From positions 6,112,001 through 6,176,000 of the forward strand of contig OY761556.1 of the NCBI GenBank assembly GCA_963664705.1: a stretch of DNA of 64,000 nucleotides. The letters run 5' to 3'. Source of the stretch: Acidobacteriota bacterium. Lineage in GTDB: Bacteria > Acidobacteriota > UBA6911. The translations under genes were made by a program, and so were the position numbers. Below are positions 1-64,000 of the stretch, one piece after another. Position 1 is the stretch's first letter, and every line of letters starts with the position of its first letter. A model generated the notes under the pieces. The model had not been told where the DNA came from, searched no databases, and saw only the letters and a program-made list of their open reading frames with translations.

Positions 1-1317
1 AGCGTGTATACGCCGGGGGCTTACTCCTCGGGAGCCACATTCGGGTTTCTATTCCAGGAGCTTTATAAATGCCCCAATGTTTCGGTTACGGAATCCGGCG
101 TTTATACCAATGCCGGTCGCGCCCGTGCTTTCCGGGCTCCCGGATTCCCAACGGGCGCTTGGGCCCTGGAGCAGATGATGGACATGCTGGCTGAGAAGAT
201 AGGCATGGATCCTCTTGAAATCCGCCTCAAGAACTTCACCGATATCAGCCAGTCGAGAAGATCGCCCTATTGCAGTGCCGGATTGAAAGACTGCCTCGTC
301 GAAGGTTCGAAAAAGTTCGGCTGGAAAGAGGCGCGAGCCGGCAAGAAGAATGAAGGACACATCAAACGCGGGTTTGGAATGGCCTCCGGCACCTGGATGC
401 TGGGATCCGGTGGCCCCCCCTATACGGCCGAGGTCAGGATGTTTTCCGATGGCGGAGTCACGATAAAAACCGGGGCAATGGATTTGGGCACGGGAACCAA
501 GACGGGGGCGGCGATGGTGGCCGCCGAGGAACTTGGGATCCCGGTGGAAAATGTTCGCGTTATCAACGCCGACACCGCGATTACGCCTTACGGCGGGAGC
601 AGCGGCGGCAGTATGACACTGGCGAGTCTGGTGCCGGCGGTTCGACGCGGTGCCTGGCTTGTCAAAAAACAGGTTTTCGATTGGGCGGCGGAATCCATCG
701 GTTTGCCGGCTGACGATCTGGAATTCAAGGGCAGCGCCATTGTCAGCCGATCCACACCGGACAAGAAAAAATCCCTGGAGGAGCTCTTCCGATCCAAGGG
801 TGTGATGGATGTTATCGCGATCGGAAACAGAGAACAAAACCCGGCAGGGAAGGTGGTGATGCCGTTTTCCGCTCAGTTTGCCGAGGTCGAGGTCAATACT
901 CGTACCGGTGAGGTCAAGGTTGTTCGCCTGGTATCGGCAAACGACAGCGGTCGGGTTATCAACCGTAAGACCTACGAGAACCAGGTCTATGGCGGGATGA
1001 CCCAGGGACTTGGGTATGCATTGACAGAGAAGCGGGTAATGGACCGGCAGACCGGGAAAATGTGCAATGTCAATTTTCATGATTATAAAGTTCCCGGCGC
1101 CCTCGATGTTCCCGTGAATCACGAAGTTCAGCCTGTCGATCTCAAAGACAACGAATGCAATAACGTCGGCTGCAAGGGTTTGGGCGAGCCGGCGCACGTT
1201 CCAGCGGCAGCGGCCATTGCCAACGCTATCTACGATGCCATCGGAGTTCGCCCGACCAGCGGACCGGTTGACAATCGGATGGTGCTTGAACTGCTCAGCA
1301 AGAAGAAAAGGGGATGA
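1..1317 (+). CDS. Xanthine dehydrogenase family molybdopterin-binding subunit (5'-truncated by window edge)
   Basis: AFRAPG, DLGTG, SSGGS, QVYGG and KGLGEP (catalytic Glu) motifs of the XdhA/PaoC/CoxL family; frame open from window start. Confidence 0.9.
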   Translation, partial: SVYTPGAYSSGATFGFLFQELYKCPNVSVTESGVYTNAGRARAFRAPGFPTGAWALEQMMDMLAEKIGMDPLEIRLKNFTDISQSRRSPYCSAGLKDCLVEGSKKFGWKEARAGKKNEGHIKRGFGMASGTWMLGSGGPPYTAEVRMFSDGGVTIKTGAMDLGTGTKTGAAMVAAEELGIPVENVRVINADTAITPYGGSSGGSMTLASLVPAVRRGAWLVKKQVFDWAAESIGLPADDLEFKGSAIVSRSTPDKKKSLEELFRSKGVMDVIAIGNREQNPAGKVVMPFSAQFAEVEVNTRTGEVKVVRLVSANDSGRVINRKTYENQVYGGMTQGLGYALTEKRVMDRQTGKMCNVNFHDYKVPGALDVPVNHEVQPVDLKDNECNNVGCKGLGEPAHVPAAAAIANAIYDAIGVRPTSGPVDNRMVLELLSKKKRG

Positions 1318-1320
1318 GCC

Positions 1321-2292
1321 ATGATAAAGAACTTCAGTTATATAAAGGCGGGCTCACTGGCAGAAGCGATAAAGGCTCTGGCCGTGAAAGGAACCGGGTT
1401 GCACGCAGGCGGTACCGATCTCCTGGGGTGCCTCAGAGATGAAATATTGCCAATAGAGCGCGTTGTCAGCGTCAGCGGGCTGAAGGAGCTGAAAGGGATT
1501 TCCGCCAGAGCGGATGGCGGCTTGAAGATTGGGGCTCTGACAACCCTGGCGGAAATAGCTGCCAATCCTTCCGTGACGGAAAAGTATCCTGTTCTCGCGC
1601 AGGCTGCCGCATCGGTAGGGACTCCCCAGATTCGCGAGCAGGGAACCCTCGGCGGCAACCTGTGCCAGCGGCCGCGGTGCTGGTATTTTCGCAGTGATCT
1701 TGCGTGTCTGAAAAAGGGCGGAAGTACCTGTTATGCATTTAGCGGGGAAAACCAGTACCATGCAATTTTGGGTGCCGGCCCGTGTTTTGCGGTTCATCCC
1801 TCGGATGTGGCCGTTGCGCTCGTGGCCTTGCAGGCTCAGTTCACGATCGCCGGTGCTTCGGCAGCCAGGACGGTGAAAGCGGAGGAATTCTTTGTCGGTC
1901 CGGGAAAGAGTGCCGCAAAGGAAAACATTCTATTGCCGGGCGAAATTGTGACGGGAGTTCAGATTCCGCCAATCAGCGGGAAGGTAAAATGTGCCTACCG
2001 TAAAGTGCGGACTCGAGGCTCCTGGGATTTTGCGCAGGCGAGCGTTGCCGCTGTAGTTGTCTTTGAGAACGATGTGGTTAGGGCCGCAAGGATTGTGCTC
2101 GGTGGAGTCGCCCCGGTTCCTTGGCGAGCGGAGGCTGCTGAGAAACTTGCTGTCGGCAAAAAGCTGGATGCAGTCACAGTCGCGGCCGTGGCGGATGCGT
2201 CCGCCGCCGGGGCCAGGCCTCTGAAAGATAACGGATACAAAGTGGCAATGGTGAAGGGCGCCGTCGAGGAATTGTTAACCGCTTTTGTTTAG
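1321..2292 (+). CDS. Xanthine dehydrogenase family FAD-binding subunit (PaoB/YagS-like, with 4Fe-4S insert)
   Basis: AGGTDL, QIREQGTLGGNL and the Cys insert CQRPRCWYFR...CLKKGGSTC...C..HPSD; starts 3 nt after the Mo subunit stop. Confidence 0.92.
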   Translation: MIKNFSYIKAGSLAEAIKALAVKGTGLHAGGTDLLGCLRDEILPIERVVSVSGLKELKGISARADGGLKIGALTTLAEIAANPSVTEKYPVLAQAAASVGTPQIREQGTLGGNLCQRPRCWYFRSDLACLKKGGSTCYAFSGENQYHAILGAGPCFAVHPSDVAVALVALQAQFTIAGASAARTVKAEEFFVGPGKSAAKENILLPGEIVTGVQIPPISGKVKCAYRKVRTRGSWDFAQASVAAVVVFENDVVRAARIVLGGVAPVPWRAEAAEKLAVGKKLDAVTVAAVADASAAGARPLKDNGYKVAMVKGAVEELLTAFV

Positions 2293-2307
2293 GCTTCAAT
2301 TTCGTAC

Positions 2308-2386
2308 CGGGGTTGGTTCAAAAGGCCGACCCCGATACCGACCCCGATTCCGAAATCGTCAATCATCTATCGTAAATCGTAAATCC
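2308..2386. repeat. Short tandem repeats: hexamer CCGAYN-like x5 then heptamer AATCGTN-like x4-5
   Basis: ccgacc ccgata ccgacc ccgatt ccgaaa (2326-2355), whose start can pair with cggggttgg (2308-2316); aatcgtc aatcatc tatcgta aatcgta aatcc (2354-2386). Confidence 0.7.
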
Positions 2387-2425
2387 AAAAAAAAACTCCC
2401 CTGCAGGTTCAACCTGCAGGGGAGT
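2387..2425 (-). terminator. Intrinsic terminator of the TonB-dependent receptor gene
   Basis: Perfect inverted repeat actcccctgcaggtt / aacctgcaggggagt preceded on + by an A-run (U-tract on -), about 30 nt after the stop at 2453. Confidence 0.85.
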
Positions 2426-2452
2426 CCTGTTTACACAGGTTTTAAGATTCGA

Positions 2453-5400
2453 TTAGAAGTCCAAACGAATCTTGGCTTGGAATGTACGGGCTCCAACCTT
2501 CGAGCTCATGTAACCCAACGGGCGGTACATATAGGAAGCGTCCGTCGCGTCGTAGTAGTAGCCCATGGTGGCAACCGGTGATCCGGGCACTCTCGTGCGG
2601 ACCACGCCGGACTGGGAAGCACCGGCAGTTGGCTGGCCATGATTGAAGATGTTGGTCGCGTCAACACGGATCTGAAGGGTCTTGCCCTCAGTCAGCTTGA
2701 CCGCTTTCGACATCGCCATATCCGCGCTCCAGATTCCAGGCTGTCTCAGGGACATCATCCCAAAGTTGCCGCGCTGGGTCGGGTACGGGTTGACAAAGAT
2801 AAGCTGAGACTGATCGCTGGCGAGAGCCACGGCGCGCAATGTGCACTGAGTCCGCAAATTCTGGGCGGTCGAGACACTGTTGCACTGCGGATCGGCGACG
2901 AGCGTGTACTTATCGGTTTTGGTCTGCGGATCATACCAGTAGCTTCCGGTGGATGCGCCGGGGTTCCAAACGACTTCACCCTGTCGATTGAAAGGTCCGA
3001 CCTGATCCGGCACGCCATTGGCATACAGCGATGTGTTTGTGGAAGCCAGTGTGAACGGTCTGCCGCTGGAAATGTTGGCGATCCAGCTCATCTGCCATCC
3101 ACCGGCGATGCGGGAAATAATCCCGTTGTTGGTGTTCAGAAGCGCACGGCCGGGACCAAAGGGCAGTTCGAAGGCGCCGTTGATCGCGAGAGCATGAGTG
3201 CGGTCCATGGTGTTCGGGCCGTAATCAAGAGCTCTGTTCCGCGGATCGGTGTATCCGAGCTGACCAAGGTTCTTGCTCCAGGTATAGGTGGCCTGGAAGT
3301 TGACGCCATGAGTCGGCCGCATGGTTACCTGAGTCTGCAACGAATGATAGTTGGAGTGGTTCAGGTTGCCTGTCCAGTTCGCGGTACCAAACTGCGGGCT
3401 GGTATAGATGAAGTTCTCGGGGAACTTGTTGTAGCGGAGCACCAGACCGCGCGTATCGGTGTCGATGGCGGGCAATCCGGAGTTTCCGGCGTTGGTCGTT
3501 ACGTAGTTCAACGTTGCCAGAGTCTGGGCCAGAGCGATGTAGTTGCCGTTGGCCAGGTTGGCGTTGGTGGACGAGTAGGCACGCAGATGCATGGCACCTG
3601 TCTGCGCTACGCCGTTGTAAACGGTACCGACCGGGCCGTAGCCGTAGCCGGCGATGTTGATGTTGTTGAACATCTTGTCCAGCAATGCGGATTCGCCGCC
3701 GGACCGGGCTGCGTCAAACGCTTCCTTCAGGCCATTGTTCCAGATGTTGGCAGCGTTGATGTTGAAGGTGCCCTGCTGCTTGCGCTGCAAGGTGCCGATG
3801 TAACGCACATCCAGGATAATGTTTGAAGTGATGTTGCGGGTCACCGACAGGTTCAGGTTCTGAACATAGGGTGTCCGCAATTCGGGATCATACACCGTGA
3901 CAGTCTGCGAACGCTGCTGCACAGGCATAATCGGGTTGGCGGCTACTGGAACGATGTAGCTGGGAATCGGCACTACCGGGAGCAAGCTGTTCAGATTGGA
4001 CAGGTTGATGTAAGGCATTGCCGTGTTCGGAGTGTAGCTGGTCTGATAGGAAATCTTCGGCATGGTGAAACCGGCTGCATCCGCTCTGCCCGCAGGCATG
4101 TAGCTCAGCTGGTAGCCGCCGCGGATAACGGTCTTGCCCTTACCGAACCAGGGGAGCTGGTAAGCGAAGCCGAATACGGGGCCGAAGTTGTTGAGATCAT
4201 CATTATAGATCTGCTGATCCGGATTCGCGGAATCCGGTCCGATGAATGCAAGTTCTACATCCGAACCTTTGTAGGTAACGGTGCCGTCGGCATTCATGGT
4301 TCCAGGCTTCATCCAGTCTTCGAAGCTGCTGCCGGAACGACCGAATACTTTGGTGGCTCCGCCCTTGAGACCTGCGGTCATGCCGCCCTTGATGTACGGA
4401 ACGCCGTACCAGTCATAGCGCATACCAAGGTTCAGGGTGAGGCTGTCGGTTACGCGCCAGTCATCCTGCATGAAGAAGCTCAGCTGGTTCTGACGGTAAT
4501 CGGTGATTCTCGTGTCCTCGCCTTTGGTGATGTCGTTGTAGGCTGTCGCCGTGGGCGTGTTGACGAAACGGAACTGATCAACGTTGGTAACGTTACCAGC
4601 GAAGACGTTCAACAGTCGGTAGGCACCAGGAATTACGTTACCCCAGTAGAGGCCGCCGGCCATGGTCGGCATAGCAGTGGCTGCGCCGAATGTGAACGGG
4701 TTATGGAATCCGGTATTGGCGCTGAAGCCGCTGGCTACAACGTCGCCGCCGCGTACGGACGGTCTGACATCGGTACCGGTCGTGAAAGAGAGAGCACCAT
4801 TGATCTCCTGATAGGATTTCGTGCGCTGGGTTTCAGCACCGAACCTGAAGGAGTGTCTGTTCTTGGTCCAGGTGATGGTATCGGCATAGGTGAACCGTGG
4901 ATCGTAGCCGCCCCAGGTTGCGCCGAAGTTGCCGCGTCCAGCACCCCAAACGTTGACGCCGCCGGCGATTGCGAAGCCGGCGCCGCTGGTCTGGCCGAGC
5001 CCGATGATAACCGGGATACCGGAAGATTGCGGATACAGGTCAAGCAACGTCTGTTTGAGCTTTTCGCCCGTTGCCGGGTTGCTCAGCGGGTTCCATACGT
5101 GGGACTGAGTTCTCATCATACCCACGCGGAACTCATTCAGCAGGGTCGGTTTCAGAGTAGAAACCAGGTTGACGGAGAAGCTCTGCGGTTTGCGTGTGAT
5201 GATGCCGCCGTAGCTGTTCTGCGGCAGCGTCGGGAAACTATCTTCACCGTGGTTGGTTTCCCAACTGTAGGTGCCGCTGATGCGGTGCATCGCGTTGAAG
5301 TTGTGGTCAATTCGGAAATTGATCTGTTTGCGGTTCGGGCCTTCACCCAGACCGTAAACGTTGTCGCCGCCGTCCAGATGACGAACCCAGCGATATCCCG

Positions 5401-6778
5401 CCCAGTTCAAGCCGTCGCCGACCTGGTAGTTGTTCGGGGTGGGGATGTAAGTCATGAACTTCTTGACGTAACCGCTTGCATCCGGAGTGCGGACTGCATC
5501 GTAAGCGGCGCCGTAGTTGACCCAATCGGATGTGGCAAAGCCGGTAGCGGCGTTGATCGTAACATCCGAGCAGTCGTTGGTCGAGGGCGTCTTCAGCAAT
5601 GGGCCGAATACGCTGAGGTAACGAAGCTGCGATACTGCTGTGTTGGCCGTGCCGTTGATATTCGGAACGACGATGTCTGTTCTGGGTGTTCCATCCGTAT
5701 TCACCGTGGGAACGGTGTAGGGGTTGGTCGAGTTGAAAGTCTGATTCGCATTCGGAGCGATGGTCAGAATGTTTCCGCCGTTGACATTGTCAAGATAGCG
5801 GAAGATGCCTTTGCGAGCGCAAGGCGTGGGAACCTGAACGTTTACGTTGTTCTGGCGGATCTTGGAGAACTGATGATCCCATGATGCGAAGAAGAACGTT
5901 TTGTTCTTGATTATCGGGCCGCCGATGCTGGCGGTGTATTCGTTCTGGTTGCGCCAGTCTCTGGCACGACCGATTTTGTTTTCGTACCACTCGTTGGCAT
6001 CAAGAGCGGTGTTCTGGTTGTTCCATACGAGGCTGCCATGATAGGCATTGCCGCCGGAACGGGTTACGACCGAAACCTGGCCATTGCCGCGTCCCATTTC
6101 AGCATCTACAGGAGCGAGAACCATCTTGAACTCGCCGACCATCTCAGGGTTCAGGTACACGGGCGAATTCAAACCGGTGGCATAGCGAACGTCGTTGGCC
6201 GTGACGCCGTCACGAGTCAGGTTGACGTTGGATGCGCTGACGCCTGCAAACTGCGTATCGTCGGCACCGAAAATCGGGTTTTCAGTGATGTTGACGCCGC
6301 CCATAACCTTTACCAGGCTGAGCACGTTGCTGTTGACGATCGGCAATTCCGATACTTTCTTTTCATCCAGTTTGGAGCCTGAAGAAGCGCTCTGGTCCAG
6401 GATCAGGTTTTCCGTCTGAACACTGACTTCAACCTGCTGTTCGAGCTTCTTGATTTCCAAGCTGAAATTCAAACGCACATTGGCATTGTTGCCAAGCTTG
6501 ACGTCTTTGAACGTCAGGGGCTGGAAACCGGACATTTCCCCAGTCACTTTATACATGCCTACCTGCAAGCCTGCAAAAGCGTACTGACCGGCGGCATTGG
6601 TGACCGCCGTTTTGGCAATGCCAGTCTCCGTATTCGTGGCCGTAATCGTAGCACCGGGCAGTACCGCCTGCGTTGCATCCGTAACAGTCCCGTTCAAACT
6701 AGCGTTCGACTGTCCGAAGGCGTTCGCAAAGAGGAACAGACACACCAGTGTTACTGCTGGTATGAACCTTTTTGTCAT
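2453..6778 (-). CDS. TonB-dependent receptor, Oar-like, with N-terminal carboxypeptidase-regulatory-like domain
   Basis: 1441 aa; signal peptide, GTVTDATQAVLPGATI, SGGNAYHGS, QNEYTASIGGPI, FFMQDDWRV, C-terminal Phe (KIRLDF). Confidence 0.9.
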   Translation of the reverse strand: MTKRFIPAVTLVCLFLFANAFGQSNASLNGTVTDATQAVLPGATITATNTETGIAKTAVTNAAGQYAFAGLQVGMYKVTGEMSGFQPLTFKDVKLGNNANVRLNFSLEIKKLEQQVEVSVQTENLILDQSASSGSKLDEKKVSELPIVNSNVLSLVKVMGGVNITENPIFGADDTQFAGVSASNVNLTRDGVTANDVRYATGLNSPVYLNPEMVGEFKMVLAPVDAEMGRGNGQVSVVTRSGGNAYHGSLVWNNQNTALDANEWYENKIGRARDWRNQNEYTASIGGPIIKNKTFFFASWDHQFSKIRQNNVNVQVPTPCARKGIFRYLDNVNGGNILTIAPNANQTFNSTNPYTVPTVNTDGTPRTDIVVPNINGTANTAVSQLRYLSVFGPLLKTPSTNDCSDVTINAATGFATSDWVNYGAAYDAVRTPDASGYVKKFMTYIPTPNNYQVGDGLNWAGYRWVRHLDGGDNVYGLGEGPNRKQINFRIDHNFNAMHRISGTYSWETNHGEDSFPTLPQNSYGGIITRKPQSFSVNLVSTLKPTLLNEFRVGMMRTQSHVWNPLSNPATGEKLKQTLLDLYPQSSGIPVIIGLGQTSGAGFAIAGGVNVWGAGRGNFGATWGGYDPRFTYADTITWTKNRHSFRFGAETQRTKSYQEINGALSFTTGTDVRPSVRGGDVVASGFSANTGFHNPFTFGAATAMPTMAGGLYWGNVIPGAYRLLNVFAGNVTNVDQFRFVNTPTATAYNDITKGEDTRITDYRQNQLSFFMQDDWRVTDSLTLNLGMRYDWYGVPYIKGGMTAGLKGGATKVFGRSGSSFEDWMKPGTMNADGTVTYKGSDVELAFIGPDSANPDQQIYNDDLNNFGPVFGFAYQLPWFGKGKTVIRGGYQLSYMPAGRADAAGFTMPKISYQTSYTPNTAMPYINLSNLNSLLPVVPIPSYIVPVAANPIMPVQQRSQTVTVYDPELRTPYVQNLNLSVTRNITSNIILDVRYIGTLQRKQQGTFNINAANIWNNGLKEAFDAARSGGESALLDKMFNNINIAGYGYGPVGTVYNGVAQTGAMHLRAYSSTNANLANGNYIALAQTLATLNYVTTNAGNSGLPAIDTDTRGLVLRYNKFPENFIYTSPQFGTANWTGNLNHSNYHSLQTQVTMRPTHGVNFQATYTWSKNLGQLGYTDPRNRALDYGPNTMDRTHALAINGAFELPFGPGRALLNTNNGIISRIAGGWQMSWIANISSGRPFTLASTNTSLYANGVPDQVGPFNRQGEVVWNPGASTGSYWYDPQTKTDKYTLVADPQCNSVSTAQNLRTQCTLRAVALASDQSQLIFVNPYPTQRGNFGMMSLRQPGIWSADMAMSKAVKLTEGKTLQIRVDATNIFNHGQPTAGASQSGVVRTRVPGSPVATMGYYYDATDASYMYRPLGYMSSKVGARTFQAKIRLDF

Positions 6779-7446
6779 TTAAAATCCTCACCCATCGAAT
6801 ATGGTTGTTTCAAATTACTGTTAGCGAACAAACAACTGGAATTTCCCATGGGCAGAATAGCGTTTCAGTTAATCCGATAACGCATGATGCCACTTCCATT
6901 TTGGCCGTGAGGCATTGACACGCCTCTAGTTCGGCATTTCGTAAAAGTAGACAAATTTGCTAAGCTACTTCTAGAACTGGGCAATACCCTAGTCCTTATC
7001 TGGTGGGGGTGTCAACCACAAAAATAGACATAATGATAAGTATTTAAACAAGGGGATAATAATATACGCAATATGCTAAATCGGGTCAGGGTAGCTATGG
7101 TTTACATTTTGGCGTAATTAGGGCATGTCTGCTCTGTCATGAATTGCATGGAATTCATAGAATTATATCGGAGGCTTGGTCTGGAATAGAGCACCTTCCC
7201 TGTCGCACAAGCCTGAGCCTCAAGGCGCAAACGGACCGCCGGGTGCCCTGCGGGTGGTCGTATTTTGCTTAATGGCTGCAAAATTTTTGACCGAAATGAA
7301 ACTTAGTATGAGATACTGGAATGTTTTGCGAGGGTGGATGGTTGCCTCCCCTGGAAGGGCGGCTGTTCACAGATGGACCTTTAATTCTTCCTTCTATCCA
7401 AAATCGCAGTTCCTGCGGCAGAAGGTATTCGTGTGGGAGTGTATTC

Positions 7447-8961
7447 ATGGCAATTTTGACTGAGCGTGTCGAGTGCAAGGAAATGCTCGACAAGCTGATG
7501 CCTGTTGAGGAAGCCGTAAAATTCGTGCAGGACCGTTGCAAGATCGCAATCAGCGGCTTCACCAAAACCGGCGAACCGAAAATGTTTATTCCGGCGCTTG
7601 CCCGGTACCTGGCCCAGTATGCTCCCAAGACCAAGATTGGGCTTTTCAGCGGGGCGTCTCTTTCCGAAGACGTGGAAAACCCAATCGCTTCCTTTGTCGG
7701 GAAGCGCGGCCCTTACATGTCCTCCAGTGCATCACGCAAGCTCATCAATTCCGGGGAAATGGACTTCACCGATGTCCATCTTTCCCACTTTGCGCGCAAT
7801 ATTCTCTACGGGTTTTACGGGGACATCGATCTGGCCGTGGTTGAGGCTTCGAGAATACTTCCCAATGGGAACGTTGTCTTGTCGGCTTCGGTAGGAATTT
7901 CCGCCGAAGCGCTGCAGAAGGCTAAGAAGATCATTCTGGAAATCAATCCATCCATTCCGGATTATACTGGATTCCACGACATCGCCCTCCCCGGAGTTTT
8001 CCCGCGCGCGAGCTGGCCGATTCCTATCACAAACGTTTCCGATCGTGTCGGCACTCCCTATGTCGAAATCGACAAGAGCAAGGTCGTCGCGATCATTGAG
8101 TCGGATAAGCCGGATTATCCCGTGGGCTTCAAACCGACTACCGATGTCGATCGCAAGATCGCTCAAAACGTCATTGAGTTCCTCCTGTATTGCCATAAGA
8201 CGTTCAATTGGGGCGATCGGCTTCCGCCGCTTCAGTCCGGAGTCGGGAATGTGGCAAATGCAATCGTTGGCGAGCTCTACAAGTCCAGGTTCCAGAGAAT
8301 CCGGTTCTGGACGGAGGTATTCCAGGACGGCATGATGAAGTTTGTCGAGGATGATGACAAATTTGAAAGCGCATCCTCCACGGCCTTTTCCTTCTCTGAG
8401 CAGGGCCGGCACGAGTTCATGCGCCTGTTCAAGGAATGCCGCGAGAAGGTGACGCTCCGACCGATGTGGCTGTCCAATAACGGCGAACTGATTTCCCGGC
8501 TATTTGTCATCGCCATGAACACGCCGATTGAGGTCGACATTTACGGGCATGTCAATTCGACGCATGTCGATGGCTCGAGGGTTGTCAATGGGTTGGGCGG
8601 TAGCGGTGACTTTTTCCGCCACGCTTACCTCAGCATCGTGCATACTCCCTCCGTGCGCAAACTGAAGGATGGGCGAACCGTCAGCTGTGTCATGCCCTAT
8701 GTCCGGCATATCGATCACACCGAGCATGATATTCATTGCGTCGTTACCGAGCAGGGATTTGCCCTGAATACGGAAATTCGATCGGCGCGGCGCCGTGCGG
8801 AAGACATCATCTCGAACTGTGCGCACCCGCATTTCCGACCCGTACTGCGCGATTACGTGCGATTTGCCGGCGGCGGGGACGAACCACGTCCGACGAATAT
8901 GGATATCCTGCAGGGCTGGTGGCGGGAGTACGACGAGGCCTGCCGCAATTTTCCGGAATAA
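7447..8961 (+). CDS. Succinate/acetate CoA-transferase (acetyl-CoA hydrolase family)
   Basis: SGFT, PLQSGVGNVANA, TEVFQDG, NGLGGSGDF, DHTEHD motifs; ATG 7447 after a GGAG RBS is preferred over the track start at 7321. Confidence 0.88.
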   Translation: MAILTERVECKEMLDKLMPVEEAVKFVQDRCKIAISGFTKTGEPKMFIPALARYLAQYAPKTKIGLFSGASLSEDVENPIASFVGKRGPYMSSSASRKLINSGEMDFTDVHLSHFARNILYGFYGDIDLAVVEASRILPNGNVVLSASVGISAEALQKAKKIILEINPSIPDYTGFHDIALPGVFPRASWPIPITNVSDRVGTPYVEIDKSKVVAIIESDKPDYPVGFKPTTDVDRKIAQNVIEFLLYCHKTFNWGDRLPPLQSGVGNVANAIVGELYKSRFQRIRFWTEVFQDGMMKFVEDDDKFESASSTAFSFSEQGRHEFMRLFKECREKVTLRPMWLSNNGELISRLFVIAMNTPIEVDIYGHVNSTHVDGSRVVNGLGGSGDFFRHAYLSIVHTPSVRKLKDGRTVSCVMPYVRHIDHTEHDIHCVVTEQGFALNTEIRSARRRAEDIISNCAHPHFRPVLRDYVRFAGGGDEPRPTNMDILQGWWREYDEACRNFPE

Positions 8962-8971
8962 TTCAGATTGC

Positions 8972-9021
8972 AAAAGCAGCCACGAATTTCCCGAATCCGC
9001 GAAATTCGTGGCTGCTTTTTT
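8972..9021. terminator. Bidirectional terminator between convergent CoA-transferase and gltD (member of GCCACGAATT repeat family)
   Basis: 19-bp perfect inverted repeat aaaagcagccacgaatttc / gaaattcgtggctgctttt with A and T runs at the ends. Confidence 0.85.
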
Positions 9022-10432
9022 ATCTATTGACTCGCAGGTATTGATCCATCGCGCGCGCGGCCTGGCGGCCTTCCGCAATTGCCCAGACCACGAGGGACTG
9101 CCCGCGCCGCATATCTCCCGCCGCAAACACTCCTTTGGCGGACGTCATGTAATTGCCGTCTGACGCAACGTTGCCCCTGGGGTCCAGTTGAATGCCGAGT
9201 TCTTCGAACATGCCGTTTGGAGAAGGTCCCGTAAATCCCAGTGCCAGCAAAACGAGGTCGGCCTCAAGCTCGAATTCCGACCCTGGAACGGGTTCGAACC
9301 CGGGCGGAGGGCCAACGCGGATGGCATGCAGCTTCGTCAGATTGCCCTGAGCATCTCCCGTAAACCGAACGGTGGATGCGCTCCATTCGCGCGCGCCGCC
9401 TTCTTCGTGAGAGCTTTCAACCCGCAGCATCAGAGGCCACAGCGGCCAGGGAGTCTGGGGAGCGCGCTCCTGCGGAGGCATTGGCATGATCTCGAGTTGG
9501 TGAATCGACAAAGCCCGCTGCCGATGCGCCGTGCCCAGGCAATCCGCGCCGGTATCCCCGCCGCCCAGGACAACTACCCGCCTGCCGCTTGCCAGAATCT
9601 CATCCCGGGCTTCACTGCGATCTCCCGCGCATTGATGGTTCTGGCGGCGCAGGAAATCCATCGCAAAATGGATGCCTTTCAAATCACGACCCGGCACGGT
9701 CAAATCTCTCGGTTTCTCCGAGCCTCCGGCCAGAAGGATTGCATCGAATTTTCTGCGCAATGTCGAAGCCTCAACATTGACGCCGACATGAGCTCCGGTC
9801 TGGAATTCGATTCCTTCCTTTTCAAGCTGCTCGATCCTGCGGTCGAGCACCGCTTTCTCCAGCTTAAAATCCGGGATTCCATAGCGCAGCAATCCGCCGA
9901 CACGATCTGCTTTTTCGTAAACGACTACATTGTGTCCGGCACGATTCAACTGCTGTGCGGCCGCAAGTCCGGCCGGTCCTGATCCGATGACGGCGACTCT
10001 CTTGCCCGATCGGGAGTCGGGCGGTTCCGGGCGGATCCACCCTTCGCGGAAAGCGCGCTCGACGATAGCGCTTTCAATCTGCTTGATCGTGACGGGAGGC
10101 TCGTTAATCCCGAGAACGCAAGATGCTTCGCAGGGCGCCGGGCAGATCAGCCCGGTAAACTCAGGGAAGTTGTTTGTAGAGTGCAGCACCCGGATCGCTT
10201 CCTGCCAGCGGTTTCGATAAACAAGGTCATTCCATTCCGGAATGTAATTGTTCAACGGACAGCCGGCGTGGCAGAAGGGGACCCCACAATCCATGCATCT
10301 TGCCCCCTGCCTCTGCAATTTGTCATCCGGCAGCGGCGTATAAACCGGGAAGAAATCCTGGATGCGCTCCTGAACCGGGCGCCGGTCCGATGTTTCCCTC
10401 GAAAACTCCATAAAACCAGTTACTTTACCCAT
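9020..10432 (-). CDS. gltD: Glutamate synthase small subunit
   Basis: Starts [10 protein letters not shown]; [10 protein letters not shown]...[29 protein letters not shown]; overlaps the gltB stop. Confidence 0.96.
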
Positions 10433-13400
10433 TGACGACCTGCCTTGCTTTCCGGCCGGCATCCTTGCTTTTGGCCAGAACCTTCTTAAATTCCTGGGGA
10501 AAAACCTTGACGAATTGCGGCAGCATAGCATCCCAATCATCCAGGATTTTGCGTGCGCGCGGGCTTCCCGTGACTGCATGGTGACGTTCGATCAAATTTC
10601 GAAGAAGAGCTTTGTCTTCCGTTTCCAATGGATCAAAGTCCACGCCGGCCCGGTTGCAGCGAACGGATTGGAACTCTCCCGTTTCATCGAGTACGTAGGC
10701 AACGCCGCCCGTCATGCCGGCAGCAAAATTCCTCCCGGTCGGTCCCAGGATCACAACCGTTCCGCGGGTCATGTACTCGCATCCATGGTCGCCGACGCCC
10801 TCGACGACGGCAGTGGCTCCCGAGTTTCTGACGGCAAACCTTTCTCCCGCCATCCCGTTAAAAAAGGCCTCCCCGCTGGTCGCGCCGTAAAGGACTACAT
10901 TGCCTACAATGATGCTTTTCTCCGGCGAGAACTTGGATCCCTTGGGCGGATACACCACGACACGGCCGCCCGACAGACCCTTGCCCACGTAATCGTTGGC
11001 ATCCCCCTCGAGAGTGAGGGTAACGCCTTTAGCCAGGAATGCACCAAAACTTTGTCCGGCGGAGCCGTTAAAGTGAAAACGAACCGTGTCGTCCGGCAAT
11101 CCGGCGGATCCTGTGCGCCGGGCAATTTCTCCGCTCAGCATGGCGCCAACGGTGCGGTGAACGTTTCGAATAGGCAGTTTCAGCTCCATCGCGGTTCCGG
11201 TTTCCAGGGCATCGCGGGCATGATCGATGAGCTTGTAGTCGAGAGCCTGCTCGAGCCCATGATCCTGCTGGATGGCGCAACGTCTGCCTACCCTTCCGGG
11301 GACCGGTGGATTATAAAGAATTGACGAAAGGTTGATCCCTTTGGCTTTCCAATGAGAGATCGTGTCCTGCATATCCAGCATATCCACTCGGCCGATCATT
11401 TCGTCCATGGTCGCAAAGCCCATCTCCGCCATCAACTCGCGCACCTCTTCCGCGACAAAAAAGAAATAGTTGATGAGATGCTCCGGCTGGCCATCAAACT
11501 TGCGGCGCAGCGTCGGATCCTGGGTTGCGATACCGACAGGGCAGGTGTTCAGATGGCATTTGCGCATCATGATGCAGCCGAGTGAAACCAGAGGTGCCGT
11601 CGAGAATCCAAATTCCTCCGCGCCAAGCAGCGCGGCGATCGCGACATCACGTCCCGTCTGGAGTTTGCCGTCGGTCTGCAGGCGGACGCGGCTGCGCAAA
11701 TCGTTCATGACCAGCACCTGCTGGGTTTCGGCCAGCCCCAGTTCCCAGGGGATGCCGGAGTGCTTGATTGCCGTCAGCGGCGAGGCGCCGGTTCCTCCGT
11801 CATGCCCGCTGATCAGGACTACATCGGCATGTGCTTTTGCCACTCCCGCTGCGACAACGCCTACCCCGACTTCCGCAACAAGCTTGACCGAAATGCGGGC
11901 CTGGGGGTTCACATTCTTCAAGTCGTAGATAAGCTGAGCCAGATCCTCGATGGAATAGATATCGTGATGCGGCGGAGGTGAGATCAGTTGCACTCCCGGC
12001 GTGGAATGGCGCACGCGGGCGATTACTTCATCCACCTTGTGTCCCGGAAGCTGACCGCCCTCTCCCGGCTTGGCACCCTGCGCTACTTTGATCTGGAGTT
12101 CTTCCGCGTTGACCAGGTAATTCGCGGTGACGCCAAAACGTCCCGAGGCGACCTGCTTGATTGCGCTGCGCCGCAGGTCCCCATTGGCGTCGCGGGTGAA
12201 ACGTTCCTCGTCCTCTCCCCCTTCGCCCGTATTCGACCGGGCGCCGATGCGGTTCATTGCGATGGCCAGCGTTTCATGCGCCTCTTTGCTGATGGACCCG
12301 TAGGACATGGCTCCCGTGGCAAAACGCTTCACCAGCTCGCTTGCCGGCTCGACCTTATCCAGGGGGATGGCATGGGCCGTCTTCCTCAGCTTCATCAGGC
12401 CGCGAATCGTGCAAAGCTGCCGGCTTTGATCATTTATCAGCCTGGAATATTCCTGGTACGTTTCATAGCTGGATGAGCGGACGGATTGACGCAGTTTGCT
12501 GATCGTCTCCGGATTGAAGAGATGATATTCACCATCGGCGCGATATTGATAGCGTCCGCCTGTTTCCAGCTCGGGATCGTAGTCGGCGACTCCCTTGAAT
12601 GCGTAATCATGGCGGAACTTGACCTCCCTGGCCAGGACATCGAGATCCACGCCTTCAATGCGCGAAGAGGTCCCGGTGAAGTACTGGTCAACGATGGATT
12701 TGTTCAGCCCGATCGCCTCAAAACACTGTGCGCCCTGATAGCTCTGCAGCGTCGAGATCCCCATTTTTGAAAGTACCTTCAGCAGCCCTTTGTTGATGGC
12801 TTTCTCATAGTTTTGAAGCGCCGCCTCGAAAGATAAACCCTCCGGCAGCCATCCATGCCGATGCAGATCTTCGATGGTTTCTACCGCCAGGTATGGATTG
12901 ACGGCACTGGCCCCATAGCCGAGAAGCAGTGCAAAGTGCATGACTTCCCGAGGTTCCCCGGATTCCACGATGATGGCGACCTGAGTTCGCGTTTTTTCGC
13001 GGACCAGGTGGTTATGTACGGCAGTCAGGGCAAGCAGGCTCGGGATCGGGGCATATTCTTTTTCGATGCCGCGATCCGAGAGTATCAGGATGGTGTATCC
13101 CGATTTGATGGCCAGCGAGGCGCGGCGGCAAAGCCCAACGAGAGCTCTTTCCAGTTCGGCTCCCCCGCCGTCCACGCGAAAGAATGCCGGTAGAGTCGTT
13201 GCCAGAAAATCTCCCCAGGACAGACGGCGCAGCTTTTCCAAATCGTGATTCGTAAGAATCGGGTATTTGAGCTTCAACGTATGACAATGCTGAGGCGTTT
13301 CATCCAGAAGATTGCGCTCGCTTCCGATGAAGCTGGAGAGCGACATCACCATTTCTTCCCGAATCGGATCGATCGCCGGATTGGTCACCTGCGCAAAGAG

Positions 13401-14978
13401 CTGCTTGAAATAATCGAACAGAAGCTGGGGCTTATCCGAAAGGCATGCCAGGGGAGTGTCCGTTCCCATGGAGCCGACCGGTTCCTGCCCCTGCGCGGCC
13501 ATCGGTGCAAGAATAAGCTGAAGCTCTTCGCGCGTATATCCGAAAGACCGTTGTCTTTGCAGTATGGATTCAAAATCAGTCTGCTGCCATCGCGGCGGAT
13601 CCGGCAGCGCCTCGAGGGTTGCCTGGTTTTCGTCGAGCCATTGCCGATAAGGCTGACGCTTTGCCAGTGTCTCCTTGATTTCCTGATCCGGAATAATCTG
13701 TTTGGCTTCCAGATCCACAAGCAGCATTCGGCCCGGCTGCAGCCTGCCCTTGAAACGGATATCCTCCGGCTTGACCGGAAGAACCCCTGTCTCTGACGCC
13801 ATTACAATCGTGTCATCGTGCGTGACCAGGTAACGTGCCGGACGGAGTCCGTTGCGGTCGAGCGTTGCGCCAATGACGCGTCCATCCGTAAAGGCGATAG
13901 CCGCCGGCCCATCCCACGGTTCAATCAGCGAAGCGTGGTATTCGTAAAAGGCCTTTCTATCCGCCGGCATGGCCGGATCGCCATCCCAGGCTTCCGGGAT
14001 GAGCATAGCCATGGCATGCGGAAGGCTGCGTCCGGCCATGTATAGCAATTCGACCACATTGTCGAGACCCGCGGAATCACTGCCTCCCGGCGTCACGATG
14101 GGGAAGAGCTTCTGCATATCCTCTCCGAACAGGGGAGAGGACAGTATGGATTGCCGGGCATCCATCCAGGCGGCGTTCCCGCGAATCGTGTTGATTTCGC
14201 CGTTGTGGCAGATGAAATGAAAGGGATGAGCCAGTTTCCAGGTAGGGAACGTGTTGGTTGAAAAGCGCTGGTGTACCAGGCAGAGAGCACTCTCGGTCAG
14301 CGGATCAGAAAGCTCCTTGTAAAAGCTTGCAATCTGCGTCGCGAGGAGCAAACCCTTGTAAACAATAGTCCTTGACGAAAGAGACGGGATGCTGAAAAAG
14401 CTCTTGTCGCGGACCTCGGAGTTTTCCACTTCGGATTCGGCGCGTTTCCTGATGATGTACAGTTTTCGTTCCAGCGTCTCCTGATCCATGCCTGGAGCGC
14501 GGCGGATGAATATTTGCTGTATATAGGGTTGCGAAGCTCTGGCAACCCGACCAATCGCATCGACCGCAATCGGCGTGTCTCTCCATCCTAGAATTCCAAG
14601 GCCCTCTTCGCGGATGATGCGTTCGAGAATTCCCTCGCAAAGAAAACGCTGATGCCTTTCCACCGGCAGAAATACCATGCCTACGCCGTATTCGCCCGGC
14701 AGCGGCAAGGTGAATCCGAGGCGTGCGCATTCCCGTTCGAAAAAAGCGTGGGGGATCTGGATCAGGACGCCGGCACCGTCTCCTGTGATCGGATCGCTGC
14801 CGCTGGCGCCCCTGTGCTGCAGATTGACCAGGATCTGGATACCTTTCAGGATGATATCGTGCGATCGCACGCCCTGAATGTTGGCAATGAATCCAATCCC
14901 GCAGGCGTCTCGCTCAAAGCGAGGATCATAGAGTCCCTGCGCGCCTGGGATATTATTGACATATCTTTGCTCGTTCAT
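10425..14978 (-). CDS. gltB: Glutamate synthase large subunit
   Basis: DACGIGF amidotransferase start, [41 protein letters not shown]-terminal GXGXG domain. Confidence 0.97.
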
Positions 14979-15178
14979 CCCGGCAATACCTTTCCTTGCG
15001 GGGGCTGATAAATGCCCCTATTTCCCCCAAACCTGTTTTGGGGTTTTATTAACGGAAGCATGCCCGCGCACCAAAAACGGTAATGACTTTCCGGCCTGAA
15101 TTCAATAGCATCCTTGGACCCTTCCCGGTTTGATGCCGTGCAGAGGCCAGGTATTTCGCACGATTCCTGAGTCCGCGA

Positions 15179-15194
15179 TGCAAATACGCCGCCG
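15179..15194 (-). promoter_or_regulatory. Possible sigma54 promoter for gltBD
   Basis: Minus strand CGGCGGCGTATTTGCA: GG-N10-GC with consensus TTGCA at -12 but C instead of T before GG; about 200 nt upstream of gltB. Confidence 0.35.
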
Positions 15195-15244
15195 GCCGCG
15201 CGAGTTTCTCGGACGGTCCCGCAGAAGCTCCGGGTTTGAATCTG

Positions 15245-16777
15245 TTACTTGCGGAAGCGCCCGCAATCGATGCCGTACTTCTTCACTTTGTAATTGAGCA
15301 CGCGTTCCGTTGAACTCAGCAGTCGGGCTGCCCGACTGCAATTCCCGCGTGTCGTCTTCAATGCATCCTGGATCAGGTCCTTCTCATAGGACGCGATCGC
15401 TTCGGTCAGGGACACGCGAACAACGGTGCCGGAGGATTCAGCGGTCTGCAGCGTGGGGGGGAGATGATGCGCGTGAATCACAGTGCCGTCGCAGATGAGC
15501 ACGGCGCGCTCCATGGCGTTTTCCAGTTCACGCACGTTGCCGGGCCAGTGATAGCTCATCAGCATGTCGATGGCCGGCGTGGAGATCCGCTTGATGTTCT
15601 TGCTGTGTTCTTTGGTATATTTCTCCAGGAAGTAGTCGGCCAAGGCCATGACATCCGGTTTTCGCTCGCGCAGCGGCGGGATGAAGATCGTGAAGACATT
15701 CAGCCGGTAATAAAGATCCTCGCGGAAGGTTCCCTCGGTAATCGCTTTTTCAAGGTCCTTGTTGGTTGCCGTAATGAGGCGGACCTTGATTTTGATGGTC
15801 TCCGTGCTTCCTAACCGCTCAAACTCACGCTCCTGGAGGACGCGGAGCAGTTTGATCTGCGTGGTCAGGTTCAAATCACCGATTTCGTCCAGGAAAAGCG
15901 TCCCCCCTTCCGCAAGTTCAAATCTCCCCAGTTTCCTGGACTGAGCTCCTGTAAACGCTCCCTTCTCATAGCCGAACAATTCCGATTCGATCAGTGTGTC
16001 CGGCAGTGCCGCACAGCTTACCTTCACAAAAGGCTTCTTGGCACGAGGGGAATTGTAGTGAATGGCATGGGCAATAAGTTCCTTGCCGGTGCCGGATTCG
16101 CCCCGGATGAGCACGGAGGTGTTAGTTCCCGCCACCTGCGCGATCTGCTCGTAGACCTGCCGCATGCTGCCGCTGCCACCCACCATGTTGGAAAAATCGT
16201 AGCGTTCGCGCAGTTCTTCTCGAAGATGGATATTTTCTGCGACAAGCTTCTGCGTTTCTGCCTGCACCAGGTGCTCCACCCGGACCGCTTGGCCCATCAG
16301 GCCGGCAATGACGCGCAGGAATTTAACGTCACGGTCGTAATCCCGATCCTTGCGGAAGAAAAGATCGACGCCCAGCGCGCCAACGGTTTTGCGTCCGACC
16401 ACGATCGGTACGCAGATAAAACTCAGTTCCTCTTTGAGCCCTTTCCTTTGTGCGGCTCGGTTCAACAGCATCGGCTCACGGCTCACCTGCGGAACAATAA
16501 CCGGCTTGCTGCTTTCAACAACGCGTCCGGTTACTCCCTCGCCCAGCTTGTAGCGCGCGCGCTGCCCGTCAGCTGTAATGCCGTTGGATGCTTCGATGAA
16601 GAGCTCATTGTCATTATTCAACAGCGTCACAGCGCTTCGAAACATGCCATGGCGCTGCTCCAGAATCTCCAAAACGCGATGCAGCGAATGCTTGAGGTTG
16701 AGCGTTGCGGACAAAACCTGGCTCAATTCCAATAGTGTCGCCAGTTTCTTGCTTTCATTCGATTCGGCATGTTGCAT
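15245..16777 (-). CDS. NifA-like sigma54-dependent enhancer-binding protein (GAF-AAA+-Fis HTH)
   Basis: N-terminal GAF (GEGVTGRV, SFICVPI), GESGTGKEL, ESELFGYEKGAFTGA, WPGNVRELEN, C-terminal HTH. Confidence 0.93.
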   Translation of the reverse strand: MQHAESNESKKLATLLELSQVLSATLNLKHSLHRVLEILEQRHGMFRSAVTLLNNDNELFIEASNGITADGQRARYKLGEGVTGRVVESSKPVIVPQVSREPMLLNRAAQRKGLKEELSFICVPIVVGRKTVGALGVDLFFRKDRDYDRDVKFLRVIAGLMGQAVRVEHLVQAETQKLVAENIHLREELRERYDFSNMVGGSGSMRQVYEQIAQVAGTNTSVLIRGESGTGKELIAHAIHYNSPRAKKPFVKVSCAALPDTLIESELFGYEKGAFTGAQSRKLGRFELAEGGTLFLDEIGDLNLTTQIKLLRVLQEREFERLGSTETIKIKVRLITATNKDLEKAITEGTFREDLYYRLNVFTIFIPPLRERKPDVMALADYFLEKYTKEHSKNIKRISTPAIDMLMSYHWPGNVRELENAMERAVLICDGTVIHAHHLPPTLQTAESSGTVVRVSLTEAIASYEKDLIQDALKTTRGNCSRAARLLSSTERVLNYKVKKYGIDCGRFRK

Positions 16778-16931
16778 GGCGTTTCCTTACAATATGGTAG
16801 AGAACAAAGGATAGAAGCTACAGACTTGTTGAACGGGCGTCAACTGGAAAAGATGCCTGGAAATGGGGCCAATTACGGAGCCTCGGCCTCCCGGAGGATC
16901 TTGGCAGAGTTGCACATTAGACTCAGTGTCC

Positions 16932-16975
16932 AAAAAACCCATTCGTAAATCCAAATAGTTGGATTTACGAATGGG
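16932..16975 (-). terminator. Terminator-like hairpin upstream of the NifA-like gene
   Basis: Perfect 17-bp stem cccattcgtaaatccaa-atag-ttggatttacgaatggg with A6 on its left (U6 on -). Confidence 0.7.
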
Positions 16976-17058
16976 CATGGGTTGCCATGAAAACGGGATA
17001 GGGCTGTTAAAATATTGTGAAATAAGCGGTTTAGTTCTACGGCCTGGAAGGGCCTGGT

Positions 17059-17075
17059 CTGGCATAAAAGATGCT
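17059..17075 (+). promoter_or_regulatory. Sigma54 (-24/-12) promoter divergent from the NifA-like gene
   Basis: CTGGCATAAAAGATGCT = TGGCA...TGCT with exact GG-N10-GC spacing (GG 17061-62, GC 17073-74). Confidence 0.65.
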
Positions 17076-17085
17076 TTGTAGATAG

Positions 17086-17450
17086 TGGAATTTCCCGTTA
17101 TCCAAGCCTTGGTCCTTGGATTGAAGCTTAAATTGCTTGGGGAGTGTCGTGGGACCGTCTCACGGCGCCAGGGATCCTTGGGTGGTTGGCTTTGTTCAAG
17201 GGCCGGGCTTGGCGTATAAAGTTTGACTGCATCAACCTTCCGCCAATTTAGCGAATCCCGAAATAACCAGGAATACTACTTTTTGCCGAGGGTGAAGCCC
17301 ATCGGAGTGCCGTGGCTTGACACCGCCTTCGGCCTGTATGGTTTTCAAAGGCGGCAGCTAGCCGCCGTACTCCACAGTTCACCTTCGAGCACGCCTTTTT
17401 GCAATTAGTATGCGGAATAAGTCGGAGCGGCGGGCTTTTTGAAAGCCTGG
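17086..17450 (+). ncRNA. Candidate structured non-coding RNA (family not recognised)
   Basis: No convincing ORF; several hairpins including a ~100-nt multi-stem rod (17287-17387) whose non-Watson-Crick pairs are G-U on the + strand; lies directly downstream of the sigma54 motif. Confidence 0.45.
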
Positions 17451-17516
17451 CCTTGCATGCATGCAGCTATGGCTTGTTGACCTCGAAACTCTTAGGGCAT
17501 AAGCACAATCGTCAAT

Positions 17517-18476
17517 CTACTTGATTTCCGAATAGTACTGAATATACGCATCCTCTTTGAGTTGGGCGATGTAGCGTTCGAGTTCAGGGTTGAACTTCTG
17601 GTCATACAGCCTGTTTTTGATGTAATTGCGAACTTCGTCCAATGGGCGGACGACCGAGAGTTTTCTCACGTCGATATGATAAATAACATAGGCATCCTTT
17701 TCCTTCTGTGGTTTGGACACCTCGCCATCTTTCAGACCGGCAATAGCCTTCACGGTATCGGTGTTCAGCTTGGATAAAAGATAAGTGCCGATGCTGCCGC
17801 CTTTGCTGGCGGTCGATCCGCTGGAATACTGGCTGGCCAGCGTCGGGAAGGACTCGCCCTGTTGCAGCCGCTTGTAAATGTCGTTGGCTCGACCCTCGGC
17901 TTCTGCAGCCCCTCCCTTGGTGGAGATCTCAATGGTACTGAGGGTCACTTCTTCAGGGCTGGAAAATTCGCTGATGTGGTCTTTGTAATATTTTTCCACT
18001 TCGGGCGTGAGCAGCGTAATTTTGGAGGACACAAAATAATCGACCAGCGAATTTACGATGATTTCTTTCCGATATTGTTCCCGGTAATCCTTCAGGTTCA
18101 GCCCCTGTTGTTCCAAGGCCTTCTCGAGGCCTTCGGTATCGCCCAGGTTGTTCTCTTTGATGACTTTTTGAATTGCCGCAGAAACCTGCGATTCGACGTC
18201 CGCGCTGAAACCCAACTCCATGGCCTTCTGATAAAGGAGCTTCTTCTGAACCAGGTTTTCCAGAATCTGTTTCTCGGTTTTTTGCAGGGCCTGTTCCAGT
18301 TCCTCGCCCGAGTACTTGCCGGCAAGTTCCTGGCGATAGGGAGCCATTTCCTGGCTTAAGTCTGACATTGTGATGATGTCGTCGTTTACCTGAGCCAGGA
18401 TACGATCCACGGTTCTTGCTTCCGCGCTGACAAAAGCAATCAGTATCGCCGGAACGATCCAAAGTAATTTTTTCAT
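17517..18476 (-). CDS. SurA/PrsA-family peptidyl-prolyl isomerase (periplasmic chaperone)
   Basis: Signal peptide MKKLLWIV, VDRILAQVNDDIIT (SurA N-domain), parvulin-like SFPTLASQYS...KGGSIG; follows mfd. Confidence 0.85.
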   Translation of the reverse strand: MKKLLWIVPAILIAFVSAEARTVDRILAQVNDDIITMSDLSQEMAPYRQELAGKYSGEELEQALQKTEKQILENLVQKKLLYQKAMELGFSADVESQVSAAIQKVIKENNLGDTEGLEKALEQQGLNLKDYREQYRKEIIVNSLVDYFVSSKITLLTPEVEKYYKDHISEFSSPEEVTLSTIEISTKGGAAEAEGRANDIYKRLQQGESFPTLASQYSSGSTASKGGSIGTYLLSKLNTDTVKAIAGLKDGEVSKPQKEKDAYVIYHIDVRKLSVVRPLDEVRNYIKNRLYDQKFNPELERYIAQLKEDAYIQYYSEIK

Positions 18477-18530
18477 CCGTATTCCCTTTATCATGCCTGG
18501 AGTATGTGGCAAACCCCTATCATACCAAAA

Positions 18531-18629
18531 CAGTAGTCAGTAGTCAGTAGCCAGTAGTCAGTAGTTGGGCCTGCCCTGTCTATGTACGCCCAAAGCCATT
18601 GATCGTTCCACAATTCACTGCCCACTGCC
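18531..18629. repeat. Heptamer tandem repeat (CAGTAGT)5 with a degenerate inverted arm
   Basis: cagtagt cagtagt cagtagc cagtagt cagtagt at 18531-18565; cactgcc cactgcc at 18616-18629. Confidence 0.8.
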
Positions 18630-18637
18630 TATCAGCG

Positions 18638-21600
18638 CTACATCCGGATCTCATCCAAAATTTTGTTTATGGAGTCGAACAGCATATCGGGGTGCAGATC
18701 CGGGACATCGAGTGTCAGCAAGCCTTGTGGCGAGAAGCGCGCCTTCTTGTTTCGTGTCACGAGCTTCAATAGCTTGTCGGCGTCAACTTTGGATTGATCC
18801 ACAAATCGGAAAAACACCTGGCTCTTGTTCTTTTCGATCGACTGAATCTGGAGAGCCAGTGTCTCCTGTCTTAAGCGGGCATAGCGGAACAGATGATCCA
18901 CCGGCGCCGGGTACTGGCCAAAACGGTCCACCATTTCCTGCCGAAGCCCGTCCAGTTCTTCATCGGATGAAGCCGAGGAAATCCTTTTGTACATTCGAAG
19001 CCGCTGCCCCGAATCGGCGATATACGATTCCGGTATCCGAATATCCAGGTTGAGGTTGATGCTGGTGGCAATCTCCTCTTCCGGTTTCTCTCCGCGCAAT
19101 TCTTCAACGGTCCGCTCCAATAGCTGACAATAAAGGTCGAATCCGACCGCTTCTATATGTCCGTGTTGTTCGCCGCCAAGCAGGTTGCCGGCACCCCGTA
19201 TTTCCAAGTCCAGGGCGGCGACTCGGAATCCCATGCCGAGATCGCTGAATTCCCGGATGGCGGCGAGTCGCTTGCGGGCGACTTCGGAGAGCGCTTCATC
19301 GGAGGGAACAAGTAAATATGCATATGCGCGTCGATCACTCCTGCCGACTCTGCCGCGCAGCTGATACAACTGCGACAGCCCGTAAAGATCGGCCCGATCC
19401 ACGATGATGGTATTGACTCGCGGGATATCCAGCCCGTTCTCAATAATGGTGGTGGCCACCAGGACATCGAGCTGATCCTCGACGAACTTCAGCATGATTT
19501 TTTCCAGTTCGCGCTCCTGCATCTGTCCGTGGGCGATGCCTATTCGGGCCTGCGGCACCAGTTGCTGGACTCTGGCGGCAATCGAGTGAATGCTTTCAAC
19601 GCGGTTGTGCACAAAATACACCTGGCCGTTTCGGGCAAGTTCCATTTCAATTGCAGAGCGGACAACATCCGGACTGTATTTCAGGACGGAGGTCTGAATT
19701 GCAAGGCGGTTCTTCGGCGGAGTTTCGATGGTCGACATGTCCCGCAACCCGAGCAGCGCCATATTCAATGTCCGTGGGATAGGTGTGGCGGATAGCGTCA
19801 ACACGTCCACCTGCGTCTTCAATGACTTCAGTCGCTCTTTGTGCGTCACTCCGAATCGCTGTTCTTCGTCGACAACAATCAATCCGAGATCCTTGAACGC
19901 CACATCCTTAGAAAGAAGCCTGTGGGTGCCCACGACCACATCGACTCGCCCCATCTCCAGGTCCTCGAGGACCTGTTTCTGCTCTTTGGGGCTTCGGAAT
20001 CGGGAGAGAAGCTGTATTCGCACCGGGAAAGAAGTGAATCGACCCTTCAAGGTGTTGTAGTGCTGGAATGCCAGCACCGTGGTTGGCGCCAGCACTGCAG
20101 CCTGTTTGCCGTCCATAACAGCTTTGAATGCGGCCCGCATGGCAACTTCCGTTTTTCCGTACCCGACATCGCCGCAGAGGAGGCGATCCATCGGCCGAGG
20201 CGCTTCCATGTCGCTCTTGACTGCGGAAAGAGCATCCGCTTGGTCTCGAGTCAGTTCGAATTCGAAGGCGTCCTCAAATTCCTGCTGCCAAGGGGTATCC
20301 GAGGAGAAGGAATACCCTGAGATAGTCTGCCGTTGCGCATACAGCTTCAGAAGCTCTTCCGCCATATCCCGCATGGATTTTTTAATGCGGGATTTTGTTT
20401 TCGACCAACTGGTGCTGCCCAGGCGGTCGAGAGTCGGCCGGGAGCCGCCCATGCTGCTGTATTTTTGAATCAGGTCGAGTCGTTCCACCGGGACGTACAG
20501 CTTGGCATCGTCCTGGTATGTCAGGAGGACAAACTCCTTTGAAGAGCCTTCCTGCAGTCCGATGGTCTTCAGCCCGTTAAAAAGCCCGATTCCATGGTCC
20601 ATGTGGACGACATAGTCGCCCGGCTTGAGATCCCTGAAGTCCGAAATAAACAGGTTCCGTTGAGCTGATTTGCTTTTCCGTGGCGCCTGGCCGACATCCG
20701 CCTCGTCAAACAGGTCATTGCTGGTCAGCACCCGGAAGTTGGCGGCGGGCAGGAAATAGCCGGCATGCAGATTACCGATGCCGAGTAGAATGGTTCCTGC
20801 CTCAGTGCCTTCCAAAGAGGGATACTCTCCCGGGCGACAAAGATGTGCCGGCAATTCGTATTCCTTCAGAATGTCATTCATGCGTTCGGCGCGGCCGAGG
20901 TTGGCAACAATGAACGCGATGGTCTCTCCCGATGCCCGGAATTTTTTCAGATCTTCAATCAGCTCTCGGATGTTCCCGTGGTATTTCCGCGTTGTCTGTG
21001 ATGCGAAATAGACCGGGGCATCGCCGGAAGGCGCCACGCCCAGTTCTTCGACCTCAATGCGGGCAAATCGGTCCATCCCTGTGCGGAAATCTTCGGTAGC
21101 AACATAGATCTGATCCGGAGCAAGAACCGGCTTGTGAGCCTCGACTCGGTCCACAAATTTTTCATAGAGCTCTGCGTGATGCTTCTCGAGCGTGGCTTCC
21201 AGAACTTCGCGTTCCACAACAATCAGCCGATAGCCGCGTATGTAGTCGAAGAGGGTTTTCTCGAGCGGGTCGGCGGCGGGCAGCAAAAACTCAAATGCCG
21301 GGAACATCTCGCCCTGCCGGGCGAGTGAGAGTTCCTCCTGGAGGTGCGGCATAAATGGATCGCTCCAGAAGGAGGACGCTTTTGCCGCCCATTCCCGCAA
21401 TAATTCGCGGCGGAAGCAGTATTCGCGCATGGGGATAATTTCAACCGTGCGCGCGGTTTCAATGGATCGTTGGGAGTCGACATCAAAGCTTCGGATGGAT
21501 TCAATCCGGTCCCCGAAGAACTCAAGGCGTACGGGATGTTCGAGGTGAGGCGGAAATACGTCGAGAATTCCCCCTCGCAGCGAAAACTCCCCAGGGTCGG

Positions 21601-22096
21601 TCACGGGATCGTCCTCGATATATCCGGATTCGAACAGATACTCGCGGATCATATCGGGAGACATATCCTCTTCCTGCTTCAGCATGAGGCAGTAATTCAG
21701 GAAGCGTTCCGGGGCATGCAGTCGGACGGAGGCGGCACGAACGGATGCCACCAGAACTTTGGGGCCGTCTTGCAGCAGTTGCCAGAGGGCTTTTGCTCGA
21801 GCTGCAGCCGTTTCGGGATGCGGCGACAGACCGCGGTATGGATCCACTTCGAGGCTGGGCAGGTGGATGACACTGACCGGGGAAGGGGAAAGCAGATCAA
21901 TATAAAAACGAAGCTCCTGGGCAAGGCTCAGTGCTTCGGCGTTCGACGGAGTAATGACTGTGGCAGGCCGGTTTTCGGTGAGGATGGCTTTTGCGATCGA
22001 GAGACCTTTAGCTCCGCCGGCAGCCCCTGCGACGGTAAGGACACGAATCCCTTCCTCGAGGCGTGCCGCCACCTGCTGCAGGGCTCCACTCCCCAT
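18638..22096 (-). CDS. mfd: Transcription-repair coupling factor
   Basis: UvrB-like GEFSLRGGILDVF, RID (GDYVVHMDHGIG), CGDVGYGKTEV, DEEQRFGV, QLRGRVGR, TRG motif DLEIRGAGNLLG; exact start uncertain. Confidence 0.96.
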   Translation of the reverse strand: MGSGALQQVAARLEEGIRVLTVAGAAGGAKGLSIAKAILTENRPATVITPSNAEALSLAQELRFYIDLLSPSPVSVIHLPSLEVDPYRGLSPHPETAAARAKALWQLLQDGPKVLVASVRAASVRLHAPERFLNYCLMLKQEEDMSPDMIREYLFESGYIEDDPVTDPGEFSLRGGILDVFPPHLEHPVRLEFFGDRIESIRSFDVDSQRSIETARTVEIIPMREYCFRRELLREWAAKASSFWSDPFMPHLQEELSLARQGEMFPAFEFLLPAADPLEKTLFDYIRGYRLIVVEREVLEATLEKHHAELYEKFVDRVEAHKPVLAPDQIYVATEDFRTGMDRFARIEVEELGVAPSGDAPVYFASQTTRKYHGNIRELIEDLKKFRASGETIAFIVANLGRAERMNDILKEYELPAHLCRPGEYPSLEGTEAGTILLGIGNLHAGYFLPAANFRVLTSNDLFDEADVGQAPRKSKSAQRNLFISDFRDLKPGDYVVHMDHGIGLFNGLKTIGLQEGSSKEFVLLTYQDDAKLYVPVERLDLIQKYSSMGGSRPTLDRLGSTSWSKTKSRIKKSMRDMAEELLKLYAQRQTISGYSFSSDTPWQQEFEDAFEFELTRDQADALSAVKSDMEAPRPMDRLLCGDVGYGKTEVAMRAAFKAVMDGKQAAVLAPTTVLAFQHYNTLKGRFTSFPVRIQLLSRFRSPKEQKQVLEDLEMGRVDVVVGTHRLLSKDVAFKDLGLIVVDEEQRFGVTHKERLKSLKTQVDVLTLSATPIPRTLNMALLGLRDMSTIETPPKNRLAIQTSVLKYSPDVVRSAIEMELARNGQVYFVHNRVESIHSIAARVQQLVPQARIGIAHGQMQERELEKIMLKFVEDQLDVLVATTIIENGLDIPRVNTIIVDRADLYGLSQLYQLRGRVGRSDRRAYAYLLVPSDEALSEVARKRLAAIREFSDLGMGFRVAALDLEIRGAGNLLGGEQHGHIEAVGFDLYCQLLERTVEELRGEKPEEEIATSINLNLDIRIPESYIADSGQRLRMYKRISSASSDEELDGLRQEMVDRFGQYPAPVDHLFRYARLRQETLALQIQSIEKNKSQVFFRFVDQSKVDADKLLKLVTRNKKARFSPQGLLTLDVPDLHPDMLFDSINKILDEIRM

Positions 22097-22190
22097 CGCT
22101 CCTTCGAAGGTCTTCTTCAGTTCAATCAGTTCCGTCTCCGTAGCATTGCAAAAAAAACCGGTGCCAGATCATTTCAGCTTCGACCGCGGG

Positions 22191-22679
22191 CTATTTCTTT
22201 CCGAAGCGATCCAGAACGCGACGTATGATATCGGTTGTGGAAGAACCTTCCACCAGGGGGACATTCAATACAACGCCGCCCGCCTTTTCAACCGTGTCTC
22301 GCCCAACAATGTGTTCAATGCCCCAGTCCGCGCCCTTTACCAGTACATCCGGAACGATCGCATCGATTACCTGCTTCGGCGTGGGGTCATCGAAAATGCA
22401 GACGGCATCCACGCACGCAAGAGATGAAAGAACTTCAGCTCTCTCGAATTCGGGGATGACCGGGCGGGATTCTCCCTTGATTTCGCGGACGGAACGGTCG
22501 CTGTTTATGGCCACGATCAAGGCATCTCCCAAAGCTCTGGCTGCATTTAAATACCGGATATGCCCGACGTGCAGAATATCAAAACAGCCATTTGTGAAAA
22601 CAACTCTTTTGCCCAGTTCCCGGAGTCGGGTCCGCTGCAGAACAACTTCAGAAAGGCTTTGTATTTTTTGGACGGCCAT
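22191..22679 (-). CDS. rfaE2: D-glycero-beta-D-manno-heptose 1-phosphate adenylyltransferase (HldE domain II)
   Basis: [39 protein letters not shown]. Confidence 0.92.
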
Positions 22680-22764
22680 AGCAAGGTTCGAGGATAGCAG
22701 ATGCAATAGGATGCGGCAAGATTCAGAAACCGGTATTCATTGGGAGCGCCGTGGTGGGAGCAGA

Positions 22765-23442
22765 TTATCGTTTTCTCCGATGCGGGCCGATTTGGATGTC
22801 GACCTGGATCAGATTGGGCGAGGATGTTCGAATGGAGCTATCTTTGATGTTCAGGCCGACAAAGAACCTTAAGGGCTGTTTCTGTTCGCTGACCGAAACC
22901 GGTTCGGTGGTCAATTCACGTATTCCCTCAATGTGAGAACGCGGACCGGTAATGGTTGCGGTGGCTGGTCTGGAGGCGCGCTCCAAGATCTCAAACCCTC
23001 GCACCGGTTCTCCCCGCACCGGAACGACAATCGGTACCTCTTTTGAAATCGTCCGTTCCAGGGTCAGGATTACTCGCGAGGGCTGCACCTGAGTTACCTC
23101 TATGCCTGAGCCTTTTGTGATTTTCACATTTTCCGGCGTGAGGGTGATGACGTGTTCCCCTTCCTTCGCTCCGGAGAGATCCACCATGCAGGTTGTTGGC
23201 ACCGGCTGGTTCAGCAGCAGATCCGATAATGCCGCGCCTCTCACCGTCACCTCCACGGACGTGGGATCCTCCCGCGTGATTTCCATATGCCGAGGCAGTT
23301 GCACCTCCAGCGGTACTCCCCGGATCACCCTTTGAAGACCGGGCTCGCTTCGGACAATCAGCCACAGCATCATGGCGAGGAGAAGCGCCGTGACCTTCAG
23401 TGTCCAGTTTTCCAGGATGTACTCTCTGACAAGACGTCTCAT
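22765..23442 (-). CDS. cdaR: CdaR/YbbR-like diadenylate cyclase regulator
   Basis: ENWTLKVTALLLAMMLW transmembrane anchor followed by YbbR-type repeats; 4-nt overlap with cdaA. Confidence 0.8.
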   Translation of the reverse strand: MRRLVREYILENWTLKVTALLLAMMLWLIVRSEPGLQRVIRGVPLEVQLPRHMEITREDPTSVEVTVRGAALSDLLLNQPVPTTCMVDLSGAKEGEHVITLTPENVKITKGSGIEVTQVQPSRVILTLERTISKEVPIVVPVRGEPVRGFEILERASRPATATITGPRSHIEGIRELTTEPVSVSEQKQPLRFFVGLNIKDSSIRTSSPNLIQVDIQIGPHRRKR

Positions 23443-24254
23443 ACGGCTTTCCGGTGCTGGTCGACAAAGCGGGATATGTGAGAGATGGATTTTCCCTCCG
23501 CCGCATTCTGCAGTGCAGCGCGCAGGCTGGCTCCATCAAGATCGCGCGTGATTTTGCCTCCAATCGCCAGCGAGATGGTACCGGTCTCCTCCGATACGAT
23601 GATGGCGACGGCGTCTGTTTCTTCCGTAATGCCGATGGCCGCCCGATGCCGTGTGCCCAGTTCTTTGCTGAGGTACGGATCCAGCGTTAATGGCAGGAAG
23701 CAGCCGGCCGCAACAATGCGGTTATGCTGCACGATGACCGCCCCGTCGTGCAGTGGCGTGTTCGGGACGAAAATGGTGACCAGAAGATCGTAGGTGAGCA
23801 TTGCATCCAGCGCAATTCCGCTTTCCACGTAATTACGAAGGCCGATATCCCGTTCCAGGACAACCAGCGCTCCAATTTTCTTTGAAGCGAGGGTGGTGGC
23901 TGCAAGGACGATTTCTTCGAAGCCCTCATTTTTTTTCCGTCGCTGATGTCCCCATATGGATGTCTTGCCCAGTCCGGCCAACCCCCGCCTGATCTCGCTC
24001 TGGTAGAGCACAATGACGGCAAAAACAATATAGGTGAGTACATTCGACAGCAGCCACTGGACGGCGGTCAGGCGATAGAAACGCGTCACCCAGTAGAAAA
24101 GCAGAAGGGTGACAATGCCCAGCGTCATCTGCATGCCGCGCGTCCCGCGCATCAACAGCAGGAAGCGATAGATAATGAAGGCCACGAGAAGGATGTCGAT
24201 GCAGTCTCGAATTGAGAATGGAGTGAAACGGAAGAATTCCAGCAATGAGTCCAT
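23439..24254 (-). CDS. cdaA: Diadenylate cyclase CdaA (c-di-AMP synthase)
   Basis: Three N-terminal TM helices, then PLHDGA, LGTRHRAA and VSEETG DAC motifs. Confidence 0.95.
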   Translation of the reverse strand: MDSLLEFFRFTPFSIRDCIDILLVAFIIYRFLLLMRGTRGMQMTLGIVTLLLFYWVTRFYRLTAVQWLLSNVLTYIVFAVIVLYQSEIRRGLAGLGKTSIWGHQRRKKNEGFEEIVLAATTLASKKIGALVVLERDIGLRNYVESGIALDAMLTYDLLVTIFVPNTPLHDGAVIVQHNRIVAAGCFLPLTLDPYLSKELGTRHRAAIGITEETDAVAIIVSEETGTISLAIGGKITRDLDGASLRAALQNAAEGKSISHISRFVDQHRKAV

Positions 24255-24316
24255 GTAGTGGGTTCACTCCCGAGGATCCCTGATGGGATCAACACTCGTC
24301 CTGTTTCAGCAAAATG

Positions 24317-25186
24317 CTATTCCTGGCGAATCATTACATCCGTAACATCGGTGACTTCGCGAACGGCCGCGACGTCATGCACCCGCACGATATGTGCCCC
24401 AAAAATAATAGATGCAGTTACCGTTGCACAGGTTCCCAAAACCAGTTCACTGGCAGGCTTTTTGATAACAGAGCCGATGAATGATTTCCGGGACGTCCCC
24501 ACCAGTAGGGGGAATCCGGCAGCGGCGAGCCGGTCCAGATTGCGAATCAGCTCAAAATTCTGGGCGGCCGTTTTCCCAAACCCGATACCCGGGTCGAGCA
24601 CAATCTTATCTGAGGATACACCAGAGTTTTTGGCGCGCGCAACGGCTTCTTGCGCCCAGACGTCCACATCGCGCAGGATGTCCTCGCTGGGCGGGATCTT
24701 CTGCATGTTGTTGGGTTCGCCGCGCATGTGCATCAGCACCACCGCCGCTCCGTGCCTGGCGACTTCCGCTCCGATGCCCGGATCCTTCTGCAGTGCGCTG
24801 ATGTCGTTGATGATGCAGGCGCCCGCATCCAGTGCGGCCTTGGCCACCTCCGCCTTTGATGTGTCGACCGAAATCGGAATGGGATATTTCCTGCCGGCTG
24901 CCAGTGCCTCCAGCGTCGGGATTACGCGCCGCAATTCCTCCTCGGTGCCGACGCCCTGCGAACCGGGGCGAGTGGACTCTCCTCCGATGTCCAGTATGTC
25001 CGCGCCTTGTTCGGCAATCTGCCATGCACGGTCTACCGCTGCCGTGTGTTCAAAGAACTTCCCTTTATCCGAAAAGGAATCCGGCGTGATATTCAGGATG
25101 CCCATAACCAAAGTTCTATCGCCCAATTCCAGGGTCCACTCTCCGGCGTGAAGCGTAAAGCGCTTTCGTGAACACAGTTCAGCCAT
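24317..25186 (-). CDS. folP: Dihydropteroate synthase
   Basis: MGILNITPDSFSD, DIGGESTRPG, DPGIGFGK, SRKSF, VRVHDV. Confidence 0.96.
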   Translation of the reverse strand: MAELCSRKRFTLHAGEWTLELGDRTLVMGILNITPDSFSDKGKFFEHTAAVDRAWQIAEQGADILDIGGESTRPGSQGVGTEEELRRVIPTLEALAAGRKYPIPISVDTSKAEVAKAALDAGACIINDISALQKDPGIGAEVARHGAAVVLMHMRGEPNNMQKIPPSEDILRDVDVWAQEAVARAKNSGVSSDKIVLDPGIGFGKTAAQNFELIRNLDRLAAAGFPLLVGTSRKSFIGSVIKKPASELVLGTCATVTASIIFGAHIVRVHDVAAVREVTDVTDVMIRQE

Positions 25187-25253
25187 GGCAGTTTTCCTCC
25201 TTCGCGGGACTCGCGCAGGTGCTTTCTTGCAGCAGAGTACGCAGACTATGGGC

Positions 25254-25291
25254 AAAAAAATAAGGACGGCTCAGAAAGCCGTCCTTATTTT
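25254..25291 (-). terminator. Intrinsic terminator after ftsH
   Basis: aaaataaggacggct-cagaa-agccgtccttatttt hairpin with flanking A/T runs. Confidence 0.8.
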
Positions 25292-25313
25292 ACTACGATG
25301 TCCTGCATAGGAA

Positions 25314-27239
25314 CTATGCGGGAGCGGGTTTCCCTTTGGGGTTCATGAGTTGAGGGAGAGGCGTGTGTCCGGAATTCTTCTCTTTTTCCTTCGCCGTCTT
25401 TCCGTCATCAACGTCCGAACTGGCTTCCGGTTTTGCCTTCAGCGGCTGACCCTTGATAATGGCTTCGATGTCGCAACTGTCCAGCGTTTCGTATTCCAGA
25501 AGAGCTTCCGCGAGGCGAATCAGGCTTTCACGGTTTTCTTCCAGAGTTTTTGATGCCCGCGCATATCCCTGTTCCACGATCCGTTTTACTTCCTGATCGA
25601 TTCGGATGGCCGTGTCTTCGCTGTAATCACGGTGCTGCGCGATTTCCCTGCCCAGGAATATCTGTTCTTCCTTTTTTCCGAAGGTTAGCGGGCCCATGGC
25701 CGGGCTCATGCCCCATTCGGTCACCATCTTGCGAGCGCGTTCGGTAGCGACTTCGATGTCGTTGGCAGCCCCGGTCGTCTCGAGGTCCAGGAACATCTTT
25801 TCCGCGCAACGGCCGCCCATGAGAATGGCAATCTGGCCCTCAACAAATTCTTTTGTGTAATTGTGCTTGTCGGTTTCCGGAAGCTGCTGTGTCAATCCAA
25901 GCGCCATTCCGCGCGGGATGATGGTTACCTTGTGAAGCGGATCGCTTCCCGGAATCATGAAAGCCACCATGGCGTGTCCGGCTTCGTGATAAGCCGTAAC
26001 CTTTTTGTCGCTTTCGGTAATCACCATGGATTTCCGTTCCTTGCCCATCAGAACTTTATCCTTGGCTCCCTCAAAATCACTCATGGCAACAACTTTGCGA
26101 TTGTAACGGGCGGCATTCAGAGCCGCTTCATTGACCAGATTCGCAAGGGAAGCACCGGAGAATCCGGGCGTGCCGCGGGCGATCACCGAAACATTGACAT
26201 CATCCGCAATCGGGATCTTGCGCGTGTGCACTTTCAGAATCCCTTCGCGCCCGCGAATATCGGGCAGCGGCACAACGACCTGCCGATCGAACCGGCCCGG
26301 TCGGAGCAAGGCCGGGTCAAGAACATCCGGTCGGTTGCTGGCGGCAATAAGGATGACGCCGTCATTGGACTCAAATCCGTCCATTTCAACAAGCAGCTGG
26401 TTCAGCGTCTGTTCTCGTTCGTCATGTCCGCCGCCAAGACCCGCGCCGCGGTGCCTGCCGACCGCATCGATTTCGTCGATGAAAATGATGCAGGGCGCGT
26501 TCTTTTTGCCCTGCTCAAACAGATCTCGGACCCTGCTGGCTCCAACACCAACAAACATTTCCACGAAATCCGAACCGCTGATGGAAAAGAAAGGCACATT
26601 GGCTTCGCCGGCTATTGCGCGGGCGAGAAGGGTCTTCCCGGTTCCGGGAGGTCCCATTAGGAGAACACCTTTCGGGATTCTGCCCCCCAGCTTCTGGAAT
26701 TTTTGGGGTTCCTTGAGAAACTCAATAATCTCCGTGAGCTCCTCTTTAGCCTCCTCGACTCCAGCCACATCCTTAAATGTCACTTTCTTCTGCTGACTGG
26801 ACATGAGCCGGGCGCGGCTTTTGCCAAAAGACAGCGCCTTGTTGCCGCCGCTCTGCATTTGCCTCATCAGGAAAATCCAGAAACCGATCAGCAGGAGCAG
26901 TGGCAGCCAGGATGAGAGGAATATGGAAAGCAGCGAGGAGTTCGAGGATTTTTCGAACTTAACAAAAACACCATTGTTCTGCAGGTCCTTAAATAGATCC
27001 CAACTGGCTTCGGCCGGTATGGTGGTCTTGAATTTCTTGCCGCTAATGTCCTCTCCCGTAAGGTCTTCGCCGATTATTGTGACCGCTTTGACCTTTTTTG
27101 CGGAAACATCCTGGTAGAAGGCGGAAAAGTCCTTCTCTTCAATATTGACATCGTGGATGTTGTAGAACAGTTGCCATAAAAGGACTAGTGACACAACTAT
27201 TGCCAACCAGACCAGTATGTTCTTCAGATTGGTGCTCAA
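25314..27239 (-). CDS. ftsH: ATP-dependent zinc metalloprotease FtsH
   Basis: Two TM helices, [31 protein letters not shown]; TTG start with GGAGG RBS. Confidence 0.97.
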
Positions 27240-27518
27240 GTAACAAACCTCCCGTGGGAACTTTGGAAGCTGGGCAAATTACCTGCAAAGTCCACAAACC
27301 TAATTATACCAGAGCCATTCAATGGTTTCCTAGGAATGAGATACGTTCAAGGAAGCCCCTGGTGGCATTCCATATATAAGACGTATTCCGCCCTCGCGCC
27401 ATTACATGGAATATAGACAGCGTTTTGTGCCTGCCGGTTGCATAAAAAATGAGAAGAATCAGGGAGGCCCGGGAGCCGGAACCGGAAACTATGCCGCGCA
27501 AAAGACGAGAGATGCCTG

Positions 27519-28913
27519 TTAGTCCAATTTTTTCATTTGTATACGGACACAGTCGACCGAGCCGGACTTTGCCTCGAACCCGCGTGCAGGCCGGAAACCC
27601 GGGACCCACAACACTTTACTTTCATATACAACCATCGGCAGGGTGGCTCGGGCGGATACCGGAATTTTATGGTCAATCAGCATCTTCTTGACCTTCCGAT
27701 GACCCGGTCCTCCATAGCGGTCGCCCGGTATTCGGGACCTTATGGCCAATTTTCCGGGTATGGCGGAGATCTCGAAAAACGCCTGCATGCTGCAGGTCGC
27801 CTGCATTGCTTCCGGGTCCGGCCTCGCCGTAACCGTAGCAGTGAATTCAGCCTGGGATTCCGGTATCGAGCAGCGTCCCGGGATAGTCAGGTCATAGGTA
27901 AATGCCGTTTCCGGCGGAATCGGTGTGTTCCTGATCAGAATCCCGTCGAATTCCCTCACGGCAGTGCACCCGTGCGGCAGGTGGACTTGCGCGCCACTCT
28001 GCTCTTCCTGCATGAGATCCAGGATGCTGAGGATGTGAACCGCACCGATGCTGCGCAGAGATCCCTGGCAATGTCGAATGGCCAGCCGGATCACCTCCCT
28101 TTGCATAGCCGGATGGATCTTCCGAAGATCGGCCAGGTTCAGCGAAATTCCGTCTTTCTTTTGAGTGTGAATTGACGCAAACAGACCTTGAGCGTGCGAT
28201 TCAATAAAGGACCAGGTTTCACGCGCAAGCATGGATTGCCGTGCCAGGGTGGGGATCAACTGCGGATTGAAATTTTCCTCCAGCATGGGAACTACTTCGT
28301 GGCGCAAACGGTTCCTTGAATACCGGACGTCGCTGTTGGTGGAATCCTCACGGTAGGGTGCATTTTCCGCAGACAGGTATTCGAGGATTGATCCGCGGGA
28401 ACACTCCAGCAGCGGGCGAATGATAAGCCCATCCATAACCGGGTGAATGGCGGAGAGCCCTTCGATCCCGCTGCCCCGGATAAACCGGAAAAGGGCGGTC
28501 TCAGCCTGGTCATTCATGGTGTGTCCCACCGCGATCTTTCCCGCCTTGACGTCGCGGGCGCTCCGCTTCAGGAATTCGTAGCGCTTTTCGCGGGCAATCT
28601 CCTCCAGATTTCTTTTTTCGGAGACCGCTATTTCCTTGATGTTGATGGATTCCGAGATATACGAGAGATTCAGCCGGGAACTCAGGCGCCGTACAAATTC
28701 CTCGTCGGCAATCGCCTCCATTCCCCTGATGCCGTGATTCAGATGGGCAACAGTCAAAGTCAGGCTCAATTCAGAAGCGAGTTTATGGAGGCAGAGCAGA
28801 AGGGCCACCGAATCCGGACCTCCCGAGACGGCAACCAAAACGGACTCGCCGCCGGCAAGCATCCCGAATCGCTGGATAGTGGTTCGAACGCGGAGTTCCA
28901 GGGTGTTCAGCAT
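27519..28913 (-). CDS. tilS: tRNA(Ile)-lysidine synthetase
   Basis: VAVSGGPDS, HLNHGIR, AREKRY, GHTMNDQAET, IRPLL, RNRLR. Confidence 0.95.
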   Translation of the reverse strand: MLNTLELRVRTTIQRFGMLAGGESVLVAVSGGPDSVALLLCLHKLASELSLTLTVAHLNHGIRGMEAIADEEFVRRLSSRLNLSYISESINIKEIAVSEKRNLEEIAREKRYEFLKRSARDVKAGKIAVGHTMNDQAETALFRFIRGSGIEGLSAIHPVMDGLIIRPLLECSRGSILEYLSAENAPYREDSTNSDVRYSRNRLRHEVVPMLEENFNPQLIPTLARQSMLARETWSFIESHAQGLFASIHTQKKDGISLNLADLRKIHPAMQREVIRLAIRHCQGSLRSIGAVHILSILDLMQEEQSGAQVHLPHGCTAVREFDGILIRNTPIPPETAFTYDLTIPGRCSIPESQAEFTATVTARPDPEAMQATCSMQAFFEISAIPGKLAIRSRIPGDRYGGPGHRKVKKMLIDHKIPVSARATLPMVVYESKVLWVPGFRPARGFEAKSGSVDCVRIQMKKLD

Positions 28914-29188
28914 TTTCCACTAATACCACAAAGACCTTTGCTTTTCTGCAGTTTATTCAGGTACGGATCCATGCAGGTATCATTTGTCGTTGAAGCCAGG
29001 GAATCGGGTGCCATTTGCGCAATGCCCTGCGGAAGGGACGGCAGCATAATTGCGACCAGCCCTGTCGCCGTGACCGGCATGACCGCACCGTTTTGAGGCG
29101 GGCTTTCGTCATCTGTCGGGCGCTTATTCAGTGCGGTCATTTTCCAGGAACTTCAAGGTTTGGGCTGCCGCATGATCCATGATAGTTG

Positions 29189-29197
29189 TGTTATAAT
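29189..29197 (+). promoter_or_regulatory. Extended -10 sigma70 promoter of hemB-hemL
   Basis: TGTTATAAT (TGn-TATAAT) about 40 nt upstream of the hemB ATG. Confidence 0.55.
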
Positions 29198-29234
29198 CGA
29201 CAACTCTCGAGTGTTTCCGGCCAAAGGAGGATCA

Positions 29235-30206
29235 ATGGCTTTCCCAATAACGCGTCCAAGACGGCTTCGCATGAATGCCAATGTTCGGGACATGGTTCGC
29301 GAAACGCGTCTATCGCCCGAGCAGATGATTTATCCACTATTTGTCTGTCCCGGGATGGGAGTGAAGAAAGAGATCTCCTCAATGCCTGGCAACTATCAGT
29401 GGTCCATTGACCTTCTGGTGGAAGAGGTTCGTTCTGTCAAGGCGCTGGGGATCGGCGGGATTCTCCTGTTTGGAATTCCCGAGCGGAAGGATGACCATGG
29501 CACCGGTGCTTATGATGAACACGGCATTGTTCAGGACGCGGTTCGTGCACTGAAAAGCGCGGTAAAAGATCTCCTGGTAATTACCGATGTTTGCCTTTGC
29601 GAATATACCGCCAATGGTCACTGCGGGCTTGTCTCCGGCGAGGAAATCCTCAATGATCCCAGCCTTGATCTGCTTGCCAGGGCAGCACTGGCGCAAGCCA
29701 AAGCCGGCGCCGATATTGTGGCTCCATCCGATATGATGGATGGAAGAGTGGGAGCCATACGAAAGCGCCTGGACGAGAATGGATTTGTGAATATCCCGAT
29801 CCTGTCGTATGCCGTGAAATATGCATCGGGGTATTATGGACCCTTCAGGGAGGCTGCGGAGTCCGCCCCTGCCTTCGGCGACCGGCGCAGTCACCAGATG
29901 GATCCGGCGAATGCCCTGGAGGCCTTGCGGGAAGTAGACCTTGATATCGAGGAAGGGGCTGACATCATTATGGTGAAGCCTGCCGGTCCTTACCTGGATA
30001 TTATCCGGATGCTGAAGGATCGATATCCGGTTCCCATTGCCGCATATCAGGTCAGTGGAGAGTATTCCGCGCTGGTCGCCGCCGGGCGCCTGGGATGGCT
30101 TGATCTTCCGCGCACCATGATGGAGTCTCTGATCGGGATCAGGCGCGCCGGTGCGGACATTATCTTCACTTATTTTGCAAAAGATGCAGCAGCGGTTTTG
30201 GGATAA
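29235..30206 (+). CDS. hemB: Porphobilinogen synthase
   Basis: [20 protein letters not shown] (Zn-type), [22 protein letters not shown]; AGGAGG RBS before ATG 29235. Confidence 0.97.
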
Positions 30207-30221
30207 ACATAGAACCTAGTT

Positions 30222-30263
30222 GATCTGGAATCTGATATCCGGAATTTGAAATCCGAAATTCCC
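30222..30263. repeat. Degenerate heptamer tandem repeat between hemB and hemL
   Basis: gatctgg aatctga tatccgg aatttga aatccga aattccc: 7-nt periodicity. Confidence 0.55.
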
Positions 30264-30275
30264 ATGGGAGCTACC

Positions 30276-31562
30276 GTGAACCGACGATCAAAGACCCTGT
30301 TTTCGCGTGCCCAGAAATTGATACCCGGCGGAGTGAACAGTCCTGTTCGCGCTTTCCGCAGCGTTGGCGGCGAACCGCGCTTTATCCAGTCCGGCAAGGG
30401 AAGTCATGTAACCGATGTGGATGGACAATCCTATATCGACTATCTGGGTTCCTGGGGGCCGCTGATTCTCGGTCACTGTCCATCCAAGGTCCAGGCCGCT
30501 TTGCGGAGCCAGATTGCGCTGGGGACCAGTTTCGGGGCTACCACGGAGAATGAGGTCGTCATCGCGGAAATGGTTACCAAAGCGTTCTCGTCCATCGAGA
30601 AGGTGCGCCTGGTCAATTCAGGGACCGAGGCGACCATGAGTGCGATCCGGCTGGCGCGGGCTTTTACCGGCCGCAACAAGATCATCAAGTTTGACGGCTG
30701 CTACCACGGACACGTGGATAGTCTGCTGGTGAAAGCGGGTTCCGGGATTGCTACCCTGGGCTTGCCGGATAGCGCGGGCGTTCAGCCGCAGGATTGCAGT
30801 TCCACATTTTCGGTGCCATACAACGACGCGGATATGGTGCAGCATGTTCTCGAGGAGAATCGCGCGGAAGTGGCTGCCGTGATTATTGAACCCATTGCCG
30901 GCAATATGGGGACGGTGCTGCCCGCGAAGGGATTTCTTCAGAGGTTGAGGAAACTGACGCGTGAGCATGGGGCGCTGCTGATATTTGACGAGGTGATCAC
31001 CGGTTTCCGCCTGTCCTACGGAGGAGCCCAGGAACTGTTGAATATCAAGCCGGACCTGACTTGTCTCGGGAAGATTATTGGCGGCGGGTTGCCGGTAGGT
31101 GCCTACGGCGGGCATCGGGAGATCATGAAATGGATCGCCCCGGAAGGCCCTGTCTATCAGGCGGGTACGCTTTCGGGCAATCCACTGGCTGTCGCGGCAG
31201 GCATCGCGGCGTTGGGAGCTTTGAAACAGCCCGGGATCTACAAGAAACTCGAAAGCATGACGCTGGAGCTGACTGCAGGGTTGCAGAAGGCCGCGGAAGA
31301 AGCCGGGGTGCCTGTTCAGATCAACCAGATCGGCTCCATGTTCACGGTGTTCTTCACCCCTACGCCTGTGACTGATTTTCAGACGGCAAAGACCTGCAAC
31401 ACGGCAAGCTATGGAAAATTTTTCCATTCACTGCTGGATCAGGGAGTTTATTTTCCCCCCTCGCAATTCGAAACCTGCTTTATATCGCTGGCGCACAGCA
31501 GGGCGGATATCAAGGCGACCATTCAAGCCGCCAGAGTGGCATTCAAAGCCGCGCTGCGGTAG
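30276..31562 (+). CDS. hemL: Glutamate-1-semialdehyde 2,1-aminomutase
   Basis: PGGVNSPVRAF, NSGTEATM, GCYHGH, FDEVITGFR, GKIIGGG, QAGTLSGNP; start is GTG 30276 (GGAG RBS) or ATG 30264. Confidence 0.96.
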   Translation: MNRRSKTLFSRAQKLIPGGVNSPVRAFRSVGGEPRFIQSGKGSHVTDVDGQSYIDYLGSWGPLILGHCPSKVQAALRSQIALGTSFGATTENEVVIAEMVTKAFSSIEKVRLVNSGTEATMSAIRLARAFTGRNKIIKFDGCYHGHVDSLLVKAGSGIATLGLPDSAGVQPQDCSSTFSVPYNDADMVQHVLEENRAEVAAVIIEPIAGNMGTVLPAKGFLQRLRKLTREHGALLIFDEVITGFRLSYGGAQELLNIKPDLTCLGKIIGGGLPVGAYGGHREIMKWIAPEGPVYQAGTLSGNPLAVAAGIAALGALKQPGIYKKLESMTLELTAGLQKAAEEAGVPVQINQIGSMFTVFFTPTPVTDFQTAKTCNTASYGKFFHSLLDQGVYFPPSQFETCFISLAHSRADIKATIQAARVAFKAALR

Positions 31563-31586
31563 ATGCCCAAAGTCCGAGGCCGGGAG

Positions 31587-32891
31587 CTAATTATTGACTC
31601 CTGGCCTCTGTTTTCTGGCTTCTGCCCTTTTCCCGGTTCTCACCCTCACCGAAACGATCCTGAACCTGTCGACTTTCTCAACCGTCAGAATCAGTTCTTC
31701 ATACCGGACGCTTTCGCCTTCGCGCAGCAGACGTCCCGTCAGAGCTTCGAGAAACCCGGCGAGGCTGATATAGGCCGGAGACTCAGGAATCTTCTCATTG
31801 AAAACCCGATTGAAGTCCCGGACAGGGAAGTTTCCCGCGATGGAGAACAGGTTGGGGGCGAGTTCTCGAACCGCCTCGGTCTCGGTATCGTGTTCATCGC
31901 GTATTTCGCCTACAATCTGCTCGAGCAGATCCTCCAGCGTGACAATCCCCTCGACTCCTCCATATTCATCCACGACCACAGCTATATGCAGATGCATGGA
32001 TTGAAACTGGCGTAAAACGATGTCCAGGCGTGCCGTATCCGGCACAAAATGGATGGGGCGTAAAAGAACCTGCAGGTTGATGGATTCCAGCCTGGAGGTG
32101 TGCTGCAGCAGGTCCTTGACATTGAGTATGCCGACCGGATTGTCGAAGTTGCCGCGATAGATCGGAATGCGTGAGTAATTGGTCTTATTGATGACCTCCA
32201 GGATCTTCGACATCGGATCGCTGATTTCGGCCGCAGTCACCTCGATTCGGGGGATCATAATCTCACGGATCTGAGTTGCGCCGATTTCGAAAATATTGTG
32301 GAGCATTTCCTTTTTTTCGCCCGTGACGCTTTCCTCGCTGGATGCCGCAATCATGGCCTTAATCTCTTCTTCGCTCATGGAATGGGCAAATGGACTGCTG
32401 GTGGATTTCAGCCCGACGATCCGGACCAGCCCGTTGGATATCCATGCCGCCAGGGAGGCAAACGGAGATAGAACGGCAATACACACCCGGACAGGGAGAA
32501 GCAGCACCCGCGCGGTTTGTTCCGGGCGCCCGGCCGCGATGATCTTGGGGCTTAGTTCACAGAAAATCAGGATAACCAGGGACAGCAGAATGGATCCGAT
32601 GAGACCCGCAGTCTGGGCGTGCCTTTCCCCGACATGGGAGGTAATGATGTAGGTCAGCAGGCTGGCCGCCGCGATTTCAGCTACCGTAACTCCGAGGAGA
32701 ATCACTCCCAATAGACGATCGGGATTGTCGAGGATCTTTTTTATTGCGCCGGCTTTGGCATCTCCGGCATCCGCCTGATATTTCAGACGGATGCGGTTCA
32801 CGGCCATGAAAGCCGTCTCGGCTGCGGAGAAGAATACCGAGAGGGCTAAAAAAATAACCAGGAGAATGGTATACAGCAGCAGCGGCGACAA
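31587..32891 (-). CDS. CNNM/HlyC/CorC-family membrane protein (DUF21 + CBS pair + CorC domain)
   Basis: FFSAAETAF, FCELSPK, MIPRIEV, YSRIPIY, VVDEYGGVEGIVTLEDLLEQIVG. Confidence 0.92.
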   Translation of the reverse strand: MSPLLLYTILLVIFLALSVFFSAAETAFMAVNRIRLKYQADAGDAKAGAIKKILDNPDRLLGVILLGVTVAEIAAASLLTYIITSHVGERHAQTAGLIGSILLSLVILIFCELSPKIIAAGRPEQTARVLLLPVRVCIAVLSPFASLAAWISNGLVRIVGLKSTSSPFAHSMSEEEIKAMIAASSEESVTGEKKEMLHNIFEIGATQIREIMIPRIEVTAAEISDPMSKILEVINKTNYSRIPIYRGNFDNPVGILNVKDLLQHTSRLESINLQVLLRPIHFVPDTARLDIVLRQFQSMHLHIAVVVDEYGGVEGIVTLEDLLEQIVGEIRDEHDTETEAVRELAPNLFSIAGNFPVRDFNRVFNEKIPESPAYISLAGFLEALTGRLLREGESVRYEELILTVEKVDRFRIVSVRVRTGKRAEARKQRPGVNN

Positions 32892-32893
32892 AG

Positions 32894-33406
32894 TTAGGCA
32901 GAGGTTTTCACCGAGCGGGAATAAGCCTCGGAGAGAACACGGTCTATTTGATCCTCAACGGATTTCTCATTAAGTCCACGGACAGTCGCTACTTCACTGA
33001 TAATCAATTGCTTGGCACGATCCAGCATTCTTTTTTCCCGGAAGGAAAGGCTCTTCCGGTAACTCAGGTAGACGAGATTTTTAAGTACTTCAGCCACCTG
33101 GAAAATTGAGCCGGTACGCATCTTTTCCGAATGATCTTTATAGCGGCCTTTCCAGTCCGCTTCCGGTTCGAAGAAATCCTCCTGGAGCAGTTTGAATAGC
33201 CCATCCACATCGGCTTTTTTAATGATCCTGCGCAATCCGACGCTTTTAACATTGGCGGTAGGAACCATTACCAGGGATGCATTGGAATGAATGCGAAGCA
33301 TGTAGAATTCTTCCGGTTGACCATTTACGAATCGGCTGCTAACCTCCTCGATAATGCCCACCCCATGGTTGGGATAGACTACTTTTTCACCTATACGAAA
33401 ATCCAT
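32894..33406 (-). CDS. carD: CarD-family transcriptional regulator
   Basis: FRIGEKVVYPNHGVG, MVP, GLR and conserved Trp (DWKGR). Confidence 0.9.
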   Translation of the reverse strand: MDFRIGEKVVYPNHGVGIIEEVSSRFVNGQPEEFYMLRIHSNASLVMVPTANVKSVGLRRIIKKADVDGLFKLLQEDFFEPEADWKGRYKDHSEKMRTGSIFQVAEVLKNLVYLSYRKSLSFREKRMLDRAKQLIISEVATVRGLNEKSVEDQIDRVLSEAYSRSVKTSA

Positions 33407-33482
33407 AAAACCTCCGGGAACTTTCCATTATATCAGAAAACTGTATTTTGAGCAAAGTTGGCCCGGGAAGTGCAGGCTTTGA

Positions 33483-33511
33483 TTGACTCCTGAGGAGATA
33501 TTCGATAGTAT
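33483..33511 (+). promoter_or_regulatory. Sigma70 promoter of tRNA-Leu
   Basis: TTGACT-17 nt-TAGTAT followed by a GC-rich discriminator, ending 12 nt before the tRNA. Confidence 0.65.
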
Positions 33512-33523
33512 TTCCGCCCGCAT

Positions 33524-33608
33524 GCCGAAGTGGCGGAATTGGCAGACGCACGGGACTCAAAATCCCGCGATCCTTGCGGTCATGAGGGTTCAAGTCCCTC
33601 CTTCGGCA
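33524..33608 (+). tRNA. tRNA-Leu (anticodon CAA), CCA not encoded
   Basis: Acceptor gccgaag/cttcggc, D-loop GGAATTGGCAGAC, anticodon arm cggga-ctCAAaa-tcccg, long variable arm, T-arm gaggg-ttcaagt-ccctc. Confidence 0.96.
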
Positions 33609-33892
33609 CTCTCTTCTTAACAGCATAAAGTAATTCTTGGTAGTCGATTCCCGATCAATTGCGTTCTTGTAGTTGTTGGCGCTGCTTCCCAAAAGGAGAC
33701 GACGGATAATATTGGGTTTATCAGTGTTGATCGGTTTCGGCCAGTGAGCAGGCCTCTTATCCGGACGCAAGCGATGAGCGATTCAAAAATTACCTTTGGC
33801 TATGCGGCAATAGAATCGGTCAAACTTCTTAGCAATCCTGTTGATTCTTCGTCCCGAGTGCCGGGGCTTGCATGAATGGGAGGGAGAGTTGG

Positions 33893-34840
33893 ATGCATCC
33901 TACTGTAGCCATAGTAATGCCTTGCTACAATGAATCGGAAATTCTACCACTGACCATGAAGGCTGTTTCCGATCTTCTGGCCGGATTGGTTCGTGCCGGT
34001 AAAATCAGCGAAAATAGCTTCATACTGGGAGTAGACGACGGAAGCAGGGATAGGACCTGGAACATAATCGCTGAGCTTCATGCGAAGATGCCAAGCCAAA
34101 TTAAGGGGATTAAGCTGTCAGGGAATGTCGGCCACCAGAAGGCTTTGCTGGCCGGCCTGCATTATGTTCGGGGCAAGGCCGACTGTGCTGTCTCTATTGA
34201 TGCGGACTTGCAGGATGATATTGGTGCAATAGAGCACATGATCAATGCTTTCCAGGAAGGTGCTGAAGTAGTCTATGGTGTCCGGCGGCATCGGGATAGC
34301 GATACACGCTACAAGAGATGGACCGCGATCGGTTTTTATAGGGTCGTTCGCAGGCTTGGTGTGGCCGTTGTGGAAAACCATGCCGATTTTCGATTGCTGA
34401 GTTCTAAGGTGCTCGAATGTCTGCATGCATTTCCGGAAACAAATGTGTTTTTGCGCGGACTTATTCCTCTGATCGGATTCAAAACCGCGGAGGTTTTATA
34501 TGACAGGCATTCGCGGGTGGCTGGTCAGTCCAAGTATCCGCTTAAGAAAATGCTCTCGCTTGCATGGGATGGAATTACTTCGTTCAGCCCCGCCCCGCTT
34601 CGAATGATCTCTCTGGTTGGCGCAGGCCTGTTCGTACTTGCAGTTATCGCCTCGCTTTATTCCCTGGTACAGCATCTGGCCGGCCACACGATTGTCGGTT
34701 GGACCTCGGTCGTTATTTCCATATACATGTTGGGAGGAATCCAGCTCTTGGCGATCGGTGCCATAGGAGAGTATCTGTCAAAAATCTACATCGAGGTGAA
34801 GCATCGACCGCAATATTTTGTTGAATGTGAACTGCCGTGA
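33893..34840 (+). CDS. GtrB-like GT2 polyprenol-phosphate glycosyltransferase
   Basis: MPCYNE, VDDGSRD, NVGHQKAL, DADLQD, ADFRL, GITSFS, two C-terminal TMs, GEYL..IY.EVK.RP. Confidence 0.9.
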   Translation: MHPTVAIVMPCYNESEILPLTMKAVSDLLAGLVRAGKISENSFILGVDDGSRDRTWNIIAELHAKMPSQIKGIKLSGNVGHQKALLAGLHYVRGKADCAVSIDADLQDDIGAIEHMINAFQEGAEVVYGVRRHRDSDTRYKRWTAIGFYRVVRRLGVAVVENHADFRLLSSKVLECLHAFPETNVFLRGLIPLIGFKTAEVLYDRHSRVAGQSKYPLKKMLSLAWDGITSFSPAPLRMISLVGAGLFVLAVIASLYSLVQHLAGHTIVGWTSVVISIYMLGGIQLLAIGAIGEYLSKIYIEVKHRPQYFVECELP

Positions 34841-35508
34841 GCCAAATCGATTTCGACGACTATGCGGATGACTACGAACATCTGGTGGACAAACAGACTT
34901 CCTTTTTTGATGACGGCGATTATTTTGCCGAGTACAAGGTGTTGCTGGCTCGCGAAATCTCAAAGTTGAGCAGCGGCAATATAATGGATTTTGGTTGTGG
35001 AATCGGGCAGAGCATACCATTTTTTCAAAGGCACTTTCCCGGTTCCAGGATTACAGGGTGCGATGTTTCCAGGAGGAGTCTGCAGCGGGCAAGCGAAAAG
35101 TATTCTTATGCTGAATTCGTACAGCCCAACGATCTGTCAGCCGATTCCGTTTTCGATCTTATCTTTGCCTCGGGTGTTTTTCATCATATTCCACCATCTG
35201 ATCGTATAGCCGCGCTGAGATTTTGCTATAGGCATCTGACTGACGGCGGAATTCTCATCGTTTTTGAGCACAATCCCTACAATCCCATTACCCGCGGACT
35301 GGTCGCCACCTGTCCCTTTGACAAAGATGCCGCGCTTCTGTCCCGGAAGGAACTGCGAGCCATTTTTGCAGAGGCCGGATTGAAACGGATGCAATCGGGA
35401 TATACCTTGTTTTTCCCTTCCCCTCTTCGAGCCATGCGCAGCCTGGAGAGATATTTGCGCTTCCTGCCGTTCGGCGGACAGTATTATGTTGCAGGAGAGC
35501 GGCATTGA
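34837..35508 (+). CDS. Class I SAM-dependent methyltransferase
   Basis: MDFGCGIG, GVFHHI, FEHNPYNP; GTGA overlap with the GT2 gene. Confidence 0.85.
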   Translation: MSQIDFDDYADDYEHLVDKQTSFFDDGDYFAEYKVLLAREISKLSSGNIMDFGCGIGQSIPFFQRHFPGSRITGCDVSRRSLQRASEKYSYAEFVQPNDLSADSVFDLIFASGVFHHIPPSDRIAALRFCYRHLTDGGILIVFEHNPYNPITRGLVATCPFDKDAALLSRKELRAIFAEAGLKRMQSGYTLFFPSPLRAMRSLERYLRFLPFGGQYYVAGERH

Positions 35509-35565
35509 GCAGCGAATCCTTTCGTAACCCTTGGTTGGCGGCAGAGTTATTCTGTTGGAGGTTCG

Positions 35566-36975
35566 ATGAGTCGTTCTGTTAGAACCAGCAAGTGGATCCT
35601 TTTGTTTGCAGTCGTCGCTCTTTTTGCAGGAGCCTGGAATTTTTTTGAAAGGTGGAATCAGGCGGATTTATTTGCAACCTTCCCGGTCTATCAGCGAGGG
35701 GACACTTGGATACTGGCGGGACAATGTGCCCGTGACACCGGTGTCCTGTTGGCAGGATGCTCTGACAAGAAGAATTTGGTTCCCTTTGAGGATTTATCGA
35801 CGGCTGATGATCCCGGCCATGCTTTGATTCTAGGAATTCTGGGTAAATACTCTCGAGCCCCTATCGATAAGGTAACACTTGTAAAAATTAATTTTGCCAT
35901 CAATGCCCTGGGCACGCTGCTTATCGCCGGATTGCTTTGGTATGGAGACCGAAAAATTGCGGCGTGTTTGTTTATGTTGTGGGCGGCCGGGGTTGTATTT
36001 CTTAATTTCCTGTGCTCGGATGTTACCGGCGCTTTTTGGGGGATTTTCGGACTTGCGCTGGCATTACCCCTTTGGCTGGCAATACATTCCGCAAAGCAAA
36101 GCAGCAATCTTGTTCTCTGGACCGGAATCGCAGTCGGCACATTGTTGATTGGCATCGCAACTGTACTGAGAGAACCGATCGGATTGATAGGATCGCTCAG
36201 TGCGCTTTTGGCGCTCGTTCCCATGATGCGAGGACGATGGGCATCATGCAAGCCCGCGACCAAGCTTTTATATGGGGCATGCGTTCTAATCATGACTGTC
36301 TTACCCTCCGAGGCAACCTCGGGGCTTGTATGGATGAGAAAGGCTGCCTTCGGTGTAGAGCCCGGCAAGCTCATGCATCGGCACGGTTTTTCCCATAATC
36401 TATATCTGGGATTGGGGGCAAAAGACAATCCGTGGGGGATCGTTTGGGATGATGGTAATGCCGAAAGCGCCGTCAAGCGGGCTAATCCCAAGGTGGCCTA
36501 TGTTTCCGAGGAATATTACTCCATTCTGTGGCGCTTATACCTGGACAAAGTGGCCCATTACCCGATCACAGTAATAAGCATCTATGTCCTAAAGACAATC
36601 GACATATTGCAAATGACAATGCCCAGGCAACCGACCATTGGCATTTCTGTGCTTTTGCTTCTGCTGATCCCATGTCTGCGCCTGATTCCCAGGTTCTCAA
36701 AATTTTTCAGCTTTGCCGATGAAGCTTTGCCAATGATTGGTATTTTGGCTTTTGCCGGACTTCTTATTCTGGGACAGGGCGTACTTACGATTCCCTATTA
36801 CAACTATATTTTTCCAGTGGCTATTGTAATTGCTCTGATTGCCGGACTTTTTTTGGATCGCCTGTCGGTTTCGCTCATGATGCCCGCATCGGACGTACCC
36901 GAAAACCGGCCACGCTGGAAGGCGGGCAAGCAAAAACAAAAGTCTTCATCCATAGCAAGTCGTGGTTCAAGGTAG
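35566..36975 (+). CDS. Polytopic membrane protein, probable GT-C-fold glycosyltransferase
   Basis: About 10 hydrophobic segments with two large loops (DDPG; HNLYLGLG...WDD); position after the GtrB-like gene. Function inferred from context. Confidence 0.55.
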   Translation: MSRSVRTSKWILLFAVVALFAGAWNFFERWNQADLFATFPVYQRGDTWILAGQCARDTGVLLAGCSDKKNLVPFEDLSTADDPGHALILGILGKYSRAPIDKVTLVKINFAINALGTLLIAGLLWYGDRKIAACLFMLWAAGVVFLNFLCSDVTGAFWGIFGLALALPLWLAIHSAKQSSNLVLWTGIAVGTLLIGIATVLREPIGLIGSLSALLALVPMMRGRWASCKPATKLLYGACVLIMTVLPSEATSGLVWMRKAAFGVEPGKLMHRHGFSHNLYLGLGAKDNPWGIVWDDGNAESAVKRANPKVAYVSEEYYSILWRLYLDKVAHYPITVISIYVLKTIDILQMTMPRQPTIGISVLLLLLIPCLRLIPRFSKFFSFADEALPMIGILAFAGLLILGQGVLTIPYYNYIFPVAIVIALIAGLFLDRLSVSLMMPASDVPENRPRWKAGKQKQKSSSIASRGSR

Positions 36976-37053
36976 AGGGCCTGAGAAATACCCGCGTGCT
37001 CATTCCCGCAATGCGGATAAATAGCGGATCCAGTCGTGACTCGCTCCGAGAGG

Positions 37054-37112
37054 AAGCCGGGGGCCACTGGGAGCGCCGCCGTCCAGGCGGTTCTCCCGAC
37101 AGCGGCTTTTTT
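37054..37112 (+). terminator. Terminator-like interrupted hairpin after the glycosylation cassette
   Basis: aagccg/cggctt, gggag/ctccc and gccgcc/ggcggt nested stems followed by a T-run. Confidence 0.5.
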
Positions 37113-37365
37113 CTCTCCTTTGTCCATGAATTTTCCTTTCCGTTTTTCCCCAGATACTTTCATATACCGGTTACCGAACAGCGCTAAACCCGACAGCCCA
37201 TTCGCCGATAAGGATTGGGGGAAATATATCCTCCGTTACAATCCGCATATGCTGGTGTCGGTGGTCGAAATGGGTAGTTGATATTATAACGCCTGTAAAA
37301 AGAATGAGTTATATCATTGCGAGATTCTCTCGGTTGTCTTAGTTAGGGCGGTAAGAAGGGTTTTT

Positions 37366-37929
37366 ATGAGTGCACAGGTTTTATTTGTTGACGATGATTC
37401 GATGCTGTTGGACGCAATTTCGCGTTCGCTGCGGCGGGAACCCTATGAGATTCACACGGTTGAATCCGCCGAAGAGGCGCTCCGGTTTCTGCAGGCTCAC
37501 TCGGTTGATGTTGTGGTTGCCGATGAGCAGATGCCGGGAATGCCGGGGACCGAATTTCTTCGGAATGTACGCAGGCGCTACCCGGACACGGTTCGTTTTA
37601 TCCTGACCGGCAAAGCGACCATGGATCTTGTCATCGAAGCCGTCAACAATGGTGGCATCAGTCGATTCTTTCGCAAACCGTGCGATTCAGTCGAGCTTTC
37701 CATTGCAATCCGTCAGGGGTTGCAGCAGAGAGAACTCATGGGCGCCGCGCGCCGACTTTTGAGCAGAGTCAAGATGCAGGAACTGCAACTCAAAAAGCTG
37801 GAACGTCTGCATCCAAATATTGCCCGGGTCGATTGGGGTGAGGATGGCTCCATCGAGCTTCCCGATTGGGATGGCGATCCCAATTCCCTGATGAGGGAGA
37901 TTTGCGATCATCTCGAGAAGGAAAAATAG
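37366..37929 (+). CDS. Response regulator (receiver domain plus short helical tail)
   Basis: VLFVDDD, VVADEQMPG (phospho-Asp), LTG, KP. Confidence 0.9.
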   Translation: MSAQVLFVDDDSMLLDAISRSLRREPYEIHTVESAEEALRFLQAHSVDVVVADEQMPGMPGTEFLRNVRRRYPDTVRFILTGKATMDLVIEAVNNGGISRFFRKPCDSVELSIAIRQGLQQRELMGAARRLLSRVKMQELQLKKLERLHPNIARVDWGEDGSIELPDWDGDPNSLMREICDHLEKEK

Positions 37930-37933
37930 GGCA

Positions 37934-38896
37934 ATGGCTGAGATTCAGGCAAATGTTCTGATTGTCGATGATGACGTTAACGTGCTCAATGCCGCAAAAA
38001 GGATGTTTCACGGAGACGCGGATATTTCCATCCTTACCGCGTCTGAGGTCCGGGATGCCATGCAAATGCTGCGGGGAGGGAATATTCCCGTAATTGTTTC
38101 CGATCATCACATGCCGGGTATGTCGGGCGTGGAGTTCCTGGAGTGGTCCAAAACCGTAGCACGCGACAGCATGCGTATCCTGTTGACTGGAGACAACGAT
38201 TTCGGGATTGCGCTGAATTCCATTAACAGGTGCGAAGTATTCCGATTTATTACCAAGCCCTGGAACCCCCTCGAATTCAAGGCAACAATCCGCGATGCCC
38301 TGCAAAGATATCGCATGGTGACTTGCCTGAGATCCGGCGATGAGGCCAAGCTCCTTTCCCTGGTTCGAACCATCGAACTCAAGGATCTCTATACAAAGGG
38401 GCACTCTGAGAGAGTGGCGCAATATGCCTCTCTGCTCATGGATGGGCTGGATACCTCCGATGAAGAGCGCAGGGAAATACGCTACGGTTGCCTCCTGCAT
38501 GATTGCGGCAAGATCGGGATCCCGGAATCGATTTTGAATAAGCCGGGAAGCCTGGACTCTGAACAGAACGAGCTTATGAGAAATCATCCGCGTTGGGGGA
38601 GTGAAGTGGCAGTGGCGGCAGGCTTGAGCCAGAGGATTGTGCACATGGTGCTGCACCATCATGAAAGATATGACGGAAGAGGGTATCCTGAAGGACTCTC
38701 AGGCCATCGCATACCACGAGAAGCACGCATCGTTGCCATCGCTGATTTTTATGACGCCCTGGCTTCCGATCGTCCCTACCGCAAGGCGCTGAAACCTTCA
38801 GACGCGATCCAGTTGATGCGGAAAGAAAGAGAAGCCGCTTTTGATCCACAATTGGTGGATTTGTTTATTGACGGCATGGATCAGATAACGGAGTAA
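37934..38896 (+). CDS. REC-HD-GYP cyclic dinucleotide phosphodiesterase
   Basis: Receiver (IVDDD, SDHHMP), then HSERV, LHDCGKIG, HHERYDGRGYP, DALASDRPYR. Confidence 0.93.
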   Translation: MAEIQANVLIVDDDVNVLNAAKRMFHGDADISILTASEVRDAMQMLRGGNIPVIVSDHHMPGMSGVEFLEWSKTVARDSMRILLTGDNDFGIALNSINRCEVFRFITKPWNPLEFKATIRDALQRYRMVTCLRSGDEAKLLSLVRTIELKDLYTKGHSERVAQYASLLMDGLDTSDEERREIRYGCLLHDCGKIGIPESILNKPGSLDSEQNELMRNHPRWGSEVAVAAGLSQRIVHMVLHHHERYDGRGYPEGLSGHRIPREARIVAIADFYDALASDRPYRKALKPSDAIQLMRKEREAAFDPQLVDLFIDGMDQITE

Positions 38897-38944
38897 CCGG
38901 GATGGCAGGCTCCCGGTCTGAAGTCCAGCAAATATACCCCGCCC

Positions 38945-40063
38945 CTAAAAGAAGAGCCTTAGCGTCTCGATTTTCCGATCGATGTAATCCCGCACCTGCT
39001 GCAACTGCGCGTTGAACCGGCTTTTCGCAAACCTTGTATCAAGAGCGATGAGCATGATTCTTTCACGCAGCGGAATCTCGGTTGAGAGCAGGTCCATGGA
39101 ATTCATGCAGTCGATTTCATCGCCCGCAGATGACTGTCTCTGCGGCCACCCATCATAAAGGTCATTCGTAAACGCAACGACCTGCTGCAATGTCAGCGCT
39201 TCGAGGAGCCCTCCGGCATCGAGTCTTTGAAGTATGGGATCATAGCTGCGCAGATAATAGACAAGCACGGAGGTTGCATGTCGGCTGTACTGATACCAGG
39301 ACATACCTCCGACGGCTCTGTCGAAAATGCTCATGGCGGACCGGCTGAGGAAGGGGAATTCCTTGCTCGCCTCACAGCCGGCACTGTCGCAGCAGCCGGT
39401 ATGCTGAAAAAAACCTACCTGGTCGCGCCCGTCGTACCCGCAGGACGTTTCTGCCAGAGGATGGGCCATGCAACCAACCCTTCCTTTTCTATCGACAAAT
39501 CCCAGTAACTGGCACTCAGGCAACTCGCCCTTCTGATAATGCTTCTTTTTTGCAATGCATCCGCCCAGAAACAAAGATGCCAGCCCGGTGTTGACCTCAA
39601 AGACATACCGGTAGCCCTCATGCTTCTGTATGGCTTCCATGTACAACGGCAGAGAACGCCTTGGCCGTTCACTGTCATACAGCGTGAGAAAGAGTCTTCT
39701 TCTTTCGGAAAAGCGCCTTTCCATTTCTTCTTTCCCGACATCCGGGAAGGAATCCTCGTATTTCGATGCTTCTATTCTGGGGTCCTGCAGAGGGTTGAAA
39801 TTCTTAAACTTCATCAGCAGGTTGCCCGGGCCTAGATATCGGCCAGAATACCGGACGTCGTAGGCTTGTCTGCTCTTTTCATACAATGCAGCTCGCTCTT
39901 CCTTCGTGTCCTCCAGGTGCGAATCGCCCCCTATATGGGGCAGGCAACAGCGAACACACGAAACACTGCTGTGCTGGCACAGACTCACATCCAGCGACTC
40001 GCCCGAGCGCATAATGGACTGTTCTGCAAATATTCTGTCTGCCTGCTCCGCTGTGTCGTGCAT
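38945..40063 (-). CDS. Cys-rich hypothetical protein (possible metal/Fe-S binding)
   Basis: 372-aa ORF filling the gap; LCQ..SCVRCC, ECQLLGF...VGCMAHP, GCCDSAGC motifs. Confidence 0.6.
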   Translation of the reverse strand: MHDTAEQADRIFAEQSIMRSGESLDVSLCQHSSVSCVRCCLPHIGGDSHLEDTKEERAALYEKSRQAYDVRYSGRYLGPGNLLMKFKNFNPLQDPRIEASKYEDSFPDVGKEEMERRFSERRRLFLTLYDSERPRRSLPLYMEAIQKHEGYRYVFEVNTGLASLFLGGCIAKKKHYQKGELPECQLLGFVDRKGRVGCMAHPLAETSCGYDGRDQVGFFQHTGCCDSAGCEASKEFPFLSRSAMSIFDRAVGGMSWYQYSRHATSVLVYYLRSYDPILQRLDAGGLLEALTLQQVVAFTNDLYDGWPQRQSSAGDEIDCMNSMDLLSTEIPLRERIMLIALDTRFAKSRFNAQLQQVRDYIDRKIETLRLFF

Positions 40064-40354
40064 GATTGTAATAAGGAAAATACCTTTCTTCCGGGAAAGA
40101 AAATACTAGCAGGAAAGAGAGGGGCTCGACATTACTAATGCAATGCCGAGCCTTAATTATTCGAGTGTTGTATGAGTGAATACATATTAGGACTACTTAT
40201 CTCGGAAGTCAAATGTTTTTGCATAGCTAATGTGAAATTTGTCACAAGGAATATATATTCGAGACGGCAGGGAATGGTGAATAGGAGGCAGGAGGCTGCC
40301 GATATTGCTACCTTGGCCGAACGAGGGCCGACAGAATTCCTAACATCCTGTCTT

Positions 40355-41578
40355 CTACAACGTGGTGAAGGAACCGTCCGGGCGGACATAGCCGCTGAGG
40401 TCCCGAGGCTCGGAAATATCATCAATGAGATTTGCCTTATCCGCATTGAAAACAATCCCCAGCCCCGGCCGGTCGTTCGGGTAGATCTTTCCATCCTTGA
40501 AATCGAATGCTTCCTTCAGATATGACGGCAAAGCCGTTGTCAGGACTTCATTGATGACCGGGCCCGGATATGCAGTGACTGCATGAGCCACGGCAGCCGT
40601 TGAGATTGGCGCCGTAAAATGTGGCGCCAATCCAATGTAGTGTGTTTCGCATATCGCCGCGATTTTCCGATATTCCGTGATGCCGCCGACATTTGGAATA
40701 GCCCCCCGGATGTAATCCACAAGCCCCTGTTCCGCAAGGGGCTGTGTGCCATCCCATTTGTCGCCGAATTGCTCGCCGGCGGCCAGCGGAACATTCACCT
40801 GTTTTCTGAGGAGGCTGAACTGGGAAGCATCCGTGATGGCGCGAATCGGGTCTTCGACAAAGAAGGGGTTGAGCGGTTCTATGAGCTTGCACAAACGTAC
40901 TGCGTCGGCCATGTCAAATCGCGTATGCGCATCCAGGATCCAGTCTCCGTCGCGTCCCACTCCTTCGCGCAGCTCCGCGCAGACGGCGGCCGTCAGGTCC
41001 ACGGCTTTTCGGCTGTTGAAGACTCCCTTTTCGGGTTCAATGCCGTGGAAGCGAATGGCACGAAATCCCTGGTCCATCACCTTGCGAGCTTCTTCTCGGG
41101 CGGCTTTCAGATCCAGCGTGCCGCGCGATTGATAACACTCAATATAATTCCGCGCCCGGCCGCCGAGCAGTTGGTAGACCGGGGCATTCAGCGCCTTTCC
41201 CTTCAGATCCCACAGGGCACAGTCCAGCGCACCCAAGGCATGGATCTTTTCACGTCCGGGTGGATAGAAGGTTCCCCTGTACATGCGTTGCCAGAGATAT
41301 TCGATCCGAAACGGATCCTGGCCGATGATGGCGCCCGCGCAATCCTCAATCATATCTTTTGTGCCGCCCTGGCCGATACCGATCAGTCCCGAATCCGTTT
41401 CGATCGTCACGACAATTGCGCTGTGATTCAACCATCCGCTCGTTCCTGAAGTCCCGGTCGGGTTGTAAACCTTCACTCTCTTGATCTTCATTCCTGACGG
41501 TCCGGATTTCGCCGTGGTCCCGAGTGCGGCGAGGCTGGATGCTATGACTGCCGATTGCAGAAATCTGCGTCGATCCAT
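40355..41578 (-). CDS. Mandelate racemase/enolase-superfamily acid-sugar dehydratase-like protein with Tat signal
   Basis: MDRRRFLQSA Tat motif; LDCALWDLKGK, metal ligands D(DAH), E(EDP), E(AGE); GGIT; PGLG. Confidence 0.88.
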   Translation of the reverse strand: MDRRRFLQSAVIASSLAALGTTAKSGPSGMKIKRVKVYNPTGTSGTSGWLNHSAIVVTIETDSGLIGIGQGGTKDMIEDCAGAIIGQDPFRIEYLWQRMYRGTFYPPGREKIHALGALDCALWDLKGKALNAPVYQLLGGRARNYIECYQSRGTLDLKAAREEARKVMDQGFRAIRFHGIEPEKGVFNSRKAVDLTAAVCAELREGVGRDGDWILDAHTRFDMADAVRLCKLIEPLNPFFVEDPIRAITDASQFSLLRKQVNVPLAAGEQFGDKWDGTQPLAEQGLVDYIRGAIPNVGGITEYRKIAAICETHYIGLAPHFTAPISTAAVAHAVTAYPGPVINEVLTTALPSYLKEAFDFKDGKIYPNDRPGLGIVFNADKANLIDDISEPRDLSGYVRPDGSFTTL

Positions 41579-41730
41579 GCGAGGGCTCCTCTTTTTTCTC
41601 CAGCTTAACAAATTTGCAGCAATGAGAGGGATTGAAAATGAGCGTGAGGCTGCCGGTTAGGCATTTTGGTGTTCGTTCACTGCAGAATGGGGTTATAAGT
41701 CCTGCGGATGTTCATGCACTTCGGGTTGAA

Positions 41731-44667
41731 TTAGTGTGCCAGGGCTTTCAGTTCATCCCATTTCTGACGGAATTTATATGCGGACTGGGCGTCAGGGAAC
41801 CGGAACGTCTGGAAATGACTATCGTCCGATATATTATAAAAATTAATGTTCTTCCCATCGGTTTTCAGTTTCAGCAGCTTGAAGGGGATTCTGAACCCAT
41901 GAGATCCCGAAGAAGGGCTGAACGCAACATCCAAAGAACTCAGCGAAAGAACGCCGCGGCACATTCCGCGGAAGACTCCGTGATCATGATCAAGGGTAAA
42001 CCGTTCTATCTCTTCCGATGCTTTTCTCTGGGCAATCATTTCCTTGTCTGAGTCGGTCATCGTGCGTACGGTCTGTTTCACCGAGTCGTAGACAAGGACG
42101 ACATGCTGTCCTTCTGAATACTCTTGAATTCGCGAAGCAATCGTCCCTCCGCCGTTTTCGATGGCAAGCGTGTGGTTGCCGATGGAAACGGACTCGTTGT
42201 CAAGTTCTCCATCCCTTCCGATCGGCTTGCCATCCAGCAGAAGTGTGGCTTTGGGCCCGAGTCGATGGATCGTGAGCGTTGCTCTGGCCGCCGCCTTGCG
42301 GGTTTCGGCCTGGCGTCGCATATCGGCCAGGCTCGAATCGGCAGGATTCAGTTTCTCAGCGTTGCCCAGGGCGTTGAGCGCCTCGGTATAGTGGTTTTCG
42401 GCCATTGCCGTGGAGTAGCTTTTCAGCTGCCGTTGGATCTCCTGAACTTTGGCGCTGAGATCCTGGGCTCGGGCGCTTCCCGGATTCTCCGCGAGCCAGA
42501 GGCTCAATGCTCCGGAAGCTTCTCCATATTTTCCGTGCGCAAGGAATTCGGACAGTTGACGGGTCCAGTCCTCCTCTTTCTGTCTGAGCATCGTTTTTTG
42601 CTGTTCTTCGTCTTTGCGTCCCTGCTCCTGTAATAGCCTGGCGTTGACCAGTGCCTGCCATCGTTTCCGCAACCCTTGGGCAGCTTCTGGATTGGTCGTC
42701 TGCAGCCTGTCGATTTCCGATTTTGCCATCTGCAGGTTGCCTGAATTGAGCAGTGCATGGATGCGGGCAGTGGTTGCCTCCAGCGGCGCCGGATTTTCAT
42801 TTAGCGATGGTTCTACTACTTCCCCTGCGGCAGAGTTTTGCTTCTGGCTTTCTGCCGTGTCGGGCAGATTTTCTTTTGCCTTCGACGTTGTGTCGCCGGC
42901 AGCTTTGTTCGACAACACGTTCCAACGGCTGGGTGCGAAACGCTGCAAAAGGTTGGTTGAATAAGGCAGGCCGATATTCCATGCATTTCGGATTGATGCC
43001 GCCACTTCGGTGCATAGCACAATATAGCCTGCGGTTGATATGACCAGTATCGAAAGCAATACGACCGCGAAACGATAAGAGGGTTTGGCGCCTTTGCCCG
43101 GCTGCGCTTCCATGGCCGGTTCCTGCACTTTATCCGCCTCAAAGGGTTCCTGTGGCGGATGCGATACCTCCATCGACCCTGTTGGTGCTGCAACCGGGAG
43201 TGGCGGCGGGGCTGGGGATTCCGGTGTTTTTGCCGCCGGAGTCTCGTGCGGGCTTTCCGTTTTCGCATCAACCGGGTGCGGTAGAGGAGCGGGCTGTACC
43301 GGTGCCTCCACGGTCAGTTCCGATTCCAGTTCCTTCGGCTGCTCGGAGACCGGCAGGTCCAGGGCTGTATCCAATGGAAGAGCGATATCATCCCTGGCGA
43401 TGAATTCCGGAATAGGGGAAGGTTCTTCCGATACCGCCGCGAAAAAGTCCATCGCGGCTGGTGGCTCCGCAGATGATTCCATGAAGGTTTTTTCGGGACT
43501 GGGAGGCTGCGGGTCCATGCTATTCGCACGAATGGCAGAATCCAGATCAGATGAAAGAGATATTTCCGGTTCCTCCGGGGGCAGTTGCGGGCAAAGCGAA
43601 TCCAGTGATGGCGGCGCATTGGCTGCTGCCTGAATTGACGGATACTGTTCCATCAGTCTGTTCATCAACTGGTCCAGATAGGCGTAATCGGATTCCCGTT
43701 CTCCGCGCAGCAGCCTTTGAATGTCGTCCATCAGCCTGACCGTATCCGGAGAGGCATTGGGTAGCGCTGCGGCTTTTCGGAGAGGCGAGAGCGAGGCATA
43801 CAGTTCGGAAAGAACGAGCTGGGCATCCTCCGCGATGCTGACCAGGAGCTGTCTGCATTCGCTCGCGAGCTCTTCCGCGCTTTGATAGCGATCTTCCGGA
43901 TTTCTGGACAGGCAGGTTTTTAATATGGTCCAAATGCCGGGAGGCGCATCCGGGAACTTTTCGAACGTCGGAATCGGAGTGTCCGCAATAATGTTATCGA
44001 GAGCCTTGTTGCTGTCTTTGTCGTGAAATGGATGACAATGGGTGATTAGTTCGTAAAAGATAGTTCCCAGCGAAAAGATATCCGACCGCTGATCGCACTT
44101 GTCATGCTGAATCTGTTCCGGGCATAGATAGATGGGCACGCCCCAGCGCACCGCAGGGCGGGGCAGATATTTCATAAGAGCCTGCGCAACTGCAAAATCG
44201 CGAATTTTTGCGGTGCCATCTGGAGCCAGGTGGATCTTTCCGGGCACAAGATCGCGGTGAAGCACACCCTTTTTGTGTGCATGGCTCAAGCCCTCGCTGA
44301 TCTGGATCATGATCGAGAGTTTCTTCTCAACGGGAACAGAGGAATTTTGGGCTATCAGGTTTCCCAGAGTTCCGCTGCCGAGGGATTCCATCGCAATGTA
44401 ATGGGTGGATCCCTCTTTGCCGTGACCGAGTATCCGGGCGATATTGGGATGCTGAAGGCCCTCTACCGCGCGCATTTCGCGACTGAAAAGCTCCTCCACA
44501 TTAGTATCCCAACGAATTCCATCGCATAGGATCCGGATCACCACCGGCGTTCCCATGTCCTGATCAAATCCCCTGTAAACGGGCCCGAGGTAGCCTTCTC
44601 CAATTTTTTCTATAAGGCTGTATCTTTCGACATTCTGTGCGGCTTCAGTCAGAGAGGTTGCCCCCAT
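41731..44667 (-). CDS. Membrane Ser/Thr kinase-fold protein with degenerate catalytic motifs (probable pseudokinase)
   Basis: GEGYLG, HPNI, HRDL, PEQ, SDIFSLG; Pro/Glu-rich linker; one TM; TPR-like helices and PEGA-like C-terminal part. Confidence 0.85.
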   Translation of the reverse strand: MGATSLTEAAQNVERYSLIEKIGEGYLGPVYRGFDQDMGTPVVIRILCDGIRWDTNVEELFSREMRAVEGLQHPNIARILGHGKEGSTHYIAMESLGSGTLGNLIAQNSSVPVEKKLSIMIQISEGLSHAHKKGVLHRDLVPGKIHLAPDGTAKIRDFAVAQALMKYLPRPAVRWGVPIYLCPEQIQHDKCDQRSDIFSLGTIFYELITHCHPFHDKDSNKALDNIIADTPIPTFEKFPDAPPGIWTILKTCLSRNPEDRYQSAEELASECRQLLVSIAEDAQLVLSELYASLSPLRKAAALPNASPDTVRLMDDIQRLLRGERESDYAYLDQLMNRLMEQYPSIQAAANAPPSLDSLCPQLPPEEPEISLSSDLDSAIRANSMDPQPPSPEKTFMESSAEPPAAMDFFAAVSEEPSPIPEFIARDDIALPLDTALDLPVSEQPKELESELTVEAPVQPAPLPHPVDAKTESPHETPAAKTPESPAPPPLPVAAPTGSMEVSHPPQEPFEADKVQEPAMEAQPGKGAKPSYRFAVVLLSILVISTAGYIVLCTEVAASIRNAWNIGLPYSTNLLQRFAPSRWNVLSNKAAGDTTSKAKENLPDTAESQKQNSAAGEVVEPSLNENPAPLEATTARIHALLNSGNLQMAKSEIDRLQTTNPEAAQGLRKRWQALVNARLLQEQGRKDEEQQKTMLRQKEEDWTRQLSEFLAHGKYGEASGALSLWLAENPGSARAQDLSAKVQEIQRQLKSYSTAMAENHYTEALNALGNAEKLNPADSSLADMRRQAETRKAAARATLTIHRLGPKATLLLDGKPIGRDGELDNESVSIGNHTLAIENGGGTIASRIQEYSEGQHVVLVYDSVKQTVRTMTDSDKEMIAQRKASEEIERFTLDHDHGVFRGMCRGVLSLSSLDVAFSPSSGSHGFRIPFKLLKLKTDGKNINFYNISDDSHFQTFRFPDAQSAYKFRQKWDELKALAH

Positions 44668-44790
44668 AGTCTGCCTGCTCCTTTTCCGGCTAATCAATAA
44701 CGGTAGTTTTCGGCTAAAACGAGGTTGGTCATGGTGATGTATATCACTGACTCGTGGGAGAGGTCCTAAGCCTGCCTGCCTGAGGAGTGC

Positions 44791-45198
44791 TTGATTTTAA
44801 TAATGTTATCCGAAGACAGCTCCGATCAGACAAATATCACGGAGGATATAAAGCCTGTGGCCATTACAAGCAGGGTACTGCGCGATCAGCGAAGGATCTC
44901 GCGCGTTCCCACAAATTTTCGTTGCCATTTCAAATATGAAGGCAATAGCCGTGAGGCGACTGTGATTGATCTTTCGATCAATGGGGCTCTTCTCTCTTCG
45001 AGATTCATGCCTCCGATTGGCAGCCAGGTTTCGGTAAGCCTGAAGCCGCCAGCATCGAAAGATGTCATAGAAATGGATGCCAAGGTGATCCGTGGTGGAT
45101 GGGGATTTTCGGAACACGGAGCAATCGGCAAATTCGGTGTCCGCTTTGCTCATGCTTCGCCCCAATTGATAGCACTGATTCCTAAACTAAACAGATAA
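44791..45198 (+). CDS. PilZ domain protein
   Basis: QRRISR (RxxxR) and DLSINGA (D/NxSxxG) c-di-GMP motifs, FGVRF; start uncertain (44791 TTG or 44803 ATG). Confidence 0.85.
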   Translation: MILIMLSEDSSDQTNITEDIKPVAITSRVLRDQRRISRVPTNFRCHFKYEGNSREATVIDLSINGALLSSRFMPPIGSQVSVSLKPPASKDVIEMDAKVIRGGWGFSEHGAIGKFGVRFAHASPQLIALIPKLNR

Positions 45199-45205
45199 GG
45201 AGAAA

Positions 45206-45658
45206 GTGAAAAGGCTGGTCCATATGGATCGGAGTTTTTGGGAGGATGTTGGAATGCCTGCGATTACTGTCATGGAAGATGAGAACATCAGCATGTGGTT
45301 TCATCCCGAAAGCAAAATACTGCATCATCAAACGCACCAATTTTTCAGCGGGAAACCATTTCGCGATGCTTTGAATAAAGGCGTAGAAACATTTGAAAGA
45401 TTCGGCGCCCAAAAATGGCTGTCCGATGATCGAGAGACGCCATCACTGGCTAACGAAGACCTGGATTGGGGAGACAGGGACTGGTTCCCCCGGGTCGCAA
45501 AATTGGGGTGGAAATACTGGGCAATTGTCATGCCGGAGAATTCGGTCGGCCAACGCACCCTGACGCGTCTTGCTGAAAACTATTCAGCCCGCGGCGTTGT
45601 CACCCGGTTTTTCACTTCCTCTGAAGAAGCCCAAAAGTGGCTGGAAGATTGTATGTAA
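45206..45658 (+). CDS. STAS/SpoIIAA-like small hypothetical protein
   Basis: KWLSDDR, DWFPR..KLG.KYWAIV, FF...EEA.KWL pattern; AAGGAG RBS; alternative start 45254. Confidence 0.6.
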   Translation: MKRLVHMDRSFWEDVGMPAITVMEDENISMWFHPESKILHHQTHQFFSGKPFRDALNKGVETFERFGAQKWLSDDRETPSLANEDLDWGDRDWFPRVAKLGWKYWAIVMPENSVGQRTLTRLAENYSARGVVTRFFTSSEEAQKWLEDCM

Positions 45659-45716
45659 TATTTGCCGGTTCGCCGTTTTCGATGCGAGACGGCGAACCGA
45701 GCTATTCCTCACTCAT

Positions 45717-46916
45717 TCAAATCCTTGGAATAATCCCCAGCTTAGCCAGAATGCGAAATAGAAGAGATGCCGACGTCTCTTTCCGTATGCGCTGAAGCTC
45801 TCCATTCGCCTGGTTGGCGTGAGCGCGCTCCGTGGCAACGTCCCCCTCCAAAGAACGGGCCCAGACCGTTCGGTTGTCCAAATCGTTCTGCAAAGAACAG
45901 ATATGCGCTGCGCGCATCTCCAACTCTTTTTCCATGGAGCGAATCCACTTCGTTCGACTCTCCAGGTCCTGCTGCAGCGACTCAATGGATTCCGACTGCC
46001 GGTTGATTTGGCTGGTGAGGCTCGCGGCCCAGCCATTGCTTTCTTCCAGTTGCTGCTGAAGTTCGCGGATCAACTCACGCTTTTCCTGAACGTCTTTGTT
46101 TAATTGCTGCGCCCATCGCGAAAACCCCTTCGTTTGATCCGAGCTCGTAATATCCAGGTAAAACGAGTTGCTTTCATCAAAGACGGTTGAGGGGATCGGT
46201 TCATTGCTGCAGATCGCGACCAGGTACAGGGGTTGGGAGAAAGAAGATTCTTTCGGAATCTCTTCCAGCAGATCATTCCGGACATGAAAATGGAATGGCG
46301 CATCCTGCCGGTTGCCCGGTTGCCACATCGTCGATAGCGTCAAAACGCGTTGAGCACAAAGATGGACATGCTTAAAGTACTTCCCCAGGAATTCCAGAAA
46401 TTCAGGGAGCGTCATCTCGTGCTTGTGATATTCATTCTTTGCCGGATAGGTCTCTGCGTATTCGATTTTTTCCGGGGATGAGATCAGGAAGAGGCCGTCT
46501 CGCTTCAAAGTGTGTTGGATGTTTGCCAGAAAACGATCCTGAGTGTCGGGATCGAGGTGTTCAAGCAGTTCGAAGCTGACCGCAATGTCGAAGTCGGATT
46601 GTTCCGGCGCCGTATCACAACTCCCAGCTTCAAAGGACAGGTTTGGGATCGCTGCATATGTTTTTCGAGCGTGTTCCACCGCTTTGACATCGATGTCGAT
46701 CCCAAGGACCGATTGTGCGAATTTCGCCAAAAAGGCGCTGCCGTATCCTTCTCCGCAAGCGCAATCGAGTACTTTCTTCTGATTAACGAACCTCGAAGCG
46801 AAGTAGTAGCGATGGTAATGCTCGAGTGCAAGGATCGGATCTGTCTGGTGGGGGATAAATCGTTCGCCCGTGAAAACAAGCTCGTCTTTTGGATCTTGCC
46901 CGTCACGCGGCGCCAT
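45717..46916 (-). CDS. Class I SAM methyltransferase with C-terminal coiled coil
   Basis: FTGERFIP, EHYHRY, VLDCACGEGYG, SFELLEH; C-terminal 28-aa repeats. Confidence 0.85.
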   Translation of the reverse strand: MAPRDGQDPKDELVFTGERFIPHQTDPILALEHYHRYYFASRFVNQKKVLDCACGEGYGSAFLAKFAQSVLGIDIDVKAVEHARKTYAAIPNLSFEAGSCDTAPEQSDFDIAVSFELLEHLDPDTQDRFLANIQHTLKRDGLFLISSPEKIEYAETYPAKNEYHKHEMTLPEFLEFLGKYFKHVHLCAQRVLTLSTMWQPGNRQDAPFHFHVRNDLLEEIPKESSFSQPLYLVAICSNEPIPSTVFDESNSFYLDITSSDQTKGFSRWAQQLNKDVQEKRELIRELQQQLEESNGWAASLTSQINRQSESIESLQQDLESRTKWIRSMEKELEMRAAHICSLQNDLDNRTVWARSLEGDVATERAHANQANGELQRIRKETSASLLFRILAKLGIIPRI

Positions 46917-46947
46917 TCGGTTGTTCCTTTCCTGGATATTTTACAGC

Positions 46948-46998
46948 GCGTGGAATCCGCGGCAAATTGAAGGCCTTCCTTTGCCACGAATTCCATGC
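46948..46998. repeat. GCCACGAATT-family imperfect palindrome after pepD
   Basis: gcgtggaatccgcggcaaa ... tttgccacgaattccatgc. Confidence 0.7.
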
Positions 46999-47022
46999 AT
47001 AACCTTAGATTATCTTTGGTGA

Positions 47023-48480
47023 TCAGTTTGCCCGCTTCAGAATTTCAAGCAGGAATTGCCAGAAGCGTTCCACCGTATCGATATAGATTTTTTCGTCCGG
47101 TGAATGAACGGCTTCAAGCGTTGGGCCCATCGAAACCATATCCATTCCTGGAAAGCGTTCGCCGATGATGCCGCATTCCAGTCCGGCGTGAATGGCTTTC
47201 ACTTCGGGGTCTTTCCCGTAAAGCGCTCGGAACGCAGTTTTCGCAGTCGCGAGGATTGGCGAATCCATATTCGGCTTCCAGCCCGGATAGGCATCCGTGT
47301 GGCCGACCTCGGCTCCGCCTAATTCGAAAACGAAAGAGACGCTTTGGGCGATCTCCGCGATTTCGGAGGCCACCGAACTGCGCTGGCTGGTCGCAATCCG
47401 GATCGTGTCTTTGATCGTTTTCACCACGGCGACATTGGTGGATGTTTCCACCAGCCCCGGGATGTCGGCGCTCATTTTGATCACACCGTGGGGAAGAGAA
47501 GCGATGGTCTTCAAGATCTTCTGCTGTTCTGCTTTTCGGATGACCTTCCACTTCTTCCGTGAATTGAGTTTTTCGAACGAAACTGCAAGGTCCGGTTCGA
47601 TCGTCGACAGTTCGGCTTTTACGGTCGCCGCGATCGCTCCCACGATGCGGCCGGCTTCCTCTGCTTTCTTGACCGGCACAAGCAATACGGTTTCGCTTTC
47701 GCGAGGAATTGCATTATGTTTGTTTCCGCCGTCGATGGAAGCAAGGCGGGCGCCAGCCGGATCGAGAGCCAGGAGTATTCGGTTCAGGATTTTGATGGCG
47801 TTGCCGCGTCCTTTGTCGATATCGAGGCCGGAATGACCTCCCTTCAATCCGGAAATGCGGAGCTGCATCGGGATCATCGACGCGCCTGGCTCGTCGAAAT
47901 GGAGCTTCCATGTTCCAAGCGTGTCTTTGCCGCCTGAGCAGCCCACGTAGAGAGCCCCCTCTTCTTCCGAGTCCATGTTCAATAATGTTTTGCTCTCGAG
48001 GAAATCCGGTTGGAGATTGGCTGCCCCGGTCAGTCCCGTTTCTTCGTCAACCGTGAAGAGCAACTCCAGGGGACCGTGTTCAAGCGTGCGGTCTTCCATG
48101 ATTGCCAGGCTGGTTGCTACCGCAATCCCGTTATCCGCGCCGAGGGTTGTTCCTTTGGCCATCAGGATATTTCCGTTCCGGACGAGCTCAATCGGGTCCC
48201 TGAGGAAATCATGAACGGTATCTTTGTTCTTTTCGCAGACCATATCCAGATGGCCCTGCAGGGCGATTGAACGTGCATTCCCCCGGTTTGCAGAGGCCGG
48301 TTTTCGAACCACAACATTTCCAAGTTTGTCGGCCTTGGCTTCGAGACCCAGTTTTTTGGCTGTGGCAAGAACATATTTCGTAATGGCAGTCTCGTTTTTC
48401 GAGCCGCGAGGAATGCGCGAGATCTCGGCAAAGTACTTCCAGACCAGTTCAGGTTTCAAACCTTTAATTGCGGTGGACAT
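47023..48480 (-). CDS. pepD: Aminoacyl-histidine dipeptidase (M20C)
   Basis: LQGHLDMVCEK, TTLGADNG, DEETGL, DSEE, GGHSG, IHAGLECG, HSPDE. Confidence 0.95.
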   Translation of the reverse strand: MSTAIKGLKPELVWKYFAEISRIPRGSKNETAITKYVLATAKKLGLEAKADKLGNVVVRKPASANRGNARSIALQGHLDMVCEKNKDTVHDFLRDPIELVRNGNILMAKGTTLGADNGIAVATSLAIMEDRTLEHGPLELLFTVDEETGLTGAANLQPDFLESKTLLNMDSEEEGALYVGCSGGKDTLGTWKLHFDEPGASMIPMQLRISGLKGGHSGLDIDKGRGNAIKILNRILLALDPAGARLASIDGGNKHNAIPRESETVLLVPVKKAEEAGRIVGAIAATVKAELSTIEPDLAVSFEKLNSRKKWKVIRKAEQQKILKTIASLPHGVIKMSADIPGLVETSTNVAVVKTIKDTIRIATSQRSSVASEIAEIAQSVSFVFELGGAEVGHTDAYPGWKPNMDSPILATAKTAFRALYGKDPEVKAIHAGLECGIIGERFPGMDMVSMGPTLEAVHSPDEKIYIDTVERFWQFLLEILKRAN

Positions 48481-48655
48481 CGGTACCTCCTCCTCAACCT
48501 GCGAGGACCTGGATTAGGTTTCCTGACAGCCGGCAATGGCTGTCAATATATATAGACGCTTCAATGATAGCCGATTCTCAGGTGCGCGATCAGCATCTTT
48601 GTGATAATACATTGAAATCAACATATCACGGCTCGTCCGGTTGGGAGAAAACGCT

Positions 48656-50437
48656 ATGGCACAGACATCGGCTCAAGCCCGTACATCACGCACCGTAACA
48701 GTCCTTGACCCCCGTGGGCAGCCCACGGCGGTAGTGCAGCCTTTACCGCTCGCACCCAGGCTCAATACGCTGGATGGGAAGACGGTGTATATGGTGGATA
48801 TTGGGTTTGGCGGCGGCTACGACTTCCTGGAGGAAGCGGCTGGCTGGCTGTACAGAAATATTCCTGCCATCAAGATTGAGCTTCGGCATAAGCGGGGGAA
48901 TATGTTCCTCGATGATCCGGAGCTTTGGGTGGAGATAAAGGACAAGGGAGATGCCGTTATTTTCGGCGTTGGTGGCTGAGATGGCTGCACGGCGAGTGTC
49001 GCCGATCATTGCAGAGTCCTCGAAACGAAATATGGCGTTCCCACCGCTCCCATGGCCAGTGCACGATTTGCGGAGTTTGCCGCAACGGATGCCTTGAACC
49101 ACGGGATGAGTCTCCGGTTTACCTTCCCTCCTTACCCTCTCGTGGGAAGGCCTAGGGAAGTATTGCGGCAATACGTGGAAGGCAGGGATCCTGTCACGGG
49201 GAGGCCGTTGATGCCCCAGGTCGTGGATGCATTGACGCAGCCGCTGACCGAACCCGAGAAAAACCCACCGGCACGAAGGGGCGCCTCCAGGCCGCGGCTG
49301 TTGGCACCGGATACGGAAGAAAACCTGAGGCAGCTCTTTCTGGAGAATGACTGGACGGATGGACTGCCTATCATCCTGCCGACCGAAGAGCGTGTCGAGC
49401 ATATGTTGACCGGAACGGCTGCCGATCCAACCGAGGTCGTCGGGCGAATGACTATTACCACCCTCCAGGAAAAGCTGGAGTATACGGTGGAGAAGGTCGC
49501 GGTGAATGCTGTAATGGCAGGAGCCGGCCCGGAGCATTTGCCTGTAATCCTAGCCCTGGCCGCCAGCCAGGAAGGATCGATGCCGAGTTCGACGACATCC
49601 TTTGCCCGCATGGCATTCGTAAATGGGCCAGTCAGGGATGAGATTGGGATGAACTGCGGCCTGGGAGCGCTGAGCCCGTTCAATCATGCGAATGCCGTAA
49701 TCGGAAGGGCATGGACGCTGATGACCATCAATCTGGGTGATTCCAGGCTGGGCGAGACGTTCATGGGTTCGACCGGCAGCCCGATGAACTATAACAACAT
49801 GTGTTTCGCGGAAAATGAGGAAAGAAGCGTTTGGGAGCCCTATCATGTGCGCAAGGGTTTCCGGAAGGATGAGAGTGTTATCAGTATCTTCCGGGGTTGG
49901 AGCGCCATTAACAGCATGGGAGCCGCCGGCTGTTGCCGTCCGGCCCACGAAGAAATGCTGATGCTTCTGCAGGCATTCCCGGCATTGACTGGTGCGATCA
50001 CTTTTGTCATGGATCCGCTGGTTGCCAGGCATTTGAAAGAACAAGGATTCCACTCTCCACTCCAACTGGGCGAGTGGATCTCGAAAAATTTCAAGATGAC
50101 CGTCGGGCAGTACTTTGGGTCCGACCTTGTGTATTCTTTTGGCAATCCCCTTGCCAGGGACGGTGTCGAGCCGTATGCGTCCTGGTGGAAGCTGCCGAAA
50201 GATACTCTTATCGCACCCTATCTCCGGCCGGAGCTCATCGATTCCGTGGTCGTCGGCGGGGAAACCCAGGCGCTATGGTTTACCACGGACATGAATTGGA
50301 CGCAGACTCTGTCGATTGACAAATGGCGCCCCAAGACGGGCATTTATCAAAGAGATGAGCAGGCGGAACGGCGTCGCTATGCGCGTCAGAAAAGGCACGC
50401 CGCAGCCCTGAATGCCAGCGGCTACGATTTGAAGTAA
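48656..50437 (+). CDS. UGSC-family-like selenoprotein (Sec108 in U-D-G-C) fused to a WTDGLP-motif domain; single 593-aa read-through ORF
   Basis: Track ORFs 48641-48979 and 49052-50437 are in one frame separated only by TGA 48977-79. Read-through gives IFGVGG-U-DGC-TASVADHCRVLETKYGVPT. SECIS-like hairpin follows; GGAG RBS before ATG 48656. Confidence 0.85.
48980..49014 (+). promoter_or_regulatory. Putative bacterial SECIS element
   Basis: ctgca/tgcag lower stem, cggcga-GTG-tcgccg apical hairpin; the loop begins with G 16 nt after the UGA. Confidence 0.7.
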
Positions 50438-50451
50438 ACGCTGCAATACGC

Positions 50452-50484
50452 GAAATCCGCGGCTGACACAAAGCCGCGGATTTC
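50452..50484. repeat. GCCACGAATT-family variant palindrome between convergent genes
   Basis: 13-bp stem gaaatccgcggct-gacacaa-agccgcggatttc. Confidence 0.7.
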
Positions 50485-51502
50485 ATGCATTATTTTTTCC
50501 AACGATTTCGAGCTGAAATCCGCCCAGTTGATTCTGGGTGGCAAAGTAGCATGCCGTGACGGCATGATCTTTGATAGTCGCCCTGAATTCGGATTCAATG
50601 CCGGCCCTTTTCATTGCACCCACGACTTCGGCATAATCCCCCTGAATCCCGAAGCTCACATGCTGGATGCCATTTCCCTTCCTGTCCAGGAATCGTTGAT
50701 GACAGCCGCCCGGCCGTATTCCGATGGGCCGGATTACTTCAATTTGAAGATCTCCCAGAGAGCCCATTGCGAAAGCGACATCCAGGGACTCCATTTCCGG
50801 TGCCTGAACCGGTTTCTCATCCATGTAGGCATCGATAAGGTTGGGGGGGCCGTAGTCATAGGTCCAGCCTTTTATGCCCAATAGCCTCTCGAATCCCTGG
50901 GCCGCGCTCTTCTCATCCTTTACCACGAGGCCAACCTGGTTAATCTTTTTTCCACCTGAAAGGATGGGATGGTCCATTCTGGCAACGCCGGGGCCATCAG
51001 GCAGCACAACGCCAACCTGTTCGATATATCTCTTGCCCGATGCGCCCTCCGGGCTGGCAAACTCAATCCTGCACCCGAGTTCGTCGGTTGTATCCATTAT
51101 TGAAAAGCGCGAGCTATGATCACAATCTCCCTGCATTTCGAGGCTGACGCCCGCATTGGTCAGCGCGCTCACCACGGCATCGTGATTTTGCAGCGTGCCC
51201 AGACCGATTGTGTAGAAACCTTCGCCGCTTTGCTCGAGGAATTCCGAGTAGGCGCATCGGCCCGATACCGGTTGGATCAACTTAATGGACCGGCCTCCAA
51301 AGTTTCCGATGGCCATGCGCATATCACAGCCTTCATCCGTTTGATGATTGTGAAGGATGGTATTGCTGAGACGAAGGGAGTAGAGCTTCAGGCGTACTCC
51401 AAAAATCTGGGCAAAGCGTTTGGCCGTTTTCTCGGCATCCTTAACCACCACGCTGAACTGAACAATCTTTTCATGACTCAGATCTACAACGCTGTTGCCC
51501 AT
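50483..51502 (-). CDS. Tandem VOC/glyoxalase-superfamily protein (methylmalonyl-CoA epimerase-like)
   Basis: Two repeats: QFSVVVKD...IKLIQP...FLEQSGEG and QVGLVVKD...QIEVIRP...FLDRKGNGIQHVSF...QLEIV. Confidence 0.8.
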   Translation of the reverse strand: MGNSVVDLSHEKIVQFSVVVKDAEKTAKRFAQIFGVRLKLYSLRLSNTILHNHQTDEGCDMRMAIGNFGGRSIKLIQPVSGRCAYSEFLEQSGEGFYTIGLGTLQNHDAVVSALTNAGVSLEMQGDCDHSSRFSIMDTTDELGCRIEFASPEGASGKRYIEQVGVVLPDGPGVARMDHPILSGGKKINQVGLVVKDEKSAAQGFERLLGIKGWTYDYGPPNLIDAYMDEKPVQAPEMESLDVAFAMGSLGDLQIEVIRPIGIRPGGCHQRFLDRKGNGIQHVSFGIQGDYAEVVGAMKRAGIESEFRATIKDHAVTACYFATQNQLGGFQLEIVGKNNA

Positions 51503-51670
51503 GAAGCCTCCCTGACTCGAATAATTGATACACCGGATAGAATGGATCTATACTCTCCGCAGCAATACTTGCTGTCAATAGAACTGAATTGATTTGTTTG
51601 CGGGAGTCTATGGAATTCGTGGCCGGCCTTTTCCACGCTTTTTTCTCACGGACGTCAACGAGGTGCCTTT

Positions 51671-53461
51671 ATGGCTAACAGTTTATACTCACTCCGCCCC
51701 GACCATTCTTCTTCCGGAATCACCGGGGCACAGATATTTGCAAAACTATGCAAGGATGAAAACTTGCCCGCCCTTTTCTGTGCAGCCGGTAATTACCACA
51801 TCATCAATGCTATCTCGGAGACGGGGATCCCTTGCTACGGTGGTCGAACCGAAGGTGGGATGTGTGCCGCCGCGGATGGATTTGCCAGGGTGACCGGCGA
51901 AGCGGTCGCCTGTTCGGGGACTGAAGGCCCGGGGCTTACCCATATGATGATGAATATTGCCTGTGCCCATGCAGCCAATAGTCCGCTGCTCGTGCTGGCC
52001 AGCAATTCAAGCCTGGCTGCTGAAGACTGCTACAGTTTCATTCAATTCATGTACCAGCAGCCGCTGACGGAAGGCATGCGGAAATATGGGAAGAGAATCA
52101 CCGTGCCAAGCCGGATCTATGAATATGGCGCTGCCGCTTTCAGAAATCTGAAAACCGGCGTACCGGACGTCGTGCACCTCGATTTTCCTCTCGAGGTCGT
52201 GACCCATCGTTTTGCAGATGCGTCCGAACTGGAGCGCTCCTACGACAAAGGGCGATACCGCAGCGATTCCCGGGCGTATCCGGGCAGCAAGGAGCTCCAA
52301 CAGGCTATCGAAATGATCAGCAAGGCCGAACGCCCCGTCCTGATTGCCGGACACGGGATTTTTGTGCGCAAAGCCTGCGACGCGCTGCTGATGGCCGCGG
52401 AAAAACACGAAATGGCTGTGGTGGGTTCGGGCCCGGTTCGGGGACACTTTCCCGATGACCATCGCCTGTCCGGGAGCATGTCCAACGAAGCTTTGATGAA
52501 TGCGGACCTGGTGGTTTTCGTCGGGCAGTACTCGATGCCGCTGCCTGAAGAATGGACATTGCCGCGTGGCGTGAAGACCATACGCGTGCATCCGGAGCAG
52601 GGAGACCTGGGGCGCAACTGGCCCGTCGATCTGGGAATCGTGAGCGACGAAGCTGTATTCATGGAGGCGCTGGCAAACGGACTTCCAGGTAAAAAAAGGG
52701 ATTCCTGGGTGGGGGAGATTGCTGCTGCAAGGCGCCGATGGGAAGAAGCCCAGATGGGACTCTATACCCAGTTTCTCAAATACAGCCGCGATACCAATTC
52801 GCTTCATCCTTTTGTTCTATGCAAAGAAGTCCATGATTTCCTGTACAAAGGCGATATCGATCCCAAACAGACGGTCACCGGGTGGGGCGGAAACATGATC
52901 GGGTTCGGAGCCATGCGATGGCTGCGTGCCAACAGGCCCGGGCAGGAAGTCACGGTCGTGTACCAGTTCGGTCCCATGGGACCGGATCTTGCCATGATGA
53001 TGGGTCCAGCGGTGGCTATTCAGCAAGGCATCGGGCCGCATGCTGCCTATCAGGGCGCACCTGTTGTGGTTGTGACCGGAGATGCCGGCATGGCGTACAG
53101 CCTTCTGGAACTGGATACTTTTGTGCGATACAAGCTCCCGGTAATCTGCATTGTATATAACAATGACTGCTGGGGCACTTTTACCTTGGCAACGGATACC
53201 CCCGGGGCGTTGCATATGTATATGTTCCAGGAAGGCCTGCGCTACGACAAGATGGCCGAGCAGCTTGGCGTTCGAGGCGAGTACGTGCGGACCCCCGAGG
53301 ATCTACGGGCGGCTTTGAAACGCAGCTACGATGCCGCGGGAAGACAGGGGCTCTCGACGCTGATCAACTGCCAGGGGATTAAGGAATTCAACCTGCCTGA
53401 AGCGTATCCACCAGGACTGGATTTTTCGCCGGAGCCTGGAATCGGAGCCATTCGCCATTAG
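51671..53461 (+). CDS. Thiamine pyrophosphate-dependent enzyme (acetolactate synthase / 2-hydroxyacyl-CoA lyase / oxalyl-CoA decarboxylase superfamily)
   Basis: RTEGG..AADGFAR, GPGLT, AERPVLIAG, TPP motif GDAG...NN; GAGGT RBS. Confidence 0.88.
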   Translation: MANSLYSLRPDHSSSGITGAQIFAKLCKDENLPALFCAAGNYHIINAISETGIPCYGGRTEGGMCAAADGFARVTGEAVACSGTEGPGLTHMMMNIACAHAANSPLLVLASNSSLAAEDCYSFIQFMYQQPLTEGMRKYGKRITVPSRIYEYGAAAFRNLKTGVPDVVHLDFPLEVVTHRFADASELERSYDKGRYRSDSRAYPGSKELQQAIEMISKAERPVLIAGHGIFVRKACDALLMAAEKHEMAVVGSGPVRGHFPDDHRLSGSMSNEALMNADLVVFVGQYSMPLPEEWTLPRGVKTIRVHPEQGDLGRNWPVDLGIVSDEAVFMEALANGLPGKKRDSWVGEIAAARRRWEEAQMGLYTQFLKYSRDTNSLHPFVLCKEVHDFLYKGDIDPKQTVTGWGGNMIGFGAMRWLRANRPGQEVTVVYQFGPMGPDLAMMMGPAVAIQQGIGPHAAYQGAPVVVVTGDAGMAYSLLELDTFVRYKLPVICIVYNNDCWGTFTLATDTPGALHMYMFQEGLRYDKMAEQLGVRGEYVRTPEDLRAALKRSYDAAGRQGLSTLINCQGIKEFNLPEAYPPGLDFSPEPGIGAIRH

Positions 53462-53465
53462 TGTT

Positions 53466-53530
53466 TTGACGATTGACGATTGAAAAAAGACATGTGCTTA
53501 TTTCAATCGTCAATCGTCAATCGTTAATCG
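53466..53530. repeat. Inverted heptamer repeat hairpin (TTGACGA)n / (TCGTCAA)n between convergent genes
   Basis: Perfect 20-bp stem ttgacgattgacgattgaaa (53466-85) / tttcaatcgtcaatcgtcaa (53501-20), plus an extra tcgttaa unit. Confidence 0.85.
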
Positions 53531-53532
53531 CC

Positions 53533-54549
53533 TCACCTGCCGGAATCCGGAGTCCAGCCATTGCCGAGTCCATAAGGCAGCGTCACAAACGGCGCAGCCT
53601 CCACGTGGTAAATCAGGCCTTTCCTGATTCCGAAGGTTTCCATGGTAACCAGGTTTTGCAGCATCCCCGGAGGATCGTCGGGTTTGGCGCCACGGCGCGT
53701 GCCGTCGTGGACAAAGAGCGGGAATGTTGCAACGATCTGCTTCTCTTCGTCGACCACCAGGACTCGTCGCGGGCGGATGTGCTTCATGTAGGCGAATGTC
53801 TTTTCGTTGATCTGCTGTTCGCAAGTCAACATGCTGAATCGCAGCATTTCCCGGCCTTGCGGTGTGTCCGCGGTTGGCATGAATGGTGCCGGCATCATCC
53901 GACCGCCGGGCGGCGCATTATTCACCGTCTGATAGCCATTTTCGTGACGGACGCACTCTTTGGCAAAGGCGCCGATTTTACCGCTGTCCCCTTCCAATGC
54001 GTCAAAATAGGAATTGGCAACGCGGATGAGCATATCCCTTGAGGATCTTTCGGCCGGCGGAATGTCAGTGGTCAGAATCGGCTCCGGCGTGGTCAGGAGC
54101 GGTATTGCCGCATCGTTGATGCTGCGATCGTAGAGCTGCTCGATTTCCTGGATCCTTCCCCTGTCAACCTTCAGTCGAACCGCGACCAGCGCATTCTGCC
54201 CGCCGATCTTCAATCTGGCTTGCAGCGCAACCTGGCCGGCATCCGGATCCGCAATATAAATCCTGAAGGTCGTGGGTTCCACTTTGGATCGCCAAAGCAT
54301 GCCCTCTCCGACGCTCATTACCCCCGTGTTTTCCGTCATCCGCACGTCGATAGTCATCGGTGGAACGACCTTGGGATCGTGCTTATAAATAGCATCCATA
54401 TAGCCATTCATAATGCCGATCAGACAGTTTCGGTCACACGGCTTCTGATTTGCCGGATTCCAGTCCGGTTCACCTGCGACCGCGGGATTTGAAGCTACGC
54501 AGCAGAACAACAAGATCATTCCAAGTGCAAGTAAGTATGGTGCCCGCAT
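53533..54549 (-). CDS. Secreted protein of unknown function (CDRxCL family, possibly tandem NTF2-like fold)
   Basis: Signal peptide; CDRNCL, TEN, ANSYF, CVRHENG, IRPRRVLVVDEE; paralog at 61226-62326. Confidence 0.7.
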   Translation of the reverse strand: MRAPYLLALGMILLFCCVASNPAVAGEPDWNPANQKPCDRNCLIGIMNGYMDAIYKHDPKVVPPMTIDVRMTENTGVMSVGEGMLWRSKVEPTTFRIYIADPDAGQVALQARLKIGGQNALVAVRLKVDRGRIQEIEQLYDRSINDAAIPLLTTPEPILTTDIPPAERSSRDMLIRVANSYFDALEGDSGKIGAFAKECVRHENGYQTVNNAPPGGRMMPAPFMPTADTPQGREMLRFSMLTCEQQINEKTFAYMKHIRPRRVLVVDEEKQIVATFPLFVHDGTRRGAKPDDPPGMLQNLVTMETFGIRKGLIYHVEAAPFVTLPYGLGNGWTPDSGR

Positions 54550-54590
54550 CTCGCTCTCCTGTGATGGTTAGAATCGGGGGTGGCCCCGAT

Positions 54591-56654
54591 TTACTGCAAT
54601 TTTTCCCTGTGTGAGTCAATGTAAAGGCCGATGGCAAGAAGCACAAACATGATCAACCCGAGCCAGTTGCTCCATCCCTGCAGCCACGGGCCCAAAAGTT
54701 TTGTGAGGTCCGGCACTATCGTGACCTTCCAGGAATCCTCTATAAATCGAAGCAGAGCCGCCAGTACTCCGACTAGCGCCCCTCCCGCGATAAAGCCGGA
54801 AGCAATCAAAGTCCCTTTCTCGTGGCGAGCCTTATTCAAATCCTGATTCCTGGACGAGCGCTGGAGAAACCACGCAACCGCAGCGCCGAGCACCAGGGGG
54901 GAGTTGAGCTCCATTGGGAGGTACATTCCAAGAGCAAAGGCAAGTGCCGACACTCCGCACATAGCCATGACCACGGCAAAAACCGCGCCCAGCGCATACA
55001 GGAACCATGGCGCACCTTCTGCAGCCATGACGCCGCGCAGCACGGCGGCCATCGCATTCGGCTGTGGCGCCGGCAGGGGATTCGGATGCCCCGGGCCGGG
55101 AGCAAAGCCGTAGACCTTCGACATGAGCAGGATCACTGCCGTTGTCGCCGCGGATGCGGCAATGGAGCCGACTATATTGCTGATCTCGATCTTTTTCGGA
55201 GTGGCGCCAAGCCAGTATCCGATCTTGTATTGGGTGACAAGCGATCCCGACATCGAAAGTGCTGTGCAGACCACGCCGCCGATCAATAGAACCTGAAGCA
55301 TTCCGGATTCACCGCTCAAACCGAGAGAGGACAAAGCTACAGCGGTTACAATCAGTGTGGTCAGCGTCATCCCGGAGATCGGAGTGATGGAGATCATTGC
55401 GATTGCCCAGGCCGAGACCGCCGCAAACAGGAATGCAATGATGAGCGTCAGGAGCACAGAGATGAATCCGATCCTGGTCGCTCCCGGAGTGCCTGTCAGC
55501 ACGGAAAAGCGGAAATACAGAAATATCAGAATTGCTGTCGCGGCGATGCCGAGCATGACTGCCGACATCGGCAATGCGCGGTCGGTCCGGTCAATGGTAT
55601 TGTCCACGCCCTTCTTTTGCACCAGTCGGACAATCTCGCCCATGGCCTGGCGTGTCGCCTGCACGATGACTGGAGACATTTTTATGATCGAGATGATTCC
55701 AGCCGCGAAAATACCCCCGATCCCAATGGGGCGAACATATTGGAAGAACAGATCCTCCGGCGGCATCTGCGCCAGCGGAATGGCTCCGGCAGCAAGGGCA
55801 CCCGGGATGTACTGGCCGAGATAGGCAAACAATGGCACCAATACGAAAAACGAAACGAACGATCCGGCCAGAATGATGGATGCGTATTCGAGGCCCATGA
55901 TGTATCCCAGTCCCAGAACCGCGGCCGAGGTGTTCATGGTGAATACCGCTTTGTATTTGGACGTGAAGCCCTGAAGCGAGCTGATCGCGCCGGTGGAAAA
56001 ATTTTCCGCCCATGCCCGCATCGAAGGACCTGCAAAGTCAAACAATGCTGCCACGACTGCGGAATAGCTCAAAACGATGGCGCTATGCCCGCCGCGCTTT
56101 CCGGCCATCAGTATTTCGGTGGTGGCGCGCGCTTCCGGGTATGGCAGTTTGCCGTGCAGATCGCGGACGAAATAGCGTCTGAAGGGGGCGAGAAAAAAGA
56201 TCCCAAGGAATGCGCCAAGCAGCGGGACCAGGAAAATCTGAAAGAAAGAGGACCTGTTCTCGAGCCCAAGAATATAAATGGCCGGCATGGTGAAAACGGA
56301 GCCGCCGGCCACAATTCCGGCGGTTGCGCCCACGGCGAGCACATTGACGTTTTCGAGCAGCGTCGAAGCCCGGCTCTTCATGAACTTGACCGCAAAAACA
56401 GAGAACCCGACGGCCAGGACGGAGATCGGGATCGCCGATTCAATTCCTTGCCCCAATTTCAGCGCGATGTAGGTTGCGGCAGCAGAGAAAATGATCGACC
56501 AGGTGAAGCCCTGTACGATTGATCGAAGCGTGACTTCCGGCGTGATGGTTCCTGCGGGGATCACCGGAGCATAGGTCTCCCCGGGATTGAGTTCGCGAAA
56601 CGCATTTTCCGGAAGGCGAACATCATCCAAATTGGGGGGCGGGTTTTGCGTCAT
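54591..56654 (-). CDS. OPT-family oligopeptide transporter
   Basis: EVTLRS, YIALKLG, ENVN, FTMPA, LPYPEA, KIGYWLGATP, PAPQ, ASGFIAG; many TMs. Confidence 0.92.
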   Translation of the reverse strand: MTQNPPPNLDDVRLPENAFRELNPGETYAPVIPAGTITPEVTLRSIVQGFTWSIIFSAAATYIALKLGQGIESAIPISVLAVGFSVFAVKFMKSRASTLLENVNVLAVGATAGIVAGGSVFTMPAIYILGLENRSSFFQIFLVPLLGAFLGIFFLAPFRRYFVRDLHGKLPYPEARATTEILMAGKRGGHSAIVLSYSAVVAALFDFAGPSMRAWAENFSTGAISSLQGFTSKYKAVFTMNTSAAVLGLGYIMGLEYASIILAGSFVSFFVLVPLFAYLGQYIPGALAAGAIPLAQMPPEDLFFQYVRPIGIGGIFAAGIISIIKMSPVIVQATRQAMGEIVRLVQKKGVDNTIDRTDRALPMSAVMLGIAATAILIFLYFRFSVLTGTPGATRIGFISVLLTLIIAFLFAAVSAWAIAMISITPISGMTLTTLIVTAVALSSLGLSGESGMLQVLLIGGVVCTALSMSGSLVTQYKIGYWLGATPKKIEISNIVGSIAASAATTAVILLMSKVYGFAPGPGHPNPLPAPQPNAMAAVLRGVMAAEGAPWFLYALGAVFAVVMAMCGVSALAFALGMYLPMELNSPLVLGAAVAWFLQRSSRNQDLNKARHEKGTLIASGFIAGGALVGVLAALLRFIEDSWKVTIVPDLTKLLGPWLQGWSNWLGLIMFVLLAIGLYIDSHREKLQ

Positions 56655-58441
56655 ACATTTGCCTCGCCGTATTTTTCCATGACAGATTCGATGACTCGAC
56701 GCGAGAGGCTGTGATAACCCGGCTTGCCTTGCGCATAAATAGCCTTTGCCAGGGCTTGTGTTTGAGGATGCTTGCCCAGCGCTCCATAAAGCGGTCGCAG
56801 GTATTTCATGCGGCCCACCTCCAGAAGTACATCCTTCACTCTCTCAAACACCGGTTCATAGGCCGAGCCGGCGGCGATGGTCAGCCATTCAACGAGAATT
56901 TCATAATTTCCCCGGTGCGTGAGGTTGAAGCTCTGGTCGAGCCACGTCAGCGTTTCGGGATCCATTTCGCGCGGCAGATGCTGCAGGAAGACGAGAAGCT
57001 CACTCGAGTCCCAGGCGGCAATCTGCTTGGGTGTCGGACGCGTTCCCTGCTTGAAAGCGCCGGCAAGCGCAATAAGTTCATCGAGCGATTCCGATTTGAA
57101 CTCCGGGTTGTTGGAAGGCATTCCGGTTTCATAAAGCCATGCATTCAACTGGACGGCTTCGGCAGTCCCTGGGAGTTCCTTATCAAGGAAGGCGGTGAAT
57201 TCTTCGGTGGTGATCGAGGTAAAGCGGAATGTCTCCATGTATTTCCGCATAAACCGATCAAATTGTTCGCGGCCGACATGCTGTTCGAGGACATAGACGA
57301 GCCGGGCACCCTTTTCATAGGGGATGGAGGAAAACGCGTCATCAGGATCAATCCCGTTCAGCTCGGTTCGAAGCTTGGTGAGCGGAGAGTCGGCCCCAAA
57401 GCGTTCAACCGACTGCTTAAGATCCTTTTGCCCGATGGCCCAGCGAAGCGCGGAAGCTTTTTCGCCGTGCAGCGCATCCAAAATCCGGCGCTCGGCCCAG
57501 GTCGTGAATCCTTCGTTGAGCCAGAAGTGTTCCATCGATGCATTCGTGACAAGGTTGCCTGTCCATGAATGGGCCAGTTCATGTGCGATTACATCCACCA
57601 GGGAGCGATCACCCGCGATCACGGTTGGAGTCAGGAATGTCATACGCGGATTTTCCATTCCGCCAAATGGGAATGCCGGAGGAAGCACCAGCATGTCATA
57701 TCGATCCCATTCATAGGGGCCAAACAGCTGTTCTGCCGTTTCGATCATCTGTTCGACTTCGCCGAACTCGTATTCCGCTTTCTCGACCATCTCCCGTTCT
57801 GCCCAGACTCGGGCGCGTGGCGAAAGGTCGCGGGCATCGAGGTCGCCCGCCGCCACCGCCAGAAGATAGGGAGGGATCGGCTGCGGCATGTTGAATCGAA
57901 ACGCTCGAACTCCCGGAGGAATGTCCCTGATTTGACCGGCCGGTCCCGCAGACATCACCGGCGTAATTTCTTCGGGCACGGTCACTACCGCGCGATACGA
58001 TACGCGTACGCGCGGCGTGTCCTGGCAAGGCACAATCGTGCGGGCATGGATTGCCTGGCATTGGGAATACATAAATGGCTGCCGCTTGCCCAGCGTCATC
58101 GCAGGCTCGAACCACTGGAGCGCAATGGCTTCAGGCGAGGTCACATAGCCGATCATGATGGCCTTGGTTCCTTCCGGAAGCTCAATCCTCAATCGCTGTC
58201 CGAGTATCGGATCTTCCTCTCCGAGCTGGAATGGTAGCTCGACTCCGCTGTTCGAATAAACGGAACGGATGGTCAGTCCTTTTGTATCCAAATCCATCAG
58301 GCCGCTCGATGGGCCTTCGAGGACGTGCGTTACCGATCCCTCAATCTGATGCCGGGAAAAGTCGATAAACCACTCCAGTTCCCAATGGCGGGTTCGAGGT
58401 TGAGTGGTGTCGTAATAGGAGTGCGGATCTAGCCGAGTCAT
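56651..58441 (-). CDS. M1 family aminopeptidase, leukotriene A4 hydrolase-like
   Basis: DPHSY, SQCQAIHAR, GGMEN, HELAH...NE, PYEKG, GRMKYLRPLY; ATGA overlap with the OPT gene. Confidence 0.93.
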   Translation of the reverse strand: MTRLDPHSYYDTTQPRTRHWELEWFIDFSRHQIEGSVTHVLEGPSSGLMDLDTKGLTIRSVYSNSGVELPFQLGEEDPILGQRLRIELPEGTKAIMIGYVTSPEAIALQWFEPAMTLGKRQPFMYSQCQAIHARTIVPCQDTPRVRVSYRAVVTVPEEITPVMSAGPAGQIRDIPPGVRAFRFNMPQPIPPYLLAVAAGDLDARDLSPRARVWAEREMVEKAEYEFGEVEQMIETAEQLFGPYEWDRYDMLVLPPAFPFGGMENPRMTFLTPTVIAGDRSLVDVIAHELAHSWTGNLVTNASMEHFWLNEGFTTWAERRILDALHGEKASALRWAIGQKDLKQSVERFGADSPLTKLRTELNGIDPDDAFSSIPYEKGARLVYVLEQHVGREQFDRFMRKYMETFRFTSITTEEFTAFLDKELPGTAEAVQLNAWLYETGMPSNNPEFKSESLDELIALAGAFKQGTRPTPKQIAAWDSSELLVFLQHLPREMDPETLTWLDQSFNLTHRGNYEILVEWLTIAAGSAYEPVFERVKDVLLEVGRMKYLRPLYGALGKHPQTQALAKAIYAQGKPGYHSLSRRVIESVMEKYGEANV

Positions 58442-58560
58442 GATTTCCTCCCCTTTCAAGGCTTCGAATGCCTCATTGTAACCCGAAGACCCGATTTGAC
58501 TAAAGGTTCAAAGGCAAACGCGGCCATTTACGCGAATTATTTTGATTCGGTCCGTGTGCT

Positions 58561-59805
58561 CTAGCGGGAGGTTTTGATGAAGCTCGCAAATGTCAGCGCA
58601 AACAGGCTGACGATGGCACACATAAATAGCGCCCAGTGATAGCTGCCGGTAAAATCGAAAATATAGCCCGCAAGCAGTGGGCCGAGCGCGGATCCCATGG
58701 TGCTGCCCAGCCCGATGCTGCCGAGAATCAGTCCGTGAGAGCGTAGTCCGAAAAGAGTGGCTACCACCGGCGATTGAGCGGTGCCAACTCCGCCCTGCGT
58801 AATGCCAAACAGCAAGGCGAGCAGAAAGAAAGCCCAGTGGGCATGGACCAGTGTGATGAAAAAGAAGGAGAGCGAAGAGACAATAAAGCAGAAAATGAGG
58901 ACGGGTTTGTTGCCATACCTGTCCGCAAGGGTTCCCAGGATGATTCTGCTGATCACAAACATGGCGCCCGTTACCGCCATGATGTTTGCTGCCCGCGTCG
59001 GCCGCATCCCGGAGTTGATGGCATCCGGGACGATGTGTACGTTGTAGGACATGGACACGGTCCCAAAGCAGAAGACCAGCGCAAAGAAAATCCAGAATTG
59101 GGATGTCCGCATGGCTTCCGGGTAGGTGTGTCCGTGGACTTGCGATGGGATTGCGGAGCTGTCCGGATTCTCTCCATAGGCAACTGATCCGATCGACGCC
59201 GGGTCTCGTTTGAAGAACTGTGCCGCAATAATAACAACGGTGAAAATAAAAAGACCCATGATCAGGAAGGAACTTCTCCATCCATGGCTGTCAATCAAGT
59301 GAGCGATATACGGAGGGACACAAAGCATGCCCATGCCCGCTCCACTGGAAACCAGGCCGGTCATCAGGTTCCGACGGGCTTTGAACCAACGGGCTGTCAT
59401 TGAAACCAGAGGAACAAACATCGCGCCCATTCCTATGCCGAGCAGAACGCCATAGAACAGGAAGAGCTGCCAGGGGGAATGGGCCAGTGCTGTCAGGCAG
59501 TATCCCGCGACTATCAGAATACTAGAAACCGAAACGACGATGCGCGGGCCGAATCTGTCCGCCAGCCCTCCGGATATAAGAGAGAAAATGCCTTCGCACA
59601 GAAATGAAATGGAATAGGCGGCGGAAGTGGTGGCTGCGCTGAAGCCCAGGTCTTTTGCCATCGGTTTGAAGAAGACTCCATAGGCAAAGCGGACTCCATA
59701 GGCGGAGAACAGAGCAAAGAAAGCGGCAATGGCAATAATAAATCCATAGAAAATGCCGGATTCGGTCTCGGTCGAAACGTCGACGTCTGGTCCTCGATTT
59801 ATCAT
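58561..59805 (-). CDS. MFS transporter (OFA/MCT-like)
   Basis: 12 TM pattern, GGLADRFGPR and GTLADRYGNK motif A, WF..RR.L..G, AGYIFDFTGSY. Confidence 0.9.
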   Translation of the reverse strand: MINRGPDVDVSTETESGIFYGFIIAIAAFFALFSAYGVRFAYGVFFKPMAKDLGFSAATTSAAYSISFLCEGIFSLISGGLADRFGPRIVVSVSSILIVAGYCLTALAHSPWQLFLFYGVLLGIGMGAMFVPLVSMTARWFKARRNLMTGLVSSGAGMGMLCVPPYIAHLIDSHGWRSSFLIMGLFIFTVVIIAAQFFKRDPASIGSVAYGENPDSSAIPSQVHGHTYPEAMRTSQFWIFFALVFCFGTVSMSYNVHIVPDAINSGMRPTRAANIMAVTGAMFVISRIILGTLADRYGNKPVLIFCFIVSSLSFFFITLVHAHWAFFLLALLFGITQGGVGTAQSPVVATLFGLRSHGLILGSIGLGSTMGSALGPLLAGYIFDFTGSYHWALFMCAIVSLFALTFASFIKTSR

Positions 59806-59901
59806 GGCGGACTAGCCTAATCATGATAAAAAGAAAATACACCAAAAATCGTGCCATGGCTGTCTGGTTGCCCTGTAAGATCTGAGAAAAAGGAGCTGCG
59901 A

Positions 59902-61167
59902 ATGCGAATTACGCGACTATTGGCCGTTTCTATCATTGTAGGGACATTTTCTCTTCTCTGCGGAGCCGTGGACTGGCCGCAATTCCGCGGGCCGCAGCGC
60001 AATGGAGTTTCGTTGGAACGCGGGTTGTTAAAGGAATGGCCCAAAGGAGGGCCTAAGCTTCTGTGGCAGCAGAAGGATATCGGAGAGGGCTACGGTTCAC
60101 CCGCAGTCGCTGGATCGATCCTCTATTTAGTCAGCAACAAGGGGATGGACAACGAATTCGTGCAGGCGATGTCGGCCAAGGATGGGAAACAGATCTGGGC
60201 CACAACGATTGGCAAGGTCGGCAGCCTGGACCAGAAGCCGCCCTATCCAAAAGCTCGAACGACTCCGACTCTGGACGGCAAATTTATCTATGCTTTCAGC
60301 TCCGATGGAGACTTGGCCTGTCTGGAGACAGCCAGGGGCAAAGTGGTCTGGAGCAGAAATGTTCGAAAGGAGTTTGGCGGTAAACCGGGGATATGGGCCT
60401 ATTCGGAATCGCCGCTGATTGACGGGGATGCCGTGGCCATTACTCCCGGCGGGGCGGAAGCGACAATCGTGAAACTGAACAAGAAAACCGGCGCGACCAT
60501 TTGGAAATCGGCAGTGGCGGAGGGTGATGCCGCCGGGTATTCGTCTCTCGCGATCGTCGAGACCGCAAGCCGCAGACTATATGTTCAGTTCATGGAGAAG
60601 GGTTTGGTGGGAGTGGACGCCAAGACCGGCCAGTTCCTGTGGCGCTACACCGGCATGGTCGGGAGCCCCGCAAACATGTGCATGCCGGTTGTCCGAAGCC
60701 CCTATGTTTATAACGCAAATCCCCGGCGCGTGGCCGGAGCACTCCTTCGGGTCAAGGAATCTCAAGGCCAGGTTGTGGCAGAACAGGTTTACCTGGAGCG
60801 CGGATTGCCGAATGACATCGGCGGCCAGGTGCTCGTGGGGGATTTCCTGTATGGAACCAATGCGGAAGGCGGTCTGATCGCCGCCGAATTCAGCACCGGG
60901 AAGATGCGCTGGAAAGCGGAAGGAATCGGGTCCGGTTCCATTACCTATGCGGATGGGCTTTTGTTCCTGCACGGCGAGAATGGAGACGTGGCACTCGTGG
61001 AAGCTACTCCTGAAGCCTATCGCGAGAAAGGGCGTTTTACACCGCCCGGTCAGCCGTCGCATCCAGGCGGGCCGATGGAGAAAGCCTGGACCTATCCGGT
61101 TGTTGCAAACGGCCGTTTGTATATCCGGGATCTTGGCACGCTCTGGTGCTACGACGTGAAGAAATAA
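59902..61167 (+). CDS. Secreted PQQ-like beta-propeller repeat protein
   Basis: Signal peptide, DWPQFRGP, repeated TG.x.W motifs, WTYPVVANGRLYIRD; AAGGAG RBS. Confidence 0.88.
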   Translation: MRITRLLAVSIIVGTFSLLCGAVDWPQFRGPQRNGVSLERGLLKEWPKGGPKLLWQQKDIGEGYGSPAVAGSILYLVSNKGMDNEFVQAMSAKDGKQIWATTIGKVGSLDQKPPYPKARTTPTLDGKFIYAFSSDGDLACLETARGKVVWSRNVRKEFGGKPGIWAYSESPLIDGDAVAITPGGAEATIVKLNKKTGATIWKSAVAEGDAAGYSSLAIVETASRRLYVQFMEKGLVGVDAKTGQFLWRYTGMVGSPANMCMPVVRSPYVYNANPRRVAGALLRVKESQGQVVAEQVYLERGLPNDIGGQVLVGDFLYGTNAEGGLIAAEFSTGKMRWKAEGIGSGSITYADGLLFLHGENGDVALVEATPEAYREKGRFTPPGQPSHPGGPMEKAWTYPVVANGRLYIRDLGTLWCYDVKK

Positions 61168-61225
61168 CCGGCTGGGAGCGTCACCGGCCTTCGCTGAAGC
61201 TATGGCTGGCGACGCTCCCGCGGTT

Positions 61226-62326
61226 CTACTTCGTGGCGTCCCGCGCTGCGCTCGACAGCCCGTCCTGCCAGGAACTCCATCCCGAATTCATCCCGTAAGG
61301 GCATTGCTGCAGAACCGCTTCAATCCTGCGAATCTTGCCTTTTTCAATTCTGAACAGTTCTGCGATCTGCCAGGTCCACGGATTTATCGGGCCGGCCGTC
61401 ACAGTTCGTCCATCTTTTGTCTGGAATGTCCGGTCTTTCCCAAGCGCGTGATCAAAGAACCCGAATGCGTAAACCAGGCCGCGCTCCTGATCGACGGCAA
61501 CAAACCGCCGGTCTCGAATCCTCCAGACAAAGTGAATGAGGCCGGATTCGAACTGTTCTCTGCAGCCCCAGGCCCCCGAATAGGAACTCGAAGTCTTGGG
61601 ATCCGGCTTGGTCTGGCCTTCACGCAGCGGAGCATTTGTGCTCTGAGACCCGTTTTCAAAGCGTTCGCAGTCATCGGTGAATGGGTAGGTTCCTGTGCCG
61701 TCAAGCCCCTTTCCGTCGTTCTTTTCCATTCCCCTGAAGTACATGTCGGCAACGCGGATGAGATCGGCACGCGACATCCTTTCGGCCGGCGGGATCACAT
61801 CGGTAAACAGATGATGGGGGCTTCCCATTTTTTCAATGTTTGCCGCCGGTCCCGCTGGAGCCGCAGGCGCTGCGCCCCGCGCCGCCCCTGCACCACCCAG
61901 CTGGGCAGCCGGGCGGATTACCAGGGTCTCGATTTCGGTAATCTGGCCACTCTTTACCTTCAGTCGCAGCGCGATAGGTGATGCGGTGCCTTCCTTTGTG
62001 TTTCCTTCTTCCACGATCGTCCCGAGAAATGTGACCTGCCCTGCTTCCGGGTCGGTGACAAACAGCTTGTATTTGCCTTTGCCGGTCATGATCTTCCAGT
62101 GTCCGTCGGGAAGTGGAAGCCGGACACCGTTCTCGGTGAACTTTACGTCTTTGGACAGCGGCAGCAGGGAAGGATCATGCGCGATCGCGGCGTCCAGGTA
62201 TTTATCTACGAAACCTTCCAGGCAAGCGCGATCGCAGGCGGCCGGCTTGCTTTGCGCGCTCATCCTGACAGTGGTAATGCTGACGAGCAGCAGAGCTGTC
62301 GTTACAAATACAAAAAATCTCTTCAT
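61226..62326 (-). CDS. Secreted protein of unknown function (CDRxCL family paralog)
   Basis: Signal peptide MKRFFVF; CDRACL, FTENG, ADMYF, CERFENG, IRDRRFVAVDQE. Confidence 0.7.
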   Translation of the reverse strand: MKRFFVFVTTALLLVSITTVRMSAQSKPAACDRACLEGFVDKYLDAAIAHDPSLLPLSKDVKFTENGVRLPLPDGHWKIMTGKGKYKLFVTDPEAGQVTFLGTIVEEGNTKEGTASPIALRLKVKSGQITEIETLVIRPAAQLGGAGAARGAAPAAPAGPAANIEKMGSPHHLFTDVIPPAERMSRADLIRVADMYFRGMEKNDGKGLDGTGTYPFTDDCERFENGSQSTNAPLREGQTKPDPKTSSSYSGAWGCREQFESGLIHFVWRIRDRRFVAVDQERGLVYAFGFFDHALGKDRTFQTKDGRTVTAGPINPWTWQIAELFRIEKGKIRRIEAVLQQCPYGMNSGWSSWQDGLSSAARDATK

Positions 62327-62572
62327 TGCGTACCTGCCTTTCATTTGAACAAAAAGAAATGGATAGCGGTAAAAAGTAAATCCTCCTCCCAAGAATATTT
62401 GTACTGATTGCGCAGATTATGTATTAACCTGCAACTGCTTCACAATTCTTTTCACAAAACATGGTTAGCTTCCTGCATTTTTAGGGATCTATTGTTTTTC
62501 GAGTTCCAAATGTTTGAGAAGACATGCCGGCCCTGGCGCTAAGGCGCGATGAGCTTAAGGAGGGAATTTGAA

Positions 62573-63241
62573 ATGACGACACAAACGGCGATCAGTCTGG
62601 AAGAATTGGCCAAAGAAGTAGCGGAATTGAAGAAACAGGTAGCGGAAAATGCTTGGGCAAAAGACTACCTGGAAATCTGGAAACTGCAGTCCCTGTATTC
62701 GCACCTCTATCATATAGGCAGAAACTCCGAAGTGCCGGCTCTTTTTGCGCAGAAGACGCCCGGTGTTGTGATGGAGATCGAGGATAGCGGCGTATTTGTA
62801 GGGCTGGAAAGCGTGACACGATTCTGGAATGAGGTCTTTGATGCAAACCGGATGCAAAGAACCCCGGGGTTCCTTGCGATTCACATGACCGTCAATCCGA
62901 TCATTGAGATTAACCGGCAGGGTACGCGCGCGCACGGAATCTGGCACTCGCATGGAGTGTGTTCGCTGGCTGCGCTGGGCGTCATGAAGCAGTTCATCTG
63001 TCTCGGGAAATACGATATCGAATACGTCAAGGAAGACGGAGAGTGGAAGTTTCTGAATTTTGCGTATCGACTGACCTACATGGCGCCTTACGATAAGGGC
63101 TGGATGGATGAACCCCAGGCCGCAAGCATCGGGGGAAATCCGCTGAACAAGCCTGACCGGCCAACCACGTATCACATGCCGTACAGCAAATATCGAATCA
63201 ACATCATGCAGCCGCCTCCTCCCGAGCCGTATAAGGACTAA
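62573..63241 (+). CDS. SnoaL/NTF2-like domain protein
   Basis: Short N-terminal coiled coil, EIWKLQSLY, HMTVNPIIEI, GKYDIEYVKEDGEWKF; AAGGAGG RBS. Confidence 0.8.
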   Translation: MTTQTAISLEELAKEVAELKKQVAENAWAKDYLEIWKLQSLYSHLYHIGRNSEVPALFAQKTPGVVMEIEDSGVFVGLESVTRFWNEVFDANRMQRTPGFLAIHMTVNPIIEINRQGTRAHGIWHSHGVCSLAALGVMKQFICLGKYDIEYVKEDGEWKFLNFAYRLTYMAPYDKGWMDEPQAASIGGNPLNKPDRPTTYHMPYSKYRINIMQPPPPEPYKD

Positions 63242-63252
63242 AGGACTTTCGC

Positions 63253-63296
63253 GGAATTCGTGGCAGATGGACCGTCCAGTCCCTGCCACGAATTCC
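63253..63296. repeat. GCCACGAATT-family palindrome between convergent genes
   Basis: 14-bp perfect stem ggaattcgtggcag / ctgccacgaattcc. Confidence 0.8.
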
Positions 63297-63301
63297 ACCA
63301 A

Positions 63302-64000
63302 TCACACCTGATCCGAATCCTGCAGCCCTCGGATGTTGCCGGGAACGTCGTGCATCGAAATCGCCGGAATTGTGGAAATGAGCACAAATGAAGCCAGCAT
63401 GGTCAGCGTGCCGATAATAAAGACCGCGCGAAGACCGGCCTCCATAGAGTCGCGAATTGCTTCGACGGTTTCCTTCAGCAATGCCTGCCCGTTTTCTCCC
63501 CGGGAGTTCAGCATATTGCGCAATGAGTTCATGGCAGGCTCCGAGAGAAGTACTCTCGGGTTGCCGAGGTTAACCATCGTTGCCTGATCCGCTACCCGCG
63601 TGAGTTCGGCCGGGAGAGATGCCTTCAACGCTTTGTTGTACTGCATGTTCATTGCCGAACCAAGTACGGCCGGGGCAATCGCGACCCCCATCGAGATGCT
63701 GAAGAAGAGGGCTCCCATGGCAACGCCCATTAGTTTTTGGGGAACCGCGCGCTGAATGACCAGCGTATTGATTGTCGGGATAGCGCCGAGTCCAATGCCT
63801 CCAACAGTGGTGAGTATGAGGCCCCAGACCAGCGGCGTTTCTGAGGTGTAGAAGATCATGCAGATCATGTCGATGGTAAATAACCCGTATCCCACAATGT
63901 AGAGCCATTTGAACCGGCCGGTCCGGGCGAGCAGAAATCCGACCGGAACGCCGATGAAAGCCATAAAAACGCCAAACGGCGTAAGAATCAGACCGCTTCG
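63302..64000 (-). CDS. MFS transporter (DHA2-like), C-terminal part; 5' end outside the window
   Basis: GFLLARTGRFK, GIGLG, hydrophobic helices with a large loop before the last TM; frame open to the window end. Confidence 0.8.
   Translation of the reverse strand, partial: RSGLILTPFGVFMAFIGVPVGFLLARTGRFKWLYIVGYGLFTIDMICMIFYTSETPLVWGLILTTVGGIGLGAIPTINTLVIQRAVPQKLMGVAMGALFFSISMGVAIAPAVLGSAMNMQYNKALKASLPAELTRVADQATMVNLGNPRVLLSEPAMNSLRNMLNSRGENGQALLKETVEAIRDSMEAGLRAVFIIGTLTMLASFVLISTIPAISMHDVPGNIRGLQDSDQV

Follow-up and report, generated by a model that had tools for sequence, protein, structure and literature searches.

A rod-shaped non-coding RNA gene with a conserved sigma54 promoter in an uncultured Acidobacteria family, and its probable activation by a PDZ-kinase/NtrC-type system

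The window, that is, the whole stretch of DNA that was analysed, comprises 64,000 nucleotides of the Acidobacteriota bacterium contig OY761556.1 (assembly GCA_963664705.1, positions 6,112,001 to 6,176,000). The locus considered here occupies the gap between a gene for a NifA-like activator and a gene for a periplasmic foldase, and comprises the following features.

15245..16777, - strand: NifA-like GAF-AAA-HTH activator (Pfam GAF, Sigma54_activat and HTH_8), the divergent neighbour
16929..16936, + strand: distal enhancer half-site TCCAAAAA; TYCAAAAA at about -130 in 36/42 syntenic loci
16950..16963, + strand: proximal enhancer palindrome TCCAA-N4-TTGGA, putative binding site of a sigma54 activator
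17060..17075, + strand: sigma54 -24/-12 promoter TGGCATAAAAGATGCT, with a predicted +1 at 17086-17087
17087..17101, + strand: single-stranded 5' leader GGAAUUUCCCGUUAU; leader motif in 31/42 loci; possibly trimmed off
17102..17212, + strand: rod-shaped RNA body, about 50 bp here (z -4.63 on the + strand)
17144..17168, + strand: tip hairpin; in the family its helix has 6 bp and is 98.8% paired
17168..17174, + strand: bulge motif CCAGGGA; CC(A/G)GG(G/A)A in 42/42 loci; likely functional site
17277..17433, no strand assigned: REP-doublet or MITE-like repeat, inserted behind the RNA gene and outside the conserved RNA
17517..18512, - strand: SurA/PrsA-like periplasmic foldase gene (Pfam SurA_N and Rotamase), the usual convergent neighbour

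A preliminary description of this DNA had read the gap as one structured, sigma54-driven non-coding RNA of about 430 nt, transcribed on the + strand from about 17086 towards a convergent gene. Its GG-N10-GC promoter is present (GG at 17061-62, GC at 17073-74), and the next gene, the SurA/PrsA-like one, does lie on the - strand. The folding energy of the gap also agrees with it: none of 100 shuffled sequences folds as well as the + strand of 17080-17460 (z -3.89), and the - strand does not stand out from its shuffles (z -0.97). Folded by parts, however, the gap is two separate things, namely the sigma54 promoter with an RNA gene of about 130 nt (17060-17215), and a dispersed repeat. The stretch 17087-17215 gives z -4.63 on the + strand and -1.07 on the - strand, and the repeat block 17280-17400 gives -4.78 and -3.20, respectively, whereas the spacer 17215-17285 (z 0.29) and the stretch 17395-17516 (z 0.67) are no more stable than shuffled sequence. 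The RNA is accordingly confined to 17087-17215. Within it, the sequences originally drawn as two hairpins, at 17101-20 and 17176-201, form the opposite sides of a single rod, 17102-17212, whose closing pairs have predicted probabilities of 0.97-1.00, against 0.0 for the pairs drawn at 17101-20. The 11-bp hairpin at 17144-68 was drawn correctly, and the hairpin at 17431-49 and a 25-codon frame opening with GTG can likewise be found as written.

The rod that had been drawn at 17287-17387 exists with the pairs given to it, but it belongs to a dispersed palindromic repeat and for that reason folds on both strands. Copies of this repeat are numerous in the organism's own genome (42 matches in one search, 47 BLAST hits), and palindromic arms with a GGAG foot number 134 in the genome against 7 in the reversed genome. 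They form 18 doublets, 11 of them with the 69-nt spacing of the window's copy. The repeat stands behind the RNA in one of the 42 syntenic loci, the window's own. REP doublets and REPINs consist of two inverted palindromic arms with a four-base foot, and occur in many dispersed copies. The element at 17277-17433 resembles them in its dispersed inverted arms and its foot GGAG, and differs from them in that no cognate transposase flanked by the repeat was found, there being no RAYT gene beside any copy. It is a REP-doublet or MITE-like insertion and not part of the conserved RNA. The genome's sole IS200-like Y1_Tnp gene (L087; G000:C1:1439830-1440291) has inverted repeats of its own, unlike the GGAG repeat. 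A literature search returned no paper on GGAG-type REPs.

The RNA gene is present in 47 of 51 genomes of one uncultured Acidobacteria family. The promoter and the structure are both kept and sequence conservation sets in at the predicted +1, as expected of the structured + strand transcript first proposed. A TGGCA-N7-TGC element lies upstream in all 42 loci with an RNA match beside the SurA-like gene, and the distance from the -12 element to the closing stem is 26-30 nt in 38 of them. The rod has a median of 42 pairs across the family and a length of 108-117 nt. In a sequence-only alignment of the 42 loci, 16 of 27 rod pairs show two-sided change, a count inflated by kinship among the sequences, and in 500 shuffles the rod's fraction of paired positions, its numbers of two-sided changes and its covariation score were never reached. 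When the partners of the rod are slid against each other, pairing falls from 92% to 31-50%, for a structure that included five added pseudoknot pairs. A model-fitted alignment of 45 sequences, biased towards the structure, gives 17/27 pairs with two-sided change and 94.6% pairing. Folded singly, these 45 sequences have a median z of -4.7, with 42 below -2 and the + strand the stabler in 44; these figures, too, are swollen by kinship.

Two regions of the rod invite particular attention. The bulge is predicted to be unpaired at 17169-17174 with a probability of 0.97-1.0. The tip loop is a C/U-rich heptanucleotide in the family consensus and has three nucleotides in the window's copy, in which the loop sequence is lost while helix and bulge are retained. 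This copy has the most diverged tip of all 45 sequences (8 of 28 tip columns off the majority), which may reflect relaxed selection. A possible pseudoknot between loop and bulge (UCCCU/AGGGA) is 89.5% paired, with two-sided change in one of its five pairs and the U-A pair broken in 16/42 loci. A possible pairing between leader and bulge co-changes in one clade of five, which amounts to a single event, and the leader is absent in 11/42 loci. Neither a terminator scan nor the aligned flanks revealed a conserved terminator after the rod. The 25-codon peptide that had been offered as an alternative product can be discarded: its start codon, GTG at 17149, is GCG in most relatives, its frame is broken by indels and its stops vary, and no conserved open reading frame runs through the 45 RNA sequences. 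We hold with high confidence that 17060-17215 contains a real non-coding RNA gene.

The gene is not tied to one position. An RNA homologue lies behind the SurA-like gene in 42 of 47 loci, and the five exceptions carry the RNA elsewhere; in the four exceptions that were read, the enhancer and the GG-N10-GC promoter moved along with it. In G031, G013, G032 and G064 the RNA stands among different genes and is accompanied there by its promoter and enhancer. Computational comparison thus shows a single conserved unit, made up of promoter, enhancer site, rod and bulge, that can change its place in the genome. The four family genomes in which the RNA was not found (G002, G019, G027 and G065) are 81-97% complete and consist of 290-630 contigs. 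Beyond the family, a model search found the RNA in none of 73 genomes from other families of the class, and 150 genomes from across the phylum gave nothing better than one partial match (E 0.036). An exact-pattern scan of species genomes returned 33 loci, all in Acidobacteria, Acidobacteriota or Terriglobia, and the tip motif was absent from viral contigs. In genome G071 there are two copies of the gene (L077 and L097), each with promoter and enhancer beside a SurA-like gene; this may be due to duplication or to contamination of the bin (7%).

Expression data come from a relative in the same family (L142), an organism other than the window's own, for which 8 of 17 listed RNA-library runs were examined. 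A contig covers the RNA gene in six of the eight, from six studies. Five of these contigs end at 1566-1571, at or close to the base of the closing stem (1571), which leaves 15-20 nt to the predicted +1 (1586); one contig, the sixth, ends inside the rod. One library, which was size-fractionated, has nothing but the RNA contig within 1.2 kb. The two other runs (X8 and X11) have contigs on neighbouring genes and none over the RNA, a gap in contigs that proves nothing. The RNA contigs are strandless and mostly one read long, they come from runs that were selected for their matches, and four of them have one or more base differences in common and perhaps derive from one strain or campaign. They hint, weakly, that this relative makes a stable RNA that may be trimmed.

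As these contigs are strandless and two of them reach into the end of surA, and as the RNA lies behind surA in most loci (42/47), they could stem from the opposite strand, and the conserved element could be a cis element of the convergent surA transcript, acting as a 3' stabiliser, a terminator or an antisense RNA. We consider this highly improbable. The + strand folds better in 44/45 sequences, a conserved promoter and enhancer belong to the RNA itself, three genomes or more keep the RNA at a distance from surA, and in the g30 genomes and G030 a BlaI-like open reading frame, identified by eye, intervenes between the RNA and surA.

Comparison with known RNAs places the gene in no described family. 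Rfam release 15 gives no match over the RNA or the gap at E up to 10, and none over the loci of four relatives at E up to 5; the check that had been proposed earlier thus returns no family that reaches its gathering threshold over the gap. The acidobacterial motifs Acido-1 and Acido-Lenti-1, which are in Rfam according to the consulted part of their description (PMC2864571), gave no match to the RNA in the Rfam scan. A 6S-like RNA had also been suggested. Like 6S RNA (RF00013), the RNA is a long irregular rod with a single copy per genome, but it is 108-117 nt long where 6S RNAs measure 160-200 nt (184 nt in this genome), it receives no Rfam score and has no central bubble, and the sole RF00013 match of the genome, a canonical 6S RNA, lies elsewhere (C1:1247726-1247909). 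The small SRP RNA (RF00169, marked by a domain IV tetraloop) is likewise accounted for by a canonical copy elsewhere in the genome (60.1 bits), with none here. A Y RNA or YrlA was rejected on the ground that the genome, which is 98% complete, has no match to PF05731 (Ro60/TROVE).

A related reading makes the RNA a decoy that captures either sigma54 RNA polymerase or the activator of its own regulon, as a 6S-like feedback brake. Its rod is double-stranded, of fixed length and of the size of a promoter footprint; its bulge region, UGCCAG, is complementary to the -24 element, and the first bases of the closing helix, UCCAAG, resemble an enhancer half-site. Such short likenesses could be due to chance, however, and the canonical 6S RNA elsewhere in the genome (79.4 bits) also speaks against this reading. 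So does the missing 6S-type central bubble: in 41/45 minimum-free-energy (MFE) folds the shorter side of the largest two-sided loop has at most 5 nt, in a test that is blunt, as the MFE fold of the true 6S RNA also closed its bubble into side hairpins. We judge this decoy very unlikely. If true, it would be a 6S-equivalent for sigma54 and a feedback brake in the phylum-wide, undescribed outer-membrane regulon of Acidobacteriota described below.

The activator of the RNA gene can be sought through its enhancer. A palindrome TYCAA-N4-TTGRA lies about 110 nt before the promoter, with at most one mismatch in 36/42 loci and at most two in 42/42, against a background of 1.1-2.4% of random 80-nt windows; the distal half-site stands some 21 nt further up in 36/42 loci. 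The gene thus combines an upstream activator site with a -24/-12 promoter at a fixed distance, two of the marks of sigma54-dependent sRNA genes of the Pxr and Qrr kind. An IHF-like site between enhancer and promoter occurs in 14/42 loci against 10% of shuffles, which is a modest excess. In the window, a perfect palindrome of 18 bp surrounds the enhancer at 16937-16976; read on the - strand it runs into a series of T's, and it scored as terminator-like. The extended arms of this palindrome are absent from relatives.

The preliminary description had assigned activation to the adjacent NifA-like protein, and a role in nitrogen assimilation to the RNA. The protein is the divergent neighbour in the window; among 46 relatives with the RNA, 11 carry its orthologue on the same contig at no more than 13 kb from the RNA and 4 carry it as the direct neighbour; and gltB follows the NifA-like gene in G003 and G014. 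An orthologue was found in 25 of the 46 relatives, however, and not in the other 21, which include all nine g30 genomes, and these nine still keep the enhancer site. The protein itself scores 517.7 bits, where the nifA cut-off is 528.85. Next to nifH (which is over its cut-off) at 4.63 Mb (G000:C1:4631911-4634590) there is a second paralogue with 49% identity, and the gltBD-linked activator of the window is therefore probably not the nif regulator. The same upstream site, moreover, is common to a kinase operon and to outer-membrane barrel genes (see below). Activation of the RNA by the NifA-like protein is thus very unlikely, and the link to nitrogen is unsupported; membership in an envelope regulon is likely instead.

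In the organism's own genome, TYCAA-N4-TTGRA precedes the sigma54 promoter of an operon for a PDZ-GAF-PAS histidine kinase, an NtrC-type regulator and a TPR protein, and also that of a gene for a TonB-type barrel.

L118:1374-5574 (G000:C1:5421873-5426073): PDZ-kinase operon, with the common enhancer and a sigma54 promoter; its NtrC-type regulator is at G000:C1:5421873-5423300
L119:864-4313: TonB-type barrel gene, with the same enhancer and a sigma54 promoter

The kinase operon has twin sites at about -137 and -115 before its own promoter. When 30 kinase loci were read among 52 matches, 25 had a strict promoter and twin sites, four more had them by eye and one was interrupted. The kinase is present in 44 of the 46 RNA-bearing relatives, against 25/46 for the NifA-like orthologue. 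Among the best 25 NCBIfam matches, no cut-off is attained by either the kinase or the NtrC-type regulator. The autoregulatory layout of the operon makes its NtrC-type regulator the likely activator, and the RNA is probably switched on by this PDZ-kinase/NtrC-type system, encoded elsewhere in the genome. The link between regulator and site rests on autoregulatory position and co-occurrence, and another activator could control both.

What the RNA does may be considered in the light of better known bacterial sRNAs. CrcZ is a sigma54-dependent RNA with many repeated binding motifs, where the RNA here has one bulge on a rod. OmrA/OmrB and MicF are OmpR-controlled, Hfq-dependent seed-pairing RNAs with terminators, and the RNA here differs from them in its sigma54 promoter, in the pairing of nearly all its bases and in showing no preference for barrel genes as targets. 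In the consulted part of one source text, OmrA/OmrB and MicF appear as non-coding members of two-component envelope regulons that touch outer-membrane proteins, Qrr1-5 as RNAs activated by LuxO-P with sigma54, and CrcZ as a decoy for the protein Hfq (PMC13501541). Pxr of Myxococcus xanthus, as far as its description was consulted, has about 108 nt, a predicted sigma54 promoter and long and short processed forms (PMC5568312). Pxr has three stem-loops and lies behind the regulator gene nla19, whereas the present RNA is one rod far from its putative regulator; and the Qrr RNAs pair with known mRNAs, whereas no target was found here in a scan of one genome and for lptB in 27 genomes. By analogy, then, the RNA would work like the enhancer-driven sigma54 sRNAs Pxr and Qrr and would sit in a regulon like OmrA/OmrB, while belonging to none of these.

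We lean, on balance, towards a protein-binding rather than a base-pairing mode of action: the bulge is invariant, unlike the loop and leader; the sequences of the helices and the length are maintained; and no class of mRNA is favoured as a target. In the mechanism that we propose, a periplasmic signal would be sensed through the PDZ domain of the kinase, and the NtrC-type regulator would bind TYCAA-N4-TTGRA and activate its own operon, the TonB-type barrel gene and the RNA. The 15-nt leader would be trimmed off, leaving a stable rod, whose invariant CCAGGGA bulge would let it bind a protein as a decoy. Taken as a whole, this account of a sigma54-dependent rod gene, its PDZ-kinase/NtrC activation and its decoy function is tentative, with somewhat less than an even chance of being right in every part; its least certain part is the protein-binding mode and the partner. 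The analysis identified no binding partner. The A(N)GGA motif in the bulge fits the CsrA consensus, and CsrA is found in 33 of the 51 family genomes. As a universal partner CsrA was rejected: 15 relatives that carry the RNA yielded no CsrA, and all of them keep the bulge; 13 of these 15 genomes are at least 90% complete. A sponge of the CsrB/RsmZ type was rejected as well, with one conserved A(N)GGA, in the bulge, against many GGA hairpin loops in such RNAs, and with the failing co-occurrence of CsrA.

A close rival to the protein decoy is a base-pairing sRNA with the same gene and activator, whose C/U-rich loop or leader would cover ribosome-binding sites as an OmrA/OmrB-like repressor arm of the regulon; we hold this to be possible, though rather unlikely. 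The loop UCCCUUC and the leader AUUUCCCG are anti-Shine-Dalgarno-like and conserved, two divergent Hfq-like genes are present (27.6 and 23.8 bits to PF17209), and OmrA/B repress TonB-dependent receptors under a two-component system, as stated in the consulted part of PMC13501541. The bulge segment, moreover, forms 773 strong duplexes (-12 kcal/mol or below) against 387 for a reversed control. In the window's copy, on the other hand, the loop sequence is lost, and the leader may be trimmed. A target scan over 5127 crude gene calls of one genome singled out nothing, and 36 barrel genes were no better targets than the rest of these calls (p 0.28-0.97 for seven segments). The best candidate, the start of lptB in the lptB-rpoN operon, failed in a comparative test, being in the top 5% in just 4/27 genomes. 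Two observations may be recorded here: the Hfq-like proteins, at L120:1462-1896 and L121:1489-1854, have long N-terminal extensions, and in many genomes of the family an AT-rich motif resembling an IHF site, seen by eye, immediately precedes the start codon of lptB in the lptB-rpoN-hpf operon (L225:2259-2298 and L226-L255).

The RNA gene is a real, family-restricted and apparently undescribed sigma54 sRNA gene in an envelope regulon that likewise appears to be undescribed. A search of the literature for Acidobacteria or Acidobacteriota together with sigma54 or RpoN and small or non-coding RNA returned no paper, although supplements and subscription papers could hold one. Among the papers listed on related subjects, no title or opening of an abstract mentions the RNA or the regulon, and the consulted main text of a survey of sigma54 regulons mentions neither this phylum nor sRNAs (PMC12316311). 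Regulatory RNAs of Acidobacteriota are poorly charted, and the present gene defines a new family among them, with clear bounds, for which a promoter, an enhancer site and a candidate activator can be named; its host family is uncultured and its function is inferred. A rod with a single bulge is also an unusual shape for a sigma54 sRNA.

The regulon itself extends well beyond the RNA. The pattern of site and promoter occurs in 42 of 301 genomes across the phylum and in none of the reversed control, a count that includes one unpublished genome (G147) left out of further analysis (41/300 without it). Among 39 pattern loci that were read, 23 precede a barrel gene by tblastn and three more by eye, seven precede the kinase, three stand before other exported proteins, again by eye, and three have no open reading frame. 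The recurrence of the PDZ-kinase operon and the barrel module across the phylum looks like an undescribed core regulon. It exposes a conserved sigma54 regulon whose site is testable in cultured members of the phylum. In a genome from another family, the same enhancer and promoter precede a stretch of about 165 nt that has no open reading frame (L209; G132:C6, promoter match at 39695-39813). This stretch has a strong predicted fold, ends in a hairpin and a U-run, and may represent an unrelated sRNA of the same regulon.

Follow-up and report, generated by a model that had tools for sequence, protein, structure and literature searches.

A probable selenocysteine-containing UGSC/Unknown_1 protein of Acidobacteriota belongs to a large paralogous expansion related to PrdB/GrdB

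We found that the genome of an Acidobacteriota bacterium has 35 full-length paralogs of the UGSC protein family, that TGA occupies the codon aligned with selenocysteine (Sec) in 31 of them, and that the Sec region of this family is homologous to that of PrdB/GrdB. One of the genes lies in the window (the whole 64,000-nucleotide stretch of DNA that was analysed, from contig OY761556.1) and is almost certainly a single selenocysteine gene of this known but unexplained family; by itself, it adds one more ordinary member to a published fusion. The 31-copy, predominantly exported (by prediction) expansion and the relationship to PrdB/GrdB, both delineated here by sequence comparison, were not found in published work: a full-text search of the literature outside subscription journals returned no paper on the expansion, the export or the PrdB/GrdB link, a negative that leaves room for per-genome UGSC counts in the supplementary tables of selenoproteome surveys. 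The expansion is hidden by gene callers, which cut each Sec gene in two.

A two-domain gene interrupted by one UGA

The window gene (48656..50437, + strand) is a single UGSC and Unknown_1 fusion of 593 residues with Sec at residue 108, as indicated by its sequence, its orthologs and an AlphaFold model. A preliminary description, made from the DNA letters, had joined two open reading frames across a stop codon, and the sequence bears this out: the sole internal stop of the frame 48656-50437 is the TGA at 48977-79, within V-G-G-U-D-G-C, and reading through it yields that one protein. The U-D-G-C motif (48977..48988, +), bounded by Sec108 and Cys111, lies where a predicted helix begins behind the third core strand. 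A ribosome-binding-site-like GGGAG (48643..48647, +; a consensus match) stands 8 nt ahead of the ATG at 48656, and the region upstream of the internal ATG at 49052..49054 (Met133, +) is not purine-rich, in agreement with the earlier remark that this codon has no obvious ribosome-binding site. The internal ATG is a false second-gene start for gene callers; the downstream ORF that opens there is 461 aa long. Annotation does split the gene, as had been predicted, since the best 120 of 6395 database hits are all downstream pieces of 407-479 aa. One sample, possibly the source of the window, yielded in two runs contigs that match the whole stretch without difference, and over 48915-48979 the same holds for a contig of a second study. 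Between the gene and a convergent glyoxalase-like gene lies a strong inverted repeat (50450..50488, no strand assigned; folding −25.6 kcal/mol), likely to function as a terminator; it is absent from the output of the terminator scan.

Conservation of the UGA codon and its hairpin

We examined 33 ortholog loci, from which removal of 6 duplicates and 6 distant sequences left 21 distinct orthologs with 62-100% identity. TGA stands at codon 108 in all 21, and other homologs have Cys there, the pattern of Sec or Cys that a selenoprotein family was expected to show at this position. Four alphaproteobacterial loci (L036-L039) have a DNA-encoded CSNC at the Sec site; in these, the motif belongs to a separate UGSC gene, the TGA stop of which is located at the point where Unknown_1 starts in another frame. 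Of 150 cluster representatives, those that run through the junction in a single frame number 36, nine with CxxC and 27 with other residues.

The SECIS-type upper hairpin (48990..49004, +), 6 bp with a GUG loop and 16 nt past the UGA, is marked by silent-site conservation: across the 21 orthologs, the third positions of A113, V115 and A116 in the upper stem are invariant, compared with 0 of 107 other four-fold sites, and the codon of S114 is AGT in every ortholog. The hairpin CGGCGA-GTG-TCGCCG that had been described holds in position and in its 16-nt spacing, whereas its lower stem, CTGCA/TGCAG (48985-89/49010-14), is present in the window but unconserved; the extended hairpin (48985..49014, +) comes from folding, and its lower stem varies among orthologs. 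Folding energies of the hairpin were −14 to −16 kcal/mol, with z-scores of −3.1 in a tight 32-nt window, −1.7 in two wider windows and +0.5 in an 80-nt window, and because these scores vary with window size, folding energy alone is weak evidence. The bSECIS model (PMC13188914, Fig. 2 legend) specifies a 3-9 nt loop with G in loop positions 1-2, at 16-37 nt from the UGA, a stem of 4-16 bp and a minimum free energy of at most −7.5; the window hairpin falls inside these bounds (6 bp, GUG, 16 nt, −15.9). A simplified SECIS pattern, with a 16-22 nt spacing window set after the data were seen, matched 23 of the 31 UGAs in the family and none of 3 non-Sec paralogs, compared with 29 of 909 genuine TGA stops and 63 of 1345 codons for Cys. 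In 24 of 31 copies, the 39 nt 3' of the UGA folded better than synonymous shuffles, a modest effect (mean z −0.84).

The source genome is a single contig of 6.89 Mb (98% complete, 6% contamination) and encodes the Sec machinery that read-through presupposes: two selA (45% identical to each other), two selB, two selD over the cut-off and two tRNA-Sec genes, both long-arm, with Rfam confirmation for the one scanned. Across the genus, selA was found in 27 of 29 other genomes. A third ARAGORN 'tRNA-SeC' call (G000:C1:1625651-1625722) is only 72 nt, has no long variable arm and is probably a pseudo-tRNA. The second sel cluster is compact (G000:C1:3072596-3079091; L002, L004, L005), consisting of selB, selA, selD and tRNA-Sec, and adjoins what we take to be a methyltransferase-like gene with Sec and further genes of corrinoid/methyltransferase-like type. 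The SelD of this cluster, 545 aa long, has Cys where Sec would stand, is extended at the N-terminus by a Cys-rich stretch and gives an AhpD-core match at the C-terminus.

Were the UGA a true stop, the locus would be a pseudogene or would encode two separate proteins like the split forms. Two-gene split forms are indeed known in other lineages, and TGA is a common stop here (906 of 2872 long genes), but this TGA interrupts the UGSC domain itself and not the region between domains, 31 paralogs and 21 orthologs have it at the corresponding codon with xxC invariably next, the SECIS-type hairpin is fixed at silent sites and the Sec machinery is complete. We consider a true stop extremely improbable, and have very high confidence that the UGA of the window gene is read as selenocysteine to give one two-domain protein.

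Domain architecture and predicted fold

The UGSC domain covers residues 15-176 (48698..49183, +), as judged from Pfam, the AlphaFold model and structure matches. The affinity to UGSC selenoproteins noted in the preliminary description was confirmed by Pfam PF24696, which matched at 70 bits against a cut-off of 25, over model positions 1-161 of 172. Unknown_1 occupies residues ~210-560 (49283..50335, +; boundaries approximate) and belongs to no Pfam or NCBIfam family. Its DWTDGLP (49349-69) and its Cys-Cys pair (49931-36) are found where they had been placed, and the fusion of UGSC to the DWTDGLP domain is real, but it is not new: it corresponds to the UGSC/Unknown_1 fusion published in 2008 (PMC2398784, Fig. 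S1A). Like that fusion, the window protein exceeds the PF24696 cut-off and has UxxC at the same place, and residues 282-324 match the published Unknown_1 block by eye around AVNAVMAG...NGP. Unlike it, the window protein has Ala290 in place of the Cys highlighted in the 2008 Unknown_1, and its UGSC domain is predicted to be flavodoxin-like, in contrast to the Trx-like fold supposed in PMC2398784. The motif also departs from the family's namesake, being UDGC in the window protein, and a literal UGSC occurs in 7 of the 31 Sec paralogs. NCBIfam NF041046, the UGSC equivalog, has a cut-off of 125 that the window protein misses with 49.9 bits; four paralogs score 44-93 bits and three fused homologs 52-93 bits. 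In PMC13188914, the UGSC-containing selenoprotein is listed as uncharacterised.

AlphaFold modelled the window protein with a pLDDT of 94.8 and a pTM of 0.93, the latter indicating one folded unit; a single-sequence prediction (pLDDT 33) was set aside. In the model, UxxC lies in a parallel alpha/beta domain, the best structural matches of which are flavodoxin-like. The protein shares with Trx-, Prx- and Grx-like UxxC selenoproteins the U-x-x-C pair at a helix start, but differs from thioredoxin-fold UxxC proteins in its flavodoxin-like model matches and in the lack of a thioredoxin-type Pfam family, PF24696 being the only match at E up to 0.1. Consequently, the label 'thioredoxin-like' could not be upheld for the UxxC domain, which is predicted flavodoxin-like and is PrdB/GrdB-related by profile. 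PDB sequence searches gave no match at E up to 0.1, and Foldseek searches with the model gave none at E up to 0.001. A likeness to class I fumarase, seen in weak Foldseek rows (TM 0.15-0.17, rmsd ~18), was set aside; it is absent among the 50 VIA matches listed. Both VIA structure-match lists cover residues ~37-205 only, hence hardly Unknown_1, for which we therefore claim no new fold.

Unknown_1 has conserved D235, T243, S312, N346, R351 and E386 and no conserved Cys or His, and is predicted to be the substrate-binding part. A search of the remaining proteome found no remote homolog of it. The vicinal pair Cys426-Cys427 (49931..49936, +), singled out earlier as GCCRP, did not hold up as a feature of the family: Cys-Cys is present in 9 of 10 genus orthologs and in 0 of 11 outside the genus. 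As the pair is genus-confined in the orthologs and unconserved among the 35 paralogs, we rejected it as a family redox site. The N-terminus of the window protein has no hydrophobic stretch, as is also the case in its genus orthologs, and the protein is therefore predicted to be cytoplasmic, which is probably its location.

A genus-wide expansion of UGSC paralogs

Cys follows the UGA at +3 in 31 of 31 Sec copies. The remaining 4 of the 35 paralogs are non-Sec, and none of these has Cys at the Sec position. Median identity between paralogs is 32%, exceeding 90% in 3 of 595 pairs. By a hydrophobicity rule applied to automatically picked start codons, signal-peptide-like N-termini were called in 27 of 35 paralogs and 26 of 31 Sec copies, and most of the Sec copies are thus predicted to be exported and to reside outside the cytoplasm. 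One further, divergent UGSC paralog (L058:4001-5830) follows a molybdopterin oxidoreductase gene and has a marginal Tat signal (17.0 bits versus 16.7).

Every one of 18 genus relatives searched had between 9 and 43 matches, which are matches and not copy numbers, compared with two matches each in 2 of 12 other genomes from the class. A search with the N-terminal domain gave 16, 14, 46 and 7 matches in four relatives, with a TGA inside 74 of 83. Of 150 other genomes sampled from the phylum, 12 gave matches, never more than four each, an undercount because the search scored no more than nine candidates per genome. An assembly artefact was ruled out as the source of the paralogs, given that so few pairs exceed 90% identity and that the expansion is genus-wide.

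In a FastTree phylogeny, the paralogs fall into several clades with outside sequences intermixed, and a test of 14 of the 35 copies against five outside rows rejected a single clade (p-AU 2e-9), which on those 14 copies also rules out a single recent burst. The mixed clades and the rejection of a single clade indicate that old subfamilies were collected or kept, some of them being duplicated later. The window gene clusters with genus orthologs, in one clade with Terriglobia orthologs and three paralogs, and so appears from the tree to be a conserved family member, the ortholog of which has been kept across the genus and in Terriglobia. In two Terriglobia loci (L023:6685-8575, L026:6816-8576), a second, tandem paralog follows directly after the ortholog.

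A Sec screen and a selD search identified eight other selenoprotein candidates in the genome, so the UGSC family accounts for 31 of at least 39 Sec genes; the genome-wide screen was mostly antisense noise and was used only for these eight by-eye cases. Their identities, named by motif, are presumptive. Reported whole-selenoproteome records are 57 and 63 genes (PMC13188914) and 46 (PMC12013277). Set against the records of 57 and 63, it is striking that a single family contributes 31 Sec genes to a single-contig genome. The Olavius dataset (PMC1976440) contributed one UGSC sequence, in contrast to the 31 Sec copies of this one genome.

Relationship to PrdB/GrdB

Matches to PF07355 (PrdB/GrdB/F/H) were found in 49 of 201 phylum genomes. 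We used 24 of 25 retrieved loci, reading them through where a UGA came after the match, and then compared profile with profile. With hhalign, the UGSC-domain profile (67 rows) aligned to the 24 PrdB/GrdB-like proteins with a probability of 89.9 (E 1.7e-6, 94 columns), U on U; a probability of 88.4 was also obtained, with alignments of 93-94 columns. By comparison, a receiver domain scored 1.1 and 40 random families scored at most 7.9, and with the query cysteines masked the probability was still 71. Window residues ~88-196 are, by this profile comparison, homologous to the Sec region of PrdB/GrdB, sharing ~94 aligned columns around UxxC with Sec in register. Multiple copies are another point of likeness, since multi-copy, substrate-specific sets are known for grdB: PMC10838667 describes eight substrate-specific grdB copies in one strain, as well as a predicted C–F cleavage.

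Unlike PrdB/GrdB, the window UGSC domain is fused to an unrelated domain of 350 residues, and most UGSC paralogs have signal-peptide-like N-termini. Searches for PF07355 gave no match in the window protein or its genome. The GrdE/PrdA pyruvoyl proprotein (PF09338) was not found in the window genome and matched in 1 of 201 phylum genomes. Unknown_1 showed no similarity to one GrdE-like protein compared as a single sequence (0.67%), and it resembles neither GrdB nor the UGSC domain. Given the lack of PF07355 and PF09338 and an Unknown_1 that is not GrdE-like, the carbonyl activation of the glycine and proline reductases is missing. The scarcity of GrdE/PrdA in the phylum relative to PF07355 implies many orphan PrdB-like proteins; at loci L083-L106, the PF07355 matches are mostly short PrdB-like genes.

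Split systems, partners and neighbourhoods

In 10 of the 12 matching phylum genomes, UGSC and Unknown_1 are separate genes, mostly adjacent. Within such split systems, a thioredoxin-like domain occurs as a separate module fused to Unknown_1: an N-terminal AhpC-TSA/Redoxin domain was found on Unknown_1 in at least five of the eight genomes fetched and also in P0258, a count made on selected ORFs and with three of these five genomes from one genus. Judged from sequence, nothing argues more strongly for turnover with a thioredoxin-like reductant than these redoxin fusions.

One group of exported-type paralogs has a putative secreted-type partner of ~190 aa, one member of which hits DUF4352. In the genome, eight of nine copies of the partner family touch a paralog; the family is present in 26 of 29 other genus genomes, and a paralog lies at most 1.5 kb away in 26 of 28 fetched genus loci. 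The copies are found at G000:C1:2635424-2635996 (L049) and eight other places. The only one not beside a paralog (G000:C1:3455624-3456166) lies 6 kb from selA, and in 17 of 20 genus genomes picked by hand a copy is found no more than 7 kb from selA, which may be plain synteny. The window gene has neither this partner nor a fused redoxin.

Among 130 genes flanking paralogs are 4 of the genome's 17 aldehyde:ferredoxin oxidoreductases, 3 of its 16 carboxylesterases and 3 of its 18 molybdoenzymes, an over-representation assessed post hoc and uncorrected that suggests catabolic islands around the paralogs. For the window ortholog, no conserved functional neighbourhood was seen among 20 loci: pepD and the glyoxalase-like gene each occur in 2 of 20, and a LysR/ilv context recurs in the Terriglobia loci.

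Proposed mechanism and competing functions

Because the Sec domain is related to the bond-breaking subunit of the glycine and proline reductases, the paralogs are likely to be numerous selenium-dependent reductases, each set apart from the others by its substrate. For the window protein, we tentatively favour a role as a single-chain, selenium-dependent 'protein B'-type reductase. Unknown_1 would bind a small organic substrate beside Sec108, replacing the GrdE/PrdA partner, and attack of the Sec108 selenolate on an activated carbon would expel the leaving group (breaking a C–N, C–O, C–S or C–halogen bond) to form a selenoether. Cys111 would then resolve the selenoether to a Se–S bond, freeing the reduced product, after which the Se–S bond would be reduced again by a thioredoxin-like protein. 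Divergence would have given the paralogs different substrates, with most of them acting outside the cytoplasm and the window copy inside it. For PrdB, the mechanism proposed in PMC3091704 comprises selenolate attack on carbon, a selenoether, Cys resolution to Se–S and re-reduction. The homology to PrdB/GrdB, the redoxin fusions, the invariable Cys at +3 of the Sec copies and the catabolic-type neighbours count for the reductase. Against it, homology does not fix chemistry, the carbonyl activation of the glycine and proline reductases is missing, and the window gene lacks both conserved functional neighbours and a fused redoxin. In addition, U/CxxC is absent from 4 of the 35 paralogs and from 27 of the 36 representatives that span the junction; these many members therefore cannot use this chemistry.

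Some of the same observations fit general redox maintenance, the role implied by the words 'redox protein' in the preliminary description, in which UxxC would reduce peroxides, sulfoxides or protein disulfides and the exported copies would guard the envelope of an anaerobe. GrdB reportedly has peroxidase activity, UxxC is found in every Sec copy, redoxin fusions occur in the split systems, and the literature puts UGSC among thiol oxidoreductase-like proteins. However, the model matches are flavodoxin-like and there is no thioredoxin-type Pfam family, and a conserved 350-residue second domain together with 35 divergent paralogs would exceed the needs of a generic peroxidase and better fit substrate diversification. 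We regard redox maintenance as a possibility, though a doubtful one. A binding or trapping protein, in which the two domains would close on a Sec-held ligand (organic, metal or metalloid) for uptake, sensing or group transfer, is unlikely in our estimation: the resolving Cys is invariant in Sec copies, the redoxin fusions speak for turnover, the PrdB/GrdB homology indicates catalysis and the genes next to the paralogs showed no ABC permease pattern. The small probability left after these readings and a true stop falls to something else.

Through the link to PrdB/GrdB, what had been 'some redox role' becomes a mechanism that can be tested. The window protein suits such testing, since it is a single chain that is predicted to be soluble and cytoplasmic and has been modelled confidently. 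A broader and, in our estimation, unlikely proposition is that the genus runs an undescribed, largely extracytoplasmic, selenium-based reductive catabolism with tens of single-chain 'protein B'-like enzymes, in which a new substrate-binding domain would replace GrdE/PrdA and each enzyme would cleave a different C–N, C–O, C–S or C–halogen bond in dissolved organic matter. If this were true, most of the selenoproteome of the cell would come from one family, and the UGSC protein, very common yet long an orphan, would be explained.

Other genes near the paralogs

In the window, the selenoprotein gene is followed at 50483-53461 by a double-glyoxalase-domain gene and a divergent TPP-enzyme gene. The genome also contains a second large expansion, a family of 28 proteins that mostly look secreted, carry a C-x-R-x-C-L motif at the N-terminus and are ~275-410 aa long, apart from one of 609. 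Two members lie in the window (53533-54549 and 61226-62392, both on the − strand); the window copy has no Pfam or NCBIfam match, and four members of the family adjoin UGSC paralogs. Elsewhere in the genome (G000:C1:6756400-6760421; L066), a multi-CxxCH protein, a UxC selenoprotein candidate that we take to be DUF1573-like, a USSC paralog and its secreted-type partner are encoded in what is likely an operon.
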